Shown here: positions 1 through 64,000 of the stretch, piece by piece | Numbering within the stretch: the first letter of the stretch is position 1 | Layout: every line of letters begins with the position of its first letter | Source of the DNA: Candidatus Poribacteria bacterium | GTDB lineage: Bacteria > Poribacteria > WGA-4E > PCPOR2b | Length of the DNA stretch: 64,000 bases | Direction of reading: 5' to 3' | NCBI GenBank assembly: GCA_965218095.1 | Contig: OZ244587.1 | Coordinates: forward strand, 1,664,001 to 1,728,000 | Translations under genes and position numbers: made by a program | Notes under the pieces: generated by a model | What the model saw: the letters and a program-made list of their open reading frames with translations, nothing else | Told to the model about the DNA's origin: nothing | Database searches by the model: none

Positions 1-342
1 CGGATTGCACATCAACATCATCTCCGTCACCGGTGCATCTTCTTCCGCCAGAAGCTCGCTGCTGACGTCCTGTATATTCTCGTGCAGCCAGAATTCGATT
101 GCACTGGCTGTCTGTTCGTCGTGCTCGGCACCCATCGTTGCCACCGACAACCTCGGTTGCGCACCCGATTCCCACACGCCCCCAGGCGGAGCGTCTGGGC
201 CACGTTCCCTCGCCCAGACCACTCTTTGCCGTTTCACTAGGAGCTCATGGCTCCGTCGCAGCTCTTCGAGCTGATCCGGCGGTATAACTTCGCGCAGAAT
301 GACGTATCCCTGCTCCAGGAATTGGTCTCGGCTTACTTTCAT
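1..342 (-). CDS. Phytanoyl-CoA dioxygenase (PhyH)-family protein, N-terminal part (runs off window)
   Basis: Manual translation from ATG 342 with upstream AAAGGAG: MKVSRDQFLEQGYVILREVIPPDQLEELRR, a typical PhyH N-terminus; open to position 1. Confidence 0.7.
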   Translation of the reverse strand, partial: MKVSRDQFLEQGYVILREVIPPDQLEELRRSHELLVKRQRVVWARERGPDAPPGGVWESGAQPRLSVATMGAEHDEQTASAIEFWLHENIQDVSSELLAEEDAPVTEMMLMCNP

Positions 343-726
343 TGCTTTGTCTTCTCCTTTTTCGTTTGACTGTTGCAGTTGATTGAGGGCGCTATCCATT
401 GGACATGTTTGTGAAGCAACGGGTGGCAAAAGAAACCCTCGCATGAAGCAGGGGTTATCTTGGAAAACGTCAGATTTTCTGATTGATACCGAATGCCCGA
501 AGTGTTGCACTCGCCAGAAATTTTATTGCGACACTCGCTGAAATGTGTCCGGTTTTCTTCGCCAATGTGACATCCGTCGCTTCTTGACCCTTAATTCGCA
601 CTGTATTGCTCCATCTACTTCACAAAAGACCGAATGTTCAAACCTAATCAAGAAGTAACATAAACACCTCCGGTTTTACCGGACTCGCTTTGGGAGATGA
701 ATCTTAGGATCTAAAGTGAATCCTGG

Positions 727-969
727 TTATGGTTTTAGAAACTGTCGTCTACCACGGATAGCGTGGTCAATCACAACTACCTTTTCGTCGAGCCCAATCA
801 TTTCTTCGGGATGCCCTACTGCCATTTCTACCTTGGTGAAACCGGCTTTCGGAAATTGCTTTGAGTGCAGCATCATGCACTTTGTTAAGTCGTGTCGCAC
901 CGCCAATTCCATAACGGCCCAAATTGTAACATTTTCAACAGACAGAAACAATCGGTAACCGATCGTCAT
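727..969 (-). CDS. Short hypothetical protein or gene remnant
   Basis: Open frame only, no recognisable motif. Confidence 0.2.
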   Translation of the reverse strand: MTIGYRLFLSVENVTIWAVMELAVRHDLTKCMMLHSKQFPKAGFTKVEMAVGHPEEMIGLDEKVVVIDHAIRGRRQFLKP

Positions 970-1388
970 TAGTCGTTCTTCGGCATTTTTGCCGGCAAGC
1001 AAAAACACAAAACCCATCGGAGATCCAACTCGCCGCCATTGCGCGCCACCCACACGCCCCAACGCCTTCGTTTAGTGGTTGAAGTCGTATTCCATCAGTT
1101 CATCGGTTCCCTGCCCCGCGATGCCGTTCTGCCCCAGCTGGCGCGCTTCGCTGACGATGCGGTCGATCGCCGTTGAGGGCCAGCCCGTTCCGTGGATGAT
1201 CGGGTAGGAGGGCATGGCACATTTTAATCTTCCGCAGGTTCCACACCTTCGGAAGGATCCGATGAAAACTGAACTCGGCAATCATAATGCGCCCTTCAAA
1301 TAATCACACAGTGAGGCTTACGCGGATTTGCGCTTTTCCTAATCCATGAACTCCTACCCAGTCAGTCGCCCAGAGCAAATCTGCGATT

Positions 1389-3012
1389 CTAACGAGATTG
1401 AGCAACCAACCCTTCAGGTGTAACCCGGATGAACTGCGCCCGCATCAGCGACTCGAAGGAATCCCAGGAGACATACAACACCACATCCGGTTCAACCTCG
1501 ATCATGCTCCCCATCACCCATACGGCGGAATCAATGAGGGTGCCCCGGTCCCAAATGCCCCCGTCGTCCAAGCTGGTGTGGATGGTGCAGCCGGGCAGAC
1601 GGTGTGATACGAGAATTGCCCCCGACGCAGTGCGAAGCATGTTCGCGGTCGCGTAGCCGGGGAATGGACCACGCACACAAGGGGTCCAGGTCGCGCCGGC
1701 GTCCGCAGACCATGTTTCCCACATCCAGGGCGAGTAAATCGGACGAATCAACGCGAGGATGCGTCCGTCGCCGGTCTGTACACCGCAGACTTCTGTGAGA
1801 TCGAAGTTGCCGTCCACAGGATTCCCCTTGCTGTTCCGCGCACCGTCCACATTTACCCATGCCGACCACGTTTTGCCGTTGTTGGTGGAGCGGCACGCAT
1901 ACGCCTGACAGTGATGTGAACTCCACGTGTGAAGCGCAGTTTCAGGCACGGTCGAGTCGTGTTCACCATAGCCGAACATCACCACCGAAGCATCGGCGAG
2001 GTTTACAAACACTTGTGGACCGGTCCCGAGACGCTTTACCCCCGGTGGAGGCGGCGCAACCATGACCGGCTCCGACGTCGACCAAGTGTGTCCATCGTCC
2101 AGCGACTCCGCCAGACGATATGCATCCTCGCCAGGAATCAATAGCCGGAGCTTGCCGTCGGGAAAAACATGGATGACTCCCCAGCCCTCCCACTCGCCGA
2201 CCTTCAATCCTGCTACCGGCTCTGGCTTCGACCAGGTTCTGCCGTTGTCCGTTGAATGGGTCATCAGCGGCGTAACCGTACCTCGATAAGCCTGTTCCTG
2301 TACAGTGTAGTTCAGCAGCAGATGTCCACCGGGTGTACGCACCAATTGTCCGGGGCGTTGCCACTGCCCGTATTCTGTATCAGGACAGGGGTGAAACCAG
2401 TTCGTGGGCGGCTGTGGGCGGTCGTTCCAGGGACCGGCTGGCAATTCTGTGCCATCAATCGAGAGGTTGCGAATGCCGGCTCTACCGAAAAGGTAAACGC
2501 CGATCCTGCTGGGACCACGGAAGGTCACGTCCGATGCATCAAAGATACCAGTGCTACCGATGCGTGCGACCAGTTTGTCCCCGATGAGATGAACGTCCAC
2601 GTCCAGCCAGAGACCGCTTGTACTCGGCACACGCCGCACCAATTCCAGTTTGACTATCCGTAGATACCCGCTGTCATCCATGCGGGACAATGCCGCCCAG
2701 AAATGTTGGGCGCGGCTGGCTTGACCGCAGTTGGGGAAATGCAGCAGATAGAAATGACTGGGGTCCGCTGCACGAAGGATGATGCCTGCATCCGAGTGAG
2801 GAGTCAGCCGAAACTGGAAGCGGGCGTGCAGGTCGCTGTAAACTTCGTCTTGAAAGAAAGCGTAGTGACTTCCCTGAATGCCGACCCCATCTTGTCTGAG
2901 AGTTTCGTCAGGCACGGATGAGGGCATTTTCGGGACCGTCGCACCATGCGCCGTTGATAAAGCTCCACCCGCTCCCATCGCCGAAGCGTAAAACGTGATT
3001 CCTGTTAGTCAT
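1389..3012 (-). CDS. BNR/Asp-box sialidase-like protein with N-terminal lectin/DUF1080-like domain; apparent frameshift near 2925
   Basis: Asp-boxes STDNGRTW, SLDDGHTW, STNNGKTW, SADAGATW, SLDDGGIW; the GGAGG-preceded ATG at 3012 (MTNRNHVLRFGDGSGWSFINGAW) is out of frame with the 529-aa ORF. Confidence 0.75.
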
Positions 3013-3087
3013 CGGAGTACCTCCATGTGTGAAAAGTGAAATGCAAGGCGTAACCTCTATTTTGTATCGCATTTATAAATAATTGGC

Positions 3088-3116
3088 TTGCAGATTCTTT
3101 GAATATGTGATATTAT
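3088..3116 (+). promoter_or_regulatory. Sigma70-like promoter overlapping the left IS end, facing the passenger ORFs
   Basis: TTGCAG-17 bp-TATTAT with TG extension. Confidence 0.6.
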
Positions 3117-3200
3117 TGGGGTGTTACAAGCCTGTGATTCTGAAGTTTATTAAATCGTTGGCTTGTTTTACCTTTCCTCGCCAAAGTAAAGGACACCCCA

Positions 3201-3641
3201 ATGAGTGATTTTCTTAGTGTAGTAGCGGATATACTCATTATCATTGCTGCTGGAAAGTTCATTTGGAAACACATTCCCAGTAGTGACGATTTGTATAGTA
3301 TCAGAAAGTCCTTCATAGACTTCAGAGATGAAGCAAAACAACTGAAAGAAGAAGTCGTCAATTTAAGAAGGGTAGAGCTTACCAACATCGCAGAGAATCT
3401 GAAAACTAGAGATGCAACTGCGAAGAAAACCGTACCTGTTGAAGATATTGACAAGAAACTTGATTCTTTTCAACAGTCAGTAACGAGAATGGACAGGTAC
3501 ATGACAACTACCCTTGCAACTCATGTAGCAGTCATCAAGTCAATAGATAGTATAGAGGGGCGTTATGCCCAAATGGAGGAACGATTTGGGCAAACCGAAA
3601 CAACCCTCCGAAATGTTGCTAGAAGATTGCACATGAGATAG
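3201..3641 (+). CDS. IS passenger: hypothetical protein with N-terminal hydrophobic helix and coiled-coil-like region
   Basis: 146-aa ORF, AAAGGA RBS. Confidence 0.65.
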   Translation: MSDFLSVVADILIIIAAGKFIWKHIPSSDDLYSIRKSFIDFRDEAKQLKEEVVNLRRVELTNIAENLKTRDATAKKTVPVEDIDKKLDSFQQSVTRMDRYMTTTLATHVAVIKSIDSIEGRYAQMEERFGQTETTLRNVARRLHMR

Positions 3642-3706
3642 ACATAAAACAGGCGAGGGGGTGTTATAGCACCCCCACCGCCACAACATGGCAAAGGAGA
3701 CCCCCC

Positions 3707-3886
3707 ATGCCACGCATCAAATACATCAAGTCTTACAGGCGTAAAGACGGCACGCTTGTAAGTCCACATATACGGACAACTGCTGATAACACCCTCTGCA
3801 TCACGACTTATTCCAATGAAAGGAGGGATTATCGTGTTTATAAAAATACGCAAAACCTTTACGTTTATCGTACTCAAAATCGCTAA
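3707..3886 (+). CDS. IS passenger: 59-aa basic protein with Y-R-K-D-G-T-x-V-x-P-H-x-R motif
   Basis: Manual translation MPRIKYIKSYRRKDGTLVSPHIRTTADN...; AAAGGAG RBS; below ORF-track cutoff. Confidence 0.55.
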   Translation: MPRIKYIKSYRRKDGTLVSPHIRTTADNTLCITTYSNERRDYRVYKNTQNLYVYRTQNR

Positions 3887-3944
3887 ACGTAAGGGTAATC
3901 AAACGCCGTATAGCAGTCCTTATACGGCTACGCCTAAGCAATAA
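3834..3944 (+). CDS. Possible 36-aa basic/hydrophobic peptide
   Basis: AAAGGAGG then GTG: MFIKIRKTFTFIVLKIAKRKGNQTPYSSPYTATPKQ; overlaps previous ORF. Confidence 0.3.
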   Translation: MFIKIRKTFTFIVLKIAKRKGNQTPYSSPYTATPKQ

Positions 3945-4026
3945 CTCTTAGGCAATATCAGGGGGTGCTACACAAAGCACTCCCTGATATTTTGTTGCTA
4001 GAGTGTCCGGCTCCCACCGGACACTC
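3905..4026. repeat. Four back-to-back hairpins (possible structured RNA or terminators)
   Basis: GCCGTATA/TATACGGC, GCCTAAG/CTTAGGC, AATATCAGGGGGTGCT/AGCACTCCCTGATATT, GAGTGTCCGG/CCGGACACTC. Confidence 0.75.
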
Positions 4027-4075
4027 CCTTATGGGAAAACCTCTGAAAATATGACTCAGAAAGGAGGCAGATGTT

Positions 4076-4270
4076 ATGTCATCACAAAGGAAGGTGGATA
4101 TTCAACGTGTTAAAGAACATCTACAAAAACATGCTGATAAAACCCACCGAATTGAAGAGAGGTTATTTACCTCTACTGCAACCGTAGAAGATTTAAGAGT
4201 TGCAATTCAGTTACTTAAAAATGACTACACACTAATTACAACCATTTTCAAAAGGTTGGAAATAGTGTAA
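4076..4270 (+). CDS. IS passenger: 64-aa hypothetical helical protein
   Basis: AAAGGAGG RBS; ORF flanked by 13-bp inverted repeat. Confidence 0.6.
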   Translation: MSSQRKVDIQRVKEHLQKHADKTHRIEERLFTSTATVEDLRVAIQLLKNDYTLITTIFKRLEIV

Positions 4271-4308
4271 TCTAATCCTTCTATGGAGTCTCCAGAGGTT
4301 TTCCCACC

Positions 4309-5190
4309 CTACACAAAGCATTCCCTGATAAACTTCTTGAAGATGTTCCGGTTCTTCCGGTTGTTGTACTTGTAACACGCCTCAGCGATGTAGAGCGAAA
4401 CATGCTTGTAGTGGTGATGTGTACCATGAAACGCACGTTTCACCAGCGACCAGAACCCTTCAATCGTGTTTGTGTGGGTATTACCGTCCACGTACTGCCA
4501 GTTCTTGTGTCTGATGACATGGTGAGGCATGAGCCCATCAACCGCCTCATACGATGAGAACTCATCTGTCATTAGAACTGAATCCTTCGGCTTCTCAATA
4601 ACGCCTTTGATGAACCCCAAAACGCCCTTACGACTCAAACTCGTAGCCACACGCGCCACAACATTCCCAGCCCGTTCAACAGCACCGATAACGGGCGTTT
4701 TCTTCGTGCCTCTACCTCGCTTGCTCGGTGGAGGCAAGTTCCCGTCCTTGTCTTTTCGTCGTCGGGGCTTACCGCCCACGTAGGTTTCATCGCATTCAAT
4801 AATTCCTCTCAGTAAAACCTTGCCCTTTCTACCCATCTCAGACCTGATTCGTTTCATCATGAACCAAGCTGAGGGTTGCGTTAAGTCCAAATGACGAGCC
4901 ATTTGACAACTTGATAGGCTTTTCTTCGCATCGTTCATTAACAGGATAGCCATAAACCACTTCTGAAGTGGAATCTGTGTTCCTTGAAATATCGTTCCCT
5001 GTAACACATTGAAACTTGACTTACAAGTATGGCAATTCCAACGACCAATTATGCTAGCTTCATTCTTCGGTGCAACCTTTTTACTTTCGCAATATGGACA
5101 CTCAGGTTTGCCACCCCAGCGGATAGTTTCTAAGTGTTTAATACAACTCTCTTGGTCAGAAAATCGTTCTACAGCATCAAACAAGTTCAT
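4309..5190 (-). CDS. IS1595-family transposase
   Basis: Zn ribbon CPYC...CHTC, DETYVGG, TDEFSSY, HTNTIEGFWS. Confidence 0.95.
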   Translation of the reverse strand: MNLFDAVERFSDQESCIKHLETIRWGGKPECPYCESKKVAPKNEASIIGRWNCHTCKSSFNVLQGTIFQGTQIPLQKWFMAILLMNDAKKSLSSCQMARHLDLTQPSAWFMMKRIRSEMGRKGKVLLRGIIECDETYVGGKPRRRKDKDGNLPPPSKRGRGTKKTPVIGAVERAGNVVARVATSLSRKGVLGFIKGVIEKPKDSVLMTDEFSSYEAVDGLMPHHVIRHKNWQYVDGNTHTNTIEGFWSLVKRAFHGTHHHYKHVSLYIAEACYKYNNRKNRNIFKKFIRECFV

Positions 5191-5229
5191 TCATCTCAAC
5201 TCCTTTATTCATAAGGGTTTGATGCCTAT

Positions 5230-5258
5230 ATTGTATCAAATTTACACAAAACTTGCAA
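5230..5258 (-). promoter_or_regulatory. Transposase promoter overlapping the right IS end
   Basis: TTGCAA-17 bp-TACAAT on minus strand. Confidence 0.6.
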
Positions 5259-5332
5259 GCCTAAACCTTATAAGCGCGTTTTGTATTTTGGGGGCATATT
5301 AACGCCAGTCCGTGTCTGTTCATTGGTTTACC

Positions 5333-5713
5333 TCATTTCGGCGGATCGCAAATGCGACATGGTTCGTAGCGTTCCCTGGCATTTTCCAATTTCATCGGCT
5401 TTTGGTTTTCCCCGAGGAACTGGCATCCCTCTCTATGATACCTTTTCCCGGCGGGGTTCACATAAACGAGAATATCTTCGTTGACCATTTCGTTTTTCTC
5501 CCTTTGTTTCCTATTCACCTTCCCCATAATCCTTAGAATCGCTTGGATGACTGATCCGGCGGCGATTGTCCCGAGGATAGTTGTTGCGATGAATCCCGTG
5601 AAAACCCAGTTGGCTATTATGTCCCAGACGCCTGTTCTCTCGTCAGTGGCTTTGTCGTGTTGCGTCCGCGGTTCTAATTCCTTTTGTGCTCTTTCTTCGC
5701 GTGTTTCTGCCAT
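5333..5713 (-). CDS. Membrane protein with C-terminal Ada-like metal-binding motif
   Basis: One TM segment; VYVNPAGKRYHREGC...YEPCRICDP. Confidence 0.65.
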   Translation of the reverse strand: MAETREERAQKELEPRTQHDKATDERTGVWDIIANWVFTGFIATTILGTIAAGSVIQAILRIMGKVNRKQREKNEMVNEDILVYVNPAGKRYHREGCQFLGENQKPMKLENARERYEPCRICDPPK

Positions 5714-5792
5714 TGCATTCCTCTCCTTTCAACATTGCCCGCTTGGGTCTTAGAGAAATCAATATTACGAGTTTTTTACTTAAAGTCTGATT

Positions 5793-5926
5793 GCGCCGGT
5801 CGAGTAGGAGCACTGCGACGTATCGAGACCAAGCAAACCACCGCTCACTTGGTTTCTTGGTTTCGATACACCTTCAGCTACTCAACCTACCGCTCAACCA
5901 CCGACGCTTCGCTACTCAACCGGCGC
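5793..5926. repeat. REP/BIME-like composite palindrome
   Basis: GCGCCGGTCGAGTAG...CTACTCAACCGGCGC and GTATCGAGACC...GGTTTCGATAC. Confidence 0.55.
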
Positions 5927-5970
5927 TCGCTAACTGAAAAAGTTGTATCAATATCCACTTGTCATTAATG

Positions 5971-8001
5971 TCATTTCCACTCACGTGCGTCTAGCCCCTC
6001 ACCTATGGTCGGCAGGCATGACATCCGCAATCTAGCACAACCTAGTGGAATCATTCTAATCGTTTCTTCGGGCGCGTCCGACTTGATTGGACTTGGCCGA
6101 AGTTCCTCAACGGTCTCGTTCTCCAGATTCCAGTTGGGAATGCGCTTTGCCTTCACCTTGATCTCCACGGGCGCGCCCTCGACCGTCCACGGTTGAACTG
6201 CCAACCTATTTTTCTCCTCTACCGTCAGGGAGGAGGCTGGTTTATCGCAGTCTATCACCAGGCCGTAGTTCCATGGGCTTTTGGGTAGCACCGCCCACTC
6301 AGGCCAACCCGCCGTACCCCCGCACCGGCTCCATTCTTCCTCAATCCGAATCGAGTAGCTCAACGGCCCCCGGTCCACTGTCACACTACCGTTGCGCGGC
6401 CAATCTGTCAAAGCAAGCTCCATCGGCATCACGATGTCTACCCTATCGCCGTCAATCCACTCCCGCTCGATCCGAAGGTATGTTTGAGGCCCTGCTTCCA
6501 CATCCAACCTTTTACCGTTTAGGGAAACACACAAACCCTTGCACCACTTCGGCACGCGCAGATAAAGCGGAAACTCTACTGACTGAGAAGTCGCGACCTC
6601 CATATGCACCGTATCTCTGAAGGGATAATGGGTCTCCGCATGAATCGTGACCTCTCTCCCCTCCCGGCCGACCTTTGCAGTTACCTCTGAAGCCGCATAC
6701 ATCCAGGCAGCCAAACCGCCATCGGCCGTTCCCTGCCACAGGTTCTCCACGTACCAGGGCCAACCCATCGCCACATTGTGCTGACAGCAACGGTAGAGAT
6801 AAGGGGAATAGGAGATCATGCATGCTTTATTGGCATACTCATGGTTGCCTGAAGCATCGAGTTGCGGCTGATTAGATGCTGTAAGGTAATGCAGCCCTTT
6901 GAGGTCGGGCGTCTGGGAAGCGGGGAAATGGTTTAGAGTGATGTCTTCACAGCGGTCTGCGTACTTTGGATGGCCCGTGATTCGTCCCAGGATGTAGAAA
7001 CTCTTGTTGAACTCAATCATGGCACAGGTCTCGCAACCCTGTCTTGGATCAGTATACGTGGAACGAAGGACCTCGTCTGCCCCGAAGATGCCCCTGGGCT
7101 GCTGACCCCAGGTGCCCATATGCTGATTGTACCAGTATTCTGAGGCAGCCAGATGCCATGATGCTTTCGATTGGGGGTAGTAACTGCCCGGATAGCGGAA
7201 GCGATGGGTGAAATCCACCACATGGTGGGCCAACCATTCGTCCGTTCTGTAGCGTCTCATTGTGTCGTTATCACCAGCGTTTAACATCCCCTCACGTCCA
7301 GGCCATTGATCGGTTGTGTGCGGAAAGTGTTTGAAAAAGCGCGTCGCAAGCTCCAGCAGCCACAACTCCCCTGTTTGGTTGTAAAGCCAGTGGAGGTGAG
7401 GGATCATCTCGCAAGGACGGCGCTTGTCGACAATCGGCTCATCAGGGATGAACACCTCATCGGGTATATCACGGCAGTACTGGAAAAAGTGGGTCATAAA
7501 TGGGATAACGCGGGCGTCCCCAGTATATTCGTAATGGTGGATGATCGGGTCGAGCATAACGGCGTGGGCCCAGAGGCCCGTAAACTTCTCACCGAATTCC
7601 CCTTCAACAGGTGCGAGGTTGCCGGGACCGAAATAACCGTTCCCCTCCTGGCTGGCAAAGGCAGCCTCGATCCATCTTTGGGATTCCTCCAATAAATTTT
7701 TATCTCCCCTCAGTACTACGAGGTCGTGGAAGCCCCGCAACCAGTACGGCGCCTCCTCTGCCCCACTGACCTCCTCACCCCCTAGCCAACCGTTGTTGGG
7801 TTTAAGGAAGTCGCTCAACTCGTCCAGGTGGCCCACCATCCCATCGGCCATCAGCTCAAGCTGAACTTTAAGCCACCCACCCGGGCGTATGCACCCAAGC
7901 GGGAGTTTGACAAGTGGATTTGGAAGAAGGGGAGGTCGATTTGTCGTATAGAAGGAATTTGATTTACTTACATCGGGCTTCTCTACAACGGTTACCAGCA
8001 T
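5971..8001 (-). CDS. GH127/GH146-like beta-L-arabinofuranosidase
   Basis: CETCAMIE and CCQHN Cys motifs, ETHYPF, RGPLSY; 676 aa. Confidence 0.9.
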   Translation of the reverse strand: MLVTVVEKPDVSKSNSFYTTNRPPLLPNPLVKLPLGCIRPGGWLKVQLELMADGMVGHLDELSDFLKPNNGWLGGEEVSGAEEAPYWLRGFHDLVVLRGDKNLLEESQRWIEAAFASQEGNGYFGPGNLAPVEGEFGEKFTGLWAHAVMLDPIIHHYEYTGDARVIPFMTHFFQYCRDIPDEVFIPDEPIVDKRRPCEMIPHLHWLYNQTGELWLLELATRFFKHFPHTTDQWPGREGMLNAGDNDTMRRYRTDEWLAHHVVDFTHRFRYPGSYYPQSKASWHLAASEYWYNQHMGTWGQQPRGIFGADEVLRSTYTDPRQGCETCAMIEFNKSFYILGRITGHPKYADRCEDITLNHFPASQTPDLKGLHYLTASNQPQLDASGNHEYANKACMISYSPYLYRCCQHNVAMGWPWYVENLWQGTADGGLAAWMYAASEVTAKVGREGREVTIHAETHYPFRDTVHMEVATSQSVEFPLYLRVPKWCKGLCVSLNGKRLDVEAGPQTYLRIEREWIDGDRVDIVMPMELALTDWPRNGSVTVDRGPLSYSIRIEEEWSRCGGTAGWPEWAVLPKSPWNYGLVIDCDKPASSLTVEEKNRLAVQPWTVEGAPVEIKVKAKRIPNWNLENETVEELRPSPIKSDAPEETIRMIPLGCARLRMSCLPTIGEGLDAREWK

Positions 8002-8048
8002 TTTGGTTCCCTCCTATTTGGATTGAACTGAATTAACAGATTTGCTGC

Positions 8049-8255
8049 CTAATCAGGAGTGGGAGATTGTTTTTGATATCGTGACATGGCCATCTTCAGA
8101 CGGATACACAACTCGGTATCTTCATCACTTTCTGCCATCAGCCGCTGTGCTTCCGCCCAAACCGCTTGTGGGAGAGATATGTGCAGCCGCCACTCCAGCT
8201 CAATAGATGCCTTTTTCAAAAACGCTACGGCTTCTCTTTTGTCATCTGCCAGCAT
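8049..8255 (-). CDS. Small hypothetical protein
   Basis: 68-aa helical ORF; start uncertain. Confidence 0.35.
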   Translation of the reverse strand: MLADDKREAVAFLKKASIELEWRLHISLPQAVWAEAQRLMAESDEDTELCIRLKMAMSRYQKQSPTPD

Positions 8256-8587
8256 CAGTAAATTCTCTTTTATTCATGTGTGCTTCTGCCCTTGTGATCA
8301 GACGATTTGTTTCGTCTTTCATATTATCATCCCGCTACGACTTCTACGCTTTAGCAATCCGGCTTCCTGAGTGTAAATGTACATGAGTGCTATCTGCTTA
8401 CTTCTTATGCCTCATTGCAACCGTTGAGGGCTCATTGGCGAAAATCAACGGGTTAATTTGTGTGAGCAACTCGTCTCGTTCAATAAAACATCAGGATGTT
8501 GAGGAATAACACTTTGTGAATCATGAGGATCTCTCCTTTTTGACAGCCACTCTTGACGCCCCCCTCTATGTCTCCCCCCAACTTTGG

Positions 8588-8817
8588 ACTTACTATTACC
8601 CATAAGTCTGCAAACCCTTGTTGTGGTATAGGGATTCTGCCCGCTGATGAATCAGCGAGCTACACAGCTGCGTCCGATGAAGAAACCGATAAACGAAGTT
8701 TATTAGTTTCTCCTGAATCGAGTTTAGAAGATCGCTCGAAAGCCCGATGAATCGGGCTTCTTTTTCTGTAACTCGGCGACTTCATCGCCGAGCGAAAAGA
8801 TGTGGGTAATAGTAAGC
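8588..8817. mobile_element. MITE copy 1 with internal REP-like palindromes
   Basis: Ends ACTTACTATTACCCA / TGGGTAATAGTAAGC; near-identical to 12705-12931; internal GCCCGATGAATCGGGC and CTCGGCGACTTCATCGCCGAG. Confidence 0.85.
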
Positions 8818-8992
8818 CTTATCAGGGGGAGAGGCAGAGATGCCTCGCTACAGAAACCCGGGCCGATCATACCACAGCATCATTTATCCAAATGAATCGC
8901 CCCGCGCTAGATGAATCAAGCGCCTCAAGTGAGGCGTTAGGACATCAGGGCATTCTATTGGCACTGCACGTAGCGAATATTTGAAAATTATA

Positions 8993-11900
8993 TTACTTCA
9001 AAATGACCATCCGCCTCATCTGACGGAAAGATGGCGTAGACAATTGGTAGAAATAGAGTCCACTTGAGACCCGCTCTCCCGTTTCAGAGCGTCCATCCCA
9101 ATACGCGGCTCGGCTCCGATTCGTGTAATAGCCAGCTATCTGATGACCTAAATCCAACCGACGCACCAACGCGCCCTTTGTGTCATAAATCGTGATCTGC
9201 ACATCGGCATCGTTGGCGAGATGATACGGCATCCATGTCTCCGGGTTGAATGGATTCGGGTAGTTTGGCAACAGGGCTATCTCTGTTGGTGTCAGGGATG
9301 CCAAGAGCTGTTCAAGCACCACAATCCCCCTCACCATCGTGGCATCCTTAACCTCAAGCGACCTCGCGTCGGTCAGCCACTGTTGAACGTCTGCCGCCGT
9401 GAGCATCTCAAATGCTTGTGGATGCGCTGAAGGCGCGGATGCCGCATTCCCAAACGCGCCCGCAACCAACACCAGATCTAGGATATTCACGCCACCGTCA
9501 CTATTCACATCCCCCGCAATCGGTGGCGGCTCAGTGTCGGAGACGACCTTAAAGGTCACCGTTTGCTCAAATCCAGCGGCAGACACAGAGACGGTGTTCG
9601 TTCCCGGGTTCGGACCCAGCGTGAGCGTACTCTCTGCTCTGCCGTTTTCATCGGTCATTGTGCGTGTGGCATTGAGCGTTCCACCGCCCGTGGTCACGGT
9701 AAACGTGACCGGAACCCCCTCAAGCACTGAACCATTCTCATCCTGTACTTCAACGACAAACGGGTTCGCCGGGGCCGCACCGGACACGCCTTTCTGGTTA
9801 TCGCCTGAGATTTTCAAAAGGGCGGGATGCGCTTGGTCGTCAAAGCCTACCATAACCCTTCTGCTTTGGAGGGTTGGAATGTGGGTGTGGATGGATGTGT
9901 AGCTCAGGAGGTTTCCCGTCACATCAACCGTGTCTCCACCCCCCAATCCCGTGTTTGCCACCAGGGGCGAGATGTCCGATATCGAGTTGTCCGAAAGCTC
10001 CAGCCATGTCAGATTGGTTAATCCCGACACAGGCGAGATGTCCGATATCGAGTTCCCGCCAAGCCCCAGCCATGTCAGATTGGTTAATCCCGACACAGGC
10101 AAGATGTCCGATATCGAGTTCCCGCCAAGCCCCAGCCATGTCAGATTGGTTAATCCCGACACAGGCGAGATGTCCGATATCGAGTTCCTGTCAAGAAACA
10201 GCCGTGTCAGATTGGTTAATCCCGACACAGGCGAGATGTCCGATATCGGGTTGCCCCAAAGATACAGCTCTGTCAGATTGGTTAATCCCGACACAGGCGA
10301 GATATCCGATACTGAGTTGTTGTGAAGATTTAGATCTGTCAAATTGGTTAATCCTGCCACTGCTGAGATGTTCGAGATGTTGTTGTCCCCAAGAAACAGT
10401 CCTGTCAAGCTGGTTAAGCCGGACATCGTCGAGATGTCCGAGATGTTACTGCCCCCAAGAGACAGCGACCTTAGTTTGGTTAAACCCGTTAAAGGCGAGA
10501 AATCCGATACCGAGTTACTGTTAATCGAACGATTCTCTGCCTCCACATACTCCGCACTAAGATCCAGTGTTCTCAGGTTGGTTGCACCTTCAAGCCCGGT
10601 CAAATCGCTTATGTTGGCGTTTCTTGCGTCAAGGCGGGTCAAATTTTCTAGGTGCCCTCGGAAAATGGGAGTACTTGGTGGCAGCCCGATCGCTTCTGCA
10701 ATCGCAGCGCGGAGGTTGGGGTCGGGGATGTCAATCTCAGCCACTGCCTCAAGACGAACCCCCATTAACCCAGACATATCCCACAGTTCGACCGTGCCAG
10801 CCACCGTCCCGGAGGCAAGGGTTGTATCATCGCTTGAAAATGCCACAGAAAGTACATGATCCCCATGCCCGAGAGTGACGAAATTTACTCGCGTCGTTAT
10901 GTCCCACAGCTTGACCGTCCTGTCCCACGACCCGGTAGCGAGGGTACTCCCATCGCGCGAAAATGCCACAGAAGTGACCCCACCCGTATGCTCTTCAAAA
11001 GTGCCGATATTTTGCTGTGTCTCAACATCCCACAGCTTGACCGTCCTATCCCACGACCCGGTAGCGAGGAGGGTCGCATCAACAGGCGAAAATGCCACAG
11101 AAGTGACCCTACTCGTGTAATCCTCAAAAGTGCCGATATCTCGGTGCGTCGCCACGTCCCACAGCTTGACCGTCCCATCCCGCGACCCGGTAGCGAGAAT
11201 TGCCCCATCGGGCGAAAACGACACAGAAGTGACCTCATCCGTATGTCTAAAAGTGGCGATATCTCGTTCTGTCTCTACGTCCCACAGCTTAACCGTCCCA
11301 TCCCATGAGCCGGCAGCGAGGGTCCTCTTATCGGACGAAAACGTCATAGCAGATGTATATGTATGCACCTTAAGGGTCGCGATATCTTGTTGCGATACTA
11401 CGTCCCACAGTTTGACTGTCCCATCCCATGAGCCGGTTGCGAGAGTCACGCCATCGGACAAAAATGCCACAGAATGGACTCCAGATGTATGCTCATCAAA
11501 GGTGGCGATATGGTGTGGCGAAATTTCCACAAGCCAAAAGGAGGCATAGCCTGCATTCCCATCCGTATCAACAACCTTGACATGAACGGTATGTACCATA
11601 GAATCAGACAGATTCGTAAAGCCCTCCGCTGTAAAAGCACCGTTATAGTCGAATTTAATGGGGGCATCTTTTTCTCCCGCTAATCCACGACACGCTATCA
11701 GTCCATCAGAACCAGACAGGAGCACTTGATGGAGCCCCTCTGAATCGCTGACTTTGAGTTGAACCGGGACGCTCTGCGAGCCTGCCGGATAAGTACGCGG
11801 CGAGGTAAGTTCAATGGTGGGTCGCTCCCCCTCTTCAGTTGGGGTATTGAGATTGAAGTAGGGATGCACGGACAAATATTCGGCATGGCACGCGGATAAC

Positions 11901-12625
11901 TGATCCCGTCCTGGACCACCATACGACATGATGTACGCACCATCGTGAAAATCGTGATTCAGTCCGAAGGCGTGTCCCAGTTCATGTGCTGCTGTTCCGA
12001 AGCTAAATTCGCCAGGAACTAACGCATCTCCACCATTTTTCCCCCATCTGCCTCCGACACCTCCGACGTTACGTCCATCACCAAGACCAATTAGATCTGT
12101 GCTATTATCAATGACGATTAGGTAAACGTTTGCCTCAAGATTAAACGCTAGGTTTATCTCGTCGAATACAGCACCAGCGGTGTTATCAAGGTAGTGGCTA
12201 TCGGGGTGTCGCCCGTCCACGTGATGCACCATCGGCTCGCCTTGGGGGTCGGTTTCGATGCGGAAGGGGACTGCCCCGTAACCGTGTGCACCCATCTGCT
12301 CGGCAAAGAAGGTCTGGACCTTGAGAATCTCCTCCTTCATCCGCTGAACGACGTCGGCGCGATACGGGCGGTCATTGGGTAAGAGGTAGATTATCCGTAC
12401 CGTGCGTGGTTCACCGACGTTCAAATTCGCTGTAAAGGATTGGGCGTAGCGACGATTGGGATATTGGTCCGAATACCGTTTGCTCCATTGATTATCAATA
12501 ACGCCGCAAAAAAGTGTCCCGTTTCCGGCAGATAGCTGGGAGGCGGCAATCGCTAGGTTGAGTGTGCCGCCGGTGAGATAGATTATTAGAGAGTATAAGG
12601 TGAAACGAAAAAATTGTGTTTTCAT
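8993..12625 (-). CDS. Secreted multidomain protein: zinc metallopeptidase, WD40 repeats, internalin-like LRR, Ig-like domain, dockerin-like motif, Poribacteria-type C-terminal domain
   Basis: Signal peptide; HELGHAFGLNH; GSWDGTVKLWD repeats; LTNLTWLGLGGNSISDISPVSG repeats; GDVNSDGGVNILDLV; LLPNYPNPFNPETW. Confidence 0.92.
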   Translation of the reverse strand: MKTQFFRFTLYSLIIYLTGGTLNLAIAASQLSAGNGTLFCGVIDNQWSKRYSDQYPNRRYAQSFTANLNVGEPRTVRIIYLLPNDRPYRADVVQRMKEEILKVQTFFAEQMGAHGYGAVPFRIETDPQGEPMVHHVDGRHPDSHYLDNTAGAVFDEINLAFNLEANVYLIVIDNSTDLIGLGDGRNVGGVGGRWGKNGGDALVPGEFSFGTAAHELGHAFGLNHDFHDGAYIMSYGGPGRDQLSACHAEYLSVHPYFNLNTPTEEGERPTIELTSPRTYPAGSQSVPVQLKVSDSEGLHQVLLSGSDGLIACRGLAGEKDAPIKFDYNGAFTAEGFTNLSDSMVHTVHVKVVDTDGNAGYASFWLVEISPHHIATFDEHTSGVHSVAFLSDGVTLATGSWDGTVKLWDVVSQQDIATLKVHTYTSAMTFSSDKRTLAAGSWDGTVKLWDVETERDIATFRHTDEVTSVSFSPDGAILATGSRDGTVKLWDVATHRDIGTFEDYTSRVTSVAFSPVDATLLATGSWDRTVKLWDVETQQNIGTFEEHTGGVTSVAFSRDGSTLATGSWDRTVKLWDITTRVNFVTLGHGDHVLSVAFSSDDTTLASGTVAGTVELWDMSGLMGVRLEAVAEIDIPDPNLRAAIAEAIGLPPSTPIFRGHLENLTRLDARNANISDLTGLEGATNLRTLDLSAEYVEAENRSINSNSVSDFSPLTGLTKLRSLSLGGSNISDISTMSGLTSLTGLFLGDNNISNISAVAGLTNLTDLNLHNNSVSDISPVSGLTNLTELYLWGNPISDISPVSGLTNLTRLFLDRNSISDISPVSGLTNLTWLGLGGNSISDILPVSGLTNLTWLGLGGNSISDISPVSGLTNLTWLELSDNSISDISPLVANTGLGGGDTVDVTGNLLSYTSIHTHIPTLQSRRVMVGFDDQAHPALLKISGDNQKGVSGAAPANPFVVEVQDENGSVLEGVPVTFTVTTGGGTLNATRTMTDENGRAESTLTLGPNPGTNTVSVSAAGFEQTVTFKVVSDTEPPPIAGDVNSDGGVNILDLVLVAGAFGNAASAPSAHPQAFEMLTAADVQQWLTDARSLEVKDATMVRGIVVLEQLLASLTPTEIALLPNYPNPFNPETWMPYHLANDADVQITIYDTKGALVRRLDLGHQIAGYYTNRSRAAYWDGRSETGERVSSGLYFYQLSTPSFRQMRRMVILK
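9965..10340 (-). repeat. Tandem 66-bp near-identical repeats encoding 22-aa LRRs
   Basis: GTCAGATTGGTTAATCCCGACACAGGCGAGATGTCCGATATCG recurs at 66-bp period. Confidence 0.9.
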
Positions 12626-12704
12626 CGCTATGTTTATTTCCTTTGAGGTTGGAAATGTGTGAGAGGCATTTGTGCCTCGATTGTCAGGACACCCCCCTTA
12701 TCAG

Positions 12705-12931
12705 GCTTACTATTACCCATAAGTCTGCAAACCCTTGTGGTATAGGGATTCTGCCCGCCGATGAATCAGCGGGCTACACGGCTGCGTCCGATGAAGAAAC
12801 CGATAAACGAAGTTTATTAGTTTCTCCTGAATTGAACTGAGAAGATCGCTCGAAAGCCCGATGAATCGGGCTTCTTTTTCTGTAACTCGGCGACTTCATC
12901 GCCGAGCGAAAAGATGTGGGTAATAGATAGC
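12705..12931. mobile_element. MITE copy 2 (direct orientation to copy 1)
   Basis: Ends GCTTACTATTACCCA / TGGGTAATAGATAGC; near-identical to 8588-8817. Confidence 0.85.
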
Positions 12932-12973
12932 AACTTTGAGGGGACATATAGAGGGAGACTTTTCAAAGTTAAA

Positions 12974-14170
12974 TTACTCGGGCGACCAGTGCGCCGCGTA
13001 ATGGAGGATATTTTCCATCAGTTTCTCATTCGCCTTGACAGTCTCCTGCCCATCATTGCGCAAGCTGGTGAAAATGTACAAACCCCTGCTGTGTTTCCGC
13101 ACGCCAACAACGAGATGTTTGCCATCGTTGGTGGTTGCAAAAACTTCGAAATCTTGATCCCAATCTGTCCAGGCATCATCAATATAGATTTCCCCCGGCT
13201 CAATCAGATGGGGCGCCGCAAACAGCTTCTCCCTCTGGTCAGTAATCTTGAAATCCTGAGTTGGTGGACGTTCGACGCCAGTCAAACTTCCTACCAGCCA
13301 GCCGATTTCACAGGGACGTTTCTGATCACTATCTTGACCGCTGACGATGACAATCCCGCCATTTGCCACAAACGTTTTGATTTTTTCCTCTATTTCTTTG
13401 TTGAGCAAGTAACCGCCATAAGCAATCTCTCCATGACCGGGCCACAAAATGTCTGCTTCGTCTAAGTCGGAGAGCGAACGATCTTGGGTTGACTCATAAG
13501 CCAGGGGCTTATCATCTGCCCTTTTAACCTTTCGTATCGCGTTATATTCATAGCCAACTGTGTTTGTCTCCACGGGAACCTGGCTGTACATAGGCTTCGT
13601 GCTGTTACCCGTCAAGACCAGCACCTTCACCGCGTCTTTGGGAGCGGCGGGCCACTTTTCACCTGCGAGGATGGCTCGGACAATCTTCTGAAATTCCATT
13701 GTTGAACCATCAAATGTTCGCAACAAATATGGGTCCGTGTGGGGAAACGACCACCACCCGTCGGGGAAATCTTCACCCGGTCCATAGGTTTGAAACCACA
13801 TGCCATCTATATATGAGAGACTTTGAATTCCCCATTGGTTCCGTTGATAAAACACGATGATCGGCATGCCGACTTTAAGCAGTTTAACCATTTGGGGGGG
13901 AGAGCTTCCACGGCGATACTGTCCGGTGGCGAAGTTCATTTTAATCTCATCTACATTGCTTACCCCTTTGGCGTCCTCTTCGACTGCAACAATGCTTCTC
14001 AACCGTTTAGCATTTACGCTTCTAATTTTCCCAAAGACGATGTTGGTGCAGGCATCTGAAACTTCATGGATTGTATATTCTCGCTCAATAAACCCCCTTG
14101 CTTGTGAGGAAAACAGCAAGCCAATGAAAATGAGGCATAAGGTAAGTGAAATTCGATGTTTTTTTAGCAT
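12974..14170 (-). CDS. Secreted hypothetical protein, C-terminal class I glutamine amidotransferase-like fold possible
   Basis: Signal peptide ending ARG; IKTFVANGGIVIVS motif. Confidence 0.7.
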   Translation of the reverse strand: MLKKHRISLTLCLIFIGLLFSSQARGFIEREYTIHEVSDACTNIVFGKIRSVNAKRLRSIVAVEEDAKGVSNVDEIKMNFATGQYRRGSSPPQMVKLLKVGMPIIVFYQRNQWGIQSLSYIDGMWFQTYGPGEDFPDGWWSFPHTDPYLLRTFDGSTMEFQKIVRAILAGEKWPAAPKDAVKVLVLTGNSTKPMYSQVPVETNTVGYEYNAIRKVKRADDKPLAYESTQDRSLSDLDEADILWPGHGEIAYGGYLLNKEIEEKIKTFVANGGIVIVSGQDSDQKRPCEIGWLVGSLTGVERPPTQDFKITDQREKLFAAPHLIEPGEIYIDDAWTDWDQDFEVFATTNDGKHLVVGVRKHSRGLYIFTSLRNDGQETVKANEKLMENILHYAAHWSPE

Positions 14171-14428
14171 TTTATAAATTCCTTTCAGCTATTGGGATGT
14201 ACACTATCACTAAATGTTTGAACAACCGCACCGTGACAGGATCTTTACCTTTTCGTCATCCGCAACAAGTGATGAGTGACGAGTGATTCTCACCTCAACG
14301 ATGACTTCTCACGTCCCGGATCAAAAATCGGGAATCCTCAATACGAATCATCGGGACCAGACGCCAGATCACTGATGCAGAGTTGACCGACCTTCTCAAG
14401 GGTTTAGTGATAGGACACAGCAATATCT

Positions 14429-15322
14429 TTATCGTCGTCGATCCATTGCTACGATTGTCTCTTCGCCCAGGTGCTCGATGAGCCACATCTTCAGCGGCAC
14501 GTCGTCGTCTGTCGGCACATACCGTCCGTCGTTCCTGACCGCGGCGCCGAGCAACTGCCTGCGAATCGGATTGCAACGGTCATACAGGTGTTCCACGACC
14601 ATGTTGTCCTTAGGCCGAATCCAGCGGTAGCCATAGCCGTAGAACAATACTTTGCGGGTGAATGCAGAACGATTTGGGCTGCGGGAGTGCCAGAGCCGAC
14701 GGTCAAAAAACACCGCCGTCCCCGGCCTCGCACACATGGGGATTGCTGCATCAGGCACACTATCGGTAGTTCCCTCGCGGGGGTTGCGGCCCACCTCTGA
14801 GAAAGTGGGTATATCATCCGAAAGGTGACTGCCGGGGATAATGTAAAAGTTGCCCCGTCCGGGCTCTGAGACGTCGGTGAGAAAGTAGCCAACTTTAAGC
14901 GACAAACGGGGACGCGGATGCGATTCCATCATCTCAATGTTGGCTCGCCCACTATCCTGGTGCCACTCCAACCAACCTTCCTCCTGTGGTGCATTGGGCT
15001 CAGCAGGGGGCTTAATGTGCATGTGTGCGTGATACAGGTAAATGTTCCACCCTAAAATACCCCAAATTTTTGGTAAGGTGGTGGGATAGTCAAGTAGGTC
15101 TAAAAAAGCGTCGTCCTCACCGAGAAAGTTTGAAGAGCTCCACGCCTTGCCATGTTCAGTCGGCTCCGCTTCAATCGCCTTTTTGTGAAGACTATCCACG
15201 GCGGCGGTCAAACGGTCAATCATTTCTTCGGACAAGGCATTTTCAACGATGAGGTAGCCTTGTTCCTCGAAATGGCGGTGTTGTTCGTCCGTTAAGCAAT
15301 GTGAAAGATAATCTTGAGTCAT
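14429..15322 (-). CDS. PhyH-family Fe(II)/2-oxoglutarate dioxygenase
   Basis: FEEQGYLIVENAL, WHQD, IPGSH, LWHSR. Confidence 0.9.
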   Translation of the reverse strand: MTQDYLSHCLTDEQHRHFEEQGYLIVENALSEEMIDRLTAAVDSLHKKAIEAEPTEHGKAWSSSNFLGEDDAFLDLLDYPTTLPKIWGILGWNIYLYHAHMHIKPPAEPNAPQEEGWLEWHQDSGRANIEMMESHPRPRLSLKVGYFLTDVSEPGRGNFYIIPGSHLSDDIPTFSEVGRNPREGTTDSVPDAAIPMCARPGTAVFFDRRLWHSRSPNRSAFTRKVLFYGYGYRWIRPKDNMVVEHLYDRCNPIRRQLLGAAVRNDGRYVPTDDDVPLKMWLIEHLGEETIVAMDRRR

Positions 15323-15368
15323 TATGCACTCTCCTTAAAAGTTTGTTCAATTGAGTCAATCAAACCAA

Positions 15369-16127
15369 TCAACGGTGTTCCTCCGCTGCATCTTGAGGTT
15401 CAAATCCAACGACCTCACGGGCGTGTGAAACGTCGCGGTAACCCCACTTGTTATTCGACACCGCGAAGAAGATATCGAAACGCACGCTATCGGGGGCTTC
15501 AATGCACTTTTCAACCATCTGTGCAATGTCGCGCTGGCTGCACCAGATTGAAAAATGGCGTGGCTGCGAGGGATGGTTGTCACGAGTGACGCCGCCAATG
15601 CGCAGGCAGATCATCGAGATGTCATAAGTATCTGAAAAGTGCATTGCCAATGCCTCGCCGAAGACCTTGGTACACCCATAGAGCCCGCTCGGTCGCGTCG
15701 GCGATTTGTGGTTCAGTTTATCCCACGTTTCGGGGACTTCATTGTAACGCCCTTCGGTGAGCGCGTTGTAAGGAAACTCTCGCTCCCAATTGCTGACAGT
15801 TGATCCGCTGCTGGCGTAGATAACCCGCTTAACCCCTGCCCGCCGTGACGCCTCGAAGACGTTGTAAGTCCCAACGATATTAGGATTCAGCAGATCTTCC
15901 CACGTTGCGTTTCCTCGGGCCATTGCCGCTAGATGTACCACCACATCTACCCCCTCGAATGTGGATTGGATGGCATCTAGGTCGGCAATATCCGCCTGAT
16001 GGCACTCGACCCCTGGCACAGGATGGCGGTTGAGCGCGCGCAAGGTATACTTGCTTTCTAATTGCTCCCGCACGACGCCCCCAATTAATCCGCTCATGCC
16101 GGTGATGAGGACCTTCTTTTGTGTCAT
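15369..16127 (-). CDS. NAD-dependent epimerase/dehydratase (uronate dehydrogenase-like)
   Basis: ITGMSGLIG, VVHLAA, YGCTK. Confidence 0.9.
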   Translation of the reverse strand: MTQKKVLITGMSGLIGGVVREQLESKYTLRALNRHPVPGVECHQADIADLDAIQSTFEGVDVVVHLAAMARGNATWEDLLNPNIVGTYNVFEASRRAGVKRVIYASSGSTVSNWEREFPYNALTEGRYNEVPETWDKLNHKSPTRPSGLYGCTKVFGEALAMHFSDTYDISMICLRIGGVTRDNHPSQPRHFSIWCSQRDIAQMVEKCIEAPDSVRFDIFFAVSNNKWGYRDVSHAREVVGFEPQDAAEEHR

Positions 16128-16275
16128 AGCTTCCCTCCATTTCTCGTCATTCGTTTCGGACTGGAGTGAACAGCGTCTCATTCCAGTCCACGTTCACCCT
16201 TCCCAGCTTGCTTTATTATACACCATGTGTAGCCAAGTTATCAAACCTTCAAGCCTGTGGATTAAAGAAATTGTC

Positions 16276-16304
16276 TTGACAAGGTTTCTATTTTCCTCTA
16301 TACT
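16276..16304 (+). promoter_or_regulatory. Sigma70 promoter
   Basis: TTGACA-17 bp-TATACT upstream of ThuA-like gene. Confidence 0.65.
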
Positions 16305-16437
16305 GAGCACCACGTCTAACATGCTGTGCTTCCATAAGCAAGCGCAGATGGGGCGCAGTTCGACTTTAATTATTCGTTGACGTAAGGAGATTCGCTTCGA
16401 TTACATCAACGAGAAAAAAACAAGGGAGGCATCCACA

Positions 16438-17082
16438 TTGAAAATTTTGGTTTTATCTGGCGAAAATCATCGGTTTGCGGATAGCGCATCTATCATCCAC
16501 GATTTTCTCGCGGCGCAGGGCGATATGTCAGTGGAGCTCACCGGCGACAAGGGGATTTTGGCGTCGTCCCAATTGGACAAATTTGATGTCTGTGTGTTCG
16601 GCACCGGGTTTACCCGTACTGTCCGTCAGCCTGACGACACAGTGAAACGGGAACCGGATTTGACGCGGGAACAGGAAGACGGTCTGCTCCAATTCGTCGG
16701 CAGTGGCAAAGGGCTGGTCGGCATTCACGGAACAGCGTGGTGGATTGGCGGTCGCGCCGTTGATCTCATCGGTGGGCATGCCAACTGGCATCCCCCCGCT
16801 TCAACCTTCACGGTGCATATCGAAGAGTCCAACCACCCAATTACGCAGGGCGTCGAGGACTTCGAGGTTGAAGATGAGATCTACATGTCTGCCTATGACC
16901 CCTACCTCCACATCCTCGCGTCAGCGGAGTGGTCAGACCGCCCGCACCCGATGGCGTGGGTGAAATCCTACGGGGAAGGGCGTGTGTTCTACACCGCGCT
17001 GGGACATGGGCCCGGCACATTTGAGCGACCTGCGATGCAGAAGCTGGTTGGACAGGCTGTCGAATGGGCGGGGAATGGTTAA
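16438..17082 (+). CDS. ThuA-domain protein
   Basis: GKGLVGIH, HPITQGV, DEIY, GRVFYTALGH. Confidence 0.9.
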   Translation: MKILVLSGENHRFADSASIIHDFLAAQGDMSVELTGDKGILASSQLDKFDVCVFGTGFTRTVRQPDDTVKREPDLTREQEDGLLQFVGSGKGLVGIHGTAWWIGGRAVDLIGGHANWHPPASTFTVHIEESNHPITQGVEDFEVEDEIYMSAYDPYLHILASAEWSDRPHPMAWVKSYGEGRVFYTALGHGPGTFERPAMQKLVGQAVEWAGNG

Positions 17083-17268
17083 TTTTCATGTCCTACTGAA
17101 TCTACATATACATGCTGACATTCATTCATAAAGAGCGCATTGGGTGATGCAGGAGCTCAAAGGTTCAGGGGTTCTGAACTCTGTTGTGCATCCAAAATTC
17201 CACATCCAAATCGGCACAAATGAAACTGTGATAGACAATACGTGCATTACAAAGGAGACTCGCATATA

Positions 17269-18048
17269 ATGAACGAGGACGAAAAATATGTGTTCGACCT
17301 GACAGGCTATCTTATTATCAAAGATGCACTCACACCTGAAGAGGTCGCACGCTGTAACGCGGCAATTGACCAACTCAAAGAGATGGACAGGTCATTGTCA
17401 GGCGGATCGAAGGCGTTAGCGGGCACATCCCACCGGAGGGATATGGGCGGGATGTTAGCGTGGGAACGTCCGTGGTGTGAGTCGTTTCGAGAGTTGTTAG
17501 TGCACCCACGAATTAAACCCTACCTCGACGGCATCTTGGAAGAGGGCTATCGGCTAGATCATGGCCCAGGCTTGATTGCGATGGAGGACGGAACAGAAGG
17601 CGGCACATTGCACGGTGGCGGCGTCGAGCGTCCCAATTTCTCCGAAGCCTACTTCTTCAAGAACGGACGCATCTACACCGGACTCACGGTGGTAGAGTAC
17701 ATGCTGGCGGACGAAGGTCCCGGCGATGGCGGGCTAGTGGTCATTCCGGGGAGCCACAAGGCAAACCTGCCCTGCCCACGCAGCATGAGGTGGTATGAGA
17801 AGCATCAGGAGCATGTGGTTGAAGTCCATGCAAAAGCAGGGGACGCAGTCATTTTCACCGAGACCTTGACGCACGGAACGCTGCCGTGGAAGGGTAAGCA
17901 TCAGCGTCGTGTGCTGCTTTATAAGTTCAGTCCGGGATTTCAGGCTTACAGCGGGGGCGCGCATCAGATTGCGTATCCTGATTATATTGAGGAGATGACG
18001 CCGGAGCAGCGTGCGGTGATGGAGGCGCCACATATTCGTCGTCGATAG
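17269..18048 (+). CDS. PhyH-family dioxygenase
   Basis: FDLTGYLIIKDAL, LHGG, IPGSHKAN, LTHGT; AAAGGAG RBS. Confidence 0.88.
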   Translation: MNEDEKYVFDLTGYLIIKDALTPEEVARCNAAIDQLKEMDRSLSGGSKALAGTSHRRDMGGMLAWERPWCESFRELLVHPRIKPYLDGILEEGYRLDHGPGLIAMEDGTEGGTLHGGGVERPNFSEAYFFKNGRIYTGLTVVEYMLADEGPGDGGLVVIPGSHKANLPCPRSMRWYEKHQEHVVEVHAKAGDAVIFTETLTHGTLPWKGKHQRRVLLYKFSPGFQAYSGGAHQIAYPDYIEEMTPEQRAVMEAPHIRRR

Positions 18049-18134
18049 TGTTCAGGAATGGAGGGGATGAATAGAAGGTACGGTTAGAACATGGCTTGAC
18101 AAAATGAACAAATCTTCCAAATCCGCTGCTCTAA

Positions 18135-18560
18135 TCAGGTTTCATGTATCGTGTCTGTTGAATATAACACAACCCCTTCGCGTTCAGCGGTTTGCCAAAG
18201 CGCGTCCGTATAACCGGATCGAGCAAAGAACGTATAATTGATGTGCTGAACTTCCGATTGAGCCATGAGCACCTGCGCCTTGGATTTCAGCGAATCCAGA
18301 ATATTTGTTCCGACAGAGCGATTTGTCCATTTGCACTCACCGACTAAAGCGTGTATACCATTACCACTCAAAGCGACCAGATTGATCTCCACATTACGCG
18401 TCCACCACGCGCCAAAGTTTACCGCCTTGAAAGGGAGTTTACCATTTCGATTTAACCGCTTCAGAAACTGCAAACAGACCGACTCAAACACAGGTGCGAC
18501 AAAGTTGGCGAAATGCGGCCTAATCCGATCCGCCAACACAAATTCAACATCTTCTTCCTC
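18135..18560 (-). pseudogene. C-terminal DUF234/PD-(D/E)XK fragment of an AAA-ATPase protein
   Basis: FESVC, GAWW, EINLV, GECKW, FARSGYT; ATPase domain missing. Confidence 0.7.
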
Positions 18561-18627
18561 AAGGTAGCCCCGTCGGTTTTGGGCTAATGAACGGCGTCAC
18601 ACCGAAGGAAATTAAAGGGAATCCTCT

Positions 18628-19320
18628 ATGACTACCAAACAAAGAAAAGAAGAATACACACTTCAGGAAATAATCAACCTTTGGGGCAATTCCTCTCTTT
18701 TTCAAACAGGCTCTAAAGCTCGCGACGACAGTCGGTTGGATTCCTGCCGACACGGCTATGCCTGTGATGATGAAAACGTCACAATTTTTATCATTATCAG
18801 AACACAATGGGAGAGGTTGGCTCAAGGCCGACGATCGGAAGTATGGTAATTGCGGATATTTTGCGTCATGACATCAAAACTGTGTATATCACGGGTTTTC
18901 CAAATTACGTGTCAGAAAAGCAACCTGAAGGTGTGAGCCTGCACGAGCATGAGACGAGGAAAGACTTCGATTTCCTACGACATTTGGCGGGGCGGTGTGG
19001 TGGATAAAAAGTTTTGTCGAGGCATTTCAAAATTCGGGCGGTAAGTTTCTTTGTACCGAACAACTCAGCAATGCGGATGCCCTTGGATCACTTATCATTA
19101 AGAAGCTTCACCCCGTGCGATATACGACGGTCGATCATTATCACAACACGATGACAGCAGTCGGCACGGGTCCTGTGGCAGGAACTCTTGCCATTACCGA
19201 TATTTTGAAACACGACATCAAATCTGCATATATCACAGGTTTTCCTTCATGATCGATTACCTGACACACCCTGAGTTTGTCAGGTACAACCCGGGGTTGC
19301 CACTGTCAGCACAAGGACGT
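18628..19320 (+). pseudogene. Tandem decayed glycosyltransferase-like fragments plus a truncated gene start
   Basis: Paralogous RPTIGSMVIADILRHDIKTVYITGFP and GPVAGTLAITDILKHDIKSAYITGFP; then MIDYLTHPEF at 19249. Confidence 0.5.
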
Positions 19321-19428
19321 CATTTGTGTAGATGTTAAAGAAATTGTGTGTTAAACTTACTCCTATTTATGGTGATTTGTTTAATTCTGTTAAAGCGAAG
19401 GAACACTCATGATTACAAGGGGAAATCG

Positions 19429-21379
19429 ATGAATTTCCGACAGAAAATCACACTACATCTTTTGCTCTATATCGCTCTGTGCAGCGCTGCATTCGCGCAA
19501 GTCGTCGACATCCCCGCCCCCAACCTCCAAGTTGCAATCCGTCAAGAACTCCAACTACTCCCCGGCAGTAGGATTACAAAAGAAGACATGCTGTGGCTAG
19601 AAAGGCTAAACGCAGCCCGCCACGATATAATTGACCTTATGGGCTTAGAACACGCAACTAATCTGGCAAGTTTGTCCTTATGGGGAAATCAACTCGCCGA
19701 ACTAACACCGATAGCCAACCTCCGAAGATTGACATACCTTGATACGGCTGCCTGCTCCATTTCAGATATAAGCGTGGTATCAAACCTCGTTAGTTTAACC
19801 ACTCTAAACGTTAGGTTTAACCAGATTGTCGATATTAGCCCGCTCGCCAACCTGACAGACCTAGTTTCGCTGTGTTACGCCACTAGCAAATCTCACACAA
19901 CTCACCGAATTGTACCTGAGCGATAATCGCATTGCAGATATTAGCCCGCCTGCAAGTTTAACAAAATTGGATTCGCTAGACATTCGACGTAACCCCGTTA
20001 CTGACTACACCCCGCTTGATGGACTCGCTTTAACCCATTTTTTATACGACGAATTTTGCGAACACCTGCCGCTTCCCGTACGCGACAGGATTCATAATAG
20101 AAACTACCCGTCCATATTCGCGAGATGGAGTGGATTAGGTTGGGTTCCTATTAGCAATCGTCCCGAACTATCAGATATGGAAAATGTAGCACGTCATGAT
20201 TTATGGTTCAGCGTCAACATGTTTGGATTAACCTTCTTCGAAACGCCTGACGGATTTAAGATGTCGGGCGAGATTGACAAGGCGATACGCCGGCGAGATG
20301 AATTTCTTGCCCTCAATCCCAATATGGTTTTTCTTGTTACGATTGCTATGAGAACGTACTCACTCAATGCTTTTCCGGAAGACTGGCCATATTGGATAAG
20401 GGACGCACAGGGGAACATCCAGCGCGAAGGATTAGTTGATTTTACGCACCCGGACATCCAGGATAGAATTGTTCAACAGGCTATAACGGTATCAAGGTGT
20501 GGCTTATATGACGGTATTATCTTCGATTGGTGGAACGAGCATGGTGCCGTTCTTGCCGATTTTGATGGGAATTGGGAAGATAAATATCGCGGAAATGAAG
20601 CCGAACAACGCGCTCGAGACAACATCGTACGCGGCATCCGGGCTGCAACTCGACCCGACTTTTTGATAATGGGCAACACCAATCGAACCAAAATCCCACG
20701 TACAGGGCCTTACATCAACGGCGGCTTTATGGAAACCGTCGTACCTCATGATAGAATTGGCGCAGTCCTCGAACAACACCTGAACGAGGTTGAAGACTCG
20801 CTGCTTTGGCTAGATCAAAATCTACGAGAACCACAAATAAACGGACTGGAAGGTTTGAGTGTTCTCACTGAGCCACCAGATAGCTAAACCAATCTTCGGT
20901 GGATGCGAGCTATCACAACCTTGAGCCTCACGTATTCCGATGGCTATGTTCTTTTCACCGAAAGCATAAAATACACCCACTATTGGTACGACTTTTGGGA
21001 CGCCGACCTCGGTCGCCCTGTCGGTCCAAAAGCCCAATTGTACGACAACTGCCCCGGTCTCTATATTCGCGAATTCACGAACGGGTGGGCGGTGTACAAC
21101 CACAGCGGCAAGCCGCAGATAATAACCTTGCCAGAAAAAGTGCAAGCTGTAGCAAGCGGTTTGGTGAACACCGAGCACGCCCTCCCTAACCTCGACGGCG
21201 AGATGTACTTTCGCATTAAGCCGAAGAATCGCGCGGATGTCAATGGCGATGGAGTGGTGAATATCCTAGACTTGACGCTGGTTGCCCAAGGCTTCGGCAC
21301 AGATAAATCTGGTGTGGACGTGAATGGGGATGGGGTCGTCAATGTGTTTGACCTTGTGTTCATAGCGAACCAATTTTGA
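19429..21379 (+). pseudogene. Secreted LRR + putative glycoside-hydrolase-like TIM barrel + dockerin protein, disrupted
   Basis: Signal peptide, LRRs, VDFTHP...YDGIIFDWW, YIREFTNGWAVYN, two DVNGDGVVN motifs; frameshift near 19880-19910 and in-frame TAA at 20885. Confidence 0.8.
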
Positions 21380-21455
21380 TAAAGACAGTGATTGGTGGAG
21401 AGTTAAAAGCGGAATCTTTTGTTTTTGCTCGCTTGTGGATTTATGACCAAACACC

Positions 21456-21591
21456 TGTCGCCCCGCTGGGGCTTATGTTTGTTGAGGGAGGGAACGACGA
21501 TAAGAGAGGAAATCGGGGATTTGACGATCCCCGATCCTACGAAGAAAGAATTGTTGTCGCCGGCTATACACGTGTCGCCCCGCTGGGGCTT
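21456..21591. repeat. Two copies of REP-like TGTCGCCCCGCTGGGGCTT
   Basis: Copies at 21456 and 21573; related copy near 47702. Confidence 0.7.
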
Positions 21592-21605
21592 TTTAAGGAG
21601 TTTTG

Positions 21606-22073
21606 ATGATAGATTATCTGACACATCCGAAGTTTTTGAATTGTGATCCATCTATCCTGCCGTCTAGCCAAGGTGGTGGCGGCGGGATGGGGGTGAAAAC
21701 ACATCGCGTCCTCGAGGCATTGTCGGACGTTTATCCGCGAACGCGGAGGATATGCGATTTGAGTGAGATTACGGCGGATACGGTACTGATAGAGCCGCTG
21801 CGTTTCACCCTGCCAACGGAAGGCTATGGCGACAGAGAATATGAAAGTGTTGAAAGATTGATTCATGGACTACGGAATCACAAGGGGCGTAAAATTCTGT
21901 ATTGTAGCGAATTGACACTGATGCGTATGCCCCCATTCCTGCACGGGCAAGTGCTGGGCTTGTGTAACCTAATCACAACGAATTGTAAATTCCAGGCGAA
22001 TATGTTCAAGTACGTGAACGTGTATACCAATCGATGTAGATATTCAGCGCCGTATTTTTCTTGCGCCGATTGA
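21606..22073 (+). CDS. Hypothetical protein, possibly truncated glycosyltransferase
   Basis: AAGGAG RBS; N-terminus paralogous to fragment at 19249. Confidence 0.55.
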   Translation: MIDYLTHPKFLNCDPSILPSSQGGGGGMGVKTHRVLEALSDVYPRTRRICDLSEITADTVLIEPLRFTLPTEGYGDREYESVERLIHGLRNHKGRKILYCSELTLMRMPPFLHGQVLGLCNLITTNCKFQANMFKYVNVYTNRCRYSAPYFSCAD

Positions 22074-22205
22074 GGGAAAACTGGCGGAAGAGATTCGGGC
22101 AATTGCGAAGAAACAAGAACTGGTTTTGGAAACGCCCGTCAATCTCTGGCTGCAAGAAAAGCTGATGGAAGCACATCAGAATTGATGAGAATCAGGAGAA
22201 CAACA

Positions 22206-23255
22206 ATGGTCAGAATCGGAATTATCGGCATCGGTTTTATGGGGATGATTCACTACTACGGAACGAAGAAAATCTCTGGCGGCGAAGTTGTCGCTATCTG
22301 CACGCGCGATCAGAAAAAGCTGGCTGGCGATTGGACGAACATTCAAGGGAATTTCGGTCCGCGCGGTGGTATCGAAGATCTCTCCCACCTCCGGAAGTAC
22401 AATCGGATCGAAGATCTTCTCGCGGATAACGACATCGACATGGTGGACATCTGCTTGCCGACGCATCTGCATAAAGAGGCTAGCATCGCCGCGCTCAAAG
22501 CCGGAAAGCACGTCCTTGTCGAAAAACCGATTGAGATTCGGCCCGACGGTGCAAACGAGATAGTACAGGTCGGTGCGGAAAGCGGCCGCCAGTTTATGGT
22601 GGCACATGTACTGCCGTTTTTCGCGGAATTCGCTTATGCGAAACAGGCGGTCGAAGGTGGGGAATACGGGAATCTGCTCGGTGGGCATTTCAAGCGAGTT
22701 ATCTCTCAGCCGACATGGCCTCAAGATTTCACCGACCTGGAAAAAAGCGGCGGGCCGGGGATCGATCTGCACATCCATGACACCCATTTCATCCGATTGC
22801 TTTGTGGCGTCCCTGATGCCGTATTTTCCCAAGGGAAACTCGCTAGCGGTGATTTTGTAGAGTACCTCACGACGCAGTATATCTACAAGGACAAAAATCT
22901 CTCAATCAGTTGCTCATCGGGAGCGGTGTCTCAACAGGGGCGAGCGTTTTCGCACGGCTTCGAGCTCTATCTAGAGAAAGCAACGCTGCTGTATGAGTTC
23001 GCAACGCTTGGCGGTGAACCGGTCACCTCAACCCCGTTGGCTCTGTTGACTGACAATGGAGAGGTTCACAAAGTTGAGCTCGGTGAGGTAGACTCCATTG
23101 ACGCCTTTACCGGCGAGATCCAGTATGCCGTTGATGCCATCAATCAGGGGAGCGAACCAACTGCACTCTCAGGAACGGGTGCAAGGGATGCGCTTCTGCT
23201 TTGCTATAAAGAGGCTGAGTCGGTCAAAACAGGCGAAATCGTGTCGATCTCTTGA
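22206..23255 (+). CDS. Gfo/Idh/MocA oxidoreductase
   Basis: GIIGIGFMG, GKHVLVEKP, DLHIHD. Confidence 0.92.
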   Translation: MVRIGIIGIGFMGMIHYYGTKKISGGEVVAICTRDQKKLAGDWTNIQGNFGPRGGIEDLSHLRKYNRIEDLLADNDIDMVDICLPTHLHKEASIAALKAGKHVLVEKPIEIRPDGANEIVQVGAESGRQFMVAHVLPFFAEFAYAKQAVEGGEYGNLLGGHFKRVISQPTWPQDFTDLEKSGGPGIDLHIHDTHFIRLLCGVPDAVFSQGKLASGDFVEYLTTQYIYKDKNLSISCSSGAVSQQGRAFSHGFELYLEKATLLYEFATLGGEPVTSTPLALLTDNGEVHKVELGEVDSIDAFTGEIQYAVDAINQGSEPTALSGTGARDALLLCYKEAESVKTGEIVSIS

Positions 23256-23322
23256 TGATACAGAGGACAAGGAAACGAAATAGATCACAGATTGGCGGGT
23301 GGGCGAAAATGTGTAAACGGGG

Positions 23323-23733
23323 TCATTTACTCCATGTACTTTTCACCCACTCTCTAAAAAGGTGCCTCACTTCTTTCGGCGTCGCCAGCGATAGCCAAAA
23401 AGGCCGATAATTGCTGCCCCAGCAGATCTCGTTCTCTCCAATCTCCAAGCGGCGAAGCCCTCGAAATGTATTGAAGCAGTGGAGCCCAAGAACTAGCATA
23501 ACGAAAAATGTTGACAAGTGAGTCGAATTCCAATGGCCATATTTAACGATCAATATTCCGTAGGCACTGAGCGCGATGCCAAAAAAGGCGGCCCCGACAA
23601 CTGCTGCCTTTCGCCGTTTCGGTTTAATCAGATGAAACAGCACGGCGCCCATCTGTCTTTTGTTCCAAAAGCTCAAGCAAATAGAGGGACCGATGCTAGC
23701 CAAAACCAGGATTGTTAGGATTCCTGCCGACAT
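23323..23733 (-). CDS. Hypothetical membrane protein
   Basis: Three hydrophobic segments. Confidence 0.5.
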   Translation of the reverse strand: MSAGILTILVLASIGPSICLSFWNKRQMGAVLFHLIKPKRRKAAVVGAAFFGIALSAYGILIVKYGHWNSTHLSTFFVMLVLGLHCFNTFRGLRRLEIGENEICWGSNYRPFWLSLATPKEVRHLFREWVKSTWSK

Positions 23734-23766
23734 AAGGATGAATCTCCTCCAACTTTTGGGGAGCTA

Positions 23767-24249
23767 TCACAATTCCCGAATCTCAACCTCCAGTGAATCC
23801 AGATCCACAATGGCAACCGTGGACCTGCCGGTTGTCCAACCGCCTGTTTCGCCAGGATTGACGATGACCGATTTCTCCTTGCGAACATCAATCTCATGCG
23901 TATGCCCGTAGATCACGATGTCGTACTCGCCGCTTTTGGCGATGGGCTCGGCAAGTTCGGGGTAGTGCATCGCGGCGATCTTGCGTCCACCAACCTCCAC
24001 GCTTGCAAGGTTGGGATGAATCTCTCCAACTTCCTCAAATCGCTTGGCGACCATGATGCGCTCCCCGTCGTTGTTGCCGAAGACACCCACAACCCGACAC
24101 TTCAAGTCACCCATCGCCGCCACCGCAAATGGCGCAATGAAATCGCCGGCATGTATGACCAATTCAACCCCTTCGCCGTTGAACAACTCAACGGCTTTCT
24201 TGATCATTGGAACGTTGTCGTGACTGTCCGAAAAAACGCCAATTTTCAT
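23767..24249 (-). CDS. YfcE/MJ0936-family metallophosphoesterase
   Basis: SDSH, HAGD, GNND, GHTH, NPG. Confidence 0.92.
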   Translation of the reverse strand: MKIGVFSDSHDNVPMIKKAVELFNGEGVELVIHAGDFIAPFAVAAMGDLKCRVVGVFGNNDGERIMVAKRFEEVGEIHPNLASVEVGGRKIAAMHYPELAEPIAKSGEYDIVIYGHTHEIDVRKEKSVIVNPGETGGWTTGRSTVAIVDLDSLEVEIREL

Positions 24250-24261
24250 GTCAACCTCCTA

Positions 24262-25081
24262 GGTTCTGTTGACATTTCAAGGGAGCCATATAAGAGTGGA
24301 GACAAAGCTGAGAAATCCAAAATAACGGATAGCTAACTTCTCGAACCGAGAGAAGATGCGGCGATACCATTTTATCTTGTTAATGAAACATTCAACCCGA
24401 TGTCTCTCTTTGTACAGATGTTTGTCGTAATCTCTTTGATCCACACGATGACTTTTGGGCGGTATCACCGCAATCGCTCCATTCGCCTCAATAACCGCGA
24501 TAAAATTGTCAGAGTCATATCCCTTGTCTCCAATCACATACTCGCTTTTATATCCAAGTATCAACGCTTCTGCTTCTGCTATGTCGTTTCTTTGACCGGG
24601 CGTCAGATGTATTCTTAGTGGATTACCCAGGCCGTCAACGATGATGTGAATTTTTGTACTGAATCCCCCGCGAGAGCGACCTAACGCTTGGTTTTCAGTG
24701 CCACCCTTTTTTTTAAGGCACCCGCCACACACGGGTGCGCTCGAATGATTGTACTGTCCACAATAAGCGACTCGATATCGGGGTCGGCGGCGAAGTGGGG
24801 GTGCATCTGTGTGAAGATACCTTTGTCGCACCATCGAGCAAACCGCTTGTAGCGGGTGTTCCATTTGCCATAGGTGTCTGGTAGAAGTCTCCATTGAGCC
24901 CCGCTACGAGTCACCCACAGGACGGCTTCGACGAAGCGGCGTGTAGCAGCTTCGTCGCCAACATAGATGGTGAGACAGCTAAGAAGAAACCGGTATATCT
25001 TATTCCATTGTTCATCAGGTAAGGTTATTGGCGTCATTCTTCTATTATGCCACAACCTTATACTCAAATGTCAACAGAACC
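24262..25081 (-). mobile_element. IS5-family element (two-ORF, IS427-like)
   Basis: Perfect TIR GGTTCTGTTGACATTT / AAATGTCAACAGAACC, each end in CTAG context (TA duplication). Confidence 0.92.
24277..25037 (-). CDS. IS5-family transposase, programmed -1 frameshift likely
   Basis: orfA (RSGAQWRLLP, DSTIIRAH) overlaps orfB (LGRSRGGFSTKIH, GDKGYDSD, YKERHRVEC) at A8G slippery run 24706-24714. Confidence 0.88.
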
Positions 25082-25196
25082 TAGTTTGAAATCCAAGATC
25101 TAGTTATAGCAACAATCTATTCTTTGCGAGGTCGAATGTGTAAATTCTACACTCCTTGTGGAGACTACTACATCCTCACCAACTAGCACCAAAGGT

Positions 25197-25543
25197 TAAT
25201 AGACCCTGGCTTTATCTCGGCATTTGCCGCCCAGGAGCTAATAGCATGGCACGCCCAGATATTTGCCTAGAATATCCCACAGGGCGATGTCAATGGCACT
25301 GAGCGCCCCCATAATTGCCGCCCCCCGAGAAAATGACTCACCGGTACAGATATTGCAGTGATGTTCAATCCGAAGGGGATTCTGCCCAATCAGGTGGCGT
25401 TTGAAGGTGTCGACTGCTTTTTCAGATGCCTCCAAGTATCCCCAGGCCCCCGATTCTCCTAAACCGGTAATTCCTTCGTCAGTGATCGCCTGCACAAAAA
25501 GGTAACTGTCAACCGGAATTGTTTTTATCTCGACAATCTTCAT
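25197..25543 (-). pseudogene. Mandelate racemase/galactonate dehydratase N-terminal remnant
   Basis: TDEGITGLGE, SAIDIALWDILGK, then in-frame stop before LLGGKCRDKARVY. Confidence 0.8.
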
Positions 25544-26019
25544 AACGTTCCTCCAAACCTTCGTGACCCGGCTTGAATTGGTCTTGCTCTTTGGGTGTAA
25601 CGCTGAATGAGTATAGCACGAGATAGTAAACTGTGCAAGCACAATTTCTGGCGGCGTGAAGTATAAACTTAGTAAGCTGCAATTTTTTGATGAAGTTTTT
25701 CGCGGTATTGGAGTTATATTAAATTTGTCAATAATGAAGTTCAGAGGCACAGAAGCCGATGGGATTACATTTTCCCTGGATTTCTATGTTCAATTTGTCA
25801 AATTATCCCAAAACAAGAAAGGAGACCATTAACATGATGGTTAACCATAGACGACAAACACGCACACCAGTGTTGAACACTCTTACAGAGCAAGTAAGTG
25901 AATCAATATCTGGAAACCTCCTCACATCCCCCGTGCACCACATTGCAGTTGCACACACAGGCGTCGGATTTGAGGAATGGACGGAAACGCCACAAAATCC
26001 ATCCCGTTGCACAACTCCG

Positions 26020-26085
26020 TTCCGAGAGTCCGCAGACCGGACTCCGAAGGATCAGAGCCCTGATCTTGCGAGGGGCTTTTGTTTG
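26020..26085 (+). promoter_or_regulatory. Candidate leader hairpin and intrinsic terminator upstream of the ECF sigma gene
   Basis: GAGTCCG/CGGACTC stem followed by AGCCC...GGGCT-TTTGTTT. Confidence 0.35.
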
Positions 26086-26353
26086 GCCCAACTTTCAGTC
26101 ATTCAGAGAAACACAGGTTTCGGTTTTAGGGAGACATACAAGCGCTCCTCATTGATTTGCGAAACAACTTTTTCATCGCCAAAGGAGGCAGGAAATGGGA
26201 GGTACTTTAGCGTCCGATTTTGGACAAGAGCACGATTACGAGAAAGGCATAGGCCACGAGAAGATTCCGGCTAAATTGGCAGGCGTCCCCAGGGGGAAGG
26301 GCCCTGGTTGGATTGCCTGCCTTTCGACGACGGCACAGCCGAAGGAGGTGAGC

Positions 26354-26947
26354 ATGAGACGATCCGATGAAGACCTTATGTTTTCCGTTAAAGATGGAGA
26401 TAGCGCGGCATTTGAAACTTTAACTAAGCGTCACTATGTAAATACCTTGAACTTTATTTATCGTTTCGTGAACAATCGCATGCTTGCGGAGGATTTGTGC
26501 CAGGAAACGTTCCTGCGCCTTTGGCGTAGCACACCGACCTATCAGCCGCTTGCGAAATTTACCACTTTCCTTTACCATATCGCAAAGAATGTATGTTTGA
26601 AGCAGCTTGCGAAAGACCAGCGTATTCCCAAGTTGTCATCGCTCGACGAACCACTTTTTAACGAGTGTAACAGTGACTACAATCTCTCAGAGGAGATTGA
26701 GGATAACCGGTACTTGCCGGAGGAAACGACGATTGCCAAAGAGGCGGATGAAGCCATCCGTTCGGCGATCGGTGACCTCTCGGAAGAGCATCGGTTGGTT
26801 TTCGTTTTGACAGAGTTACAAGGATTGTCGTATCAGGAGGTCGCTGAGATTGCTCGGTGTCCTATTGGTACGGTCGCTTCTCGGAAGAATGCAGCGGTCA
26901 GGCAACTTCAGAGAAGTTTGACACGATACATCAAGAGCATAGATTAA
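26354..26947 (+). CDS. ECF RNA polymerase sigma factor
   Basis: AAGGAGG RBS; AEDLCQETFLRLW, FTTFLYHIAKN, GLSYQEVAEIARCPIGTVASR. Confidence 0.93.
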   Translation: MRRSDEDLMFSVKDGDSAAFETLTKRHYVNTLNFIYRFVNNRMLAEDLCQETFLRLWRSTPTYQPLAKFTTFLYHIAKNVCLKQLAKDQRIPKLSSLDEPLFNECNSDYNLSEEIEDNRYLPEETTIAKEADEAIRSAIGDLSEEHRLVFVLTELQGLSYQEVAEIARCPIGTVASRKNAAVRQLQRSLTRYIKSID

Positions 26948-27001
26948 TCAGCTTTCTGCTTCAATCTGTAGTGGTCAGGAAGATGGTAGACATCATTCCT
27001 T

Positions 27002-27061
27002 GTAGGGTGGGCACCGCCCACCAAAAGCACCGAAGCACGCGGTGGGCAGTGCCCACCCTAC
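27002..27061. repeat. GTAG-type REP doublet
   Basis: GTAGGGTGGGCACCGCCCACC...GGTGGGCAGTGCCCACCCTAC. Confidence 0.85.
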
Positions 27062-27331
27062 GATTTGTCGCTTAGATTTGGTGAACAAAAGTGTCTATCA
27101 TCCTATTGATCATTACACTTTCCGCTTCAATCGCAGATTTTGGATTGAAATCACAGTTTTGGGTTTCGGGTAATTGTGCCGTTGGCGGGATGTTATCTCT
27201 CGCCAGGAACATCAGTGAAGCGCCTGCCGCCGCACCCGAAACCCTTTTTTTGCGCGAACTAGTAGCGCATAGCCTGCCCTCGATGCAATCGAGGTCTACC
27301 GGCTTGCGCACTCAAAGTCAAGTTACGCACG

Positions 27332-27685
27332 ATGAAAATACCAATCAAACAATATCAAGAACTCCTTGCTGATTATCTCAAGCCACAATGGCCCAGAGTC
27401 ATTTTGCTATCCCTGCTATTGCTTGGCGGTATCGGTGCCCAAACCTTCAATCCACAGATGATGCGGTATTTTATCGACGCGGCGGTGACGGGAAGTCCGC
27501 TTGGAAAGCTGGTCATAGCGGCGTTCATTTTTATGGGCGTGGCGATCCTCCACCAAATCTTCGCTGTCTCTGCGAGGTATGTGAGCGAGAAGGTTGGCTG
27601 GATAAGGTATTTGCGTGAGTTCATGGCGTTTTTTGGCTTCAAGATAATTGCGTGCGCTTCCGTATTTTTTGCAAATTTTGCGTAA
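27332..27685 (+). pseudogene. N-terminal fragment of an ABC exporter transmembrane subunit
   Basis: YLKPQW, NPQMMRYFIDAA; ends after about two TM helices. Confidence 0.65.
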
Positions 27686-27840
27686 TCTGAGCGTTGTTGG
27701 ATCCGGATTCTTCGCCTGTTCAGCCCGCATCCGGTTTCCGTGTTCGATCCACTCGGTCAGGTGTTCAATCCGAACTTTCACAAGTTCGGCTACGCATCAA
27801 GACTAATTTTAAGCGCAGTATTATGCTGTCTACAAGACAA

Positions 27841-28635
27841 ATGCACCCAAACACACTTCACAAGTACTGGAAAACCACAACCATCGCCGCGGCGGGCTAT
27901 GCGGGCAATAACCTGTTGTTCTTGATGGACTATCTGCTGCGCTTTCTGCGGGTAGCGGTGCTGCTCTCCATTTGGCGCGTTATCCTTGAAGGCAAAGACG
28001 AGGTTTCGGGCATGACGCTGGAATCTGTGCTGACCTACACATTGGTCTCGGAGGTTTTCAGGGAACAGCTTGCGCTCCGTGTCAAGTTAGATACCGCACT
28101 CTGGGAGGGTTCCATCGCGACCCGCTTCCTGCGCCCGATTGGCGTCTTCGGGCAATTCATTTCGGAGATGGTTGGTAGGTGGATCTTTGGATTCTGCCTG
28201 TTCTCAGCCCCTCTGTTACTCGTTGCGCCAATATTGGGTGTAAACTCTTTGCCTGCAAGTGCAGAAGCCGCCGGGCTGTTTGTGCTGAGTTTGGCGTTGG
28301 CGATTTCGGTTGGACTGGCGTTGGAGTTCGCTTACGGTGCGCTGATGGTCGCACTGGAACACAATCTCTACACGCTCGACATGGTACGCAACGCCATCGG
28401 TGCCGTGCTTTCAGGGGCGCTGTTGCCGCTCGCGCTGCTGCCATGGCGACTCGGAGAGATCTTCGCGTGGCTGCCTTTCGCTTCAATGGCATCCGCACCG
28501 CTGCAGATCTACGTTGGGACAGGCAATACCTTTCGGCTAATCGTAGTGCAGATAGGTTGGTCGATTCTCCTATGGCCTGCCGCGTATGGGTTGTGGCGGA
28601 AATATCGTGAAAAGCTGGTGTCTCATGGAGGGTAA
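27841..28635 (+). CDS. ABC-2 family (DUF990-like) permease
   Basis: Multiple TMs; EGSIATRFLRP, LSGALLPL, WLPFASMASAP. Confidence 0.85.
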   Translation: MHPNTLHKYWKTTTIAAAGYAGNNLLFLMDYLLRFLRVAVLLSIWRVILEGKDEVSGMTLESVLTYTLVSEVFREQLALRVKLDTALWEGSIATRFLRPIGVFGQFISEMVGRWIFGFCLFSAPLLLVAPILGVNSLPASAEAAGLFVLSLALAISVGLALEFAYGALMVALEHNLYTLDMVRNAIGAVLSGALLPLALLPWRLGEIFAWLPFASMASAPLQIYVGTGNTFRLIVVQIGWSILLWPAAYGLWRKYREKLVSHGG

Positions 28636-28644
28636 CAAAAGTCA

Positions 28645-29520
28645 ATGGGTTCAGGAGTTCATCAGTTCAGGCGTTCATTCACGTTTTACGTTTCACGCAT
28701 CTTCCAACTTTGGCGCGTCCACGCCTACTTGGATCTGATATGGGTGATGCGCGATTTGAGAAATGTGATTATCTACTACCTGTCAGACGTCATCTTAAAT
28801 ATCGCTAGAGTCACGGGAACCTTGTTGCTTGCCGAGCGATTTGAAGGCATTGGATCGTGGACAAAGTTTCAGGTCACCTTCATGCTCGGCTACGGAATAG
28901 CCGTGGGTGGAATCGTGTACACTTTCTTTGGTTACAATGTCGCCACCATCAGTCGGCGTTTGGGGCGCGGGCAGTTAGATCACACGTTGATTCAGCCGCA
29001 GCCCATCTGGATTTGCCTGCTGACGGAGGGATTCAACCCATTTTCGGGGTCGGCGATTCTCTTTTCTGGCTTCGGGTTGATAGTTTGGGCGGGGGTTAAA
29101 CTGTCATTCACCGTATCCCTCGGTTGGTTCGCAATGAGTCTCCTGAATCTTGTAGCATCTTCAGCCATCATGCTATCGTTTTCGTTTTTGTGGGGGAGTT
29201 TGGCATTCTGGGCACCGCGTGGAGCGGAGGAAATCAGCAGTTCAACGAATCGGTTGATGAACCAACTCAGTCCTTTTCCGCTCGATGGACTGGCACCTTC
29301 CCTATTAGGGGGAATGCTCACGGTTTGTCCGGTGGGCTTTGTCGCGTGGTATCCGTGCCGTTATCTTTTGGGGCTAGACGTCCGCGCTTGGAGCGGTTGG
29401 GTAACCCCATTGGCTGCGATTTTTTTTGGCGCAGCTACAGTGTTCTTTTTTCTGAAGGGATTGAAACATTATGGTCAAACCGGATCACAACGATACCTCA
29501 GATTCGGACATCGTAATTGA
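28645..29520 (+). CDS. ABC-2 family (DUF990-like) permease
   Basis: RGQLDHTLIQP, PVGFVAWYP. Confidence 0.85.
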   Translation: MGSGVHQFRRSFTFYVSRIFQLWRVHAYLDLIWVMRDLRNVIIYYLSDVILNIARVTGTLLLAERFEGIGSWTKFQVTFMLGYGIAVGGIVYTFFGYNVATISRRLGRGQLDHTLIQPQPIWICLLTEGFNPFSGSAILFSGFGLIVWAGVKLSFTVSLGWFAMSLLNLVASSAIMLSFSFLWGSLAFWAPRGAEEISSSTNRLMNQLSPFPLDGLAPSLLGGMLTVCPVGFVAWYPCRYLLGLDVRAWSGWVTPLAAIFFGAATVFFFLKGLKHYGQTGSQRYLRFGHRN

Positions 29521-30487
29521 ACTTTCGGGCGTCTGCAAGACGTTCCGACAAAAGCAGCGTTCTGAACGGTTGAGGGATGTCCTTCACAATCTGTTTCGTC
29601 CGCAGATTCGTGAGGTTCATGCGTTGCGCGATGTCAACCTACGCATTCGGCGCGGGGAGATTGTCGCCTATGCGGGCCCCAATGGCGCGGGGAAAAGCTC
29701 GACGGTGAAAATCCTATCGAGTCTGTTGGTCCCTGACGCAGGAACAGCCTGTGTTTTAGGAATGGATCCGGCGCGTGATCGGGTCCGCTATGTCGGCAGG
29801 ATTGGTGTGGTGTTTGGTCAGCGGACGGAGCTTTGGTGGGATCAGCCAATTGCATCGAGTTTCGAGTGGAAGCGTGTGGTGTGGAACATCCCGCGAGATC
29901 GCTACAATCGAATGCTCGATCTTGTGAAGGAGTTGTTGGGATTGGGTGAACTCTTCAACAGCTTAGCCCGCGAACTGAGTTTGGGTCAACGGATGCGTGC
30001 AGATCTCGGGCTAGCGCTGCTGCATGAGCCGGAGATCCTCTTCCTCGACGAACCAACAATTGGTGTGGATGTGCTGGTAAAGCGCAATATCCTTGAATTT
30101 ATCAAAGACCTCAACCGGGAACAAAGCGTCACAGTCATGCTGACGAGTCACGATATGTCGGAGCTTGAACAACTCGCTGGGCGGATTGTCCTGATAGATC
30201 GCGGCCAAATCACGTTTGACGGCGATTTTGATCGGCTTCGGCGTGAATTCGGCGATCGCCGTCGCCTGCTGATTGAAACGGTGGATGCTTTCCCACCGGA
30301 TCTGAAAGGCGCAGCCCTGATCAAGAGCAAAGCGAACCGGCACAATTACATCTTTGACGCATCTCAGGTGAAGATTCCTGTTTTGTTAGAGCAGGCAGCA
30401 GCACAAACGCAGATCTTGGATGTTGAAACGCACCGGGCATCGATTGACGATGTGATTGCGGATATTTATGAAAAGTGGCAGAAGTGA
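29471..30487 (+). CDS. ABC transporter ATP-binding subunit
   Basis: GPNGAGKS, LSLGQ, LFLDEPT, TSH. Confidence 0.95.
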   Translation: MVKPDHNDTSDSDIVIELSGVCKTFRQKQRSERLRDVLHNLFRPQIREVHALRDVNLRIRRGEIVAYAGPNGAGKSSTVKILSSLLVPDAGTACVLGMDPARDRVRYVGRIGVVFGQRTELWWDQPIASSFEWKRVVWNIPRDRYNRMLDLVKELLGLGELFNSLARELSLGQRMRADLGLALLHEPEILFLDEPTIGVDVLVKRNILEFIKDLNREQSVTVMLTSHDMSELEQLAGRIVLIDRGQITFDGDFDRLRREFGDRRRLLIETVDAFPPDLKGAALIKSKANRHNYIFDASQVKIPVLLEQAAAQTQILDVETHRASIDDVIADIYEKWQK

Positions 30488-30579
30488 AAGTCTTTTAATT
30501 TTTAGCGAAGAATTCGGCTGTAACTTGGTTTTACATATCAGCGGAAGCAATGATGGTCCCATGAGATTTGGAGGACAGG

Positions 30580-30977
30580 ATGGCGGCGGTTAGAACCTTT
30601 GGACGATACTCTACCTTGGGGGAGATGAAGGCGTATTACAATCGAGATGACGTACTGGCTTTCCTGTACGAAGAATGTCAGTTGCGAAATGTTTACGCGA
30701 TCTTTCAGTACAACAAATGGAAGATCGCAGGGTTTCCAAAGGTCAGCCCCAATCGATTGATGTGATAGTCACCAAAACCTCTGGAAAATTGAGGATTCTG
30801 TCTTGGATTAACGGTTTTCTCACCCTGCAAGACGAAGCCCCTGTGAGCGAGGACCAGCCCGCCGTTGACGCCATTCATCGTTGGGTCGAGACAGAATATG
30901 CCAACGGTAGAGAAGAGTCCATTTCCGAAGAAGAAATGGTGATACAGGGCATGACACGTCTGGGAAGTAACGAGTAA
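30580..30977 (+). pseudogene. Fragmented hypothetical gene
   Basis: GGAGG RBS and two short overlapping frames. Confidence 0.35.
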
Positions 30978-31168
30978 TAGCGTCATGAGTAAAGAATAGA
31001 CCGAATCTTCACTCATGATTTATTACGTTTTACGCATTACGAAAGAGCTTTCTCAGAAAGCCCATCCGAAATGGGGGACTGCCATCATTTGGCAGGCCTC
31101 TGAATCCAGTGATTTCAGGCTTTCCGAGTTTCTGAGAGAGCTCACGAAATCGAAAGGAGGATTGAAAA

Positions 31169-31650
31169 ATGAAGTGTAATGATGTCCGTGAAAAATTTGT
31201 CGCCTATATTGATGGCGAACTTTCATCAATGGGAAGGCATGCAATCAAGGCGCATCTCGGTAATTGTAAGGAGTGTGCTACCGAATGCGAAAAACTGAGA
31301 GAAGCAGTCGAATCGATCCATCAGGCAGCGCCTATCCAACCCGCAGAAGATTGGTGGGAGAAATTGCGGGAACGGATTCATGTGACCGAATCCGACGTTG
31401 TGTCTGAACTCCGTGAACTGCGTGAATCTGTTGTGCGTCTGGAAGATCGGGTGGATGGCAGCGAGTCAGGTCAGACAGGCGAAAGAGATTATAACACTGG
31501 AAGAGGTCGCCGCTTATGTTCAAATCGCGCCTGACACAATGTGGAAACTGCTCGACGAAATTCCTCACTTCTAGGTAGGTTATGAACTACGGTTCAAGAA
31601 ATCCAGCGTTGATGCGTATGAAGGAGAATGGGAGTCACGGCGATTCATTC
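31169..31650 (+). pseudogene. zf-HC2 anti-sigma-like domain followed by excisionase-type HTH, disrupted
   Basis: MKCNDVREKFVAYIDGEL...HLGNCKEC; second frame IITLEEVAAYVQI...IPHF*VGYELRFKKSSVD. Confidence 0.7.
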
Positions 31651-31837
31651 TAGTGAACTGGCTGGATTGACTGGGGCAGCTTGAACAGCAATACAAGATG
31701 CAAAATACAGGATACAAGATGGAAGTGAATCTTACATCCTGAATCCTTCTCACGCTGGGCGGAATCAATCTCTTCGACATCACTTTTCTTTTGTGCCTTT
31801 GCGCCCTGGTGGTTTTGAGAAAATCTGGATGGTTTTC

Positions 31838-33007
31838 TCATTTTTCGTTCAAATCAAGATCAAAAACCCCTGTATCCTCCGAGGCTTCTTCTTGAGTCTG
31901 ACTTTCGGCCTGTTTTGCTTGTTCAGCCGTGACAGCTTGTTCAGGGGAAGTCTCCAGTTTGGGAGACCGCCCGCCGAGGATGGTAAGCAGGACGATTAGC
32001 AGCACGGAGAGACTGGTGACCGTCAGCGCGATCGGGCGTTTTCGCAAGGGGACTCGTCCTCGCTTGTCTAAAAAGGGCAAGCACAGGAGCAGGAGGATAG
32101 CAAGGGTGGGAATCACAAAGGCGCCGATCACTTCAAGCGGTCCCTCGAAATATTTGAGCAATTGAAACAAAAACAGGAAATACCACTCTGGACGTGGGTC
32201 GTAGCTGGCATCGGTCGGATCGGCGAGCTTTTCGAGCGGCACAGGGACAAAGATCGCCATCGCCGCGAGGATGATCAATAGCACGAGGATCGCGACGGCG
32301 TCTTCAAAAAGCTGATCTGGATAAAAGGGTTTGCCCCCCTGCATTTCCTCTGGCTTATTTTGGGGCAATCCCGATGAGCCGTAATAGCGCACGAAAAACA
32401 GATGAACCCCAACGAGCCCAAAGGCAAGCCAGGGTAACCAAATGGTGTGGAGGGCGTAAAATCGAGTTAAGGTGACTGCACCAACCTCTTCCCCGCCACG
32501 GAGAATCTTGCCAACGAAATCCCCCACGAAAGGCACCGTACCCGCAATCTTCACACCGACTACAGTTGCCCAGTAAGCCTTTTGGTCCCAAGGTAGCAGA
32601 TAGCCTGTGAAACCAAATCCCAAAACCACCAGCAGCAGAATCACCCCAACTACCCATGTCATCTCTCTTGGGGCTTTGTAGGATCCGTAAATCACGACCC
32701 GCAGCAAGTGCAAAAACACGACAATCACCATCGCACTAGACCCCCAATGATGCAACCCACGCACAAAGCCGCCAAAGGGAACTTCCTTACTGATGTAGTT
32801 TACAGCATCATAAGCGTGGTCGGGTGAGGGCGAATAATAAAACGCCAGAAACGCCCCGGTAACGGCTTGAAGAATCAGCAAAAAAGCTGCTATGCTCCCC
32901 AAAGAAAACAGCCAGTTGATATGCTTCGGCAGCGGCTTTTTGAGATGGTTTTCCATGTCTTTCAACGGAAGTCGATCTCTCAGGAATGCGGCAATTTTGC
33001 GTTGCAT
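31838..33007 (-). CDS. qcrB: Cytochrome b subunit of a Rieske/cytb complex (b plus subunit IV fused)
   Basis: RGLHHWG...FLH, GYLLPWDQ, FYALH...GVH, PEWY. Confidence 0.92.
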   Translation of the reverse strand: MQRKIAAFLRDRLPLKDMENHLKKPLPKHINWLFSLGSIAAFLLILQAVTGAFLAFYYSPSPDHAYDAVNYISKEVPFGGFVRGLHHWGSSAMVIVVFLHLLRVVIYGSYKAPREMTWVVGVILLLVVLGFGFTGYLLPWDQKAYWATVVGVKIAGTVPFVGDFVGKILRGGEEVGAVTLTRFYALHTIWLPWLAFGLVGVHLFFVRYYGSSGLPQNKPEEMQGGKPFYPDQLFEDAVAILVLLIILAAMAIFVPVPLEKLADPTDASYDPRPEWYFLFLFQLLKYFEGPLEVIGAFVIPTLAILLLLCLPFLDKRGRVPLRKRPIALTVTSLSVLLIVLLTILGGRSPKLETSPEQAVTAEQAKQAESQTQEEASEDTGVFDLDLNEK

Positions 33008-33010
33008 CTG

Positions 33011-33496
33011 TTAAGCCTCCTTGACATACACAACTCCGTCTTCCACCTTGACCGGCAGTTTCTCCAGCGGACGCGGCGGTGGTCCAGCAACGACATTCCC
33101 CGCTTTGTCAAACACGCCCCCGTGACAGGGACAGAGGAACTGACCTTTCTTTTCGTCCCAGCGGACAAGGCATCCGAGATGGGTACAGACACGCGAGAAG
33201 ACCACAAAGTTTCCATCCCCTCCATCCGTTACATAGACGGAGCGTTTTTTATTTATCTCAACCCAGCCATCTTTGGATTGAAAAGTGTAGTTGATTTTTT
33301 TATAGTGGCTATCTTTGAGCAAATCGACGATACCGAGGTCTACCCATTTTTTCGAGACTTTTTTGAGGGCTGGCGAAATCGCAAACCCGACCAGCGGCAC
33401 GCCCATCGCTAGGCTGATGAGACCACCGATGAAAGCGATGCCGGCTTTGAAGAAGGCGCGCCGTTTGGATTGTCCAACATGTGTTTCAGAAGCCAT
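33011..33496 (-). CDS. qcrA: Rieske 2Fe-2S subunit
   Basis: RRAFF Tat-like anchor, [20 protein letters not shown]. Confidence 0.92.
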
Positions 33497-33542
33497 TTTT
33501 ACTTCCTCCGAATGAGCAGGTGGGAAAGTGAGAAAGTGGGCT

Positions 33543-33950
33543 TTAGTCTCGCTTGGTTCGGCTGAGTAGCCACTTCTCTGGTTGATTCCCCATTGAAACC
33601 AGTTTGCCGATAATCTGATCGTACTTTCTGAATAGACGGCTGTAGCCTTCCCGGCTGATGTAGCCACATTTTTCACTATATTCGAGCCAAACCTGGGTTT
33701 CAGCCGCTTCGCCTTCCGCCTCGTTCATCTTATTGACGAAAGCGGCTTCATATTTCCGACGTCTCCAGCCCTCAGCAATCTGACCCGAGACAGACCGTGA
33801 TGAACGACGAATCTGATCGGTTAGGCTGTATCTCTCCTCTACGGGAAACGATTTCGAGAGTTCATAGATCTCCATCGCAGCTTCGACGGAAAGTTTATAG
33901 ACATCAAGTTGCCAATGATATTGAATCCTCTCGCTCATTCGCTCCTCCAA
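33543..33950 (-). CDS. Four-helix-bundle protein (23S rRNA IVP/TIGR02436 family)
   Basis: [31 protein letters not shown]. Confidence 0.9.
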
Positions 33951-33981
33951 TTCTCACTGTCTCACTTTCCCACTTTCTCCG

Positions 33982-34971
33982 TTATTGCCCTTCCTTCAGA
34001 TCTTCGTCTAGGTCGACTTCCTCTACACTAAAGCGGAGATGCACTTTGTTGACTAAATCGATGATGTCCTGCCACTGCTTTTGGGTCTTATCAGAAATCC
34101 CCTCTTTTTCGAGGGATTCTGCAAGCTCATGGAGCGCATCATGGACCTGTTTCTGCAGATAGGCGTATTCTTCCTCGTTATTCGGATTCTTTGGTGGCAC
34201 AAACACGGGGATTAACTCGGCGTACTCCCCAAGCTGTTTCGCCGCCTTAACCACGTCGGCTTTACTTTCTCCTGTTTTGAAGTATTCCCGAATGACGATG
34301 TAAGACTCGTGCATGGTGTGCATCAACGCTTTGAGGTCTTCAAACTCATCGGCGTCATCCCCGTGTCCATGACTGTGGTCGTGTGCATCTGTTTCCGCCT
34401 TTGGCTGCTCCTTCTTTTTGAGAAAGAGTGTGTAACTCATCGCGAGCATCTTTTTCGGCATGAGCGCAACCGCTTGAGAGGCTTCCTCTTGACCGGCGAC
34501 CGGTTCGACATTTTCCCCGACTTTGAATTTATCTTCAATCCTCTTGCCGATAAACTGCTTGAGGAATTTGTCGTCGCCAATGTCGGAGGCTTCTTTATGT
34601 TTATAGACCTCGACTTTGACGACCTTTCCATTCATGTCGAGTCCAACGCCGCCATCAATGACGCCATGTGGTCCTTTGACATCCACAAACAAGATAAGAC
34701 CTAGCGGTTTCTTATTGTCGTTCACTGCGACGTAAAAGGTTGGCTTGAGGTCTTCAGAACGCAGCTTGGTTCCGATCTCTCTTTCGATCGATGCGACTTG
34801 ATCTGCTGTTAAGACAGCTTTTTTTTCAACAAATTCCTTTGCCTTCGGAAAAATGGAAGCTAATTTTTTGCCGGGCCAGGTTTTCTCTTGCGCCCATGTG
34901 ACGGTTACTGGTAAGACAGTTAGTATGCTTAAAAGAGCGATTAGGCAAAGTGCAACTGCTTTGGATTTCAT
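33982..34971 (-). CDS. Exported FMN-binding-domain-like protein with His-rich linker and helical C-terminus
   Basis: Signal peptide; VKGPHGVI, GKVVKVEV, FLKQFIGK; HDHSHGH. Confidence 0.75.
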   Translation of the reverse strand: MKSKAVALCLIALLSILTVLPVTVTWAQEKTWPGKKLASIFPKAKEFVEKKAVLTADQVASIEREIGTKLRSEDLKPTFYVAVNDNKKPLGLILFVDVKGPHGVIDGGVGLDMNGKVVKVEVYKHKEASDIGDDKFLKQFIGKRIEDKFKVGENVEPVAGQEEASQAVALMPKKMLAMSYTLFLKKKEQPKAETDAHDHSHGHGDDADEFEDLKALMHTMHESYIVIREYFKTGESKADVVKAAKQLGEYAELIPVFVPPKNPNNEEEYAYLQKQVHDALHELAESLEKEGISDKTQKQWQDIIDLVNKVHLRFSVEEVDLDEDLKEGQ

Positions 34972-35023
34972 CGGTTTTTCCTTCCTTAAATGATTGAAAA
35001 TTGATTTGCTCCCAACTATTCTA

Positions 35024-35956
35024 ACCCAAGTTGCGACCTATTCATCGAATATGTGAGTGAACTGAATATGTGAGTGAACTCAGAGCTGATTGATACTGCT
35101 AGCCAATACAAACAAGACCACTTTCAATTCAAATCCGTGTTGCGTTACTGCATGGATTGAACGTGGAAGCAGTTTGTTAATCAAACTGCCAGCCGTCTCA
35201 ACAGACTTACGATGGTAATTAGCCAAGTAGGTCTCCCATGGTGGATACAGCCGCTTGGAATTCTTCTTGCGTACTGGCTTTAACGACTGATGTAACAATA
35301 TCTTCTATCTCATAATTATTGTATGCTTTGTCACCATAGCCCGGTGGCAAGTCGAAGTCAAACCACTGTAACCCTTCAACGTCCCCTGTACTGGCTGGGG
35401 TCACAAAAAATTCAACAGGGTGTCGACTCGCAGTCACTAGCAGATGAACTTTCAAGCCATAGAAATACCGACGTTTGGACGCTTGATAGCCTCGATATGC
35501 CTTATCGGTATAGATTTTTGACCGACGAATGCGGAACAAACAGCAATTGGTATGGTATCCAGTGCATAGATTTTCTGTTGATTAAGTTGCACATAGCTTC
35601 GTCCCAAGATTTTGAACAATGTGGTGAACATCGGTTTAATTCGATGAAGTCGTCGGTTTAATCGACTTTTTGAAAGCATCTTGGGTATATAGCCATGAGT
35701 CTTTAGAAAGTCACAAGTGGTTTGCAAGTTTGCCCCGAAGAACAACGCAGCGACGATGCCGGTGGTCATCACTTCGGCATCAGACATCTGCGTTTGTGGG
35801 TGTGGTTTTGAGTTGAGTGCTTCTAAGAGCTTGTCACAGAGATAGAAAATGGTTACAATTTGGATGTCCATGGGTTTCTCCTTTGAGGTATTATGGTTTG
35901 GATTACCTCTACTTTAACGGAAAACCCATGGATTTTCAATTACTAGCAACTTGGGT
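35024..35956 (-). mobile_element. IS982-family element, transposase frameshifted
   Basis: TIR ACCCAAGTTGC / GCAACTTGGGT; 7-bp duplication TATTCTA; fragments MSDAEVMT, SKSRLNRR, YFYGLKVH, GDKAY, SVET in three frames. Confidence 0.9.
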
Positions 35957-36016
35957 TATTCTAGCAATTTCACCTTTATTTTTCAACCACATTCCCTAAA
36001 CCTCATCATGAGCACT

Positions 36017-37342
36017 TTATCCCAGATCGCGGCGAAGTTCCGCTTCCGATGCCAAGTCCGCGACCGTCCCCGGCGGATGCTTATACCAGCCGGGGTCGTC
36101 ATAACTGGTGAGATTTTCGCGGATTTTGACGATGGTAAACATCCCGCCCATCGTAATGTAGTCAAACGGACCGTATGCCCCGACCATGGGAATGCTGTTT
36201 TTCGGCACAGCCATGTGCCCCGATTCGACGTGAATCCCATGTTCACCCATGCCGTGCTCGCCCATCGTCATATACGCAGGCAGAAGTTGGCGGATTTTCT
36301 GGTCAATGTTGCCCTTTTTGATGCCGACCACGTTTAAAAATTCGTGCCCCATCTGGTTCATGACATGATGCGTCATGTGGCAGTGCATCGCCCAATCCCC
36401 CGGATCGCTGGCAACGAACTCAACATCGCGGGTTGTCCCCACCGGAACGAGAACTGTTGTTTCTGGCCATTGTCCTGAAGTCGGGATTCGCCCACCTTCT
36501 GTAGCGGTGATTTTGAAGTAGTGCCCGTGCAGGTGAATCGGGTGATGGTCCATCGCCGAAAGATTGCCGAAGCGAATCCGCACCCGGTCGCCCAGTTTGG
36601 CGACCAGCGGCTCGGTTCCGGGGTAACACTTCGCGTTCATGGTTAGGATATTGAAATCGTTCATCTCGTTAGGGTTTGGCGTGGACGTCCCCGGATCGAT
36701 CCGCCACTCGCTTAACATGATGGCAAAGTCCCGATCTACTTGGTAATGGGGGTCAGGTTTTCTGGGGTGGAAAACCATCATGCCGAGCATCCCCATCGCC
36801 ATCTGGGTCATCTCGTCGTGGTGGGAATGGTACATATACGTGCCTGATTGTCGAATTGTCCACTCGTATTTGAAGGTCTCCCCCGGCTGGATAGCTCGCT
36901 GGGTCAACCCACCCACACCGTCCATCCCATTCGGTAGAAAGACGCCGTGCCAGTGAACAGCGGTTGGTGCCTTGAGCCGGTTGGTCACATAGATGCGGAC
37001 GCGATCGCCTTCCACGGCTTCAATGGTCGGTCCGTGCACCTGCTCGTTGTAACCCCAGCACTTCGCTTTCAGACCAGGGGCAAATTCATGCCAGACTTCT
37101 TCAGCGATAAGGTGAAAGACTTTTACCCCATCAACAATCTTCCACGGTAGCGGTGCACCGTTCGGTGTGACGACCGGCGTGTAGTCTTTATCAGGGATAC
37201 CCGGGTCCATCGCCGGACGATTTGAATTGCCTGCGTAGGATTTCTGCCATTGGGATTGGGCGGCTTCTACACCTCCCGAAGCCCCGAAAGCGAAAGCCCC
37301 GCCAACGAGAGCACTCGTTTTCAAAAGATCCCTTCGGTTCAT
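36017..37342 (-). CDS. Tat-exported two-domain multicopper oxidase
   Basis: NRRDLLK; HWHG, YHSH, HPIHLHGH, HCHMTHH; Met/His-rich tail. Confidence 0.93.
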   Translation of the reverse strand: MNRRDLLKTSALVGGAFAFGASGGVEAAQSQWQKSYAGNSNRPAMDPGIPDKDYTPVVTPNGAPLPWKIVDGVKVFHLIAEEVWHEFAPGLKAKCWGYNEQVHGPTIEAVEGDRVRIYVTNRLKAPTAVHWHGVFLPNGMDGVGGLTQRAIQPGETFKYEWTIRQSGTYMYHSHHDEMTQMAMGMLGMMVFHPRKPDPHYQVDRDFAIMLSEWRIDPGTSTPNPNEMNDFNILTMNAKCYPGTEPLVAKLGDRVRIRFGNLSAMDHHPIHLHGHYFKITATEGGRIPTSGQWPETTVLVPVGTTRDVEFVASDPGDWAMHCHMTHHVMNQMGHEFLNVVGIKKGNIDQKIRQLLPAYMTMGEHGMGEHGIHVESGHMAVPKNSIPMVGAYGPFDYITMGGMFTIVKIRENLTSYDDPGWYKHPPGTVADLASEAELRRDLG

Positions 37343-37343
37343 C

Positions 37344-38801
37344 TCAATGTCCTCCTTCCTGGTTTGTCAATGACAGTTCAGCCATGCGGTGAAGCCGGTA
37401 GGGTCGAAAAGTGAATCCCACTAGCCGACCGTTGAGAATCTGTTCCAGTTCCGCTCGTGCGACATGATAATTGTAGAGCGACTGGATATATTCCCGACCG
37501 GCGTCAATCTCGCGCTGTTTTGCGAGTAACAGGCGTAACGCACCGACCTGCATTGCATTGTACTGTAGTTGGACCTGTTCGAGAATCTTCTCTTGGAGTG
37601 GAAGTATTTCATTCTGATAAGACAGTGCGGTCTGTCGAGCGGTCAATAGGCGACGTCGCGCGGCGCGAACCGCGGAGCGGATCTCAACCGCCAGTGCGTG
37701 GTATTCACCCTGCTGTCGGCGTAACTCTGCCGCTGCCGCCGCTCGCTGCCCCTGATTTCGATCGAAAAGTGGAATCTCAAACCCCAGTGCGGGTCCCGCT
37801 GCCCACGCTCCTGCTTCCTGCTCAATCTCCCCACCGATTTCCAAATTCGGCACGAGAGACATCGCTTTTGCCACGCCGAGTTGTTTCCCGATGGAAACGA
37901 TGCCCCGCCGTGCAATGGCAAGGTTGATGCTGTTTTCAATCGCCCGCTTTTCGAGGTTGTCGAGTCCTATTGCTTCAGCAGGAATGTCGCGGAGTCGAGA
38001 TTCGACTCTCCACGCCGTATCCTCTCCCCACAACCCCATCAAAGCGTTGAGTTGCTCACGGTTTTCAGCAAGCGTGACCTCCGCAGCAGCGAGTTCTAAC
38101 TTCGATCGCTCATAGGACGTTTTTTGAAGCAGTAGGTCTAGCTCCGGGACATTCCCCGCTTCGACAAGCTGTTGGGCGAACTCGTAACCCGCCTGCGTTG
38201 CCAAGACGATCTGCTGGAACATTTCCAACATCTGCTCATCAGCTTGAACGCGGTAGAATGCCATTCGCGTTTCCCCTGCCAAATCCACCACGGCAGCCGT
38301 CATGCGCAGTTTCGCTGCCTCGAACTGGGATTTCGCTACCGATTTGCGCATCGGCGCGTACAGCATGGAGAGGAAATCCATTTCGACTTCAAAGGTGTAC
38401 GTGCTGTTGTCACGGAGTTTGTCCACCATCTCCTCGTCGGAATCAGAGGGGCCGAAGGTCGTTGCGCCGTGAAAAACCGGATTCGAGAACAAGCCAGCGT
38501 CAACAATGGCAGCGTGGGCAATCCCCAATTCCTCATAGGTCGCTTGCAGACGATGGTTATTCAACAGCGCAATTTGAACGGCAGCATCGACGGTCAGCGG
38601 CTTATCCAACAATTCTCTAATTGCCTGAGCCGCTTCATCATCCGCAGCCGTGTCCGCATTCCAGTGAATACGGTAGCCAATACGGTCATCCACCTGCCGC
38701 TGGACTTCGCTGAAACCCGTTTTTTTCGACACACCGGCGCAACCGATCAGGACGAATGACGCCGCGAAGAACAACACGGCGCATCTCATTTTTTCGTTCA
38801 T
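37344..38801 (-). CDS. TolC/OEP-family outer-membrane lipoprotein (metal efflux type)
   Basis: Lipobox LIGC; AVQIALLNN, EIPLFDRNQG. Confidence 0.9.
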   Translation of the reverse strand: MNEKMRCAVLFFAASFVLIGCAGVSKKTGFSEVQRQVDDRIGYRIHWNADTAADDEAAQAIRELLDKPLTVDAAVQIALLNNHRLQATYEELGIAHAAIVDAGLFSNPVFHGATTFGPSDSDEEMVDKLRDNSTYTFEVEMDFLSMLYAPMRKSVAKSQFEAAKLRMTAAVVDLAGETRMAFYRVQADEQMLEMFQQIVLATQAGYEFAQQLVEAGNVPELDLLLQKTSYERSKLELAAAEVTLAENREQLNALMGLWGEDTAWRVESRLRDIPAEAIGLDNLEKRAIENSINLAIARRGIVSIGKQLGVAKAMSLVPNLEIGGEIEQEAGAWAAGPALGFEIPLFDRNQGQRAAAAAELRRQQGEYHALAVEIRSAVRAARRRLLTARQTALSYQNEILPLQEKILEQVQLQYNAMQVGALRLLLAKQREIDAGREYIQSLYNYHVARAELEQILNGRLVGFTFRPYRLHRMAELSLTNQEGGH

Positions 38802-38822
38802 CTAGTAAACTCCTCGTCTGTT

Positions 38823-39707
38823 TTAATAGTTATGTTCGTGTGCATCGTGTCCATGAGGGTCTTCCGATTCATCCTCGTGATGCTCCATCTCCTCGTGCTC
38901 CTGTGTTTTGTGCATGTCATGATGGTGATGCTCGTGTCCACCTTTTTCCTGCTTATGCTCGTGAGACTTCATGTCCTCGTGTCCAGACATATCGGTGCTT
39001 GAGACGGGCATCTGCATTTTCGCGCTGTGGCACTTGAGCATCGCGCTTCCGAAATACGGGTTGCGGACGTCCTCGCCGACTTGCAGCCAGATACCCCCTT
39101 GCGGGACATCGGACGCCATACCGCACACGTAGCTGTAGACCGGACTCTCGTAACTTGCTGGCACACTGACAGCGGCAACGAAGTGATTGAGGACATCGCT
39201 CAACGAACCGTAGGCGACACGCGCAGCTTTGATGTCCGAGAGATCGCCGACTTCATGTCCATGGTCATGGATGGCCTCGGTATGGGCTTCGTAAGAATGC
39301 CACAACTCGGCGGGCACTTCGTGTTCAAGCGTATGGAGGGCTTCGAGCATCGCGTGCGCCTGCGCGTTGACATCTTCCATCGTGTCGGAAGCGAGTTGGT
39401 CGCCGATGACGAAATAGGCGTCTAGCATCATCGCCAGCGCTTCTTCGCCTTCCTCCGACAACGACGCAGCCCTGTGATGCGCTGCGACGCCTTCTTCAGT
39501 CATCGCCATCTCTTCCTTTAGCGTGTCTGGTGGAATTCCAAAGACAGTCTGCGGCGCACCAGGATGCGCCGGATGGTCCTGTGGAGTAGCAACTTCGACT
39601 GTTTTGCCGCCGCATCCAACGACAAGCGACGATACAATGATGAGTCCAAGGATAAGTGTAGATACGGTTCGTTTATGGAAGTTGAAAACCCTGGATAACA
39701 TGAGCAT
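38823..39707 (-). CDS. DUF3347-like His-rich metal-binding lipoprotein
   Basis: Lipobox VVGC; YVCGMA...WLQ...VRNPYFGSAMLKC; His-rich C-terminus. Confidence 0.85.
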   Translation of the reverse strand: MLMLSRVFNFHKRTVSTLILGLIIVSSLVVGCGGKTVEVATPQDHPAHPGAPQTVFGIPPDTLKEEMAMTEEGVAAHHRAASLSEEGEEALAMMLDAYFVIGDQLASDTMEDVNAQAHAMLEALHTLEHEVPAELWHSYEAHTEAIHDHGHEVGDLSDIKAARVAYGSLSDVLNHFVAAVSVPASYESPVYSYVCGMASDVPQGGIWLQVGEDVRNPYFGSAMLKCHSAKMQMPVSSTDMSGHEDMKSHEHKQEKGGHEHHHHDMHKTQEHEEMEHHEDESEDPHGHDAHEHNY

Positions 39708-39832
39708 AGCCTCCGTTTTGGGTAAAAAATGATCAAAGATAGGTTTTGGGCGTTTCAACATAGACGCGCAGAAACGCCGATCGATCAATAGATTTTGAGT
39801 CTTTCAGATTTGGGAAAGCGTGGAGGAGAAAA

Positions 39833-40300
39833 TCAGGTGAAAGGAAACGGAGGGGCGCGGGGGGAAATCTGCTGAGTAGGAGAATCTTTGTAGGGTTTGT
39901 AGGCGAATTGAAGATAGGAAGTGAAAGAAACGGAGTCGGAAGAAATCTTAGGAATTGCAGGGATTAGCGCAACAAATGAGAACTTGCCTTTTTGTATTTG
40001 TGAGACGAGCTGAGGTTCGCTGGCTCCGAGCAATTCCCACCGGTTTAAGCAACAATTGTCGTCTCCATCGTTTTGGCTTTCGTGGGGGCGGGCTGGTTGA
40101 TTTTCAGCATGACAGCAAGTTGGATTGTCTGTTTCAGCGGTGGTTTGTGACAAGGTCAGAGACTGCCGATAGATCGAGGCTTTATCGGATTCGGCGTCTC
40201 CACAGTCTGCTTCTCGGAGTGCTGGACATAGCACCGGGCAAAGAAAATAAACTGAAGATATCGAGAGTAAAACCAGCGCGTAAACGTCCTTGAATTTCAT
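39833..40300 (-). CDS. DUF2946/CutF-like leader protein with C-terminal PRAPP
   Basis: Hydrophobic N-terminus, CPVLC, CCH, CC, ends ISPRAPPFPFT; GGAGG RBS. Confidence 0.8.
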   Translation of the reverse strand: MKFKDVYALVLLSISSVYFLCPVLCPALREADCGDAESDKASIYRQSLTLSQTTAETDNPTCCHAENQPARPHESQNDGDDNCCLNRWELLGASEPQLVSQIQKGKFSFVALIPAIPKISSDSVSFTSYLQFAYKPYKDSPTQQISPRAPPFPFT

Positions 40301-40386
40301 CAAATTACCGCCTCCCATGCAATAATACTTCTACGCAATAATAATAATTATACCCGGCTTTGCGTATGGAAGTCAAATTTTTCGCC

Positions 40387-40555
40387 AGGGGCATTTAATT
40401 CTCGGCTTTGACCTCTCCCCCGGCCCCTCCCCCCGATTTCTCGGGCAGAGGGGAGCAAAGGCCTCCCGAAAACACCGTCTGGCGCGAGATTTGTCTTCCC
40501 TTCTTTGCAGCGGAGAGGGGGTGAGGAGATGAGGTTCGGAGAATTAAACGACCCT
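40387..40555. mobile_element. Small MITE-like element with CCTCTCCC/GGAGAGG palindromes
   Basis: Ends AGGGGCATTTAATTCTC / GAGAATTAAACGACCCT (15 of 17 match). Confidence 0.6.
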
Positions 40556-40595
40556 AAATTTTCGCTCAGAAAAAACTTCCAAACTCTTGCAGAGA

Positions 40596-40953
40596 CTAAC
40601 CCATAACCGCCTCTTCCTGTTCAACCGCAATCGAGAACCACCTATACAGCGCCGGAATCACTAACAACGTCAAAATGGTTGATGTGACCAAACCACCGAT
40701 CACCACCGTTGCCAAAGGACGTTGTACCTCGCTGCCAGTACCATGGGACAAGACAATGGGGACGAGCCTAAGCCCAGCCGCGGATGCTGTTATCAGCACG
40801 GGACGTAGCCTCAAGCAGGCGCTGCGAATACATGCGTCGGTCATGGGAATTCCCTCCTGTAGGAGCTGGTTGAGGCAGGTCACCAAAACCATGCCATTGG
40901 CGAGAGCAATCCCGAAGAGCGCAATGAAGCCTATCGATGCCGGGACAGACAGG
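40596..40953 (-). pseudogene. C-terminal remnant of CusA/CzcA heavy-metal RND pump
   Basis: SIGFIALFGIA..NGMVLV, RLRPVLITA, GSEVQRPLATVVIGGL. Confidence 0.85.
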
Positions 40954-40954
40954 T

Positions 40955-41065
40955 TTTGCCAACTCTTTGAGAGACCCGGAAGCTAAGATAAATCGTTTGA
41001 TGAAGTGAAGATCTCCTTCGCTCAACGCAGACAGCCACTTCGGGATTTGCGCTTCGCTTACAACC
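40955..41065 (-). pseudogene. DUF2089-like N-terminal fragment
   Basis: PKWLSALSEGDLHFIKRFILASGSLKELAK. Confidence 0.55.
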
Positions 41066-41139
41066 GGGGAGATTGTTTCGGAGGAGTTCGATTTCACAGT
41101 AACACCCAACGCCCTTGCAAACGCAGTTCTGCCAGTAAG

Positions 41140-41455
41140 GCTTGATGGGGTTGGCACGCCGAAGCAGACCCTTCTGTTGCAGAACTATCTCAACCCGTTC
41201 AACCCTGAAACGTGGATTCCGTATCACCTTTCGGAAGCTGCTCCTGTAACCCTATCAATTTACGACACGACCGGACAACGGATACGGACGCTTTCGCTTG
41301 GATTCCAGTTAGCAGGCTTCTATCAAAGCCGTCCACGCGCTGCCTATTGGGATGGGTGCAACGACTTGGGTGAACGGGTTTCAAGCGGGGTCTATTTTTA
41401 CCAATTGTCCACCCCATCTTTCTATCGGATGAAGCGGATGGTTATTGTGAAGTAG
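41140..41455 (+). pseudogene. Orphan Poribacteria-type C-terminal domain
   Basis: LLQNYLNPFNPETWIPY...AAYWDG...GVYFYQL; no N-terminal part. Confidence 0.75.
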
Positions 41456-41503
41456 CCTTGGGTTGGTTGTTGCAACAATCGTCAATTGAAAGGCGGAATG
41501 ACA

Positions 41504-41917
41504 CTACCAAGTACGAGTGAAACTTAACCTTCCGGTCAGCCCGGTTTGCTCTTCCGCTTTTTTGGTGTCATACCCAACAAGTATGCCGAGAGTGTTATTT
41601 TCGCCGTAGCCGATGTTGATTCGCGGACCGACTACGAGACTGAAACTGTCACCCTTAACAGCGGGGATGGAAACACCAAGGTCAAACTCTCCGATGGTAT
41701 CGTTGATGTAAATATTAGAATCGAGCGAGATGCCGCCAACGGAATGGGTTGCCCCGATTAGGAAATGCGTTCCTAAGGTATCGGTATCGACGCGGAACCA
41801 GCCGGGAATGCGGGTTTTTTCGGCTGCCGCTTCACTTTCATCGCTCTCTGCCCAGACTGAACTACTCCCAACGGTCACGATACAAACGATTATCAAAACA
41901 TGGGTGAATCTATACAT
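41504..41917 (-). CDS. Exported beta-rich hypothetical protein
   Basis: Signal peptide; C-terminal LSFTRTW resembles an outer-membrane beta-signal. Confidence 0.6.
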   Translation of the reverse strand: MYRFTHVLIIVCIVTVGSSSVWAESDESEAAAEKTRIPGWFRVDTDTLGTHFLIGATHSVGGISLDSNIYINDTIGEFDLGVSIPAVKGDSFSLVVGPRINIGYGENNTLGILVGYDTKKAEEQTGLTGRLSFTRTW

Positions 41918-42036
41918 TTTGCTTTATATCCTTTCTTGTAATAGACTAGGATTATGCCTTTAGAACCTCAATACCGTAGGCGGAGTATTCTTGCCCCGCT
42001 CCTCAATTATACCCTTGGCAGCCGATTTTTGAAATT

Positions 42037-42074
42037 AAAAAATTTGTCAAAGTCAATCCGCTTGTGCTACAATA
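42037..42074 (+). repeat. 38-bp direct repeat, copy 1 (promoter-like)
   Basis: AAAAAATTTGTCAAAGTCAATCCGCTTGTGCTACAATA; 37 of 38 identical to 47915-47952. Confidence 0.85.
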
Positions 42075-42095
42075 ACCCAAATTGCTACCTAAACT

Positions 42096-43204
42096 GAGGG
42101 GTGTGCATAGTAGTTCATTGGAAAACAGCCGCCATATGAGAGATATTGCGAGCAGGTAACTTCCATATGGCATTGGCAATCATAGCCACTTGCACTGATA
42201 ACACCCCGATAGCTAAACAACAGCGTACATTGAAAAACCCCTTGACCGGTAACTGCTTCTGTTGAGGAGTGGTGCCTATCACTTTAGCAATCAAGTCAAA
42301 CAACGGTTCAACCGAACTGCGACGTTTGCTTAAACAGAGACGCTGCTTGGGTTGGTTGATAAATCGATGATACGCCTTGGCAAACCGTCCCTTTGTCCAT
42401 CTAAGTGCCGGGGTAATCAAAGCGACTTGTGCCTTCGCCCAACGACGGATACGGTCTGCTTGGGTATAGGCATCATCGGCAGTGAGTGTCTGCGGTGAAA
42501 GTTGTGTCAGAATCTCAGACGCTTTAGCATCTATCGCCCAACTTTCGGAGACCGACGCACGGTGCACAGTTATCAGTGTTGGGAACGCACCTTGTGTGCA
42601 GATAATGTGAAGTCCGTAGCCATAGACCCAGCCATGATAACCACTCTTGCTCCACGTGGCATCGGTGTCGAGGTTGCGTAGATGTTTAGGTGCTTTTCCT
42701 GCTTTGCGGTCAGTTTGATGCCAGACGGGTCCTCGTGCCTTAAATAAACTTTTGTCGGCTACCAGATGAGCCAAGTTGAATTGTTGGGACAAGTCAGTGG
42801 CATACTGACCGATAAACAATACAAATGCCTCTATCACTTCATATAATGCCTTATAGCGACGTGCAATCGTGGTTCGATGAGGGGGCTGTTGCCACCCCAG
42901 CATTTGTAACACTTCTGGGTGATTGATTAGCCACCGCCATTGCGTTTTGAAGCCATAGATGCCGTGAAACTGCATCAACATGAAGAAAATGATAAACGAG
43001 GTGGTTGAATATGTCAATGGTTTTGCGTGTGTGACACCTGGTTTGTCAATACGGTGTTGCATAAACTGCTCAAAGAGTTGCATAATAAGAGTGACATAAT
43101 CAGCCAACATTGGTCTTTGTACCATATTGGGGCTCCTTTTGCTATGATAACAATAGGAAACCCTTTTGGCTTGATTATGTCAACTATATTTATGCACACC
43201 CCTC
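42096..43204 (-). mobile_element. Insertion sequence (DDE_Tnp_1-type)
   Basis: Perfect 14-bp TIR GAGGGGTGTGCATA / TATGCACACCCCTC; 9-bp duplication ACCTAAACT. Confidence 0.9.
42115..43125 (-). CDS. DDE transposase
   Basis: VADKS, DTDATW, GWVYGYGLH, TADDAY, RRSSVEPLF. Confidence 0.88.
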   Translation of the reverse strand: MVQRPMLADYVTLIMQLFEQFMQHRIDKPGVTHAKPLTYSTTSFIIFFMLMQFHGIYGFKTQWRWLINHPEVLQMLGWQQPPHRTTIARRYKALYEVIEAFVLFIGQYATDLSQQFNLAHLVADKSLFKARGPVWHQTDRKAGKAPKHLRNLDTDATWSKSGYHGWVYGYGLHIICTQGAFPTLITVHRASVSESWAIDAKASEILTQLSPQTLTADDAYTQADRIRRWAKAQVALITPALRWTKGRFAKAYHRFINQPKQRLCLSKRRSSVEPLFDLIAKVIGTTPQQKQLPVKGFFNVRCCLAIGVLSVQVAMIANAIWKLPARNISHMAAVFQ

Positions 43205-43640
43205 ACCTAAACTGGAAAAAACATTATTTGTGCAGAACGTTCAGTGTAGGTTAGGTTGAACGGTTAAAAGCGAATCCCTATCAAGGACAAATAGAGGTGC
43301 TGCCTTTCAACAACACGGTCTTATAGTGAAACCCAACCTCTCCATCCAACCGACGCGCTGATTATCAAGTGTTGGGTTTCACTCTATTTGTGAGATTTCA
43401 AGCAGAATCGAATCCCGCAATCCAAGTGTAATGTTTGGTATTTTTCATTGGTTCCGTTCAACCCAACCTACGTGCTATAGACATATCGCTCCATATGACC
43501 CGGCACGCTGCGCCGCCCATTGCTGGGTCATTGCGAAAGGTTGAGCACCTCGACTTTAACGAAAAACCGATGAATTTTCAATAGGCAGCAACTTAGATTA
43601 TCATATACCCATTTGGGTATCAAATTGAACGGAGAACGTT

Positions 43641-46600
43641 TTGAATAAGCGGATTACCTCAATACCTATTGTGCTAGCACTCTATACAATCCTAATATGT
43701 ATTCCATCTTCGGTATATGCCAAAAAGGGGGTAAGACAGCAGATTCAACTGAAAGCAGGCGCGGCGTTGCAGCGGATCAAATCCGATTCAGAAACCCCTG
43801 TCCGTGCACGATGGCATCAGAACCGGGGGACAGTCCGCAACCTTTACAATTTGACACTGCCTGCCCCGATAGGAACGCTGGAAACATCAGTGCGTCAATG
43901 CCTTACCGACTATTGTGACCTTTTTGCGATGACTGATCCAAACATCGAGTTGCGTCTCACGGATATCCAAAACAGCTTAACGGGCAGACATGTTCGATTC
44001 CATCAATACTACAACGGTATCGAAGTTTACGGTGCAGTGACCTCGGTCCACACCAACCGCTCTGGGCAGATACGAGTCATCCACAACAACTACTTCCCAC
44101 AGATCAACATCAGTACAGCGGCATCGCTCTCCCCGGAACAAGCAATCAGTATCGCCATTGCCGAGTCCGGTGCATTCGATTTGCGCAAGCCGCCGCGTGT
44201 CAACTTGGTAATTTTCCCGGATCGTAATACGGGACAGATAGGCGACTATGCTAATGCGTATCGCCTCGCTCACCGCACAATCGTGCACTCCCGTCAACCA
44301 CTCGCAAGTTGGGAGTATATCATTGACACCAACACCGGCGAGCTGTTGCACCGACGGAACCTGCTCAGGTTTGCTGACGGACAAGGGCGCGTCTTTAACC
44401 CGAATCCTGTTGTCGCCCTTAAAGATTTCACGCTCATGGACCAAGATGATTCTCCTGACGCGATACCAGAAGCAGCGTATACGGATGTGATGCTACCTGA
44501 GTTGGACGGGAGTGGTTTTCTTGATGGGCCTTACGCGAGTACGAGATTGACCGAAAATCGTGCCAACGAGCCGACGCTGGGGTTCAACTATCTCCGAGAT
44601 GATCCCCGATTTGAGGAGGTGATGGTCTATTATCACGTTGATGCCGTTGGGCGTTATTTGAAAGGACTCGGCTTCGATTTCGTGGACAATTGGCAGATTC
44701 CTGCGAATGTGCATTTCGGTATGACGAGGGCTGGTTTCTATAACGATAGTGAGGGATCGATTAATTTCGGAGATGCCGGTGTTGATGTTGCCGAAGATGC
44801 TGAAGTGATTATCCATGAATATGGTCACGCGATCCTTGATCGACAGGTCCCTAACATTAACAAGGGCGAAGGTGGCGCGATACACGAAGGGTTTAGTGAT
44901 TTTCTCGCAGCCAGTTTTTTCAGTGCCGTGAGCGATGGTTTTAGTGACTCGATCGTTTTTGAATGGGCTGGTTCAGGTGACCCTGAGATTTACACTCGTC
45001 CCGTAACTGGTAACAAGCGTTATCCCGAAGACATTGTGGGTGAGCCACACACCGATGGAGAGATTTGGTCTGCGGCACTATGGGAGATTTTTGAGGCGAT
45101 TGGACGCGATGCGTCGATCCGCTTGATTGTCGAGAGCCATTTCTTCCTCTCACCCGACACGGAACTTGTCGATGGGGCATCAGCGATTTTTATGGCGGAT
45201 CAGGAACTGAATGGTGGAGTAAATTTCGACCTAATTTTGGGAATTATGGAGAACCGTGGATTCTTTACGCTGCCCAAATTGGCATCGGATGCCTTTGAGG
45301 AGAACGATACAGCGGAGACCGCAGCCGCGATTGAGCTCCCGTTTGTCAACGGAGAACTGTCCGTCCACACAGCGGACAATGATGATTACTATAGATTCCG
45401 TTTGGATGAGACAATGCAGGTTGGGTTGGGAATTGATTTTCAACCCATTTACGGGGAGTTGATGCTAACATTGATGGGACCTAATGGTATCGAGCTTGTT
45501 ACCTTCGAGACGAAGGATGTTACATCGCTTGAATTAGTGCCGGGCGATTATGTCGTTGCAGTTTCGGGCATCAACGGTGCGACTAACGATTATAAACTAG
45601 CGCTTATCGTTGACAACCACGGCGATACGCCTGACACAGCGACATCTGTGGCGATCGGCGACACGATAGAAAGTTTCATCGACTTCAACGGAGATACGGA
45701 TTTCTTCGCGATTGAAGGTGAGAAGGGGCAGCGCATTGAAATCACTATTACGACAAAGAACTCCGACCTCGACTCTCTGCTCGTTGTCTATGGACCAGAT
45801 GGTGAGCTCTTTGCTAAAAGTGATGATGTCTTGCCGACCATCGGTCCGGAGCCGATTCCCGAACTAAATCCGCGTGGGATTGATTCCCGCGTGAGTGAAA
45901 AACTACCAGCCAATGGAACGTACCTGCTCGCTGTCAGCAACATTGCACTTCCCAATCTGAATGCCCCCTTTGGCGGTCTAAACTACTCTTACACACTGAC
46001 GATCAGTGGGAAGACCGATGACCATGCAGCGTGCGGTAGTGGCGAGGAAACGCCATTGACCTTCGATGCACCTATAACAGGTATCATTACCCTTAGCACC
46101 CTTAGCGGTGATCCTACATCACCGGATCCTCAAGACTCGGAACCCGATCTTCATGACTCGGACGGTTTCCGCTTTGAAGCGTCAGAGGGCACTGTCATTG
46201 CCCTACACGTTGAGGTAGAAACGCCTGCACGCGAGGTAATATTTATGGTGACCCTCCTCAGTCTTTTGGATGCATCTGGAGAAACGTTGGTATCTACTCG
46301 TGGCGCTCCTAATGGCTTAGAGGTGCGGATTGATGGATTTCTCATCCCTGCCGATGGCGAGTATTGTGTTGATGTTGCCGGTTTCATAGGAGGTGCGGTT
46401 GGTTCCACTTATACCTATACGCTGACGTTATCTGAGGGCGAACTGCCCGAAGATGATCACGAAGATCTGAAAGGGAATCCAACCCCCTTAACGGTGGGTG
46501 TTCCTGTCGAGGGAGCGATCAGTTTTGTCGGGGATGCCGATGCGTTTCAGTTTACTGCTACAGCGGGACAAATCATTACGTTAGCGGTGGACGGGCAACC

Positions 46601-47681
46601 CGCCACTCCGTTCTCTCGTTTAGTTTTGACCCTGTATAATAGCGATTTACAGCGTTTAGCCGAGGTTCCGCTCTTTATAGAAGGTATTGATTCGATGCTA
46701 GAAGGATTTGAAATTCCTGTGGACGGAATTCACTATGCCGAGATTAGAGATATGTTCGGAGGAAGTGAAGCGAATTTTTCCTACACACTGACCCTGACAA
46801 TCGAAGAGGGAGATGTTGAGCGTAAATTTCCCCCTTATGATGTCAACCAAGATGGCAAGGTGGACATTTTTGATCTCGTGCTTGTCGGTCAACATTTCGG
46901 CGAAAAATTCATTAACGCCACGCCAACTGCAGATTTTGGACAGTTCCGTTCGGTATCGCCCGAAGGGGAGTTGCGGCTCCTGATGACCCCGAGTGTGACG
47001 GATACACGACAATTGACCGTCTCAATCCACACCACAGCGATTGCCGATCTTTACGGCTACCATTTTTCAATCCAGTACGATCCGGCGATATTAGAGTTCC
47101 TTACTGCATCACCAAGCCCGGTTTTAGCCGCTGCGCTGCCCCAAAGTTACTGGCATATCTCCCAGCAAGGGACACAACTGAAGTTCACACAGACACGTCA
47201 AGCAACGCTGAAAGGTGTGACAGCAGAGGGTTCACTGGCTATGCTTGTTTTTCATGTCAAAAAGACGGTGCCCCCGTCGTCGCAGCCCCCCATCCGGCTC
47301 GTTGACCTGCAACTGGCGGATTCGCTGACAAGAGCGATTCCGGTGCACGTGGTCGGTGAGCGAGTGTCAATGACAGAGCTATTCCCTGAGAAACCGATGT
47401 TGCTGCAAAACCACCCGAACCCGTTTAACCCGGAAACATGGATTCCGTATCAACTCTCTACCGATTCAGAGGTGGTTATCTCAATTTACGATACAAACGG
47501 TGAGCGTGTCCGTCAATTTGACCTCGGCTATCAGCACGTTGGGACATACATTACTCGCGGTAGGGCGGCCTACTGGGATGGAGAAGACATGTATGGTGAG
47601 CAGGTTGCGAGCGGCTTATATTTTTATCAGATCCGGGCGGGTGCGTTTTCTGCGACCCGCAAAATGGTTATCGTCAAATAG
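43641..47681 (+). CDS. Secreted M36/M4-like zinc metalloprotease with propeptide, PPC repeats, dockerin, cohesin-like and Poribacteria-type C-terminal domains
   Basis: HVRFHQYYNGIEVYG, IHEYGH, HEGFSD, PHTDGEIW, DDH/DNHGD-led repeats, YDVNQDGKVDIFDLV, IQYDPAILEF, NHPNPFNPETWIPY. Confidence 0.92.
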   Translation: MNKRITSIPIVLALYTILICIPSSVYAKKGVRQQIQLKAGAALQRIKSDSETPVRARWHQNRGTVRNLYNLTLPAPIGTLETSVRQCLTDYCDLFAMTDPNIELRLTDIQNSLTGRHVRFHQYYNGIEVYGAVTSVHTNRSGQIRVIHNNYFPQINISTAASLSPEQAISIAIAESGAFDLRKPPRVNLVIFPDRNTGQIGDYANAYRLAHRTIVHSRQPLASWEYIIDTNTGELLHRRNLLRFADGQGRVFNPNPVVALKDFTLMDQDDSPDAIPEAAYTDVMLPELDGSGFLDGPYASTRLTENRANEPTLGFNYLRDDPRFEEVMVYYHVDAVGRYLKGLGFDFVDNWQIPANVHFGMTRAGFYNDSEGSINFGDAGVDVAEDAEVIIHEYGHAILDRQVPNINKGEGGAIHEGFSDFLAASFFSAVSDGFSDSIVFEWAGSGDPEIYTRPVTGNKRYPEDIVGEPHTDGEIWSAALWEIFEAIGRDASIRLIVESHFFLSPDTELVDGASAIFMADQELNGGVNFDLILGIMENRGFFTLPKLASDAFEENDTAETAAAIELPFVNGELSVHTADNDDYYRFRLDETMQVGLGIDFQPIYGELMLTLMGPNGIELVTFETKDVTSLELVPGDYVVAVSGINGATNDYKLALIVDNHGDTPDTATSVAIGDTIESFIDFNGDTDFFAIEGEKGQRIEITITTKNSDLDSLLVVYGPDGELFAKSDDVLPTIGPEPIPELNPRGIDSRVSEKLPANGTYLLAVSNIALPNLNAPFGGLNYSYTLTISGKTDDHAACGSGEETPLTFDAPITGIITLSTLSGDPTSPDPQDSEPDLHDSDGFRFEASEGTVIALHVEVETPAREVIFMVTLLSLLDASGETLVSTRGAPNGLEVRIDGFLIPADGEYCVDVAGFIGGAVGSTYTYTLTLSEGELPEDDHEDLKGNPTPLTVGVPVEGAISFVGDADAFQFTATAGQIITLAVDGQPATPFSRLVLTLYNSDLQRLAEVPLFIEGIDSMLEGFEIPVDGIHYAEIRDMFGGSEANFSYTLTLTIEEGDVERKFPPYDVNQDGKVDIFDLVLVGQHFGEKFINATPTADFGQFRSVSPEGELRLLMTPSVTDTRQLTVSIHTTAIADLYGYHFSIQYDPAILEFLTASPSPVLAAALPQSYWHISQQGTQLKFTQTRQATLKGVTAEGSLAMLVFHVKKTVPPSSQPPIRLVDLQLADSLTRAIPVHVVGERVSMTELFPEKPMLLQNHPNPFNPETWIPYQLSTDSEVVISIYDTNGERVRQFDLGYQHVGTYITRGRAAYWDGEDMYGEQVASGLYFYQIRAGAFSATRKMVIVK

Positions 47682-47684
47682 TTA

Positions 47685-47735
47685 ACTCAGGTTGCCACCT
47701 ATCGCCCCGCTAGGGCTTTAGGTGACAACTTGAGT
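47685..47735. repeat. Mini element: IS982-like ends around one REP palindrome
   Basis: ACTCAGGTTGCCACCTA - TCGCCCCGCTAGGGCTT - TAGGTGACAACTTGAGT. Confidence 0.6.
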
Positions 47736-47914
47736 GTTTTTACTATAAATCACTTTACTCGCAGCTACTTCAGGATAACCATAAGAGAGTGACCCCGAAA
47801 CCTTTTGAGTTGAAAAAGGATGAAAACCGCGCCTTGCTAATCTTATTATAAAAAAGTGCTCCCGATCTTTGCAAGAAAAAAGCAAAGGAAAACTAAACGC
47901 CCCTAAATTGCGAC

Positions 47915-47952
47915 AAAAAATTTGTCAAAGTCAATCCGCTTGTGCTATAATA
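47915..47952 (+). promoter_or_regulatory. Promoter of the leader/TBDR operon; 38-bp repeat copy 2
   Basis: TTGTCA-18 bp-TATAAT with TG extension. Confidence 0.65.
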
Positions 47953-47999
47953 TCATCTCTAATTTTCAAGTATCTCACGTTTGAAAGAGGTAAAGGTTC

Positions 48000-48302
48000 T
48001 TGCAGAACAATCGAACCCACATCAATCCAACCGGCTGGGTAATTGCAATTGGGATTTTTTATTCTCTGATGGCAATAAGCCTTGTCGGGCTCACATATGA
48101 ACACGACCACAATATCCTCGGTTCGACTGATTGTTCTGCTTGCTTCTTCAGTGCCAACCACCTCGGTATTGAGCTCCATGCTGTTGACTTCACCAATCTC
48201 GATACCTGCATCTCAATTCACTCCCCTTTCGACCTTACTTTCATCTTCACGACACCTGTCAACAATATCCAAAGTCGTGCCCCACCAGCGTTCTCCATTT
48301 AA
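48000..48302 (+). CDS. DUF2946/CruR-like leader protein with C-terminal RAPP
   Basis: TM segment, HDH...CSAC, ends IQSRAPPAFSI. Confidence 0.8.
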   Translation: MQNNRTHINPTGWVIAIGIFYSLMAISLVGLTYEHDHNILGSTDCSACFFSANHLGIELHAVDFTNLDTCISIHSPFDLTFIFTTPVNNIQSRAPPAFSI

Positions 48303-48442
48303 TCTCCTAATCTAACCCATATCTCTGCTTTTTTGACCCAATCAATTTCTATCTTTTCCCTGGCTGATCTGTATCTGACTTTGGCGGTAGTCTGCCTAAG
48401 TCGTGATGCCGGGAAAAACAATTTATCTATATTTTGGAGGAC

Positions 48443-49018
48443 ATGATGTTTACCTGTTTTTTTAGATTCACTCTGTTACTACTCGCATTTGCTGTGCTGT
48501 TCGCCGCTTGTAGCGAAGATGATAATCCCATTGTTGACCATGACGACGAACCATTTCATGCCGATGCCGACGGTTTTATCCTCAAGGTTGACGGGAACGA
48601 GATCTACCGCCAATTTCAGGGGACGCATACGGGAGGTATCACCCTCAAAGTCGGGGAGGAACTGGATGTTCTCGCCGTGTTCCTTAACCAGCATGAAGAG
48701 GAATTTTTCCCTGAAGCCCCGGAAGAGGGCGAAGATCACGACCACGACGATCATGGTGAGGAAGAGGTGTTTGCCTTAGCTCTCAGCGGATTTGATTCAT
48801 CAACCATTGAAGTACACCTTTACGAAAGTGAGGAGGACGACCATGAAGATGATCACGCTGAAGAAGGCGAAGACCACGACGATGAGCTCGCCGAAAAATT
48901 TACCTTTGAGGTGAAAGGGCTTAAAGCCGGAAAAACAGAGTTCAAACTCCAGCTATTGCACGGCGACCATCCTGATTTCACGGCGGCGTTCTCGACTCCC
49001 GTAACGGTTACACCGTAG
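48443..49018 (+). CDS. His/Asp/Glu-rich lipoprotein (metal-binding candidate)
   Basis: Lipobox FAAC; DHDHDDHGEEE; LLHGDHPDF; GGAGG RBS. Confidence 0.85.
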   Translation: MMFTCFFRFTLLLLAFAVLFAACSEDDNPIVDHDDEPFHADADGFILKVDGNEIYRQFQGTHTGGITLKVGEELDVLAVFLNQHEEEFFPEAPEEGEDHDHDDHGEEEVFALALSGFDSSTIEVHLYESEEDDHEDDHAEEGEDHDDELAEKFTFEVKGLKAGKTEFKLQLLHGDHPDFTAAFSTPVTVTP

Positions 49019-49161
49019 GGAGCATTTGCTTGGGAGATTGTTTTGTCGGATTGCCAAATCCAACAGTTGGTCTAGAGTTGGCAATCCAGACAGAGCAAAG
49101 TGAAAGTGGAACTACCCGAACTGAGTAGATTTTGACACAACTCTAAGATCAGAGGCTTCCG

Positions 49162-51372
49162 ATGAAACGCTTAATCTTTTGTCTATTCACCATTCTCCTG
49201 ACTCATAATGTAGACGGGGTATCCTTGTCCCGCCCCGTTTCCGTTTCAGGGCAGGTGATTGATGCTGAAGCGGAAACTCCCCTTGTGGATGTCCATGTAT
49301 CCCTGTTACGCAAAGCAGAAGGCGCATCTGTGTTCCAAACCGATAGGACTGGACAGTTTCGGTTTGATGGAATTGCGGTGGGAACGTATACACTTCGATT
49401 CAATCACGTTGGCTATGAAACGTTAGATCAAGAAATCGTTGTCAAGGCGGACTCGACAACGATGGCAGTGAAATTGAAACGCAGTCCGCTCCAACTTGGA
49501 GAGATTGTTGTTACACCCGGTGACGAGGAGCACGCTCATTTTGAGAAAACCACCGACCTCAACCTTTCAGCGCAGCAGCTTGATCAGCAAATGGGAGTAA
49601 CCATAGCCGAGACGCTTAGCGGAGAGGTAGGGATCGCCCAGCGGACGATGGGGCGAGCAACCGCGCGTCCGGTCATCCGGGGCATGGGCGGTGATCGGCT
49701 GCTTATCCTCGAAAATGGCGGGCGCACCGGCGATAAATCAGCGTCCTCAGCAGATCACGCGGTTGCAATTGACCCAACCACCGCGACAAATATCGAGATT
49801 ACGCGCGGACCGGCGTCGCTAATTTATGGCTCAAGCACACTCGGCGGTGTCGTCAATGTCAAGCGCGAGACCATCCCGCAAACCCTGCCCCATCGTCCAA
49901 CGATGAATCTCACATTTCAGAGTGAGTCGGTCAATTCAGGGCTGACCGGAACGACAGAGCTGACGATTCCGATTGGTAACCTTGCGTGGAGGCTGGAGTT
50001 GAACCGCCGCCACACCGACGATACACATACCCCCATCGGTATTTTAGAAAACACGTCGCTATCGCAAACTAATTTTGCGACCGGTATCTCAATGGTCAAG
50101 GATTGGGGACACATTGGGATTTCAGGCGGTAATTACCGTTCAGATTACGGGATTCCCGGTTCGCCGGAAGGACACATCCAAGGCGTCACTATCGACCTCG
50201 ACCGCCAACGGTATGAAGGTAATTTTGAGTATGGGTTTCAGCAGTCGTTTCTTGAGAAACTGAAACTGCACTCGACCTACACACGCTATCAGCATCAGGA
50301 GATTGAATCAAACAGCACGCTCGGTGTTGAGTTCGGCCTATTGACATACAACGCGTCCGCATTGGCTTATCTGCACGGCGATGCAGTTGCCGGGGTTTGG
50401 GGCGAGTACCGTGACCATGCGACGGGCGGGTTTTACTGGACGCCGCACACGCGGGAGATGTCCTTGGCGGGTTTCTATTTCAAACAGAAGCGGCTCAACG
50501 CCTCCTTTACGTTACAAGGTGCAATTCGCTACAACATCAGACGGGTTGAGCCATTTGTGGAAGGTGCTGTCATCCGCGCAGGAACGGTGCAACGACGGGA
50601 CTTCGGCGGCATGTCGAGTGCGGTTTCGAGTATCTATCATTGGAACGACAACTTGGGAACTGGTGCTACCTTGATGAAGACGTTTCGCACACCGGGAATC
50701 GAGGAACTCTTTTCAGATGGTCCGCATCTCGCAGCCTACTCCTACGAAATTGGTAATGCCGAACTCGGTTCGGAGGATGGCTTCGGGACAGAGGCATTTC
50801 TGCGCTATGCTGCCGAGCGCGTGAAACTAAATCTCACCGTTTTTCGCAACCAGATTTACAGTTATCTGATTCCGACCAACACAGGCGAAAAGGAGTGGGG
50901 GAGTGGTGCGGCGGGGTGGCTGTGGATATATCAATACCGGGGACAAGAAGCCATCCTTGACGGAGCCGAATTTAGCATTGACACTGAAATCGTCCCACGA
51001 TTTCAGGCACAGGTGCGCATGAGTTACGTCAAAGGGACTTTGACAACCAGTGGATCACCGCTTGAACGCATCCCGCCGCTCAACGGAAAAGTGGCGCTGC
51101 GATACGTAACGCAGCCGCTAAACTTTCACTTCACGGCGCGATTTTCAGACGACCAGCATCGGCTCGGCGAATTTGAAGAGGCGACCGACGGGTACATCGT
51201 CTACGATGTGGGCTTGCAGTTGGCGTTTCCGATGTGGCGACTTCAGCATCAGATGGTTGTCGCGGTCGAGAATATCTTCGACACCGAATACCGTCAGCAC
51301 CTTTCGAGAATCAAATCAGTAATGCCGGAGCCGGGACGGAACGTGAAATTTTTATATCGGCTGAATTTTTAA
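49162..51372 (+). CDS. TonB-dependent receptor, ZnuD-like metal uptake
   Basis: N-terminal extension, RPVIRGMGGDR, SADHAVAID, IEITRGPASLIYG, ENIFD, EPGRN, terminal F. Confidence 0.92.
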   Translation: MKRLIFCLFTILLTHNVDGVSLSRPVSVSGQVIDAEAETPLVDVHVSLLRKAEGASVFQTDRTGQFRFDGIAVGTYTLRFNHVGYETLDQEIVVKADSTTMAVKLKRSPLQLGEIVVTPGDEEHAHFEKTTDLNLSAQQLDQQMGVTIAETLSGEVGIAQRTMGRATARPVIRGMGGDRLLILENGGRTGDKSASSADHAVAIDPTTATNIEITRGPASLIYGSSTLGGVVNVKRETIPQTLPHRPTMNLTFQSESVNSGLTGTTELTIPIGNLAWRLELNRRHTDDTHTPIGILENTSLSQTNFATGISMVKDWGHIGISGGNYRSDYGIPGSPEGHIQGVTIDLDRQRYEGNFEYGFQQSFLEKLKLHSTYTRYQHQEIESNSTLGVEFGLLTYNASALAYLHGDAVAGVWGEYRDHATGGFYWTPHTREMSLAGFYFKQKRLNASFTLQGAIRYNIRRVEPFVEGAVIRAGTVQRRDFGGMSSAVSSIYHWNDNLGTGATLMKTFRTPGIEELFSDGPHLAAYSYEIGNAELGSEDGFGTEAFLRYAAERVKLNLTVFRNQIYSYLIPTNTGEKEWGSGAAGWLWIYQYRGQEAILDGAEFSIDTEIVPRFQAQVRMSYVKGTLTTSGSPLERIPPLNGKVALRYVTQPLNFHFTARFSDDQHRLGEFEEATDGYIVYDVGLQLAFPMWRLQHQMVVAVENIFDTEYRQHLSRIKSVMPEPGRNVKFLYRLNF

Positions 51373-51404
51373 AGGTTGGCAATGAAAGTCGGGAGAACGT
51401 CAGA

Positions 51405-51878
51405 TCAGTCAACACGGAATTTCTGCTCCACACCGTTGACAACAACTTTATAATCACCCGCCGGGAAAGTCCCAATAAAAACCTGCTCTTGATACTCCGT
51501 TACGACCGTCGCGCAAACACTATCTTTCGGACGTTTGGTTGTCATCTGGATGGTGATAGTGTTTCCTTCCCGCGCTTGATGTGTCTCATGGTGTACGGTA
51601 CAACTATCCGGTAGATACCCAATGACCTCAACGGTAACTTGAACGGGTTTACTCTCCGTGATTAGTAGTTCAATCTCTTTGATGGACAGATCTGCAATAA
51701 TCCACTGATCACCAACAACATCACTGTCTCTGTTCGATGGTTCACCGGTATCTGGTGGTTCACTGGTATCATTGAGCATATCATCAATGACGTTCGAGCA
51801 ACCGATGCAATATATCATGCTGATGATTGTGACAAACTGCATGATACGATGAAGCAGTTGGAAAGGAGTTGTTTTCAT
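51405..51878 (-). CDS. Hypothetical lipoprotein
   Basis: Lipobox CIGC; ESKPVQV, GYLPDSC, GDYKVVVNG. Confidence 0.7.
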   Translation of the reverse strand: MKTTPFQLLHRIMQFVTIISMIYCIGCSNVIDDMLNDTSEPPDTGEPSNRDSDVVGDQWIIADLSIKEIELLITESKPVQVTVEVIGYLPDSCTVHHETHQAREGNTITIQMTTKRPKDSVCATVVTEYQEQVFIGTFPAGDYKVVVNGVEQKFRVD

Positions 51879-52273
51879 GATGAATCCTTTCGATATGTGA
51901 GCGGTGCATTTGGGTTTACACTTAGAATACATCATTAGAAGCGGAATGTCAATAGATTAAAGTGAAAACACCGGCGCATTGTGCAAAGCATCGGTTTCAG
52001 AAACGGCGACATTGCATTATTGCCCACCTTTCCAAAAGTTCATCAAACTTGTTGATTAAAGAAATCTGCTAGATTACAATTGGCCAAAACGAGTTGATTC
52101 AAACAGAGCAAAGGTTAAAAATCAAATTGGAATTATATAATTCCGAAACCGCGGATGATTCCCAGGTCCGCCGGGGATTAGTATCAAGTATAAAGTGGGT
52201 TGTATTACGTTGAACTACGAATCAACCCAAAATGCTTATCCCTGAGTCAATCGGGGCAAATGAGAATCAATCG

Positions 52274-52657
52274 ATGAAAACCGAAGCACTTCGTTTGACT
52301 CTTTTCGTGTGGATTTGCCTCTGCTTCTCCACGCTCAACCGGGTTTCTGTTTCCCAAAATTATCAGGATTATCAGACGTGGAATTTACCCGACGATGCGA
52401 TTGCCCGCTTGGGAAAAGAGGACATTAGTCAAGGCGACAGAGTGGTCGCCTTTTCGCCCGATGGGAGACGCCTCGGTGTAGCAAGTACCATTGGCGTCTG
52501 GCTTTATAACGTGAAGACGACTCGTGAAGTCGCGCTCCCCACCGGGCATTCGGGTTGGATGCACGCTGTGGCATTCTCGCCCGATGGCACAAAACTCGCT
52601 TCGGGGTCATTCGAGGGGACGGTTCTGGTATGGAATCTGGAACCGGCTGATCACTGA
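52274..52657 (+). pseudogene. Internally deleted secreted WD40 protein
   Basis: WNLPDDAIARLGK, VAFSPDG twice, GTVLVWN; only about two blades. Confidence 0.65.
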
Positions 52658-52735
52658 GTCTGCGATGCCGGAGGGTAGGCTCCAAACGGTGCGGGTGGGG
52701 TGAGCGTTTTTTCGGTGAGTTAATGTCGTTGAATG

Positions 52736-53812
52736 TTACCACAATGTGAAAGCATATTGCCAACCGGCAACGAACCCCTAGTCAAGCTCCATTTGAGGAC
52801 CGTCTAGGTGCTGATAGACCGGAACCCAGAGCTCGAGTGCGAAACGTTGTCCTGCTAAAAAACCACCGAGCCGGTCAGGGAAGATTAAGTTGGTACCCGC
52901 GAGAAGGCTTCCACATGTGCCGCCGCGAAGATGCGGAGCCATTGTGGGGGCCATTTCCGGCTTGAGGGCTTCATCGCTTCCGGCTATATTTCCCCAATTT
53001 TCAAAAAGTGCGCGAACTGAAACGCTAACCCAGTCGTTCAAGCGGCGCGCACCCCATATCGTCGACGCAGTGGCTGGGCCGAGACGGTAGCCTCGGCTGT
53101 TTTCATTCAATGGGACCGCTGCGCGCGTTTGGCCTCCAAAAGACCAATTGCCTAGCGTTGCGGTAAACGTTACGCTTGGCATCAGCTCAAAAGAGCCGGA
53201 GCCTAATTGCATGGGGTACGGTAGGAGACCGTTTTTACCCGCCTCCTCAATGGAGCCTGTGGGAATAGAGAACCCGGCATTGAAGATGAAGGCCGCATCT
53301 TGTGTCCGGAGAAGGGGAATCAGGGCGGAAAGTTTTAAATCACTTAGCCCGGCACTTTCCATCTCATGAGGTCCGACCGGATGGTCGTGGTCTCCATGAG
53401 CATGCGTGTGTGTTGCATCTCCTTCCATTTTCATGAAATTGTTCCGATAGCTCGTCATGGTCATGAGGGTGATGCGGTTATGTGGTGCGAACATCACCCC
53501 GAACATGTGCATCTGCATGCTCATGTGAGTGGGAGTTATCGCAAATTCTTCTAGGACCTCATCTGATGAGATTGGCTCGGTACCGACTCTGAGTCCATCC
53601 ATTCCCATCCCCATAAAACGGTATGACAACATCCATTCACCCTTTTCATGGGTATGGTCGCCCATAACCCCTAGGGGTGCATGACTGTCAGGACGAGTTG
53701 ATTCTTGTTCGGATCCAGCGGTTTCTCCATTTGCCAGAACCGTTGAAACGTCTGTGTTCGTCAACACGAATAACACCGATAGTATGATTGAACATTGTGT
53801 GAGTATCTTCAT
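52736..53812 (-). pseudogene. His-rich outer-membrane transporter/porin-like protein with premature TAG at 52778
   Basis: RPDSHAPLGVMGDHTH, HTHAHGDHDH, LPYPMQLGSG; frame continues past TAG as GFVAGWQYAFTLW. Confidence 0.75.
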
Positions 53813-54346
53813 TGGACTGCTCCTTTTTGTGGGTTTATGCAATTTCCTAACTTACCTTTCGCATTATTTCGGAACAGTTTTTCTAATTTTTAGATCCAGT
53901 CGTAGCAAGGGTTCCCAACAGCCTGATTCGATGGATTGCCACATCACTGCAAAGGTCGTGTTTCTCAAGTGAAACGGCCGATTATTAGATCTGTGCTACG
54001 TGCGGGTTCGTACTCCGAAATTAAAAAAACTTCCTCGGGATTACGCGAAAGGTAGGTTTAAAGATGGAACCGACCTCGAATTGACAACCAATGGCAGCAA
54101 CTTTCTGTTTGCTGGCGGTCCATGGCAGACATGTATTGATAAACAAGATTATATCTAGTTTTCATCTGCATTCGCAACAGCTATCATTGATTTAGTCAAA
54201 GCCTTGGGTTTGTCATTGGGCAGCCCTGCAGGTATGTATTGTCCCGGTGATAATACCCGCTTTGACAAAGCTTTCCCCTAGTGCTGTGCACCCCAAACCC
54301 AAATTAACTAAAAACCCTTTCCCTTCCTTTCAAACTTGATACTCTC

Positions 54347-55429
54347 TCAAGCCAACTCCCAACCATACTCCCTTGCGGCGACATAAGGAAGTTGTCCGCT
54401 CTTGAGCATTAACTCAAGTGGCGACTCCTTTTGGGTTAGCGGAAACGAGACCTTCGCTCGCCCAAGTCGTTCCGATTCGTAGGCGGCAAGGCACATCTCC
54501 AGAGCCGCTCGACCATCGTATCCGCTGGAGGGTAGCTCCTCCTGATCCGCGTCGAGACAGGCGACCATCTCCCACGCTCCTTCGCTCGGTGGATTTCCCG
54601 TCGCTTCACCAATGATCTCGCTTCCTACCGCCTCAATTTGCTCTCCTTCGCGGAAATCTCCCAAACCACCGTCTTTCCTCCAGAGCCGGATCAGCGGTTG
54701 CCAGCCACGATGCGGACGAATCTCTATCTTGCCTTCGCTTCCCTCAAGGAACAAGCACCCGTCCAGCCGGTAATTCCAGTGCCCCCCACTTTGGAACAAG
54801 GCAGTTGTACCGCTTTTGAGACCGAAGAAACTCGTGACCCTCTCACGTTCATTACTTCGATTGACAGTCGCGATCACCCACTCGGCATCCCCGCCGAAAA
54901 AGCGAATGGCGTCACAACTGTGTGTGCCGTTGTGCAGGAGTGTGCTTGTATCACCGTAGTTCTGCACCTCGATGTGTAAGAGATCCCCAATCTCGCCTGC
55001 GTCGACCATCTGTTTGACACGACGCCAGTTTGGTTCAAACCGCATTGTGTGGTCAATTGCCAGTTTGGCGCCAGACCGCTCACACGCTTCGATGACCCGA
55101 TCCGCGTCCCCCATGCTCAACGCCATCGGCTTTTCGCAGAGAATCGCTCTGACGCCAGCCTCCGCTGCCGCGATCGTCGGCTCGACATGCTCGCGGTTGT
55201 GTGTTGTCACACCGATGATGTCGAGCACTTCTTTAGATAGCATTTCGTGCATGTCCGTGTACACCGCTGGAATCCCCCACTTCTCGACGAATCCTCTCAC
55301 CTTCTCTTCAATGATGTCGCAAGCAGCGACAATCTCCACGCGATCGTGGAGCTGCTGAAACGCGGCAGCGTAGTTTCCACCGATGCTCCCACAACCGATA
55401 ATTCCGACACGGTACTTTGTTTTGGGCAT
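54347..55429 (-). CDS. Gfo/Idh/MocA oxidoreductase
   Basis: GIIGCGSIG, ILCEKPMA, HNGTH. Confidence 0.9.
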   Translation of the reverse strand: MPKTKYRVGIIGCGSIGGNYAAAFQQLHDRVEIVAACDIIEEKVRGFVEKWGIPAVYTDMHEMLSKEVLDIIGVTTHNREHVEPTIAAAEAGVRAILCEKPMALSMGDADRVIEACERSGAKLAIDHTMRFEPNWRRVKQMVDAGEIGDLLHIEVQNYGDTSTLLHNGTHSCDAIRFFGGDAEWVIATVNRSNERERVTSFFGLKSGTTALFQSGGHWNYRLDGCLFLEGSEGKIEIRPHRGWQPLIRLWRKDGGLGDFREGEQIEAVGSEIIGEATGNPPSEGAWEMVACLDADQEELPSSGYDGRAALEMCLAAYESERLGRAKVSFPLTQKESPLELMLKSGQLPYVAAREYGWELA

Positions 55430-55891
55430 CTCCCTTGTCCTCCTATCTCCCTTGTCCTCCTATTTGAGTGCCAGCCAAAAGAAAGTGGAGTTGATTCTCA
55501 ACTTTGCATAGCCCCGGTCGGTCGATGGTATTAAGCACGTTGTGCCGGACAAAAGGACTTTCCGTCCAGAGTAGTTTCGTTTTCGCCAGATCTTCAACGC
55601 AATTTCTACATTTTTAAGCGACCTCTATCAATTTCCCGCGTGATTTGAAACGCTATGAACAAGAGTGTTTCATACCGAAATTTTCGGACGAAGAGCGGAG
55701 TTCCGAAATTTGATTGGCATTCGGTTGATCCAAAATGGTAGAATTGAAGCCATTCGGGTGCGAAATCGGCGTGGGCGAGGTCCCACCCGACACCCATAAC
55801 AACGGGCAAGGCCGTTGATGTGCTGAATTTGCTGACCTGAGCAGGTTCGCATAGATTGCAGTAAATCGCCAAAAGACAGGAGCTGAGTTCT

Positions 55892-56923
55892 ATGATGAAA
55901 ACCAATAAGAGCTGCTGCGTCGTCTTTGTCTCGCTTACCGGAGACCAACAAATCAAACTTTACGACCTGGACCCCAATTCGGGCGCACTACAACTGCGGT
56001 CGACCAGCAACGCCCATGGCCCCTCAGGTGCCCTCTGTCTGCACCCATCAAAAAAGGTGGTGCTAGCAGCCCATGTGGGGTCAACGACGTTGGCCAGTTT
56101 TCGTCTCGACGTAAACTCAGGTGAGCTTACGCTCATCAACAGGGTGGACACGGGCATCGGCATTCCGGCCCATCTAATCACTGATGGCAGAGGTCGCTTT
56201 CTGCTCACCGCGTACTACGGTGGGGGCGGTGTGACCGTGCATCGGCTGGGCGATGATGGCGCTATCGAACAACTCGTGCAGTATATCAATACCGGCGAGA
56301 AGGCCCACGCCATTCTCTTGGCAGCCGCAGATCGCTTCGTCTTTGTACCACATGTTTGTCCAACCAACAAGACCTGTCAATTTCGCTTTGATAGCGAGTC
56401 TGGCCTGCTAGTGTCCAATGACCCCGCCGAACTTTCACCACCCACTGAACAAACCGGCCCTCGCCATATCTGTTTTAGGCCCCAAGGAGATGTGGCCTAC
56501 ATCGTCAACGAACAGGGGAACACGGTGACTGCCCACCGCTTCGACGCAGAACACGGCACGCTTGAGATCTTCCAAAATATCTCGACCTTGCCATTGGATT
56601 ATACAGAAGGCGGGGCCACGGCCCATGTGGAAGTGCATCCGAACGGCAAGTGGGTTTATGCGTCCAATCGTGGTCACGACAGCATTGTCGGGTTCAATAT
56701 CGACCCAGGCGGCGCGCTCAACCCGTTTGGGCACGTTTCGGTCCCGGCGAGTCCGCGGTCATTCAATATTGATCCGACCGGTGAATATTTGTACTGCGCT
56801 GGGGAGGCTGCCAACATAATGACTTGCTATCGTGTGGATACGGCAAGCGGCGAGTTGCATGCGTTGGCAGACTACGCCGTTGGTAAGCAGCCGTTCTGGG
56901 TTATGGCGACCCCACTGGGTTAG
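55892..56923 (+). CDS. 6-phosphogluconolactonase-family beta-propeller lactonase
   Basis: KAHAI, GPRHICF, VYASNRGHDSI, PRSFNIDP. Confidence 0.9.
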   Translation: MMKTNKSCCVVFVSLTGDQQIKLYDLDPNSGALQLRSTSNAHGPSGALCLHPSKKVVLAAHVGSTTLASFRLDVNSGELTLINRVDTGIGIPAHLITDGRGRFLLTAYYGGGGVTVHRLGDDGAIEQLVQYINTGEKAHAILLAAADRFVFVPHVCPTNKTCQFRFDSESGLLVSNDPAELSPPTEQTGPRHICFRPQGDVAYIVNEQGNTVTAHRFDAEHGTLEIFQNISTLPLDYTEGGATAHVEVHPNGKWVYASNRGHDSIVGFNIDPGGALNPFGHVSVPASPRSFNIDPTGEYLYCAGEAANIMTCYRVDTASGELHALADYAVGKQPFWVMATPLG

Positions 56924-56987
56924 GTCCGCTCAGGCTTGCGACCCAAAGTGTCCATCGGATCGAACGAAGATTTTCTTCGTATATATC

Positions 56988-57125
56988 AGGACTTACGCAT
57001 TTTAAGGTTGCAGGTTCGCCTCAAATCCTTGCTGTCTCTTGAATCTTGAATCCAACACTGACACAAGATACATGAGGCCAGATACAGAAAACATGTAGAT
57101 TTCTTATCGTAACTGCGTAAGTCCT
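56988..57125. mobile_element. MITE
   Basis: Perfect 12-bp TIR AGGACTTACGCA / TGCGTAAGTCCT in ATATA context. Confidence 0.75.
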
Positions 57126-57200
57126 ATATATTTTCACACGAATGGGTGCAGCACACTGATGTGCCTTGCCGCTTGAGGTCAGCCATGCGTGTCATCCGAA

Positions 57201-58915
57201 CTATCCAGGCGTCACGTACGACAAGTCCCAATCGCCGAGTTTACGTAGATCCATGCGTGAGCCCGACAAGTCGGACTCACCCGACGCCCGCCACGCGTCG
57301 ATCTCGTCACGATGTCCCAGCCGCCGTAGCGCGTTCCACATGGCGCGACAGTTAGCGCGCCCCGAGCCCCCGGCGCAATCCCAAAAGAACATGTGCTCGA
57401 CGCCGGCGCTATAGACGGTCGCCGCACGGCGCCGAAACGCATCCGGGGTCATGTGGCGCAGCATGAGATTCGGGGCCAGAATGCATGACGTTCCGCGAAC
57501 TAGTTCAACGAAGAACTCAAGTTGCTTCGGATCGGTCCAGGCCATCGTGTTGCTGTCATAGTTCGCCCCCGACGTATAGGGGATAAGCGTGTCCACCAAA
57601 GCTTCGCCCACCCATACCGCCAGGTCCATCCCGTTGACCAGATTCTCCTGCCCGGTACCACCCACGACCGCTGATACCTCGATACGCTTGGCCCGCCCCT
57701 GTGTGTGTGTCTCCTGGTCCATCGCGTCGCGAACCTCTCGCATGAACGTCGTCAGAACGCCCACCCGATACGACAGCCAACGCGGATCATGCACGTCTAG
57801 TTCGCGCGGATTGTCGCCGAACTCTTGCTTGAATCCCGCGACGACTGGCGGCTCGTACTCCACCAACGGCATTCGGCGGTTGTAGAGCAAGCAGACGCCG
57901 TCGATCGGCCGCTGGGCCATCTCGCGAAGTAGCGAGATGACGAACTAGCGGACCTCCAGAAAACTGTAGGCCATTCGCGGCGTGCACCGGCCGGCCCGGT
58001 CCTCGCACCGCCACTCTGGATGCGCCTTGTAGAAGGTATCTCCCGAATTCGAATGGTTAAGTAGCGGTGGGTAATGAAAACCGGCTACCCGATAGCAAGC
58101 GTGAAACTGGAGTCCGATCTCGTGCGCATACTCAAGCGCAACATCGAATGGATCGATCGTCTGTTGCCGGAACTCGCGCCAGCTTTCGACGTGTAAACGG
58201 TCTCCGCGACGGCCGAAATCGGTGACATCAAGCGTGTGCCTCCGCCCAATCTGACTGAAATATGAGGTCTGGTTGCCACCACCCGCTTCCCAGTACATGC
58301 GCGAGAAATCTGTGTCACGATATGGCTCGATCTCGCGCCGAACGTGCTCAGGAGTGGTCAAACGGTACTGGTAGTGTGGCCCGCGGGCGTCGTTGTGAGC
58401 AAACAATCGCCGGGTGTCGGACTGCTGATTGTCTGCTTGAAAGACACGGGCCTCTGCATCTGTCAGCGGCACAACCTTGAGGTAAGCCACCCGTGCCGGC
58501 GAGCACTCGAACGAGCCAGCGGCGCCACCCGGGCGCAGATCTGCCCAATGTTCAAATCATGACCCGTCAGGTCGGTGATCCGCCAGAACATCTCGACGAT
58601 CTGCTGACCATGATGCCCACCGCCGCTTTGCGGCGGCAGCGAGACCACCGTGAAGGTCTCGTCTCCACTGCGCTTGAGGAGAACCACTAGAGCTGGTGAC
58701 CTTCCTCGGGAAATTGGCAAGACCCCAATAGACACCGCGTGCAGACCGCGAACGCCTAACAGATAGGTGATAGTGGGGGCCGCCGTCTCCGGCCCGGCCA
58801 GCAACATCACGCCGGATAGCGCGTCTGCAGGCGTGCAGCGATCCAAATCCGTCCGATAGTTAGGCTGTCCGCTCAACCAACCATCACCAATTCGGTCGAT
58901 CGTTTCAGTTGCCAT
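57201..58915 (-). pseudogene. GHL10/DUF187-like glycoside hydrolase, disrupted
   Basis: YAHEIGLQFHACYR, FYKAHPEWR, IDGVCL; in-frame TAG at 57945 and frameshift near 58490. Confidence 0.75.
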
Positions 58916-59067
58916 TTACAGCCTCCTTGCAGCTTTTTTGTTCTTTTCAAACTTAAAACGACTTGATTATTGTAGTACAAAGGGTAAGTCAAGTCAAGAA
59001 TAAATTCAGTTGTAGTTCATGAATGAATGGCGCGGACTTAAGGACACATGAAATGCCGTAACCCCCT

Positions 59068-59922
59068 CTATCACTGGGCTGGTTCAATCTCAACGGAAGA
59101 ACAGAGAGACGTGATGGAACCTTCAGGTAGTCGGCCGTTCCCTTGATGAGGCGATAAGAAGTTCGATAATGTACAGCGGGCGACTGACGCCTTCGCCGCG
59201 GTGGGATGTGCCGGAGTCGGATCCGGTCTGGACCGAGTTTGCCGACAAGGGATGGACGCATTTCGCGCGGTCCCAAGACGGCGGCGTGACGTGACACTAC
59301 ATGTATGCGGTCGACAAAGGTGAAGCCCGCACGTGCAAGGCCTCGGGCAGGTCAAGACGCTGACAGACGACATTGCCACAGCCACGTTCTGTATGACCGA
59401 CGAGTATCATATCGATCACATCTGGCGGTCCACCGACAGCGGTAAGTCCTTCAATCTGAGCAATCCCATCACCCATCACTCGGCCGAGACCCATATCAAG
59501 CAACTTCCATCCGGCTGGTTGTTGGGCGTGGTCCGTACAGTTTACCCACAATACGAAGATTCGCGGAACAAGCGCACGACCATGATCGCCTCCGACGATA
59601 ACGGCTAAACGGCTACACTTGGAGCGACCGTGTGATGCTCACGACCGAACTCGGAGACTGCCCAGGCGAGTTCATTTCCCTGCCCGATGGTCGGGTAGTT
59701 TTTCTGAAGTGGTACACACCGGCCGCCATCGTGGCCAGAGTTTCGCATGATGAGGGCCGAACCTGGAACGGGCCAATCTACCTAGTGCGCCAGATAGAGG
59801 GCGAGAACTCTGGCGTCTATCCGTCCAGTATGGTGATGGACGACGGGACGATTCTGACCATTTCGTCGACGCACGAGGGCACGCCGCTTCAGGCCATACG
59901 ATGGAAATTGCCGCCTTTGTAG
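59068..59922 (+). pseudogene. Decayed BNR/sialidase-like gene
   Basis: Asp-boxes SQDGGVT, STDSGKSF, SDDNG, SHDEGRTW split by stops; GVYPSS. Confidence 0.7.
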
Positions 59923-59979
59923 TGCTCGACTTCGCCGTAGCAGCGCCGGTCACCTGGGGCCGCTAGTCGACACGAGGAG

Positions 59980-60147
59980 GTGATGCGGTTTGTTAGCGAA
60001 GGGACGGCTGTTGGCGTTGTGGATATTGACGCGGCAAGTGCGGAGGCAGTCGCCAATGAGATCGGCAAAGCGGGCGGGAAAGCAAAGGCAGTTATCGGCG
60101 ATCTGCTGCAAGACGAAGATGTCATTCGGGTAGTCGAGGCCGTGTGA
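59980..60147 (+). pseudogene. Short-chain dehydrogenase fragment
   Basis: EGTAVGVVDIDAASAEAVANEIGKAGGKAKAVIGDL. Confidence 0.55.
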
Positions 60148-60247
60148 ATTCGGTCTGTCCGGAGCCAATCGAGACGCCAATGCTGAAGATCTTCATGGCC
60201 CGTCCAGACCAGCAGACCGACCCAGAGGCGAATCTGGAGATGATGGG

Positions 60248-60394
60248 TTACCCTCGGTCGGACGGGTCAGCCCAACGAGGGAGCGCGTTTGGTATAATTA
60301 AATAGCCTTTTTCCCACAGCGTGGCTTCCCACTCGGCAAGTTGCGCTTCATCCGGTTTTTCTTTGTTGAACTCAGGAATATCAACAATAGGCAT
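60248..60394 (-). pseudogene. PhyH-like N-terminal fragment
   Basis: AAGGAG RBS; MPIVDIPEF...LWEKGYLIIPNAL then early stop. Confidence 0.5.
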
Positions 60395-60585
60395 AAAGCC
60401 TCTCCTTCAATTAGAAATTCTTGACAAGGCGCTCAACTCTGACTTTTGTTTCAACCTTCTTCAGATATCGCAAAAATGCCTCGATTTTCCGATCTTCTAA
60501 CGAATTGCAATAAATTCCCTCACGTCAGGTTGGTAAAGTTTATCACAGATCTGCGGTAGAGAGCAGCCCAAAAGTGAGGGTTGTG

Positions 60586-60616
60586 CTTGACATAAACCGA
60601 AAATTTGTGTAAAATA
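60586..60616 (+). promoter_or_regulatory. Consensus-like sigma70 promoter
   Basis: TTGACA-17 bp-TAAAAT with TG extension. Confidence 0.65.
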
Positions 60617-60842
60617 TTTAAATAGTTGAAGGTTGTTCTATTAACCCATCGCGGGGCAGCGAGAGTGAAGGAACAGTTTTGGTTTGCAAAGCCCCTTTCC
60701 ATTTTTCAGCCAACCATTGTTTCCTGCCAAGCCCCCTGCCATTTGAACGACATCGTATCAGCCGGCTTTCCCGTTATCTTAGATTATTCTACCAACAACC
60801 TACAAGCCTACTGCTCCGTCAAGTTGAATCTGATGATAAATC

Positions 60843-61136
60843 CCCAAAGAAAGACTTACTGACCCAGAATATGCAAGGGATTTTCTTGATGTTTCTCTTG
60901 AAGAATACGAGAAAGATGGAAACAAGAAGGCATTTTTACGGGCGCTCCGGTATGTTGCTGAAGTACAAGGAGGAATTTCTCATTTAGCTGCAGAGACCAA
61001 TCTGAACCGACCCAATCTTCACAAACTGCTGTCTAAGGAAGACAATCCAAGACTGGAGACCATAGGTGCGATACTCCATGCTTTGGGTTATCGTTTATCA
61101 GTCTCATCACTTGAGCGTGAAACGATTCCGTCTTGA
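60843..61136 (+). pseudogene. 5'-truncated addiction-module antidote (HI1420-like HTH)
   Basis: Manual translation LTDPEYARDFL...AFLRALRYVAEVQGGISHLAAETNLNRPNLHKLLSKEDNPRLETI; no start codon, no toxin. Confidence 0.75.
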
Positions 61137-61163
61137 CGGGGTGATGGGAACGGGAAATGGAGG

Positions 61164-62420
61164 ATGGGAACTATGTCACAACAATTTGGGACTAAAATCG
61201 GTGAACAAATGAGGGTAGCCCCAGCACGTTTCATCTATATGGACTGCCATGCCACCACGCCCCTTGACCCGCAGGTGCTAGAAGCGATAATGCCGTACCT
61301 GACCACCCATTTCGGCAACGCCGCCAGTAGCACACACGTCTTTGGTCAAAAAGCAAAGGAAGCGGTGGATCACGCTCGACAACAGGTCGCAGATCTAATC
61401 GACTGTTCCCCAGAGGAGATTGTATTCACTAGCGGTGCAACGGAATCTGATAACCTTGCTGTCAAGGGAGTTGCGTATCAACACAGACATAAAGGGAGTC
61501 ATATTGTTACCAGCACCGTCGAACACCACGCGGTTTTAGATTCGTGCAAGGCATTGGAGGAGGCAGGCTTTGATGTGACCTATCTTCCCATTGATAAGTA
61601 TGGTATGGTTCACCCGCAGCAGGTCGAAGATGCTATCACAGATCAGACGATACTAATTAGCCTGATTTACGGGAACGGTGAGGTCGGTACAATCAACCCC
61701 ATCTCAGAAGTTGGCGAGATCGCCGAGCGACATGATATACTTTTCCATTCTGATGCAACGCAGGGGGTCGGCAAAGTTGAATCGGGCGTCAATAAACTGA
61801 AAGTGGATCTGATGTCGTTCACTGCTCACAAGATATACGGTCCCAAAGGCATCGGCGCGCTTTATGTCCGCAAGAAACATCCACCGATTCAATTGTATCC
61901 ACTCCTTCACGGTGGCGGTCAGGAAAATAACATCAGATCCGGGACACTCAACGTTCCCGGCATCGTCGGTTTCGGGGCGGCTTGTGAACTTTGCAAAGAG
62001 GCGATGGCGGAAGAAGCGAAACGAATTGCGGCTTTACGCGGGCGGCTTCATCACGGGTTATCCAAACGAATCGATTTCATCCACCTCAACGGACACCCGA
62101 AAAAACGCCACCCCGGCAATCTCAATCTCAGCTTTGAGTTTGTTGAAAGCCAATCTGTATTGTTAGGCTTGAAAGAGATTGCGCTTTCATCAGGGTCCGC
62201 TTGTAACTCTGATTCCGTTGAGCCATCTTATGTCTTACGCGCGATGGGCGTCAAAGACGAACTTGCCCTCGCCGCTATCCGTTTCGGATTGGGACGCTCC
62301 AACACGGCAGAGGAAGTCGATGAGGTCGTTGATCGCGTGGCGAAACAGGTCACCCGTTTGCGCGAATTGTCTCCGCTCTATGAGATGGCGCAGGGTAGAA
62401 GCTACAAAGCAACAGCATAA
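61164..62420 (+). CDS. iscS: Cysteine desulfurase (IscS type)
   Basis: IYMDCHATTP, FTSGATESDN, AHKIYGPKG, SSGSAC, LRELSPLYEM. Confidence 0.95.
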   Translation: MGTMSQQFGTKIGEQMRVAPARFIYMDCHATTPLDPQVLEAIMPYLTTHFGNAASSTHVFGQKAKEAVDHARQQVADLIDCSPEEIVFTSGATESDNLAVKGVAYQHRHKGSHIVTSTVEHHAVLDSCKALEEAGFDVTYLPIDKYGMVHPQQVEDAITDQTILISLIYGNGEVGTINPISEVGEIAERHDILFHSDATQGVGKVESGVNKLKVDLMSFTAHKIYGPKGIGALYVRKKHPPIQLYPLLHGGGQENNIRSGTLNVPGIVGFGAACELCKEAMAEEAKRIAALRGRLHHGLSKRIDFIHLNGHPKKRHPGNLNLSFEFVESQSVLLGLKEIALSSGSACNSDSVEPSYVLRAMGVKDELALAAIRFGLGRSNTAEEVDEVVDRVAKQVTRLRELSPLYEMAQGRSYKATA

Positions 62421-62439
62421 TAAAATCGAGAGGAAGTAA

Positions 62440-63396
62440 ATGAATCTGTTCAAAAAAGGTAAGAATGTAGATACAAAAGATCAAGCACCTGCTCGTCCGC
62501 GCGTGGCGAGCCATCCAGAGCTCAAAATGGCAAATACACCACCGGCTGGCAGACCCACCACCCCACAGATGGGAATGCCACCACAGGGGCAACCGCAAAA
62601 TATCCTCATCCCGGATGTCCAGTATAAGATTGCCGTGGCGAGTGGAAAGGGCGGCGTTGGTAAATCGACGGTTGCTACAAATCTAGCGATCGCTTTGGCG
62701 CAAAAGGGTACAAAGGTCGGGCTGATGGATGCAGATGCATACGGGCCAAGCATCCCCACCATGATGGGGGCGAAAGAACAACCGCAGACAAGTCCAGAAA
62801 AGAAACTCATCCCGATCGTCAGGCACGGCATCAAGCTGATGTCAATCGGCTTTCTGGTGCCTGATGAACAAGCGATGATCTGGCGAGGACCTATGTTACA
62901 TAGTGCCGTCCGTCAATTTCTTGGTGATGTAAATTGGGGCGAACTGGATTATCTCATCATCGATCTACCCCCCGGCACAGGAGATGTCGCCCTCTCCTTA
63001 ACGCAGTCGGTTCCGTTAACGGGCGGTGTGATTGTGACGACGCCACAGGATGTCGCGTTGGCTGATGTAAGACGCGGCGTCGCTATGTTTGAAAAACTGG
63101 GTGTACCGATTCTGGGGGTCATTGAAAATATGAGCTATTTCGCATGTCCTTATTGTGGAGAGAGAACCGCCATCTTCAGGGCAGATGGCGGGGTAAAAAC
63201 CAGTGAAAAACTGGGGGTTTCATTCTTGGGGCAGATTCCTCTCGATCCTGAAGTTTGTACTGCTGGCGACCTTGGCGTGCCAATCGTCGCATCTCACCCG
63301 GATTCGCCGCAATCCGAAGCGTTCCGTAATGTAGCCAATCTGCTTGTGGAAGAGCTCCGTAATCAGGACTTAGAAGGGGAATTAACGATTATTTAG
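62440..63396 (+). CDS. mrp: Mrp/ApbC Fe-S cluster carrier ATPase
   Basis: SGKGGVGKST, WRGPM, DLPPGTGD, ENMS, CPYC. Confidence 0.95.
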   Translation: MNLFKKGKNVDTKDQAPARPRVASHPELKMANTPPAGRPTTPQMGMPPQGQPQNILIPDVQYKIAVASGKGGVGKSTVATNLAIALAQKGTKVGLMDADAYGPSIPTMMGAKEQPQTSPEKKLIPIVRHGIKLMSIGFLVPDEQAMIWRGPMLHSAVRQFLGDVNWGELDYLIIDLPPGTGDVALSLTQSVPLTGGVIVTTPQDVALADVRRGVAMFEKLGVPILGVIENMSYFACPYCGERTAIFRADGGVKTSEKLGVSFLGQIPLDPEVCTAGDLGVPIVASHPDSPQSEAFRNVANLLVEELRNQDLEGELTII

Positions 63397-63525
63397 AATC
63401 CCCTTTCCCTATCCGTTCCTATATTTCACACCAATCGCTCAAGCCGAGTTTTCTGATATTGTCTGCTGAAGAAATCTCGGCTTTTGTGGTTTTATCTTAC
63501 GTTTTATACTTATGAGGTATTTCCG

Positions 63526-64000
63526 ATGAAAGAAAACGATCAATTCATTGCCGAACTTTCAGATATCGTCGCATCCACGTATGTGATCACCGATCCAACC
63601 TCGCTTTCCGTTTACGAGTGCGATGGTGCAACACTGTTCAAAGCAACCCCCGATGCTGTCGTTTTTGCCACAACGGCGCAAGAGGTCTCAGCGATTGTTA
63701 AGCTGGCGAACAAGCACAACGTGCCTTTCATTGCGCGGGGTGCAGGGACCGGCTTGAGTGGGGGCATGCTTCCTGTCGAGGGTGGCATCATTATTGCCTT
63801 AAACCGAATGAATCGTATCCTCGAAATCGACTTGGCAAACCAGCGGGCAGTGGTCGAGCCAGGCGTTGTAAACCTCTGGTTGACGCAAGCCGTTCAGGAT
63901 GATGGTTACTATTACGCGCCAGATCCTTCTAGCCAGCAGGCGTGCAGCATCGGCGGGAACATCGCTGAGAATTCGGGTGGCCCCCACACCCTCAAATATG
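63526..64000 (+). CDS. glcD: FAD-linked oxidase GlcD-like, partial
   Basis: Manual translation YECDG, ARGAGTGLSGG, APDPSSQQACSIGGNIAENSGG; runs off window. Confidence 0.85.
   Translation, partial: MKENDQFIAELSDIVASTYVITDPTSLSVYECDGATLFKATPDAVVFATTAQEVSAIVKLANKHNVPFIARGAGTGLSGGMLPVEGGIIIALNRMNRILEIDLANQRAVVEPGVVNLWLTQAVQDDGYYYAPDPSSQQACSIGGNIAENSGGPHTLKY

Follow-up and report, generated by a model that had tools for sequence, protein, structure and literature searches.

A cytochrome b562-like partner proposed in place of cytochrome c1 for the Rieske/cytochrome b module of Candidatus Poribacteria

The Rieske/cytochrome b module of a Candidatus Poribacteria bacterium contains no gene for a c-type cytochrome and opens with the gene of a secreted two-domain protein, the C-terminal domain of which has a cytochrome b562-like fold with Met and His at both b562 ligand positions. 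We place at about 0.6 the probability that this b562-type domain, with a bound haem, replaces cytochrome c1 in the poribacterial Rieske/cytochrome b complex. The module lies beside a copper cassette, the two being independent and unrelated, and the two-domain (FMN-like) protein, the Rieske protein and cytochrome b form the older unit. The features in Table 1 are numbered within the window, the whole stretch of 64,000 nt that was analyzed (assembly GCA_965218095.1, contig OZ244587.1, positions 1,664,001 to 1,728,000 of the forward strand), in which the studied genes occupy 31838-40318, all on the minus strand. The genome is that of a sponge symbiont (Poribacteria). Comparison covered 151 genomes, f1, f2, f3 and f4 denoting poribacterial families and g2, g3 and g7 poribacterial genera, and the synteny counts below are drawn from kindred genomes with few independent events behind them. 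The seven co-oriented genes and the IS982 copy described in the initial annotation are borne out by the open reading frame translations and Pfam/NCBIfam matches; the list omitted an eighth co-oriented gene, up161, which belongs to the copper cassette.

Table 1. Features of the two modules, in window coordinates
Feature	Position	Strand	Evidence and remarks
up161, 161-aa Cys-containing protein	39833..40318	minus	no Pfam or NCBIfam family match; first gene of copper cassette
DUF3347-like periplasmic protein, His-rich tail	38823..39788	minus	PF11827 E 1.7e-4, below cut-off
TolC/OEP-family outer-membrane channel	37344..38801	minus	PF02321 E 1.2e-33
Two-domain multicopper oxidase (MCO), 441 aa, TAT signal, Met-rich stretches	36017..37342	minus	PF07732 + PF07731; last cassette gene
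Promoter-like TTGAAA-17-TAGAAT box	35958..35986	minus	consensus scan, 10/12 matches, TG extension
IS982-family insertion sequence, transposase frame split in two	35022..35958	minus	NF033520 on two ORFs; 5-bp target duplication AGAAT
FMN_bind-like secreted protein, 329 aa	33982..34971	minus	Pfam; N-domain + C-domain
N-domain, residues 31-185	34417..34881	minus	RnfG/NqrC-like fold without flavinylated Thr (A1)
C-domain, residues 208-320	34012..34350	minus	cytochrome b562-like four-helix bundle
Four-helix-bundle protein (23S rRNA intervening-sequence protein family)	33543..33950	minus	PF05635 E 5.5e-31, TIGR02436
Rieske 2Fe-2S protein, 161 aa, twin-arginine anchor	33011..33496	minus	PF00355; motifs CTHLGC + CPCHGG
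Unsplit b6-plus-subunit-IV-type cytochrome b, 389 aa	31838..33007	minus	PF00033, PF13631, PF00032; alignment A4

The C-domain is modeled (pLDDT 87.9, pTM 0.80) as a four-helix bundle that equals E. coli b562 (CybC, PF07361) and the class II cytochromes c (c', c556, Kusta0087/88) in size and in the lengths of its helices. The best Foldseek rows are b562 variants, with TM scores of 0.77-0.79 and rmsd values of 2.3-2.8 over 109 columns at E values of 0.18 and worse. The best VIA-align rows are haem four-helix bundles, namely Kusta0087/88 (Z 13.5), BRIL (12.2-12.7) and cytochromes c' (12.4-12.6), on a scale where helical bundles often give Z under ~13 and in a PDB crowded with b562 variants. Language-model features rank first a cluster named 'cytochrome b562 family', with 170 features in common and a score of 0.86. 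The C-domain sequence differs from E. coli b562 in scoring below every curated cut-off: PF07361 matched 5 of 23 members (best E 0.0046, below cut-off) and its scan of the genome did not report the FMN-like gene, a PDB profile search with the C-domain returned b562 at a non-significant E of 1.1, and hhalign against the single E. coli b562 sequence gave a probability of 0.41 with a 12-column local match only. The A3 profile of the C-domain, compared singly with CybC (6.6 bits, E 5e-4), aligns positions 8-110 with residues 2-105 and sets the invariant Met against Met7, PPK against its counterpart and the invariant His against His102, with a further match at an aromatic residue in the third position past the His. 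As in E. coli b562, helix 1 has the Met near its start, helix 4 has the His four residues before its end, and a PPK loop is present. Met217, Met220, Tyr224 and His311 are invariant in the alignments and Trp300 is conserved, and the other invariant residues gather at the bundle end that holds the Met/His ligand positions. The domain would bind one b-type haem via Met217 and His311.

CybC is a free protein with no known physiological role, whereas the poribacterial domain is part of a protein of ~320-329 aa or of cytochrome b itself. The fusions to the cytochrome b C terminus occur in two genera and make up 10 of the best 120 database clusters; in G025, G079 and G033 cytochrome b is 501-508 aa long with the C-terminal 120 residues forming the b562-like domain, and in G033 this query finds only the fused copy. 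The unfused protein keeps company with Rieske/cytochrome b, its gene being directly upstream of the Rieske gene in all 25 f1/f2 loci with a clear orthologue and staying with the Rieske gene in g3; in f3 it stands alone, away from Rieske/cytochrome b (14/14 loci), and in one family the protein is lipid-anchored.

The N-domain, modeled with pLDDT mostly above 90, matches 9eri_G (E 5.5e-7) and 7zc6_G (E 5e-6) in Foldseek and scores 21.1-23.3 bits against PF04205, where the cut-off is 22. This FMN_bind-like domain, from the protein labeled "FMN-binding-like" earlier, is missing the Thr flavinylated in RnfG/NqrC (alignment A1), and its flavin site has been lost. With no conserved cofactor ligand the N-domain may serve as a docking module. 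The loss also suits a doubtful alternative in which the whole two-domain protein is a cofactor-free assembly, docking or regulatory subunit and electrons from the Rieske protein go to a c-type cytochrome or a cupredoxin whose gene lies elsewhere. No search puts the C-domain in PF07361 above cut-off, and the genome has a CuA-type aa3 oxidase with a 259-aa membrane-anchored protein carrying one CxxCH nearby, besides many other CxxCH open reading frames elsewhere. Against such a subunit stand an invariant Met and His exactly at both b562 ligand positions, with the remaining invariant residues clustered at the same bundle end; the b562-like domain is moreover fused where relatives have a c-haem domain, and stable fusion of a mere assembly factor to its client is rare.

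The absence of a CxxCH cytochrome c gene from the module, claimed earlier, is confirmed in the translations of the listed genes at the locus. The relatives outside the Poribacteria (Acidobacteriota, Nitrospirota, Chloroflexota and others), with a b6-like cytochrome b 40-55% identical, have CxxCH in or beside cytochrome b in 62 of 63 cases, compared with 0 of 17 poribacterial loci. A conventional c1 partner merely deleted from this genome does not fit, a c-type partner being absent from all 17. In the proposed b562-partnered complex, the secreted two-domain protein would have replaced the c-type cytochrome of these nearest relatives.

The Rieske open reading frame opens at 33676; the start common to relatives is 33496, with the end at 33011. 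At the potential-tuning positions the protein has Gly and Phe (alignment A5), a combination that indicates a low potential according to PMC3509893. Between this gene and the FMN-like gene lies the gene for the 23S rRNA intervening-sequence protein, which has no match in 80 loci of one set or 41 of another, where the gap is 3-170 bp (~420 bp in one locus); it is a recent insertion confined to this genome. In the cytochrome b translation the features noted earlier are found, with PEWY, the helix-D histidines His-187 and His-202 separated by 14 residues and both invariant in A4, and a Ser within the WLFSLG stretch, where b6 carries the haem-ci Cys. The C terminus is acidic and ends VFD(F/L) in the tail alignment, and since seven helices are read from the sequence this tail would face the periplasm.

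Module 2 (34971-31838) would act as a Rieske/cytochrome b quinol oxidase of poribacterial type, in which the C-domain, on the periplasmic side, is expected to be reduced by the low-potential Rieske cluster and to hand the electron to an onward acceptor, standing in place of cytochrome c1 or f. As another possible partner, the membrane-anchored monohaem cytochrome c beside the CuA-type aa3 oxidase could be the acceptor. We found no published description of a b562-type partner replacing c1 in such a module. The quinol-to-periplasm branch that the initial annotation called possibly undescribed does appear to be so. It is possible that the Met/Met/His cluster binds Cu(I) rather than haem. The copper site of CusF is Met2His plus Trp, and the invariant Met217, Met220 and His311 with the conserved Trp300 resemble it; copper-related neighbors occur in two lineages. 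A C-domain that binds Cu(I) in the periplasm, in a protein working as copper chaperone or sensor and lying next to the Rieske gene by chance, is nevertheless improbable given the fusion of the domain to cytochrome b, the tight Rieske link in lineages without any MCO, the collinear b562 match including the PPK loop and the aromatic residue in the third position past the His, and structure searches that place haem bundles first.

Module 1 (40318-36017) would be a self-contained periplasmic copper-resistance cassette of up161, a DUF3347-like metal binder, a TolC-type channel and an MCO, the last presumably a TAT-exported two-domain enzyme of cuprous-oxidase type. The up161 gene accompanies DUF3347-TolC-MCO in 15/15 g3 and 4/4 g7 loci, and the DUF3347-like protein, probably a metal binder, is conserved within the cassette of relatives. 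Only Cu-oxidase_3 and Cu-oxidase_2 domains are found in the MCO; in its translation domain 1 contains HWH and HSH, and domain 2 contains HxH and HCH-x3-H-x4-M, in agreement with the HSH and HCH reported before. The TAT export, four copper-binding motifs and Met-rich segments, together with the adjoining TolC-family channel and metal-binding protein, recall CopA/PcoA/CueO and Cus-type outer-membrane factors. Unlike CopA/PcoA/CueO, the MCO has only two cupredoxin domains in 441 aa and reaches 175.5 bits against TIGR01480 (cut-off 478.95), and unlike Cus-type systems the conserved cassette is without an RND pump or membrane-fusion gene. A 98-aa open reading frame at 40596-40892 is a candidate pump remnant.

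The initial annotation joined the cassette and Rieske/cytochrome b into one unit, a reading in which quinol electrons would pass through Rieske/cytochrome b and the FMN-like protein to the MCO or a metal. Its interpretation survives in part, the c-less Rieske/cytochrome b and FMN-like neighbor holding and the tie to the copper oxidase being unsupported. In its favor, here and in 15/15 g3 loci the genes adjoin one another in a single orientation with spacers down to ~110 bp, in 12 of 14 f3 loci the FMN-like gene adjoins a gene for a His-rich, YtkA-like protein that is possibly copper-related, and a T1-copper oxidase could in principle take electrons from a small haem protein. Against this, the g7 MCO (81-83% identical) is megabases from the FMN-like/Rieske genes or on another contig in 7 of 9 genomes, the remaining two having both genes on small contigs where positions are not comparable. 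The cassette is found alone in 4/4 g7 loci fetched and, without up161, in 2/2 f4 loci, ending at the MCO in both groups. Of the 151 genomes, 31 gave the MCO and 135 the FMN-like gene; 100 f3 and 4 g2 genomes gave no MCO, every one of them retaining the Rieske/cytochrome b pair and the FMN-like gene, and FMN-like-Rieske-cytb runs without MCO in 4/4 g2 and 6/6 f2 loci. In g3 the cytochrome b gene is 0.9-3.5 Mb away (5/5 genomes) and the Rieske gene remains with the FMN-like gene. The MCO/FMN-like adjacency is limited to two sister genera and so may reflect a single event.

Between the stop codon of the MCO gene and the following ATG lie 1045 bp, which shrink to ~103 bp once the IS and its 5-bp duplication are taken away, close to the ~110 bp proposed earlier and seen in IS-free relatives. 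Terminal inverted repeats delimit the element at 35022-35958; the genome holds 31 matches of at least 878 bp including this copy, 27 of them at least 94.9% identical, and contigs of RNA runs, from other IS copies, end at 35022 and 35958/35961. This copy is a recent insertion confined to this genome, its exact entry site being the TTGAAA-17-TAGAAT box, which it severs from the downstream genes. In g3 the cassette abuts the FMN-like/Rieske unit without an IS (15/15 genomes), and in each a promoter-like TTGACA-N17/18-TATACT box lies 62-65 nt 5' of the FMN-like ATG, which speaks for a separate promoter over one operon. Across loci the spacer ranges from ~110 to ~1165 bp and accepts insertions. A single unit is accordingly very hard to credit, and synteny and the spacer box, by which the modules are independent, oppose a branch for metal oxidation, reduction or detoxification via the copper oxidase.

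The b562-partnered module can be compared with several known systems. The Bacillus QcrC type has a c-type haem domain joined to cytochrome b or subunit IV; c-haem-fused relatives share the b6-like cytochrome b and a periplasmic haem domain that is C-terminal, after the seventh helix, and differ in that the b562-like domain, free or fused, is found in Poribacteria instead of CxxCH. In Sulfolobus SoxLN-CbsAB, a mono-haem b-type protein, CbsA, is regarded as the substitute for cytochrome c1, as is proposed here for another outer-face b-type haem protein; that system belongs to another domain of life, and CbsA is unrelated, glycosylated and without the b562 fold or RnfG-like domain. No c1 gene is known for the Chlorobiaceae Rieske/cytochrome b complex, a membrane cytochrome c being regarded as the acceptor of its electrons, and no dedicated b562-like partner such as the poribacterial one is known there. 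The periplasmic b-type cytochrome of haloarchaea presumably belongs to another protein family than the poribacterial partner, which is b562-like with an RnfG-like domain. PMC3509893 describes Chlorobiaceae cytochrome b as unsplit with seven helices, and the poribacterial protein is likewise unsplit, seven-helix and b6-like in an operon without a c1 or f gene. For the cluster of Rieske/cytb and Nar genes in haloarchaea the same paper (Baymann et al. 2012, PMC3509893) gives no gene for cytochrome c, a b-type cytochrome of the periplasm, encoded next to these genes and proposed as the Rieske shuttle, and a Rieske protein with Gly and Phe at positions predicting low potential. As described there, that cluster resembles the poribacterial module in lacking a cytochrome c gene and in its Gly/Phe Rieske protein, and differs in being archaeal and tied to nitrate reductase, the poribacterial module being bacterial with no linked terminal reductase. 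In the poribacterial Rieske/cytochrome b module the customary c-type cytochrome seems to have given way to a secreted protein, one domain of which is cytochrome b562-like.

The genes considered here all lie on the minus strand of a complete 6.35-Mb Candidatus Poribacteria genome (G000) and comprise, in order, a 161-aa protein without a family assignment, a His-rich DUF3347-like protein, a channel of the TolC family, a multicopper oxidase (MCO) with a TAT signal and only two cupredoxin domains, an IS982 copy, a secreted protein of 329 aa that matches FMN_bind weakly (the FMN-like protein), a four-helix-bundle protein of the 23S-rRNA-intervening-sequence type, a Rieske protein and an unsplit cytochrome b in which the b6 and subunit-IV parts are joined. 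The translations bear out the motifs ascribed to these genes in the initial annotation: cytochrome b has PEWY, helix-D histidines spaced by 14 residues and Ser in WLFSLG, the oxidase has HSH and HCH (with HWH and HxH, respectively, alongside), and CxxCH is absent from the set. The coordinates of the features are collected in the table.

The genome contains 31 matches to the IS982 copy that are 878 bp or longer, this copy included, and its transposase is matched by NF033520 on two split ORFs at 37.8 and 65.9 bits, the broken transposase frame keeping both scores under the cut-off of 130. Without the insertion the gap between the oxidase and the next gene is about 103 bp, close to the ~110 bp first estimated, and inspection of the IS end by eye finds no convincing outward-reading hybrid promoter. 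The four-helix-bundle gene has no match in any other locus compared around cytochrome b or the FMN-like gene; it is a local insertion. After cytochrome b the closest relative in genus g2 carries yebC, ruvC, ruvA, ruvB and queA, whereas the window has the zf-HC2 gene there; the downstream flank has thus undergone rearrangement in the window. The two 336-aa ORFs in the table, judged by their sequences, look like another multi-copy insertion sequence; from our reading, the copy in the window is presumably a transposase.

Features of the locus and of related loci (positions are those of the window unless a genome or locus is named)
Feature	Position	Strand	Remarks
All relevant genes	40318-31838	minus	
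Copper cassette	40318-36017	minus	161-aa protein to oxidase
IS982 copy	35022-35958		12-bp inverted repeats at ends; AGAAT target duplicated
FMN-like gene	34971-33982	minus	329 aa
Tail of b562-like protein	33982-34030	minus	ends EE(I/V)DLDEDL
Rieske gene, most likely start	33496	minus	start common to all relatives in the alignment
Cytochrome b tail	31838-31960	minus	ends E-x-VFD(F/L)-x-L-x-EE; duplicated in three relatives
zf-HC2 anti-sigma-factor gene	31169-31534	plus	convergent with cytochrome b end
98-aa ORF	40596-40892		looks like a remnant resembling an RND heavy-metal pump C terminus
92-aa ORF	41177-41455		looks like a remnant resembling the sorting tail on the large protease
Large protease	43641-47681		
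336-aa ORF	42115-43125		
336-aa ORF outside the window	G000:C1:2170125-2171135		same first 50 residues as the window copy; beside the octahaem cluster
Second Rieske/cytochrome b unit	G000:C1:2171367-2177009		outside the window
Long FMN-like protein (G001, genus g5)	L108:9444-10790		449 residues; ~130 extra in the linker between the RnfG-like and b562-like domains
Two neighbors of the stand-alone FMN-like gene, family f3	L116:10500-12032 and L116:8341-9399		
MCO and TolC, Gemmatimonadota contig	L059:14760-17320		

Both cluster-binding boxes of the Rieske protein, CTHLGC and CPCHGG, show no variation across 26 sequences (PF00355, E 1.2e-11), and the cytochrome b heme ligands H86/H100 and H187/H202 are invariant together with PEWY in 23 (PF00033, E 1.9e-54). 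No CxxCH occurs in or beside cytochrome b in any of 17 poribacterial loci or in the window. Among 63 loci of other phyla, with cytochromes b 40-55% identical, 62 have one, placed within the cytochrome b reading frame(s) in 56 and in a same-strand gene within 3 kb in 6, the contig of the remaining locus ending too early. The complex encoded in the window lacks the c-type third redox subunit (c1, f or a di- or multiheme c, encoded alongside the core or fused to it) that is one criterion for a bc-type complex, and this lack is lineage-wide in Poribacteria.

The FMN-like protein, modeled with AlphaFold from 23 sequences, consists of two confident domains with a disordered linker between them. As modeled, the N-terminal domain has the RnfG/NqrC-type fold, with Foldseek matches to this group ranging in E from 5.5e-7 to 1e-4 (9eri_G 5.5e-7, 7zc6_G 5e-6, NqrC 1.8e-5) and PF04205 scores of 21.1-23.3 bits against a cut-off of 22. 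The Thr of the S/T-G-A-T motif carries the covalent FMN in RnfG/NqrC, and the position that we match to it, two residues after the invariant Gly160 in our own reading of the motif register, is an unconserved Glu, Gln, Arg, Lys or Thr in the 23 sequences. In the same alignment we see no Cys, His, Met or Thr of this domain that is invariant.

The C-terminal domain modeled alone (pTM 0.80) forms helices at residues 9-29, 33-52, 62-86 and 90-110, in keeping with the four-helix bundle of about 106 residues that is the criterion of the b562 family. The top Foldseek rows are cytochrome b562 variants with TM scores of 0.77-0.79 and rmsd values of 2.3-2.8 Å over 109 columns, at E values of 0.18 and worse. 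An exhaustive structural scan of 48,161 representative chains gives Z values of 13.5 for Kusta0087/88, 12.2-12.7 for BRIL fusions and 12.4-12.6 for cytochromes c', such values being near the helical-bundle background, with designed bundles and PsbQ-like proteins ranking below the heme-binding bundles. In a language-model feature search, clusters annotated as cytochrome b562 family rank first and second (0.86 and 0.83). The cytochrome b562 Pfam family PF07361 is matched by 5 of 23 members, the best at E 0.0046 and below the curated cut-off, and the FMN-like gene is not among the matches when the genome is scanned with PF07361. A profile of the domain finds b562 over its full length among PDB sequences at E 1.1. 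Compared singly with E. coli cytochrome b562 (CybC, sequence from the K-12 record), it aligns with residues 2-105 at 6.6 bits (E 5e-4 for that single comparison) and places its invariant Met on Met7, the likewise invariant FEPPKN loop on PPK, EG on EG and the invariant His on His102. Met7 in helix 1 and His102 in helix 4 are the residues that we take to be the axial ligands of the CybC heme. Between the profile and the single CybC sequence hhalign gives nothing global and a 12-column local match at probability 0.41. By the helix limits of the model, the invariants Met217, Met220, Phe257, Pro259, Asn262, Tyr269, His311 and Phe314 all sit at the bundle end that accommodates the heme in b562. The likeness to b562 is, at the level of sequence, weak but consistent. 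A profile search of 1.84 billion representatives with this domain returns only 20 proteins at E <=0.001, which are taken for the same family or fragments thereof, and no bridge to b562 families; at HMMER sensitivity the family looks confined to Poribacteria.

In two genera of family f3 the cytochrome b gene is extended to 501-508 codons, and its last 120 residues are a b562-like domain that keeps all the invariants (G025, G079 and G033); a fourth genome, G108, has the same fusion signature. In a collection of 5.8 billion proteins, among the best 120 clusters that match the domain, 10 consist of proteins of 490-509 aa carrying cytochrome b Pfam domains. The domain is attached where relatives from other phyla carry a c-heme domain. 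With the query used, G033 yields the fused copy alone; with its bundle tethered in this way, that genome can dispense with the RnfG-like domain. The FMN-like gene adjoins the Rieske gene without exception in families f1 and f2 (25/25 loci). The FMN-like protein is assigned to the complex because of the fusion, this adjacency and the retention of Rieske beside it in g3, the sister of the window's genus. Ten genomes of families f4-f7 have neither a close cytochrome b orthologue (best identity 38-54%, one genome having no match) nor the FMN-like gene, which fits co-occurrence of the two and, within one clade, counts as one event. Cytochrome b and the b562-like protein both end in short, conserved acidic tails. 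The last residues of cytochrome b, VFDF/L, are invariant, and its tail, following the seventh helix as we read it, should face the periplasm. The two tails may serve to dock a shared basic partner, or they may be the trace of an older fusion.

The initial annotation had joined these genes to the oxidase in one operon and had named as grounds against it Rieske/cytochrome b genes unlinked from the oxidase in relatives and a separate promoter; the first is found, and so is a promoter-like box. The comparison covered the DNA flanking cytochrome b relatives (80 loci), the FMN-like gene of 40 poribacterial genomes and the oxidase of a further six. The FMN-like gene is present in 135 of the 151 genomes of the phylum sampled (f1 25/25, f2 10/10, f3 99/100, f4-f9 0/15, plus G000) and the oxidase in just 31 (g3 19/20, g7 9/9, f4 2/4, g2 0/4, f3 0/100). 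Genus g7 has the complete cassette, from the 161-aa protein through the DUF3347-like protein and TolC, terminating at the oxidase in 4/4 loci and placed megabases from the FMN-like, Rieske and cytochrome b genes or on a different contig in the 7 comparable genomes. Those three genes occur without a nearby oxidase in g2 (4/4) and f2 (6/6). The cassette adjoins the FMN-like gene only in the window's genus and g3 (15/15 loci), across a spacer whose length ranges from about 110 to about 1165 bp. This spacer holds, in each of the 15 g3 genomes, a TTGACA-N17/18-TATACT box 62-65 nt upstream of the FMN-like ATG, with unconserved sequence farther upstream; a promoter-like box in the window, TTGAAA-17-TAGAAT, lies exactly at the IS insertion point. 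The g3 cytochrome b gene is displaced by 0.9-3.5 Mb (5/5 genomes, and likewise in loci L002 and L004), Rieske remaining beside the FMN-like gene. With the unlinkage in g7, the absence of the oxidase from f3 and g2, the promoter-like box in the spacer and the relocation of cytochrome b in g3, the grounds named against the link to the oxidase apply, and an oxidase-coupled operon is not supported. Metatranscriptome contigs from four sponge runs of one study, which cannot show transcript ends, include none that bridges the IS borders. They are short, low-depth, mostly 99-100% identical pieces of cytochrome b, Rieske/four-helix bundle, FMN-like protein (one run), MCO, TolC, DUF3347 and the 161-aa gene, possibly from DNA carry-over.

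By itself the copper cassette, with its Met-rich oxidase exported by TAT, its TolC-type channel and its His-rich binder, is ordinary and is best read as a copper-resistance island. The 441-aa oxidase has PF07732 and PF07731 only and scores 175.5 bits against TIGR01480 (CopA/PcoA; cut-off 478.95), so it is not of the full-length three-domain type. The G+C content of the cassette is 0.53-0.56, whereas that of the IS and the region upstream of the cassette is 0.42-0.51; this upstream region of the window contains IS copies and what we take, from the translations, to be gene remnants. The Gemmatimonadota contig carries an oxidase 59% identical to that of the window, with TolC, about 7.5 kb from Rieske/cytochrome b on the opposite strand; this proximity, seen in 1/63 non-poribacterial loci, is taken as chance. 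The 59% identity across phyla suggests that the cassette moves horizontally. A direct BLASTP comparison finds no likeness between the FMN-like and DUF3347-like proteins (best E 0.38).

In the proposed mechanism the Qo site (PEWY) would oxidize quinol and pass one electron to the Rieske cluster, which is of the Gly/Phe type; PMC3509893 links such clusters to potentials below +200 mV. From there the electron would go to a Met/His-ligated heme b in the periplasmic bundle, which the RnfG-like domain, a lipid anchor (f2, where a lipobox is visible in the FMN-like proteins) or the fusion would keep near the complex. For the b562-like protein we infer heme binding, potential and onward acceptor. Alternatively, the FMN-like protein would be non-redox and a membrane-anchored monoheme cytochrome c would accept the Rieske electron, and such a protein is encoded near the one aa3 oxidase of the genome, which has a CuA site. 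The only COX1 gene is separated by about 25 kb from the second Rieske/cytochrome b unit, whose products are a Rieske protein with a TAT signal, cytochrome b6 (257 aa), subunit IV (288 aa) and a protein of 1037 aa that has eight CxxCH motifs.

The stand-alone FMN-like gene of f3 lies between two other genes in 12/14 loci (L109-L122), one for a YtkA-like two-domain His-rich protein and one for a protein of ~510 aa that has a CxxCH domain at its N terminus, an acidic stretch of Ca-binding-like character, a weak family match in its N-terminal part only and a C-terminal region that we read as porin-like; homologues of both are absent from G000. Metal- or heme-related neighbors in two lineages leave room for a partner feeding different periplasmic acceptors, the oxidase included. 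The b562-like protein might then be a periplasmic electron hub between the c-less Rieske/cytochrome b and lineage-specific acceptors, the two-domain MCO in the window's genus and g3 and an outer-membrane c-heme/β-barrel fusion protein in f3; we consider such a hub quite improbable. If true, the oxidase in the window's genus and g3 would be a quinol-fed terminal oxidase, rescuing part of the original oxidase proposal, and cytochrome b562-type proteins would have their first physiological role.

Few energy-converting enzymes are as conserved as Rieske/cytochrome b complexes, which have a fixed core and a third, electron-exit subunit that is swapped in evolution. It is common for cytochrome b or subunit IV to be fused to a c-heme domain, and c1-less Rieske/cytochrome b with a b-type periplasmic cytochrome is already known or proposed in Archaea, as with Sulfolobus CbsA. 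The haloarchaeal Nar cluster (PMC3509893) is likewise c1-less with a periplasmic b-type cytochrome, like the poribacterial module, and differs in being archaeal. Titles and abstracts yielded no published b562-type domain in a Rieske/cytochrome b role with an RnfG-like carrier domain. A b562-type heme domain as exit subunit, free in most Poribacteria and fused in some, would, if true, be a new exit module for bacterial complex III. The b562 fold is widely used as an engineering scaffold, and we know of no role assigned to b562 in E. coli; the fold would gain a function. The finding bears on the respiration of abundant sponge symbionts, which would have two types of complex III, one b562-like and one octaheme.

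Follow-up and report, generated by a model that had tools for sequence, protein, structure and literature searches.

What does a short cysteine-rich open reading frame (ORF) do at the head of a multicopper oxidase operon in Candidatus Poribacteria? The question is raised by a locus on contig OZ244587.1 (assembly GCA_965218095.1), of which a 64-kb stretch, here called the window, was analysed. We consider it very likely that this leader is a metal switch operated by ribosome stalling, of a known general type but built from a new protein family. In the more specific reading, to which we assign a probability of roughly 0.7, arrest at the RAPP motif of the leader unmasks the Shine-Dalgarno (SD) sequence of a lipoprotein-TolC-multicopper oxidase operon, and cysteines sense the metal in a CutF-like manner.

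The leader ORF and the downstream operon

The leader and the genes that follow it lie on the minus strand (Table 1). Its translation reads MKFKDVYALVLLSISSVYFLCPVLCPAL...CC(62-63)...CC(83-84)...ISPRAPPFPFT*. The hydrophobic N-terminus, the CPVLC motif and the two CC pairs that a preliminary description attributed to this 155-aa ORF are all found in the sequence, whereas the 'terminal PRAPP' of that description is followed by four further residues, FPFT. The N-terminus is basic, with K2 and K4 preceding a hydrophobic run of ~21 residues. The AF2 model, which is of low confidence (mean pLDDT 48.6), predicts helix 3-31 only, with the remainder of the protein disordered. Translation might alternatively start at an ATG at 40318, yielding a product of 161 aa, but that codon is not preceded by an SD sequence. 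The promoter-like site 5' of the leader is the best of nine such sites in 35800..41000. The leader matched no family in Pfam or, at E<=1, in NCBIfam, and the region 39400-40700 had no Rfam match at E<=1. Contigs from RNA libraries cover the leader at 39842-40300 and do not extend past 40365, and one of them (39662-39913) spans the region from the anti-SD through the SD; these contigs come from a single study, have a depth of 2-6 and might include DNA carry-over, and transcript ends, strand and level cannot be read from them, nor are gaps in their coverage informative.

The downstream genes had been described as a DUF3347-TolC-multicopper oxidase run. The matches to OEP and Cu-oxidase bear this out for the last two genes, but the DUF3347 match of the first is weak (E 1.5e-4, 23 bits, below the Pfam cut-off of 25.5). 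The translation of this first gene contains a lipobox-like VVGC and a His-rich tail. Its start is likely to be the ATG at 39701, located 8 nt past GGAGG and conserved in homologues, rather than the ATG at 39707, which lies merely 2 nt past the SD. The order leader-lipoprotein-OEP-multicopper oxidase is retained in three genera, and the gene order of the multicopper oxidase operon is the same in G043 and G025. Other subgroups of the leader precede genes for YtkA-like, YHS and outer-membrane-barrel proteins.

Table 1. Features of the leader and its operon, listed in the direction of transcription (window positions)
Feature	Position	Strand	Basis
Promoter-like TTGACT-18-TATAAT, 5' of leader	40347..40376	minus	11/12 consensus matches; consensus match only
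Leader SD GGGAGG, 10 nt 5' of ATG at 40300	40311..40316	minus	sequence; homologue alignment starts at same Met
Leader ORF, 155 aa, six-cysteine R[AG]PP family	39833..40300	minus	ORF list and homologue alignments
Hydrophobic helix at N-terminus (residues 3-31), presumably signal anchor or signal peptide, with CPVLC at C-terminal end	40208..40294	minus	
Codons C21-P-V-L-C25 (CPxxC)	40226..40240	minus	C21 and C25 invariant, 32/32 sequences, alignments A1 and A3
Codons C62-C63	40112..40117	minus	invariant in A1 and A3
Codons C83-C84; start of 63-residue ruler to R148	40049..40054	minus	invariant in A1 and A3
Putative RAPP arrest-motif codons CGC GCC CCT CCG	39848..39859	minus	R, P, P invariant; A replaced by G in divergent members
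Anti-SD arm CCUCCGUUU, Pro150-Pro151-Phe152 codons	39845..39853	minus	sequence, fold, codon constraint, locus comparison
Four-codon tail FPFT and TGA stop	39833..39847	minus	tail length 4 codons in 48/48 loci
Inner hairpin GGCGUUUC...GAAACGCC, within long-range helix	39749..39778	minus	MFE fold and RNAalifold
SD arm AAACGGAGG of next gene	39710..39718	minus	sequence and homologous loci
Putative first regulated gene: lipoprotein, His-rich C-terminus, weak DUF3347 match	38823..39701	minus	start chosen from homologues
TolC-like outer-membrane efflux protein	37344..38801	minus	Pfam OEP, E 1.2e-33
Multicopper oxidase with Tat signal	36017..37342	minus	Pfam Cu-oxidase_3, _2, Cu-oxidase and TAT_signal

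A six-cysteine leader family in Poribacteria

Homologues of the leader form a family of 40 clusters in a search of 1.84 billion representatives (E<=1e-3; 41 clusters by word search), and leaders of this family are present in 80 of the 176 genomes of the phylum. All six cysteines (C21, C25, C62, C63, C83 and C84) together with R148, P150 and P151 are invariant in 32/32 sequences (alignment A3), in keeping with the importance ascribed to the RAPP-like motif in the preliminary description. RGPP substitutes for RAPP in divergent members of the family; among 69 stored proteins bearing the motif, 58 have RAPP and 11 RGPP. The last CC pair and the arginine are separated by 63 residues in 44/48 loci and by 62-64 residues in all 48. 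The distance from CPxxC to RAPP varies across the leader loci from 103 to 160 residues, and linker identity between subgroups is only ~20%. Two leaders, L033 and L034 (second copies in G054 and G042, respectively), failed the motif filters and are outside the locus analyses.

The motif is avoided elsewhere in the genome: in its crude proteome, RAPP and RGPP occur at 0.35 and 0.11 of expectation, compared with 0.78 for AAPP, 1.26 for KAPP and 1.14 for RLPP, which served as controls.

Complementarity between the RAPP codons and the downstream SD

The anti-SD arm CCUCCGUUU (39853..39845; in DNA letters of the minus strand CCTCCGTTT, the codons of P150, P151 and F152) is exactly complementary to AAACGGAGG (39718..39710). 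The preliminary description had noted this complementarity and a hairpin between the two arms, and both are recovered in the minimum free energy (MFE) fold of 39690-39880, which has a predicted energy of -37.4 kcal/mol (z -2.53) and includes the 9-bp helix as well as the inner hairpin; 1 of 200 shuffled sequences folds as well. The arms of the inner hairpin are GGCGTTTC (39778..39771) and GAAACGCC (39756..39749), and RNAalifold on 19 sequences places a 7-bp hairpin at the same position, with changes on both sides at 3 of the 7 pairs. On both strands of the window, the 9-mer is found twice, namely, in the two arms, against a shuffle expectation of 0.57.

The anti-SD arm, which comprises the P, A and +1 codons, falls inside the footprint that a ribosome stalled at RAPP would have. 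Blocking this footprint alone lowers the predicted cost of opening the ribosome-binding site (RBS) from 12.9 to 7.3 kcal/mol on average over 31 loci, and blocking everything upstream as well lowers it to 6.4; for the window locus, the corresponding values are 11.2, 6.9 and 6.5 kcal/mol. Even with the footprint blocked, the SD is predicted to be still mostly paired, with a mean unpaired probability of 0.07 and 6-7 kcal/mol left to open. A freed SD could be recaptured by other C/U-rich stretches, such as the CUCCUCC just 3' of the stop codon. A candidate 16S 3'-end motif occurs six times in the genome.

Conservation and covariation of the helix

In favour of the preliminary description, which had proposed a covariation test, pairing of the anti-SD with the SD is kept in homologous loci. 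When anchored on the Pro codons and GGAGG, the helix extends over 9-14 positions in 29/30 close loci, the exceptions to a full helix being L010, with one internal A-A mismatch, and L028, with 6 bp only. RNAalifold recovers it as the sole consensus helix of 28 loci. In 26 of the 29 close and 3 of the 11 divergent loci, no window among ~495 others forms a better duplex with the SD window than the 27-nt stall window does. L006 has no close downstream gene.

The codons that form the anti-SD are synonymously constrained: P150 is CCT and P151 is CCG in 29/30 loci each, and F152 is TTT in 28/28. By comparison, the other six Pro columns show codon entropies of 0.74-1.84, and F19 is encoded by TTT in 8 and TTC in 22 cases. 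When the ribosome reaches the arrest point, F152 has yet to be added to the peptide, so conservation of its codon cannot serve arrest itself.

Covariation is limited to one pair among the 28 closest loci, and coding and SD function place additional constraints on both arms. Compensatory double changes were found in at least five lineages. For instance, CCUCCGCUU pairs with AAGCGGAGG in L024, CCUCCGUCU with AGACGGAGG in L048, and UCCUCCUCUUU with AAAGAGGAGGA in L036, where two pairs are altered and the next gene differs, encoding an ECF sigma factor; in L021 and L010, the ninth position is G-C in place of U-A. When SD arms were shuffled among the 26 distinct arm pairs, the observed extension was reached in 0/5000 cases, a figure inflated by the relatedness of the loci.

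In most g17-type loci, the core of 5-7 bp is left alone, and RNAalifold on six of them keeps only a 5-bp core. By eye, a candidate second helix (ACCCGU with ACGGGU) was noticed in loci of this type. Six g18 loci (L037, L038, L041, L044, L045 and L049) yielded neither a GGAGG-type SD nor anti-SD pairing.

Relationship to known arrest leaders

The precedents invoked in the preliminary description, CutF, CruR and ApdA/ApdP, are genuine and fit the case (PMC9973294, PMC9426467, PMC7897499, PMC12992588). A link to DUF2946, the family of CutF and CruR, did not materialize: the profile (Pfam PF11162) gave no match to the window leader at E<=0.1, to any of 18 divergent members at E<=1 or to any of 32 family members at E<=10, and a six-frame scan of the source genome returned elsewhere nothing but noise (E 5). 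Because of these negative searches, we regard the leader as analogous, or at most very distantly related, to DUF2946 proteins and not as a demonstrable member. It does share with CutF-like leaders the combination of a Cys metal motif (CXXC/CxxxC) with a C-terminal RAPP or proline-rich motif, its own CPxxC, R[AG]PP and two CC pairs being invariant in the family, as well as a same-strand position directly 5' of metal-homeostasis genes.

CutF-cutO of Rhodobacter capsulatus, for which a study with 5,334 CutF-like proteins and 29 CutF-like clusters reports genetic proof of the copper motif, of stalling at the Pro-rich sequence and of SD masking (PMC9973294), is the closest in design. According to the descriptions of that system (PMC9973294, bioRxiv 10.1101/2025.02.05.636593), CutF is cis-acting and exported and carries CxxxC and a C-terminal proline stall motif; as proposed here, an mRNA helix hides the SD of the copper-detoxification genes until a stalled ribosome opens it, and the operon includes a multicopper oxidase. 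The two systems differ in that CutF is a DUF2946 member, in that its anti-SD resides in an intergenic stem-loop, whereas in Poribacteria the putative arrest codons themselves are the anti-SD and pair over ~125 nt, and in that the CutF motif is of the PPP type, described as weak alone (PMC9973294), rather than RAPP or RGPP. Furthermore, compared with CutF as described, the Poribacteria family has six invariant cysteines and the 63-residue ruler, and its first candidate regulated gene encodes a lipoprotein, not an oxidase.

RAPP and RGPP are reported to be the motifs that arrest most readily, with toeprints placing the first proline in the P site and the second in the A site (PMC12992588). ApdA/ApdP and the RAPP/RGPP upstream ORFs resemble the leader in being small, with an N-terminal hydrophobic segment and R-A/G-P-P near the C-terminus (PMC7897499, PMC12992588, PMC10951233), and avoidance of the motif in the proteome is another shared trait of RAPP-type arrest peptides (PMC12992588). 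Unlike the leader studied here, ApdA, ApdP and ApcA are presented as having no predicted SD-sequestering hairpin (PMC7897499). The RAPP/RGPP upstream-ORF census lists multicopper oxidase genes among those preceded by RAPP upstream ORFs (118 with RAPP versus 41 with AAPP) and reports enrichment before metal genes (PMC12992588), which makes the locus less novel than first claimed. The terms Shine-Dalgarno, stem-loop and secondary structure have no occurrence in its main text, and 'Poribacteria' was not found in the nine supplement files searched, out of ten. Among the titles and abstracts listed, we found no description of arrest codons acting as an anti-SD or of such a leader in Poribacteria.

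In Bordetella pertussis, CruR (Bp2923), a DUF2946 protein encoded upstream of bfrG, likewise carries a Cys motif and, a few residues short of the C-terminus, RAPP, with conserved spacing between the two, and heads a copper-related operon (PMC9426467). However, its reported output is Rho-dependent termination, its arrest is relieved by copper, it controls an uptake transporter, and it is independent of its own signal peptide (PMC9426467). The CruR-type ruler measures ~45 residues (+/-1-2), with three residues after RAPP (PMC9426467), against 63 and four in Poribacteria. A second leader is located in the same window at 48000..48302; it has a CruR-type layout and is a much better match to CruR than the RAPP leader at 39833..40300.

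SecM, MifM and VemP sense translocation capacity rather than metal, their arrest motifs differ from RAPP, and their helices are local, compared with the ~125-nt loop of the Poribacteria leader. The resemblance to SecM-secA, MifM-yidC2 and VemP-secDF would lie in export, arrest and the disruption, by the stalled ribosome, of a stem that hides the next SD (PMC7897499).

A model for the switch and its alternatives

We propose that the leader acts as a membrane-targeted, largely disordered nascent-chain sensor with six cysteines. In free mRNA, the Pro-Pro-Phe codons would pair with AAACGGAGG across ~125 nt, locking the RBS of the operon. Translation would be arrested at R-A-P-P, the P site being occupied by Pro150 (CCU) and the A site by Pro151 (CCG), and the SD would be freed and the operon translated because the arrested ribosome keeps the anti-SD in its mRNA channel. 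Upon release, four codons would remain to the stop, the ribosome would depart and the helix would re-form. The duration of the arrest would depend on what the cysteines encounter; at the arrest point, a fixed distance of 63 or more residues would separate them from the peptidyl-transferase centre, enough for them to have left the ribosome tunnel and probably to have passed the translocon. The arrest would be prolonged, and the detoxification operon thereby turned on, by copper or another thiophilic metal, as with CutF, a direction that we infer solely by analogy and from the logic of the operon, CruR running the opposite way.

A bolder version of this proposal is tentative and, on balance, doubtful. 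The leaders would constitute a hitherto unrecognised class of Pfam-less, membrane-anchored, six-cysteine nascent-chain metal sensors, in which the 63-residue ruler would bring the last CC pair to the periplasmic mouth of the translocon just as the ribosome arrives at R[AG]PP. The pair would then lie beside CPxxC, located at the outer end of the signal anchor, and a thiophilic metal bridging the two might halt translocation and hold the arrest. With the arrest codons as anti-SD, such a module could be portable within the phylum, from efflux/oxidase operons to YtkA and YHS/outer-membrane genes and, in one lineage, to an ECF sigma/anti-sigma pair.

The cysteines might instead report the thiol-redox or disulfide-forming state of the periplasm, with oxidative folding pulling on the chain to free the arrest and failure to fold prolonging it. 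Copper stress disturbs periplasmic disulfide chemistry, the six cysteines are invariant and arranged in pairs, and RAPP/RGPP upstream ORFs are reported to be enriched also before DsbA and thioredoxin genes (PMC12992588). We nevertheless consider this unlikely, given that all downstream contexts found are metal-related and none is Dsb-related. The AF2 model, too, contains no folded Cys domain, a weak point because the model is of low confidence.

Quite unlikely, in our view, is a logic like that of CruR, in which the arrested ribosome would mainly shield the transcript from Rho, metal would relieve the arrest and switch downstream genes off, and SD pairing would be secondary. CruR, with its fixed ruler, Cys motif and RAPP, is reported to work in just this way (PMC9426467), the first ~30 nt past the leader stop are C-rich and G-poor, and the g18 subgroup, with no detectable anti-SD:SD pair, must have another output. 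Yet copper shutting off a TolC/multicopper oxidase detoxification operon would make little physiological sense, and the conserved, covarying helix arms are not needed for Rho shielding. No intrinsic terminator-like site was found between the genes, which also speaks against this logic.

Cys-rich periplasmic copper proteins exist, and any ribosome reading the last codons of the leader would open the helix, so that coupling could arise even without arrest. The leader might then be an ordinary exported copper-binding protein, with the helix merely coupling translation and RAPP a harmless pause that senses nothing. This is improbable in view of an invariant R[AG]PP, otherwise avoided in the genome, whose distances to the stop (four codons) and to the CC pair (63 residues) stay fixed while the linker drifts; moreover, the leader is predicted to be disordered, and the same leader precedes unrelated operons, including that of the ECF sigma factor. 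Chance complementarity, already disfavoured, is hardly credible: Pro-Pro codons are often CCNCC and SDs GGAGG, the CCUCC core requires just that the first Pro codon end in U, and in several divergent loci the core alone is left, but the extension beyond it is conserved, synonymously constrained and covarying, and the 9-mer is present nowhere else in the 64 kb.

Implications

To date, metal sensing through arrest peptides has been characterized in two DUF2946 leaders, both from Proteobacteria. The Poribacteria case would represent the same logic in a family that profile searches do not link to DUF2946 and in an uncultured phylum of sponge symbionts. Because the anti-SD consists of the putative arrest codons, arrest would expose the RBS directly, with no intermediate element, a design that is cleanly testable by synonymous and compensatory mutations. 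The co-occurrence of the 63-residue and the CruR-type 45-residue rulers in the same window offers a route to ask whether the nascent chain encounters its ligand at the mouth of the tunnel or past the translocon. The signature of the family may also help to annotate copper regulons in genomes with no obvious copper-responsive transcription factors, and, if the reading of the ECF sigma/anti-sigma lineage is true, the output of a sensor based on translational arrest would pass into a transcriptional cascade.

The leader and its operon

The leader is followed by genes for a lipoprotein, a TolC-like OEP protein and a multicopper oxidase (see the table of features), an order also kept in complete genomes from two further genera. 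Its basic N-terminus leads into a hydrophobic run of ~21 residues ending with CPVLC (residues 21–25), CC pairs lie at residues 62–63 and 83–84, and the C-terminal sequence is ...ISPRAPPFPFT. The preliminary description had RAPP as the terminal motif; it is indeed near the C-terminus, but four codons (FPFT) still follow PP. In the AF2 model (mean pLDDT 48.6), only residues 3–31 are helical and the remainder is disordered. Four sponge metatranscriptome libraries, all of one study, yielded contigs over the leader, at a depth of 2–6 and with DNA carry-over possible; one contig from these shallow libraries (39662–39913) bridges the Pro-Pro-Phe codons to beyond the Shine-Dalgarno (SD) sequence of the lipoprotein gene, and none from the four libraries extends past 40365. 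One RNA-library contig has A>G (plus strand) at 39841, so that its third tail codon reads Leu, as in most homologues, in place of Phe; this looks like a strain variant.

Transposase fragments come next after the oxidase in the window, followed by FMN_bind-like, Rieske and cytochrome b genes, which in another genome of the phylum (G043) directly follow the oxidase. A 98-aa C-terminal AcrB/CusA-type fragment lies just 5' of the leader, a stand-alone FlgD_ig/T9SS-type sorting tail is found in its neighbourhood, and DDE transposase ORFs flank the operon on both sides.

Features of the leader locus and its surroundings in the window
Feature	Position	Strand	Evidence or remark
Promoter-like site TTGACT-18-TATAAT	40376..40347	minus	5' of leader; 11/12 consensus matches
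Leader SD GGGAGG		minus	upstream of leader ORF; read from sequence
Leader ORF, 155 aa	40300..39833	minus	ORF call
Anti-SD (P150/P151/F152 codons)	39853..39845	minus	
Inner 8-bp hairpin	39778..39771 with 39756..39749	minus	between anti-SD and SD arms
SD arm	39718..39710	minus	
First downstream gene, lipoprotein with His-rich tail	ATG at 39701	minus	profile search; sub-threshold DUF3347 match
Second downstream gene, TolC-like OEP protein		minus	E 1.2e-33
Third downstream gene, Tat-exported multicopper oxidase		minus	profile search
Gene remnants and mobile elements	40596..40892	minus	around operon
Gene remnants and mobile elements	41177..41455	plus	around operon
Gene remnants and mobile elements	42115..43125	minus	around operon
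Gene remnants and mobile elements	35219..35871	minus	around operon
ORF of 23S rRNA intervening-sequence protein family	33543..33950	minus	E 5.5e-31; between FMN_bind-like and Rieske genes
Second RAPP leader, 100 aa	48000..48302	plus	unrelated to first
His/Asp-rich lipoprotein	48434..49018		downstream of second leader
TonB-dependent receptor	49162..51372		downstream of second leader

Pairing of the proposed arrest codons with the downstream SD

As in the preliminary description, the codons of P150, P151 and F152 (CCU CCG UUU) are perfectly complementary to AAACGGAGG, in which GGAGG lies 8 nt before the lipoprotein start codon. Within the 64-kb window, this 9-mer occurs only at the two arm sites (0.57 expected). 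The minimum-energy structure of 39690–39880 (−37.4 kcal/mol, z −2.53, 1/200 shuffles as good) holds both the anti-SD:SD helix and the inner hairpin. No Rfam family matched at the leader locus.

Among 28 close loci, RNAalifold returned the anti-SD:SD pairing, with 10 pairs, as the single consensus helix; L006, with no downstream gene nearby, and L028, with an insertion of ~100 nt, were excluded from the alignment. With 19 sequences of two genus-level groups (g1 and g7), the inner hairpin was recovered too, with changes on both sides at 3/7 pairs. When the register is fixed on the first Pro codon and GGAGG, the helix spans 9–14 positions in 29/30 loci having the lipoprotein gene; a single A-A mismatch interrupts it in L010, and in L028 it is just 6 bp. 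In L035, 12 bp are retained despite a 201-nt spacer. In 26/29 close loci and 3/11 divergent ones, the SD window finds no better partner than the stall window among ~495 alternatives.

The clearest signal of apparent selection on the helix is at synonymous sites. P150 is CCT in 29/30 loci, P151 CCG in 29/30 and F152 TTT in 28/28, whereas codon entropies at the remaining six Pro columns are 0.74–1.84, Arg148 uses five different codons and F19 is mostly TTC. Phe152 would still be missing from the chain when the ribosome arrests, so its conserved codon speaks for pairing of the RNA and not for a role in the arrest peptide. Compensatory double changes occur in L024 (U-A to C-G, with Phe to Leu), L036 (two pairs in an 11-bp helix 5' of an ECF sigma factor gene), L048 (one pair), and L021 and L010 (G-C instead of U-A at the ninth position). 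When SD arms were shuffled among 26 distinct arm pairs, the observed extension was reached in 0/5000 trials, a figure inflated by relatedness.

Loci of the g17 type with RGPP mostly retain a 5–7 bp core, plus a second short helix noticed by eye, and six loci of group g18 show no such anti-SD:SD pairing. Three divergent loci (L041, L043 and L047) contain, between leader and SD, an insert with GGACTTACGC-type inverted ends that resembles a MITE, giving spacers of 220–440 nt.

Thermodynamic models give the helix core a pairing probability of about 1.0 in most close loci. Blocking the ribosome footprint lowers the predicted cost of opening the RBS from 12.9 to 7.3 or 6.4 kcal/mol (31 loci); even then, these models do not predict a fully free SD.

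A small family with a conserved layout

A word-based protein search with the leader returned 41 clusters, almost all of 154–155 aa, one of them under the source name Candidatus Poribacteria. Alignment A1 comprises the window protein and 31/41 clusters, omitting the near-identical P0001 and nine others, mostly from short contigs; the wider A3 joins 17 stored proteins and the translations of 14 loci to the window protein. The A3 profile matched only 40 proteins at E<=1e-3 among 1.84 billion representatives, and the family is therefore small. Matches were found in 80/176 whole genomes of the phylum: 22/28, 10/11, 1/7 and 46/112 in families f1 to f4, respectively, and 0/17 in seven other families.

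C21, C25, C62, C63, C83, C84, R148, P150 and P151 are invariant throughout A3, and divergent members have RGPP in place of RAPP. Across 48 parseable loci (of 50 fetched), the last CC and the Arg are separated by 63 residues in 44 and by 62–64 in all, and exactly four codons follow PP in 48/48. Both motif and CC are present in 69/79 stored proteins (58 RAPP, 11 RGPP), with 63-residue spacing in 59 and a 4-residue tail in 62; of the other ten, eight have no R[AG]PP and two are fragments that lack CC.

At genome-search stringency, a single family copy is present in the window's genome, plus a distant six-Cys paralogue of the CPALMQGDC type found by motif (G000:C1:139457-139939, minus strand, outside the window), which ends in ...SPRAPPHSPPKFSHI with a 9-residue tail. 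Its codons just past RAPP contain UUCACCUC, perfectly complementary to GAGGUGAA ahead of the following ATG, which makes it the third case with an anti-SD within the stall footprint.

Membership in DUF2946, the family of the copper leaders CutF and CruR, was not borne out: the profile gave no match to the window protein, to 18 divergent members (E<=1) or to 32 family members (E<=10), and a six-frame scan of the window's genome gave none at the leader locus. By its published definition (PMC9426467), DUF2946 has CXXC and RAPP set ~45 residues apart, with three residues after RAPP, which differs from the 63-residue ruler and 4-residue tail of the leader family. Not a member by profile search, the family is best described as an analogue or a very distant relative, a link that profile–profile comparison might reveal.

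Proposed mechanism and known systems

The proposed switch, in which the arrest codons would serve as anti-SD, is well supported by the comparative evidence. In published toeprints of RAPP, the P site holds the first Pro codon and the A site the next, and RAPP and RGPP are reported to arrest most readily and to resist EF-P (PMC12992588). Both motifs are depleted in the crude proteome of the window's genome (5,343 ORFs; RAPP 7 vs 20 expected, RGPP 2 vs 18.4), where control motifs reach 0.78–1.26 of expectation, compatible with their being costly here too. Given the size of the footprint, the decoding centre and mRNA channel of an arrested ribosome would take up 39853..39845, so that the anti-SD could not pair during arrest. 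On release, four codons would be left until termination.

When the ribosome arrests, none of the six Cys would be closer than 63 residues to the Arg of the motif. The ribosome tunnel accommodates about 35–40 residues; the Cys would thus be past the tunnel, roughly one translocon length further, which fits periplasmic sensing as in CutF. Metal would prolong the arrest, as we infer because the operon detoxifies copper; redox sensing by the leader is an alternative, as is plain coupling of leader and downstream translation. For CutF, the entire logic was shown genetically, with the anti-SD within an intergenic stem-loop (PMC9973294; bioRxiv 10.1101/2025.02.05.636593), whereas here the anti-SD is the arrest codons themselves. 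The other rival to a CutF-like switch is the logic of CruR, in which RAPP-dependent copper control acts via Rho and the proposed sensing is cytoplasmic and signal-peptide-independent, with a 45-residue ruler (PMC9426467); the ruler of 63 residues fits periplasmic sensing instead. An SD-masking hairpin was not predicted for the RAPP arrest peptides ApdA and ApdP (PMC7897499). A census of upstream ORFs counted 118 RAPP and 41 AAPP before multicopper oxidase genes, and the parts of it searched mention neither mRNA structure nor Poribacteria (PMC12992588).

The CruR-type layout is that of the second RAPP leader, which has a TM helix and CSAC-44 residues-RAPP-4 residues-stop and gave no Pfam match at E<=1. 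Its family occurs in 110/176 genomes of the phylum, with CxxC-44-RAPP-4 kept in 20/20 loci; in its MFE fold, GUUCUCCA, the codons right after RAPP, pairs with the SD UGGAGGAC, with a z of only −1.06.

Members of the six-Cys family head operons of a DUF3347-like lipoprotein, OEP and oxidase, others of YtkA-like and FMN_bind-like genes, and still others of an outer-membrane barrel and a YHS protein. In one genome (locus L036, G029:C95), the leader precedes an ECF sigma factor (Sigma70_r2/r4) and a small ORF whose Cys/His motif makes it look like a putative anti-sigma factor. The leader family is portable, heading differing metal-related operons.

Follow-up and report, generated by a model that had tools for sequence, protein, structure and literature searches.

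A putative metal-sensing RAPP leader related to CruR precedes genes for a His-rich lipoprotein and a TonB-dependent receptor in Candidatus Poribacteria

Within the window, the 64,000-nt stretch of Candidatus Poribacteria DNA analysed here, a small leader ORF (48000-48302; this and the other features of the locus lie on the plus strand) starts with TTG and encodes 100 amino acids, with an N-terminal transmembrane helix, a His cluster, a CxxC motif, and RAPP followed by four codons. A gap of 143 nt separates it from the ATG of a lipoprotein gene, which is followed by a TonB-dependent receptor gene. A first-pass annotation, made from the sequence, had described the transmembrane helix, EHDH, CSAC and a terminal SRAPPAFSI in this 100-residue ORF, and all of these are in place. 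Read from the translation, W13-T32 (48036-48095) is a hydrophobic segment of 20 residues with R5 ahead and acidic residues behind, a putative N-in/C-out signal anchor that is kept in the alignments as assessed by eye. Alignments of relatives mark Y33-E-H35-D-H37 through D44-C45-S-A-C48 (48096-48143) as a putative metal-ligand segment. The C-terminal end reads S92-R93-A-P-P96-AFSI-stop, and the RAPP codons CGT GCC CCA CCA (R93-P96) occupy 48276-48287. With the arrest-site geometry taken by analogy from the toeprint of the copper-sensing leader CruR (PMC12992588), the P site would be occupied by Pro95 (48282-84) and the A site by Pro96 (48285-87) in the expected arrest.

Close homologues of the leader formed 26 clusters of 47-80% identity, and conservation extends over the whole ORF, beyond the C-terminus. 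In the alignment of close homologues C45, A47, C48 and P95 are invariant; the CxxC (C45-S-A-C48) is invariant in 27 close and 25 diverse sequences, H35 is nearly invariant in both alignments, and in relatives the His cluster is separated from the CxxC by a variable (H-E/D)n insert. SRAPP is retained in 25 of the 26 close protein clusters and RAPP in 19 of 22 remote representatives, the others being one RSPP and two sequences that look truncated. The RAPP codons vary synonymously among close relatives, and substitutions in eight close leader coding sequences numbered 141, 132 and 206 at the three codon positions. Relatives of the leader were detected in 119 of 151 genomes of the phylum. RAPP is reported to be a strong stalling motif that proteomes avoid (PMC12992588), and in the long ORFs of this genome it has the lowest count, 3, of all 12 permutations of R, A, P and P (range 3-17); RGPP occurs once. 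The RAPP codon pattern alone is not rare, with two matches in the window against 2.19 expected. The leader stands out from chance because SRAPP is conserved and because its tail window pairs best with the downstream Shine-Dalgarno (SD) sequence, as described below.

The leader is a divergent relative of a copper-sensing leader published in other bacteria, CruR (Bp2923, DUF2946/PF11162), which leads cruR-bfrG(crtA)-bp2921 in Bordetella pertussis (Roy et al. 2022, PMC9426467). The hallmarks reported for CruR are CXXC, RAPP three residues from the C-terminus, 45 (±1-2) residues between them, and an export signal; its genes take the first position before TonB receptors and are followed by a long intergenic region (PMC9426467). 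We link the window leader to this kind because it has CXXC, C-terminal RAPP, a spacing of 44 residues (within the CruR 45±2), an N-terminal transmembrane segment as export signal, and the position of first gene before a long intergenic region. Of 23 close loci, 22 had a CxxC-to-RAPP spacing of 44 and one a spacing of 45. Among 19 distant leaders the spacing was 44 in 12, 45 in four and 43 in one, the values of 48 and 58 arising where the pattern picked up an upstream CxxC. Four residues follow RAPP in the window leader and 3-11 in distant loci, and the intergenic regions behind the leaders of relatives span 128-576 nt. Membership of the PF11162 family appears borderline. The window protein gave no match to PF11162 at E 0.1 or E 10, and the best match across the genome, at 10.5 bits, is located elsewhere than the leader. 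Four of 27 close members matched weakly (best E 0.013). Of the 22 remote relatives found with the family profile 13 matched, and among these P0048 alone lay above the cut-off (27.5 vs 23.7 bits). A homologue search from P0048 returned three proteins, and tblastn of P0048 against plasmids found none. Taken together, we consider it reasonably likely that ORF 48000-48302 serves as a CruR/DUF2946-type regulatory leader, that is, a metal-sensing RAPP arrest peptide.

The first-pass annotation had further proposed that nucleotides just after the RAPP codons pair with the ribosome-binding site of the lipoprotein gene. The anti-SD GUUCUCCA (48290-48297) lies within the last four leader codons (A-F-S-I), at +8 to +15 nt counted from the P-site codon's first base, and its partner is the SD UGGAGGAC (48435-48442; core GGAGG, 48436-48440). 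GTTCTCCA and TGGAGGAC form eight pairs, one of them G-U, in agreement with that proposal. When the RNA 48264-48462 was folded, this helix and a hairpin at 48354-48417 were both present in the MFE structure (-38.9 kcal/mol) and in the centroid; the total energy is unremarkable (z = -1.29), with 21 of 200 shuffles folding equally well. The leader tail was the best SD partner among 130 windows of the locus, and the corresponding window ranked top in 20 of 46 loci; among the 17 distant loci it did so in 13. Helices extended to 14 bp, at -12 to -20 kcal/mol, over spacers of 198-576 nt. At the fixed register after RAPP 73.7% of cells pair, whereas slid registers give 23-56%. That value was not reached in any of 500 partner shuffles, but it exceeds the shuffle mean of 70.8% by little, and the loci are kin and not independent. 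The register count excludes L045, as well as L046 and L050, where the leader pattern found none, and L026, L038 and the second L042 copy, where the downstream-start rule found none; L020 was retained with a misplaced SD window, an upstream TTG having been taken as the start. Pair types switch on both sides of the helix, for example among G-C, A-U and G-U and between A-U and U-A. The anti-SD is weak in eight paralog type B loci (-3.9 to -4.5 kcal/mol, ranks 63-103), where the SD reads AGAGGAA, and poor in L022, L023, L027, L028 and L045. The leader tail residues would be unmade at arrest, and therefore their conserved codons cannot serve arrest. Thus the earlier idea of a RAPP leader that frees an SD gains from an anti-SD that keeps a fixed register inside the expected footprint, is complementary in divergent relatives and changes on both sides. 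What the sequence itself establishes is the motifs and their spacing, and a complementarity that keeps its register and covaries.

We modelled the effect of a stalled ribosome by masking its footprint. The helix strand opposite the SD falls under the predicted stalled ribosome, as SD masking relieved by arrest would need. Mean modelled SD accessibility rose from 0.12 to 0.23, with a gain of at least 0.2 in 8 of 45 loci, every one of them distant. At the window locus the modelled gain was small (0.00 to 0.14), and an alternative CUCC at 48304-07 is able to pair with the SD in place of the anti-SD in the model. The long imperfect intergenic hairpin (48354-48417) had been suggested to bring the two strands together. 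It recurs in the folds as noted, its base is conserved in 22 close relatives, and both-sided change was found in one of five base pairs. With RNAalifold, the 22 close sequences yielded the base of the hairpin, short local pairs and nothing further (-1.19 kcal/mol), and inspection by eye of distant relatives did not show the hairpin. Conservation of the hairpin is limited to the close group, with almost no covariation.

The first gene after the leader (48446-49018) encodes a His/Asp/Glu-rich lipoprotein-like protein of 190 amino acids with the motifs HADADGF and LLHGDHPDF. Its start is more likely ATG 48446 than the TTG 48434 of the ORF list because relatives begin with MFTCFF. Across 26 sequences H38, H124, H172 and H175 do not vary. 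The protein matched no family in Pfam or NCBIfam; its AF2 model (pLDDT 77.6) has beta-sandwich domains, for which Foldseek gave generic Ig-like matches (TM about 0.36) and the ESM Atlas gave unnamed clusters. The second gene (49162-51372) encodes a TonB-dependent receptor of 736 amino acids with an N-terminal CarboxypepD_reg domain. The description of this receptor as ZnuD-like holds in that ZnuD is its closest characterised relative, with PDB entry 4rdr as the top PDB match at E 3e-31 and the copper receptor OprC at 5e-8. We do not assign it to the ZnuD family, as its best NCBIfam match, ZnuD (NF038289), scored 194.9 bits, far below the cut-off of 950.

Upstream of the leader is a sigma-70-type promoter, TTGTCA-18 nt-TGcTATAAT (47922-47951), with 11 of 12 consensus matches and an extended -10 TG. 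The -35/-10 block is conserved ahead of the leaders of close relatives, and no conserved palindrome was seen around it by eye. No metal regulator was found among 35 window ORFs scanned with Pfam, as the first-pass annotation had stated, and the genome encodes one Fur-family protein. The leader 3' part and the first 58 nt past its stop form a C-rich, G-poor tract (48160-48360), a possible Rho loading region, whose best 78-nt window (C 30, G 5) is among the highest 0.036% of the 325,664 windows of the genome; relatives average C 26 and G 9.2. Rho is encoded in the genome, no intrinsic terminator was found at the locus, and a CruR-style Rho control may act at the tract around the stall site. In one study, contigs from RNA libraries span 47983-48328 and 48368-48672, with transcript ends that are not readable and DNA possibly included; the gaps between contigs across 47900-51400 carry no weight. 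The window has another leader (39833-40318), which is more CutF-like than the leader studied here. The two had been called unrelated, and indeed BLASTP between them gave E 0.26 and hhalign aligned no more than the 13 residues around RAPP, at 4% probability.

The metal sensed by the leader is probably zinc, which would make the leader a His-rich, zinc-linked branch. We favour zinc rather than copper because related operons hold genes for ZnuD-like receptors, ZnuA-family proteins, COG0523 GTPases and MacB-type ABC systems. COG0523 proteins are not zinc-specific. In a sister family, MerC-like genes follow the leader in 13 of 18 loci, and ZnuA-family and CobW/COG0523 genes in 11 each; L032 has ZnuA with an ABC-3 permease, and two loci of a sister genus have a split MacB-type ABC with DUF3299 proteins. 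In Pseudomonas the MacB-type ABC operon PA4063-PA4066 is reported to be Zur-regulated (PMC11481552). The relatives' ZnuA-family proteins score nearly equally for manganese (AztC 214 bits, Mn proteins 189), fall below every cut-off and are without a His-rich loop. No ZnuA-family match was found anywhere in this genome (93.9% completeness), and CXXC is the copper ligand in CruR (PMC9426467). A metal other than copper, with uptake on when it is scarce, fits the synteny of relatives (ZnuA, COG0523, MacB-type ABC), and the leader probably switches the uptake genes on under scarcity.

Arrest, its release by metal, the identity of the metal and the sign of the response we infer by analogy with the published leaders. 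In the model, the promoter would drive leader, lipoprotein and receptor genes as one transcript, and the N-terminal helix would bring the nascent chain to the membrane. The ribosome would then stall at R93-A-P-P96, its P site occupied by Pro95 and its A site by Pro96, and shield the next ~15 nt, the anti-SD included. The lipoprotein SD would thereby be left unpaired and the uptake genes translated; a stalled ribosome on the C-rich, G-poor tract may also exclude Rho. When plentiful, the metal would bind the His cluster and C45xxC48, predicted to lie 45-60 residues from the peptidyl-transferase centre, just beyond the exit tunnel. The metal-bound chain would compact and pull, releasing the arrest, and the ribosome would read four further codons and depart, after which the anti-SD could pair with the SD and turn uptake off.

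The same features could also be explained by a plain CruR orthologue, in which copper is sensed by the nascent CXXC, the output is intergenic Rho-dependent termination and the SD helix is secondary or incidental. CXXC, RAPP, their spacing and the downstream TonB receptor agree with CruR; the C>G tract (48160-48360) is conserved in relatives, and the CruR rut site was mapped to a C>G bubble (PMC9426467). Rho is present without an intrinsic terminator found at the locus, and at a distance of 8 kb there is a copper detoxification arm that has a RAPP leader of its own. However, the known operons have CrtA-type receptors with PepSY_TM, PCuAC or Sco, none of which was seen at the window locus, and relatives carry ZnuA-family, COG0523 and MacB-type genes instead. 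The receptor is far nearer to ZnuD than to OprC, the nearly invariant His cluster is absent from the listed CruR hallmarks, and an anti-SD of 10-14 bp kept over 200-576 nt is not easily dismissed as incidental, while Rho control and SD masking can coexist. On this evidence we regard a plain CruR orthologue as unlikely.

Regulation by a Zur/Fur-type or other promoter factor, with the ORF a stable membrane metallochaperone or accessory protein and a RAPP end of no regulatory role, would suit the conservation of the entire ORF (47-80% identity), the one Fur-family protein, His and Cys ligands that also suit a metal-binding protein, and the small modelled unmasking at the window locus. We find this improbable, since an avoided stalling motif is nearly invariant and keeps a constant spacing to CxxC, the codons behind RAPP are complementary to the next gene's SD, no conserved palindrome was seen by eye near the promoter in relatives, and the modest codon-position bias (141/132/206) suits a weakly constrained leader. 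A monitor of membrane insertion or secretion like SecM, MifM, VemP, ApdA and ApdP, released by Sec/YidC pull on the signal anchor and not by metal, is very improbable. A transmembrane segment at the N-terminus together with C-terminal RAPP is indeed the architecture reported for Sec/YidC monitors, and CutF stalling is reported to require its signal sequence (10.1101/2025.02.05.636593); yet the genes behind the leader encode a lipoprotein and a TonB receptor here and metal transporters in relatives, with no Sec/YidC component, and the invariant CxxC and His at a fixed distance from RAPP suggest a ligand.

To our knowledge, copper is the one metal for which a nascent peptide has been demonstrated to act as a post-transcriptional sensor (CruR, CutF), and we know of no riboswitch or leader for zinc. 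In the literature searched, no description of a zinc-linked RAPP uORF or DUF2946 leader was found. With a widespread branch that is His-rich and linked to uptake genes of zinc type, the principle would reach a second metal; if the metal is copper, the leader is merely a distant CruR. We put forward tentatively that this is the first zinc-sensing nascent peptide, a His-plus-CxxC branch of CruR that runs a phylum-wide zinc-starvation regulon through RAPP arrest and an anti-SD. If so, receptor, ZnuA-family, COG0523 and MacB-type ABC genes would be controlled by the leader instead of, or alongside, Zur, and, with the copper-arm leader 8 kb away, metal homeostasis would be ruled largely by arrest peptides and not by DNA-binding regulators. 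Because the long-range anti-SD is clean, the mRNA half of the mechanism is directly testable by a few synonymous mutations, and the fixed 44-residue ruler from ligand to stall offers a handle on how ligand binding is converted into force on the ribosome. The regulatory principle itself is already known: CruR and CutF are published, and a 2025 survey of small proteins with C-terminal RAPP or RGPP lists uORFs of many phyla that stand ahead of TonB receptors and copper genes (PMC12992588). Zinc is not mentioned in the available text of that survey.

Among known systems, CruR shares with the window leader a small first gene, an export signal, invariant CXXC, RAPP 3-4 residues from the C-terminus, the 44-45 spacing, a TonB-dependent receptor behind a long intergenic region, a tract rich in C and poor in G near the stall site and, as we expect by analogy, a logic in which arrest means ON and metal releases arrest. 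Unlike CruR, the window leader has no PF11162 match and has an added His cluster, with a variable His-rich insert in relatives; the receptor is ZnuD-like, the relatives' ZnuA, COG0523 and MacB-type genes replace PepSY_TM, PCuAC or Sco, and the metal is probably not copper. A conserved anti-SD directly follows RAPP here, whereas the output described for CruR in the available text is Rho termination. CutF, the leader of cutFOG in Rhodobacter capsulatus (Ozturk et al. 2025, bioRxiv 10.1101/2025.02.05.636593), is likewise described as a secreted nascent chain of DUF2946 type that senses metal and whose near-C-terminal stall opens an mRNA structure hiding the next gene's ribosome-binding site. In contrast, CutF is reported to stall at PPP in an EF-P-dependent manner, to carry CXXXC and to regulate a multicopper oxidase, with metal inducing the stall, the opposite sign to that proposed here. 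The leader was rejected as a CutF subtype, as it has CxxC and a RAPPAFSI end in place of CXXXC and PPP.

The Sec/YidC-monitoring arrest peptides with RAPP or RAGP, ApdA, ApdP and SecM (PMC10951233, PMC10987492), resemble the leader in a reported RAPP at the peptidyl-transferase centre, an N-terminal localisation signal and a stalled ribosome that frees a downstream SD. They differ in that metal uptake genes lie downstream here, and the trigger, judged by analogy, is likely ligand binding and not translocon pulling. A Caulobacter Zur study lists two DUF2946 genes, one before czrCBA, with no mechanism given in the available text (PMC4176598). Zur regulons of Proteobacteria are reported to include ZnuD, ZnuABC, COG0523 and the PA4063-66 MacB-type system (PMC11481552). 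The same kinds of gene are thus grouped under one metal-starvation control in both cases, by a DNA-binding repressor there and by the nascent peptide proposed here.

The first-pass annotation had described a small ORF ending in RAPP ahead of a lipoprotein and a ZnuD-like TonB receptor, and we confirmed this arrangement in the sequence. The leader ORF (48000-48302, + strand) encodes 100 aa from a TTG start that is common to 20/23 close relatives. Its short N-terminus with R5 is followed by a hydrophobic segment (W13-T32), Y33-E-H35-D-H37 and D44-C45-S-A-C48, and the C-terminus reads S92-R93-A-P-P96-A-F-S-I-stop. Just 5' of the leader is a strong sigma-70-type promoter (47922-47951; TTGTCA-18 nt-TGcTATAAT; 11/12 matches). 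The conserved CUCUUGAAAGAGG precedes the leader start (47960-48000) and may fold into a small stem that covers the leader's own Shine-Dalgarno sequence (SD). A spacer of 143 nt leads to a His/Asp/Glu-rich lipoprotein-like gene (ATG 48446 to 49018, + strand), for which ATG 48446 is the most likely start because relatives start MFTCFF, and a second 143-nt gap precedes the TonB-dependent receptor (49162-51372, + strand, 736 aa). A terminator-like site was looked for in 47650-49200 and none was found. RNA-library contigs (four runs, one study) span 47983-48328 and 48368-48672 (each piece with 0-4 differences), which is compatible with, though not proof of, transcription of the leader region.

A word-indexed search identified 26 homologous protein clusters that are 47-80% identical along their full length; NCBI names one of them as a Candidatus Poribacteria protein. 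Alignment of the clusters showed that C45, A47, C48 and P95 are invariant and that SRAPP is kept in 25/26; in P0017, which lacks it, the sequence suggests a frameshift. Using a profile search, we found the leader in 119/151 genomes of the phylum, with matches in 24/25, 9/10, 84/100 and 1/4 genomes of families f1 to f4 and in 0/11 of the other five families; in many of these genomes there are two copies, separated by about 6 kb. When 1.84 billion representatives were searched exhaustively with the profile, only 23 proteins reached E ≤ 0.001, and among 22 remote relatives fetched RAPP was present in 19 and RSPP in one, while two were apparently truncated. Across eight close coding sequences, substitutions at codon positions 1, 2 and 3 numbered 141, 132 and 206, and the RAPP codons vary synonymously. 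As judged from sequence, the leader is a conserved, translated gene family. We also ran the genome-wide scan for C-terminal RAPP/RGPP ORFs that had been suggested. Of the 15 ORFs (≥40 aa) in the genome whose last 12 residues contain R[AG]PP, only two also have a TM segment and Cys motifs, and both are inside the window.

The first-pass annotation further proposed that an anti-SD just after the RAPP codons (48290-97) pairs with the SD of the lipoprotein gene (48435-42) across a long hairpin (48354-48417). Both the 8-bp pairing and the hairpin are present in the MFE and centroid structures of RNA 48264-48462, the whole-fold energy of which is ordinary (z = -1.29). We assembled 30 close and 20 distant loci, the latter hand-picked from the hit list, and a motif pattern located the leader in 18/20 distant loci. 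We then compared the 24 nt that begin at the second Pro codon with the SD window of the gene that follows. This tail window was the top SD partner of all leader and spacer windows in 20/46 loci (close, 7/29; distant, 13/17), and the distant-group duplexes comprise 10-14 bp at -12 to -20 kcal/mol over spacers of 198-576 nt. Counted from the R codon, partners in the register satisfy t + g = 20, t being the tail base and g the SD base. For t = 12-24, 73.7% of cells pair in the fixed register compared with 23-56% in slid registers, and 0/500 partner shuffles reached 73.7% (shuffle mean 70.8%). Several register positions have more than one Watson-Crick type: one has U-G 20, U-A 15 and C-G 7, another G-U 22, G-C 7 and A-U 5, and a third A-U 19 and U-A 11. 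Relative to the first base of the P-site codon, the anti-SD core occupies +9 to +14 nt and thus falls within the roughly 15 nt that a ribosome covers. Residues after Pro96 would be unmade at arrest, so the conserved UUC UCC codons cannot serve arrest. Taken together, the register and covariation support the proposed mechanism of an arrest leader that unmasks the SD; the arrest itself we infer.

Pairing was not uniform among loci. In a second paralog type with SD AGAGGAA, eight loci show weak tail pairing (-3.9 to -4.5 kcal/mol), and pairing is poor in L022, L023, L027, L028 and L045. In a partition-function model, mean SD accessibility is 0.12 and reaches only 0.23 when the ribosome footprint is masked, with a gain of at least 0.2 in 8/45 loci and in 0/45 with a control mask; the window SD rises from 0.00 to 0.14, and in the fold model CUCC at 48304-07 can replace the anti-SD. 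The long hairpin is kept in the close group, almost without covariation, and it can lie at varying distances from the stop, as shown by mobile-element-like insertions between the two in six close relatives. Inserts of 100-170 nt with a GGACTTACGCA-like core lie between leader stop and hairpin in L005, L006, L007, L011, L018 and L025, and another lies near 3652600 of C1 in the genome holding the window; these resemble a small mobile repeat tolerating or targeting this spacer.

The genome holding the window has a second leader copy outside it (C1:3652695-3652988, - strand), in which the ORF contains an in-frame TGA and the hairpin is kept. An insertion then follows, and a paralogous 740-aa receptor starts about 4 kb on, with no lipoprotein gene; this looks like a decayed paralogous locus. 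In a sister genus a different gene follows the second copy (L004, L006-L009, L011, L013, L025), with SD AGAGGAA pairing weakly with the leader tail. This gene opens MFTCFF(R/K)(C/H)(T/S)(L/S)LL, like the lipoprotein, and from this common opening the duplicated unit seems to extend through the downstream gene's first dozen codons.

The first leader (39833-40318, - strand), a 161-aa ORF ending SPRAPPFPFT, heads genes for a DUF3347-like His-rich protein, an outer-membrane efflux protein and a multicopper oxidase. It had been called unrelated to the leader at 48000-48302, and indeed only the RAPP region is common to both. Together with one further base, its two Pro codons spell CCUCCGU, the exact complement of ACGGAGG in the next gene's SD (39847-39853 and 39710-39716, - strand); the DUF3347-like gene probably starts at ATG 39701. 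From these sequences the first leader appears to follow the same RNA logic. A second UCUCCUCC lies right after its stop. It has only three homologous clusters, in which the CC pairs and SPRAPPF are invariant. Just upstream, a 98-aa ORF (40596-40892, - strand) resembles, by eye, a C-terminal fragment of an RND-type pump. The 64 kb also contain three transposase genes, one IS1595-type and two DDE_Tnp_1 (4309-5190, 24277-24894 and 42115-43125, all - strand; the last is a DDE type). Adjoining the receptor on the opposite strand are a 354-aa protein (52778-53842) with the His-rich motifs HAPLGVMGDHTHEKGEW and HTHAHGDHDH and, beside it, a 176-aa lipoprotein-like protein (51405-51935). Neither matched a Pfam or NCBIfam family, and both may be further metal-related envelope proteins.

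The absence of a metal-responsive regulator from the window was upheld, with none among 35 larger ORFs scanned with Pfam; the one Fur-family gene in the genome lies outside it. RNA at about 48160-48360 is C-rich and G-poor: its best 78-nt window (C 30, G 5) ranks within the top 0.036% of windows genome-wide, and the means in relatives are C 26 and G 9.2. Because of this tract and an encoded Rho, CruR-style Rho attenuation may act as a second output, which is not exclusive with SD masking.

As for the ligand metal, we regard zinc as close to a toss-up, copper as a distinctly less probable candidate, and other metals as taking the rest. The receptor scores 194.9 bits against the NCBIfam ZnuD model, far below its cut-off of 950, and 64 bits against the copper-receptor model; in the PDB it matches 4rdr (ZnuD) at E 3e-31 and OprC at 5e-8. 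ZnuD is its nearest characterised relative, pointing to zinc. We scanned 66/97 selected ORFs at 18 f3 loci chosen from large contigs, 11 of them from genomes sampled earlier among the distant loci, and found MerC-like (13 loci), ZnuA-family (11) and CobW/COG0523 (11) genes after the receptor. Also in favour of zinc, in one locus ZnuA and an ABC-3 permease lie directly 3' of the leader. At two sister-genus loci, one leader is followed by a lipoprotein, a MerC-like protein, an ABC ATPase, a MacB/FtsX permease and two DUF3299 proteins, and a second leader precedes a receptor-sized ORF; a MacB-type ABC operon of Pseudomonas is reported to be Zur-regulated (PMC11481552). The His cluster that the leader family adds to the CXXC points the same way. 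Against zinc, the ZnuA-family proteins score alike for zinc and manganese, below all cut-offs, and lack a His-rich loop; COG0523 is not zinc-specific, and this genome (completeness 93.9%) has no ZnuA-family match.

The principle of an arrest leader is already published for CruR and CutF. CruR is reported as the DUF2946 protein heading cruR-bfrG-bp2921 in Bordetella, with CXXC and, 45 residues on, RAPP three residues from the end; across >2000 proteins this distance is described as constant to ±1-2, with an export signal in >95% (Roy et al. 2022, PMC9426467). Such genes are reported to come first, ahead of TonB receptors, PepSY_TM and copper genes, followed by a long intergenic region, and copper relieves CruR arrest so that Rho terminates (PMC9426467). 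Small proteins with C-terminal RAPP/RGPP are reported to be enriched 5' of TonB receptor, YcnI, PCuAC and PepSY genes in many phyla, and CruR to arrest in vitro with its two Pro codons occupying the P and A sites (PMC12992588). In Rhodobacter CutF, copper-induced stalling is described as melting a stem-loop that masks the cutO ribosome-binding site (CutF preprint). All sequence hallmarks of CruR are found in the window ORF. Its CxxC-to-RAPP spacing is 44, as in 22/23 close loci (45 in the remaining one); among 19 distant leaders it is 44 in 12, 45 in four and 43 in one. PF11162 (DUF2946) does not match the window leader in Pfam even at E 10, matches 4/27 close members weakly, and matches 13/22 remote relatives, one above cut-off. 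Given the hallmarks and this pattern of matches, we read the window leader as a divergent branch of the CruR/DUF2946 family. Arrest, ligand and sign for this leader are proposals. Compared with CruR, the leader family adds a nearly invariant His cluster to the CXXC, with (H-E/D)n inserts in relatives, and the novelty lies in a His-rich branch, probably linked to zinc, that carries its own covarying anti-SD and is widespread in one phylum.
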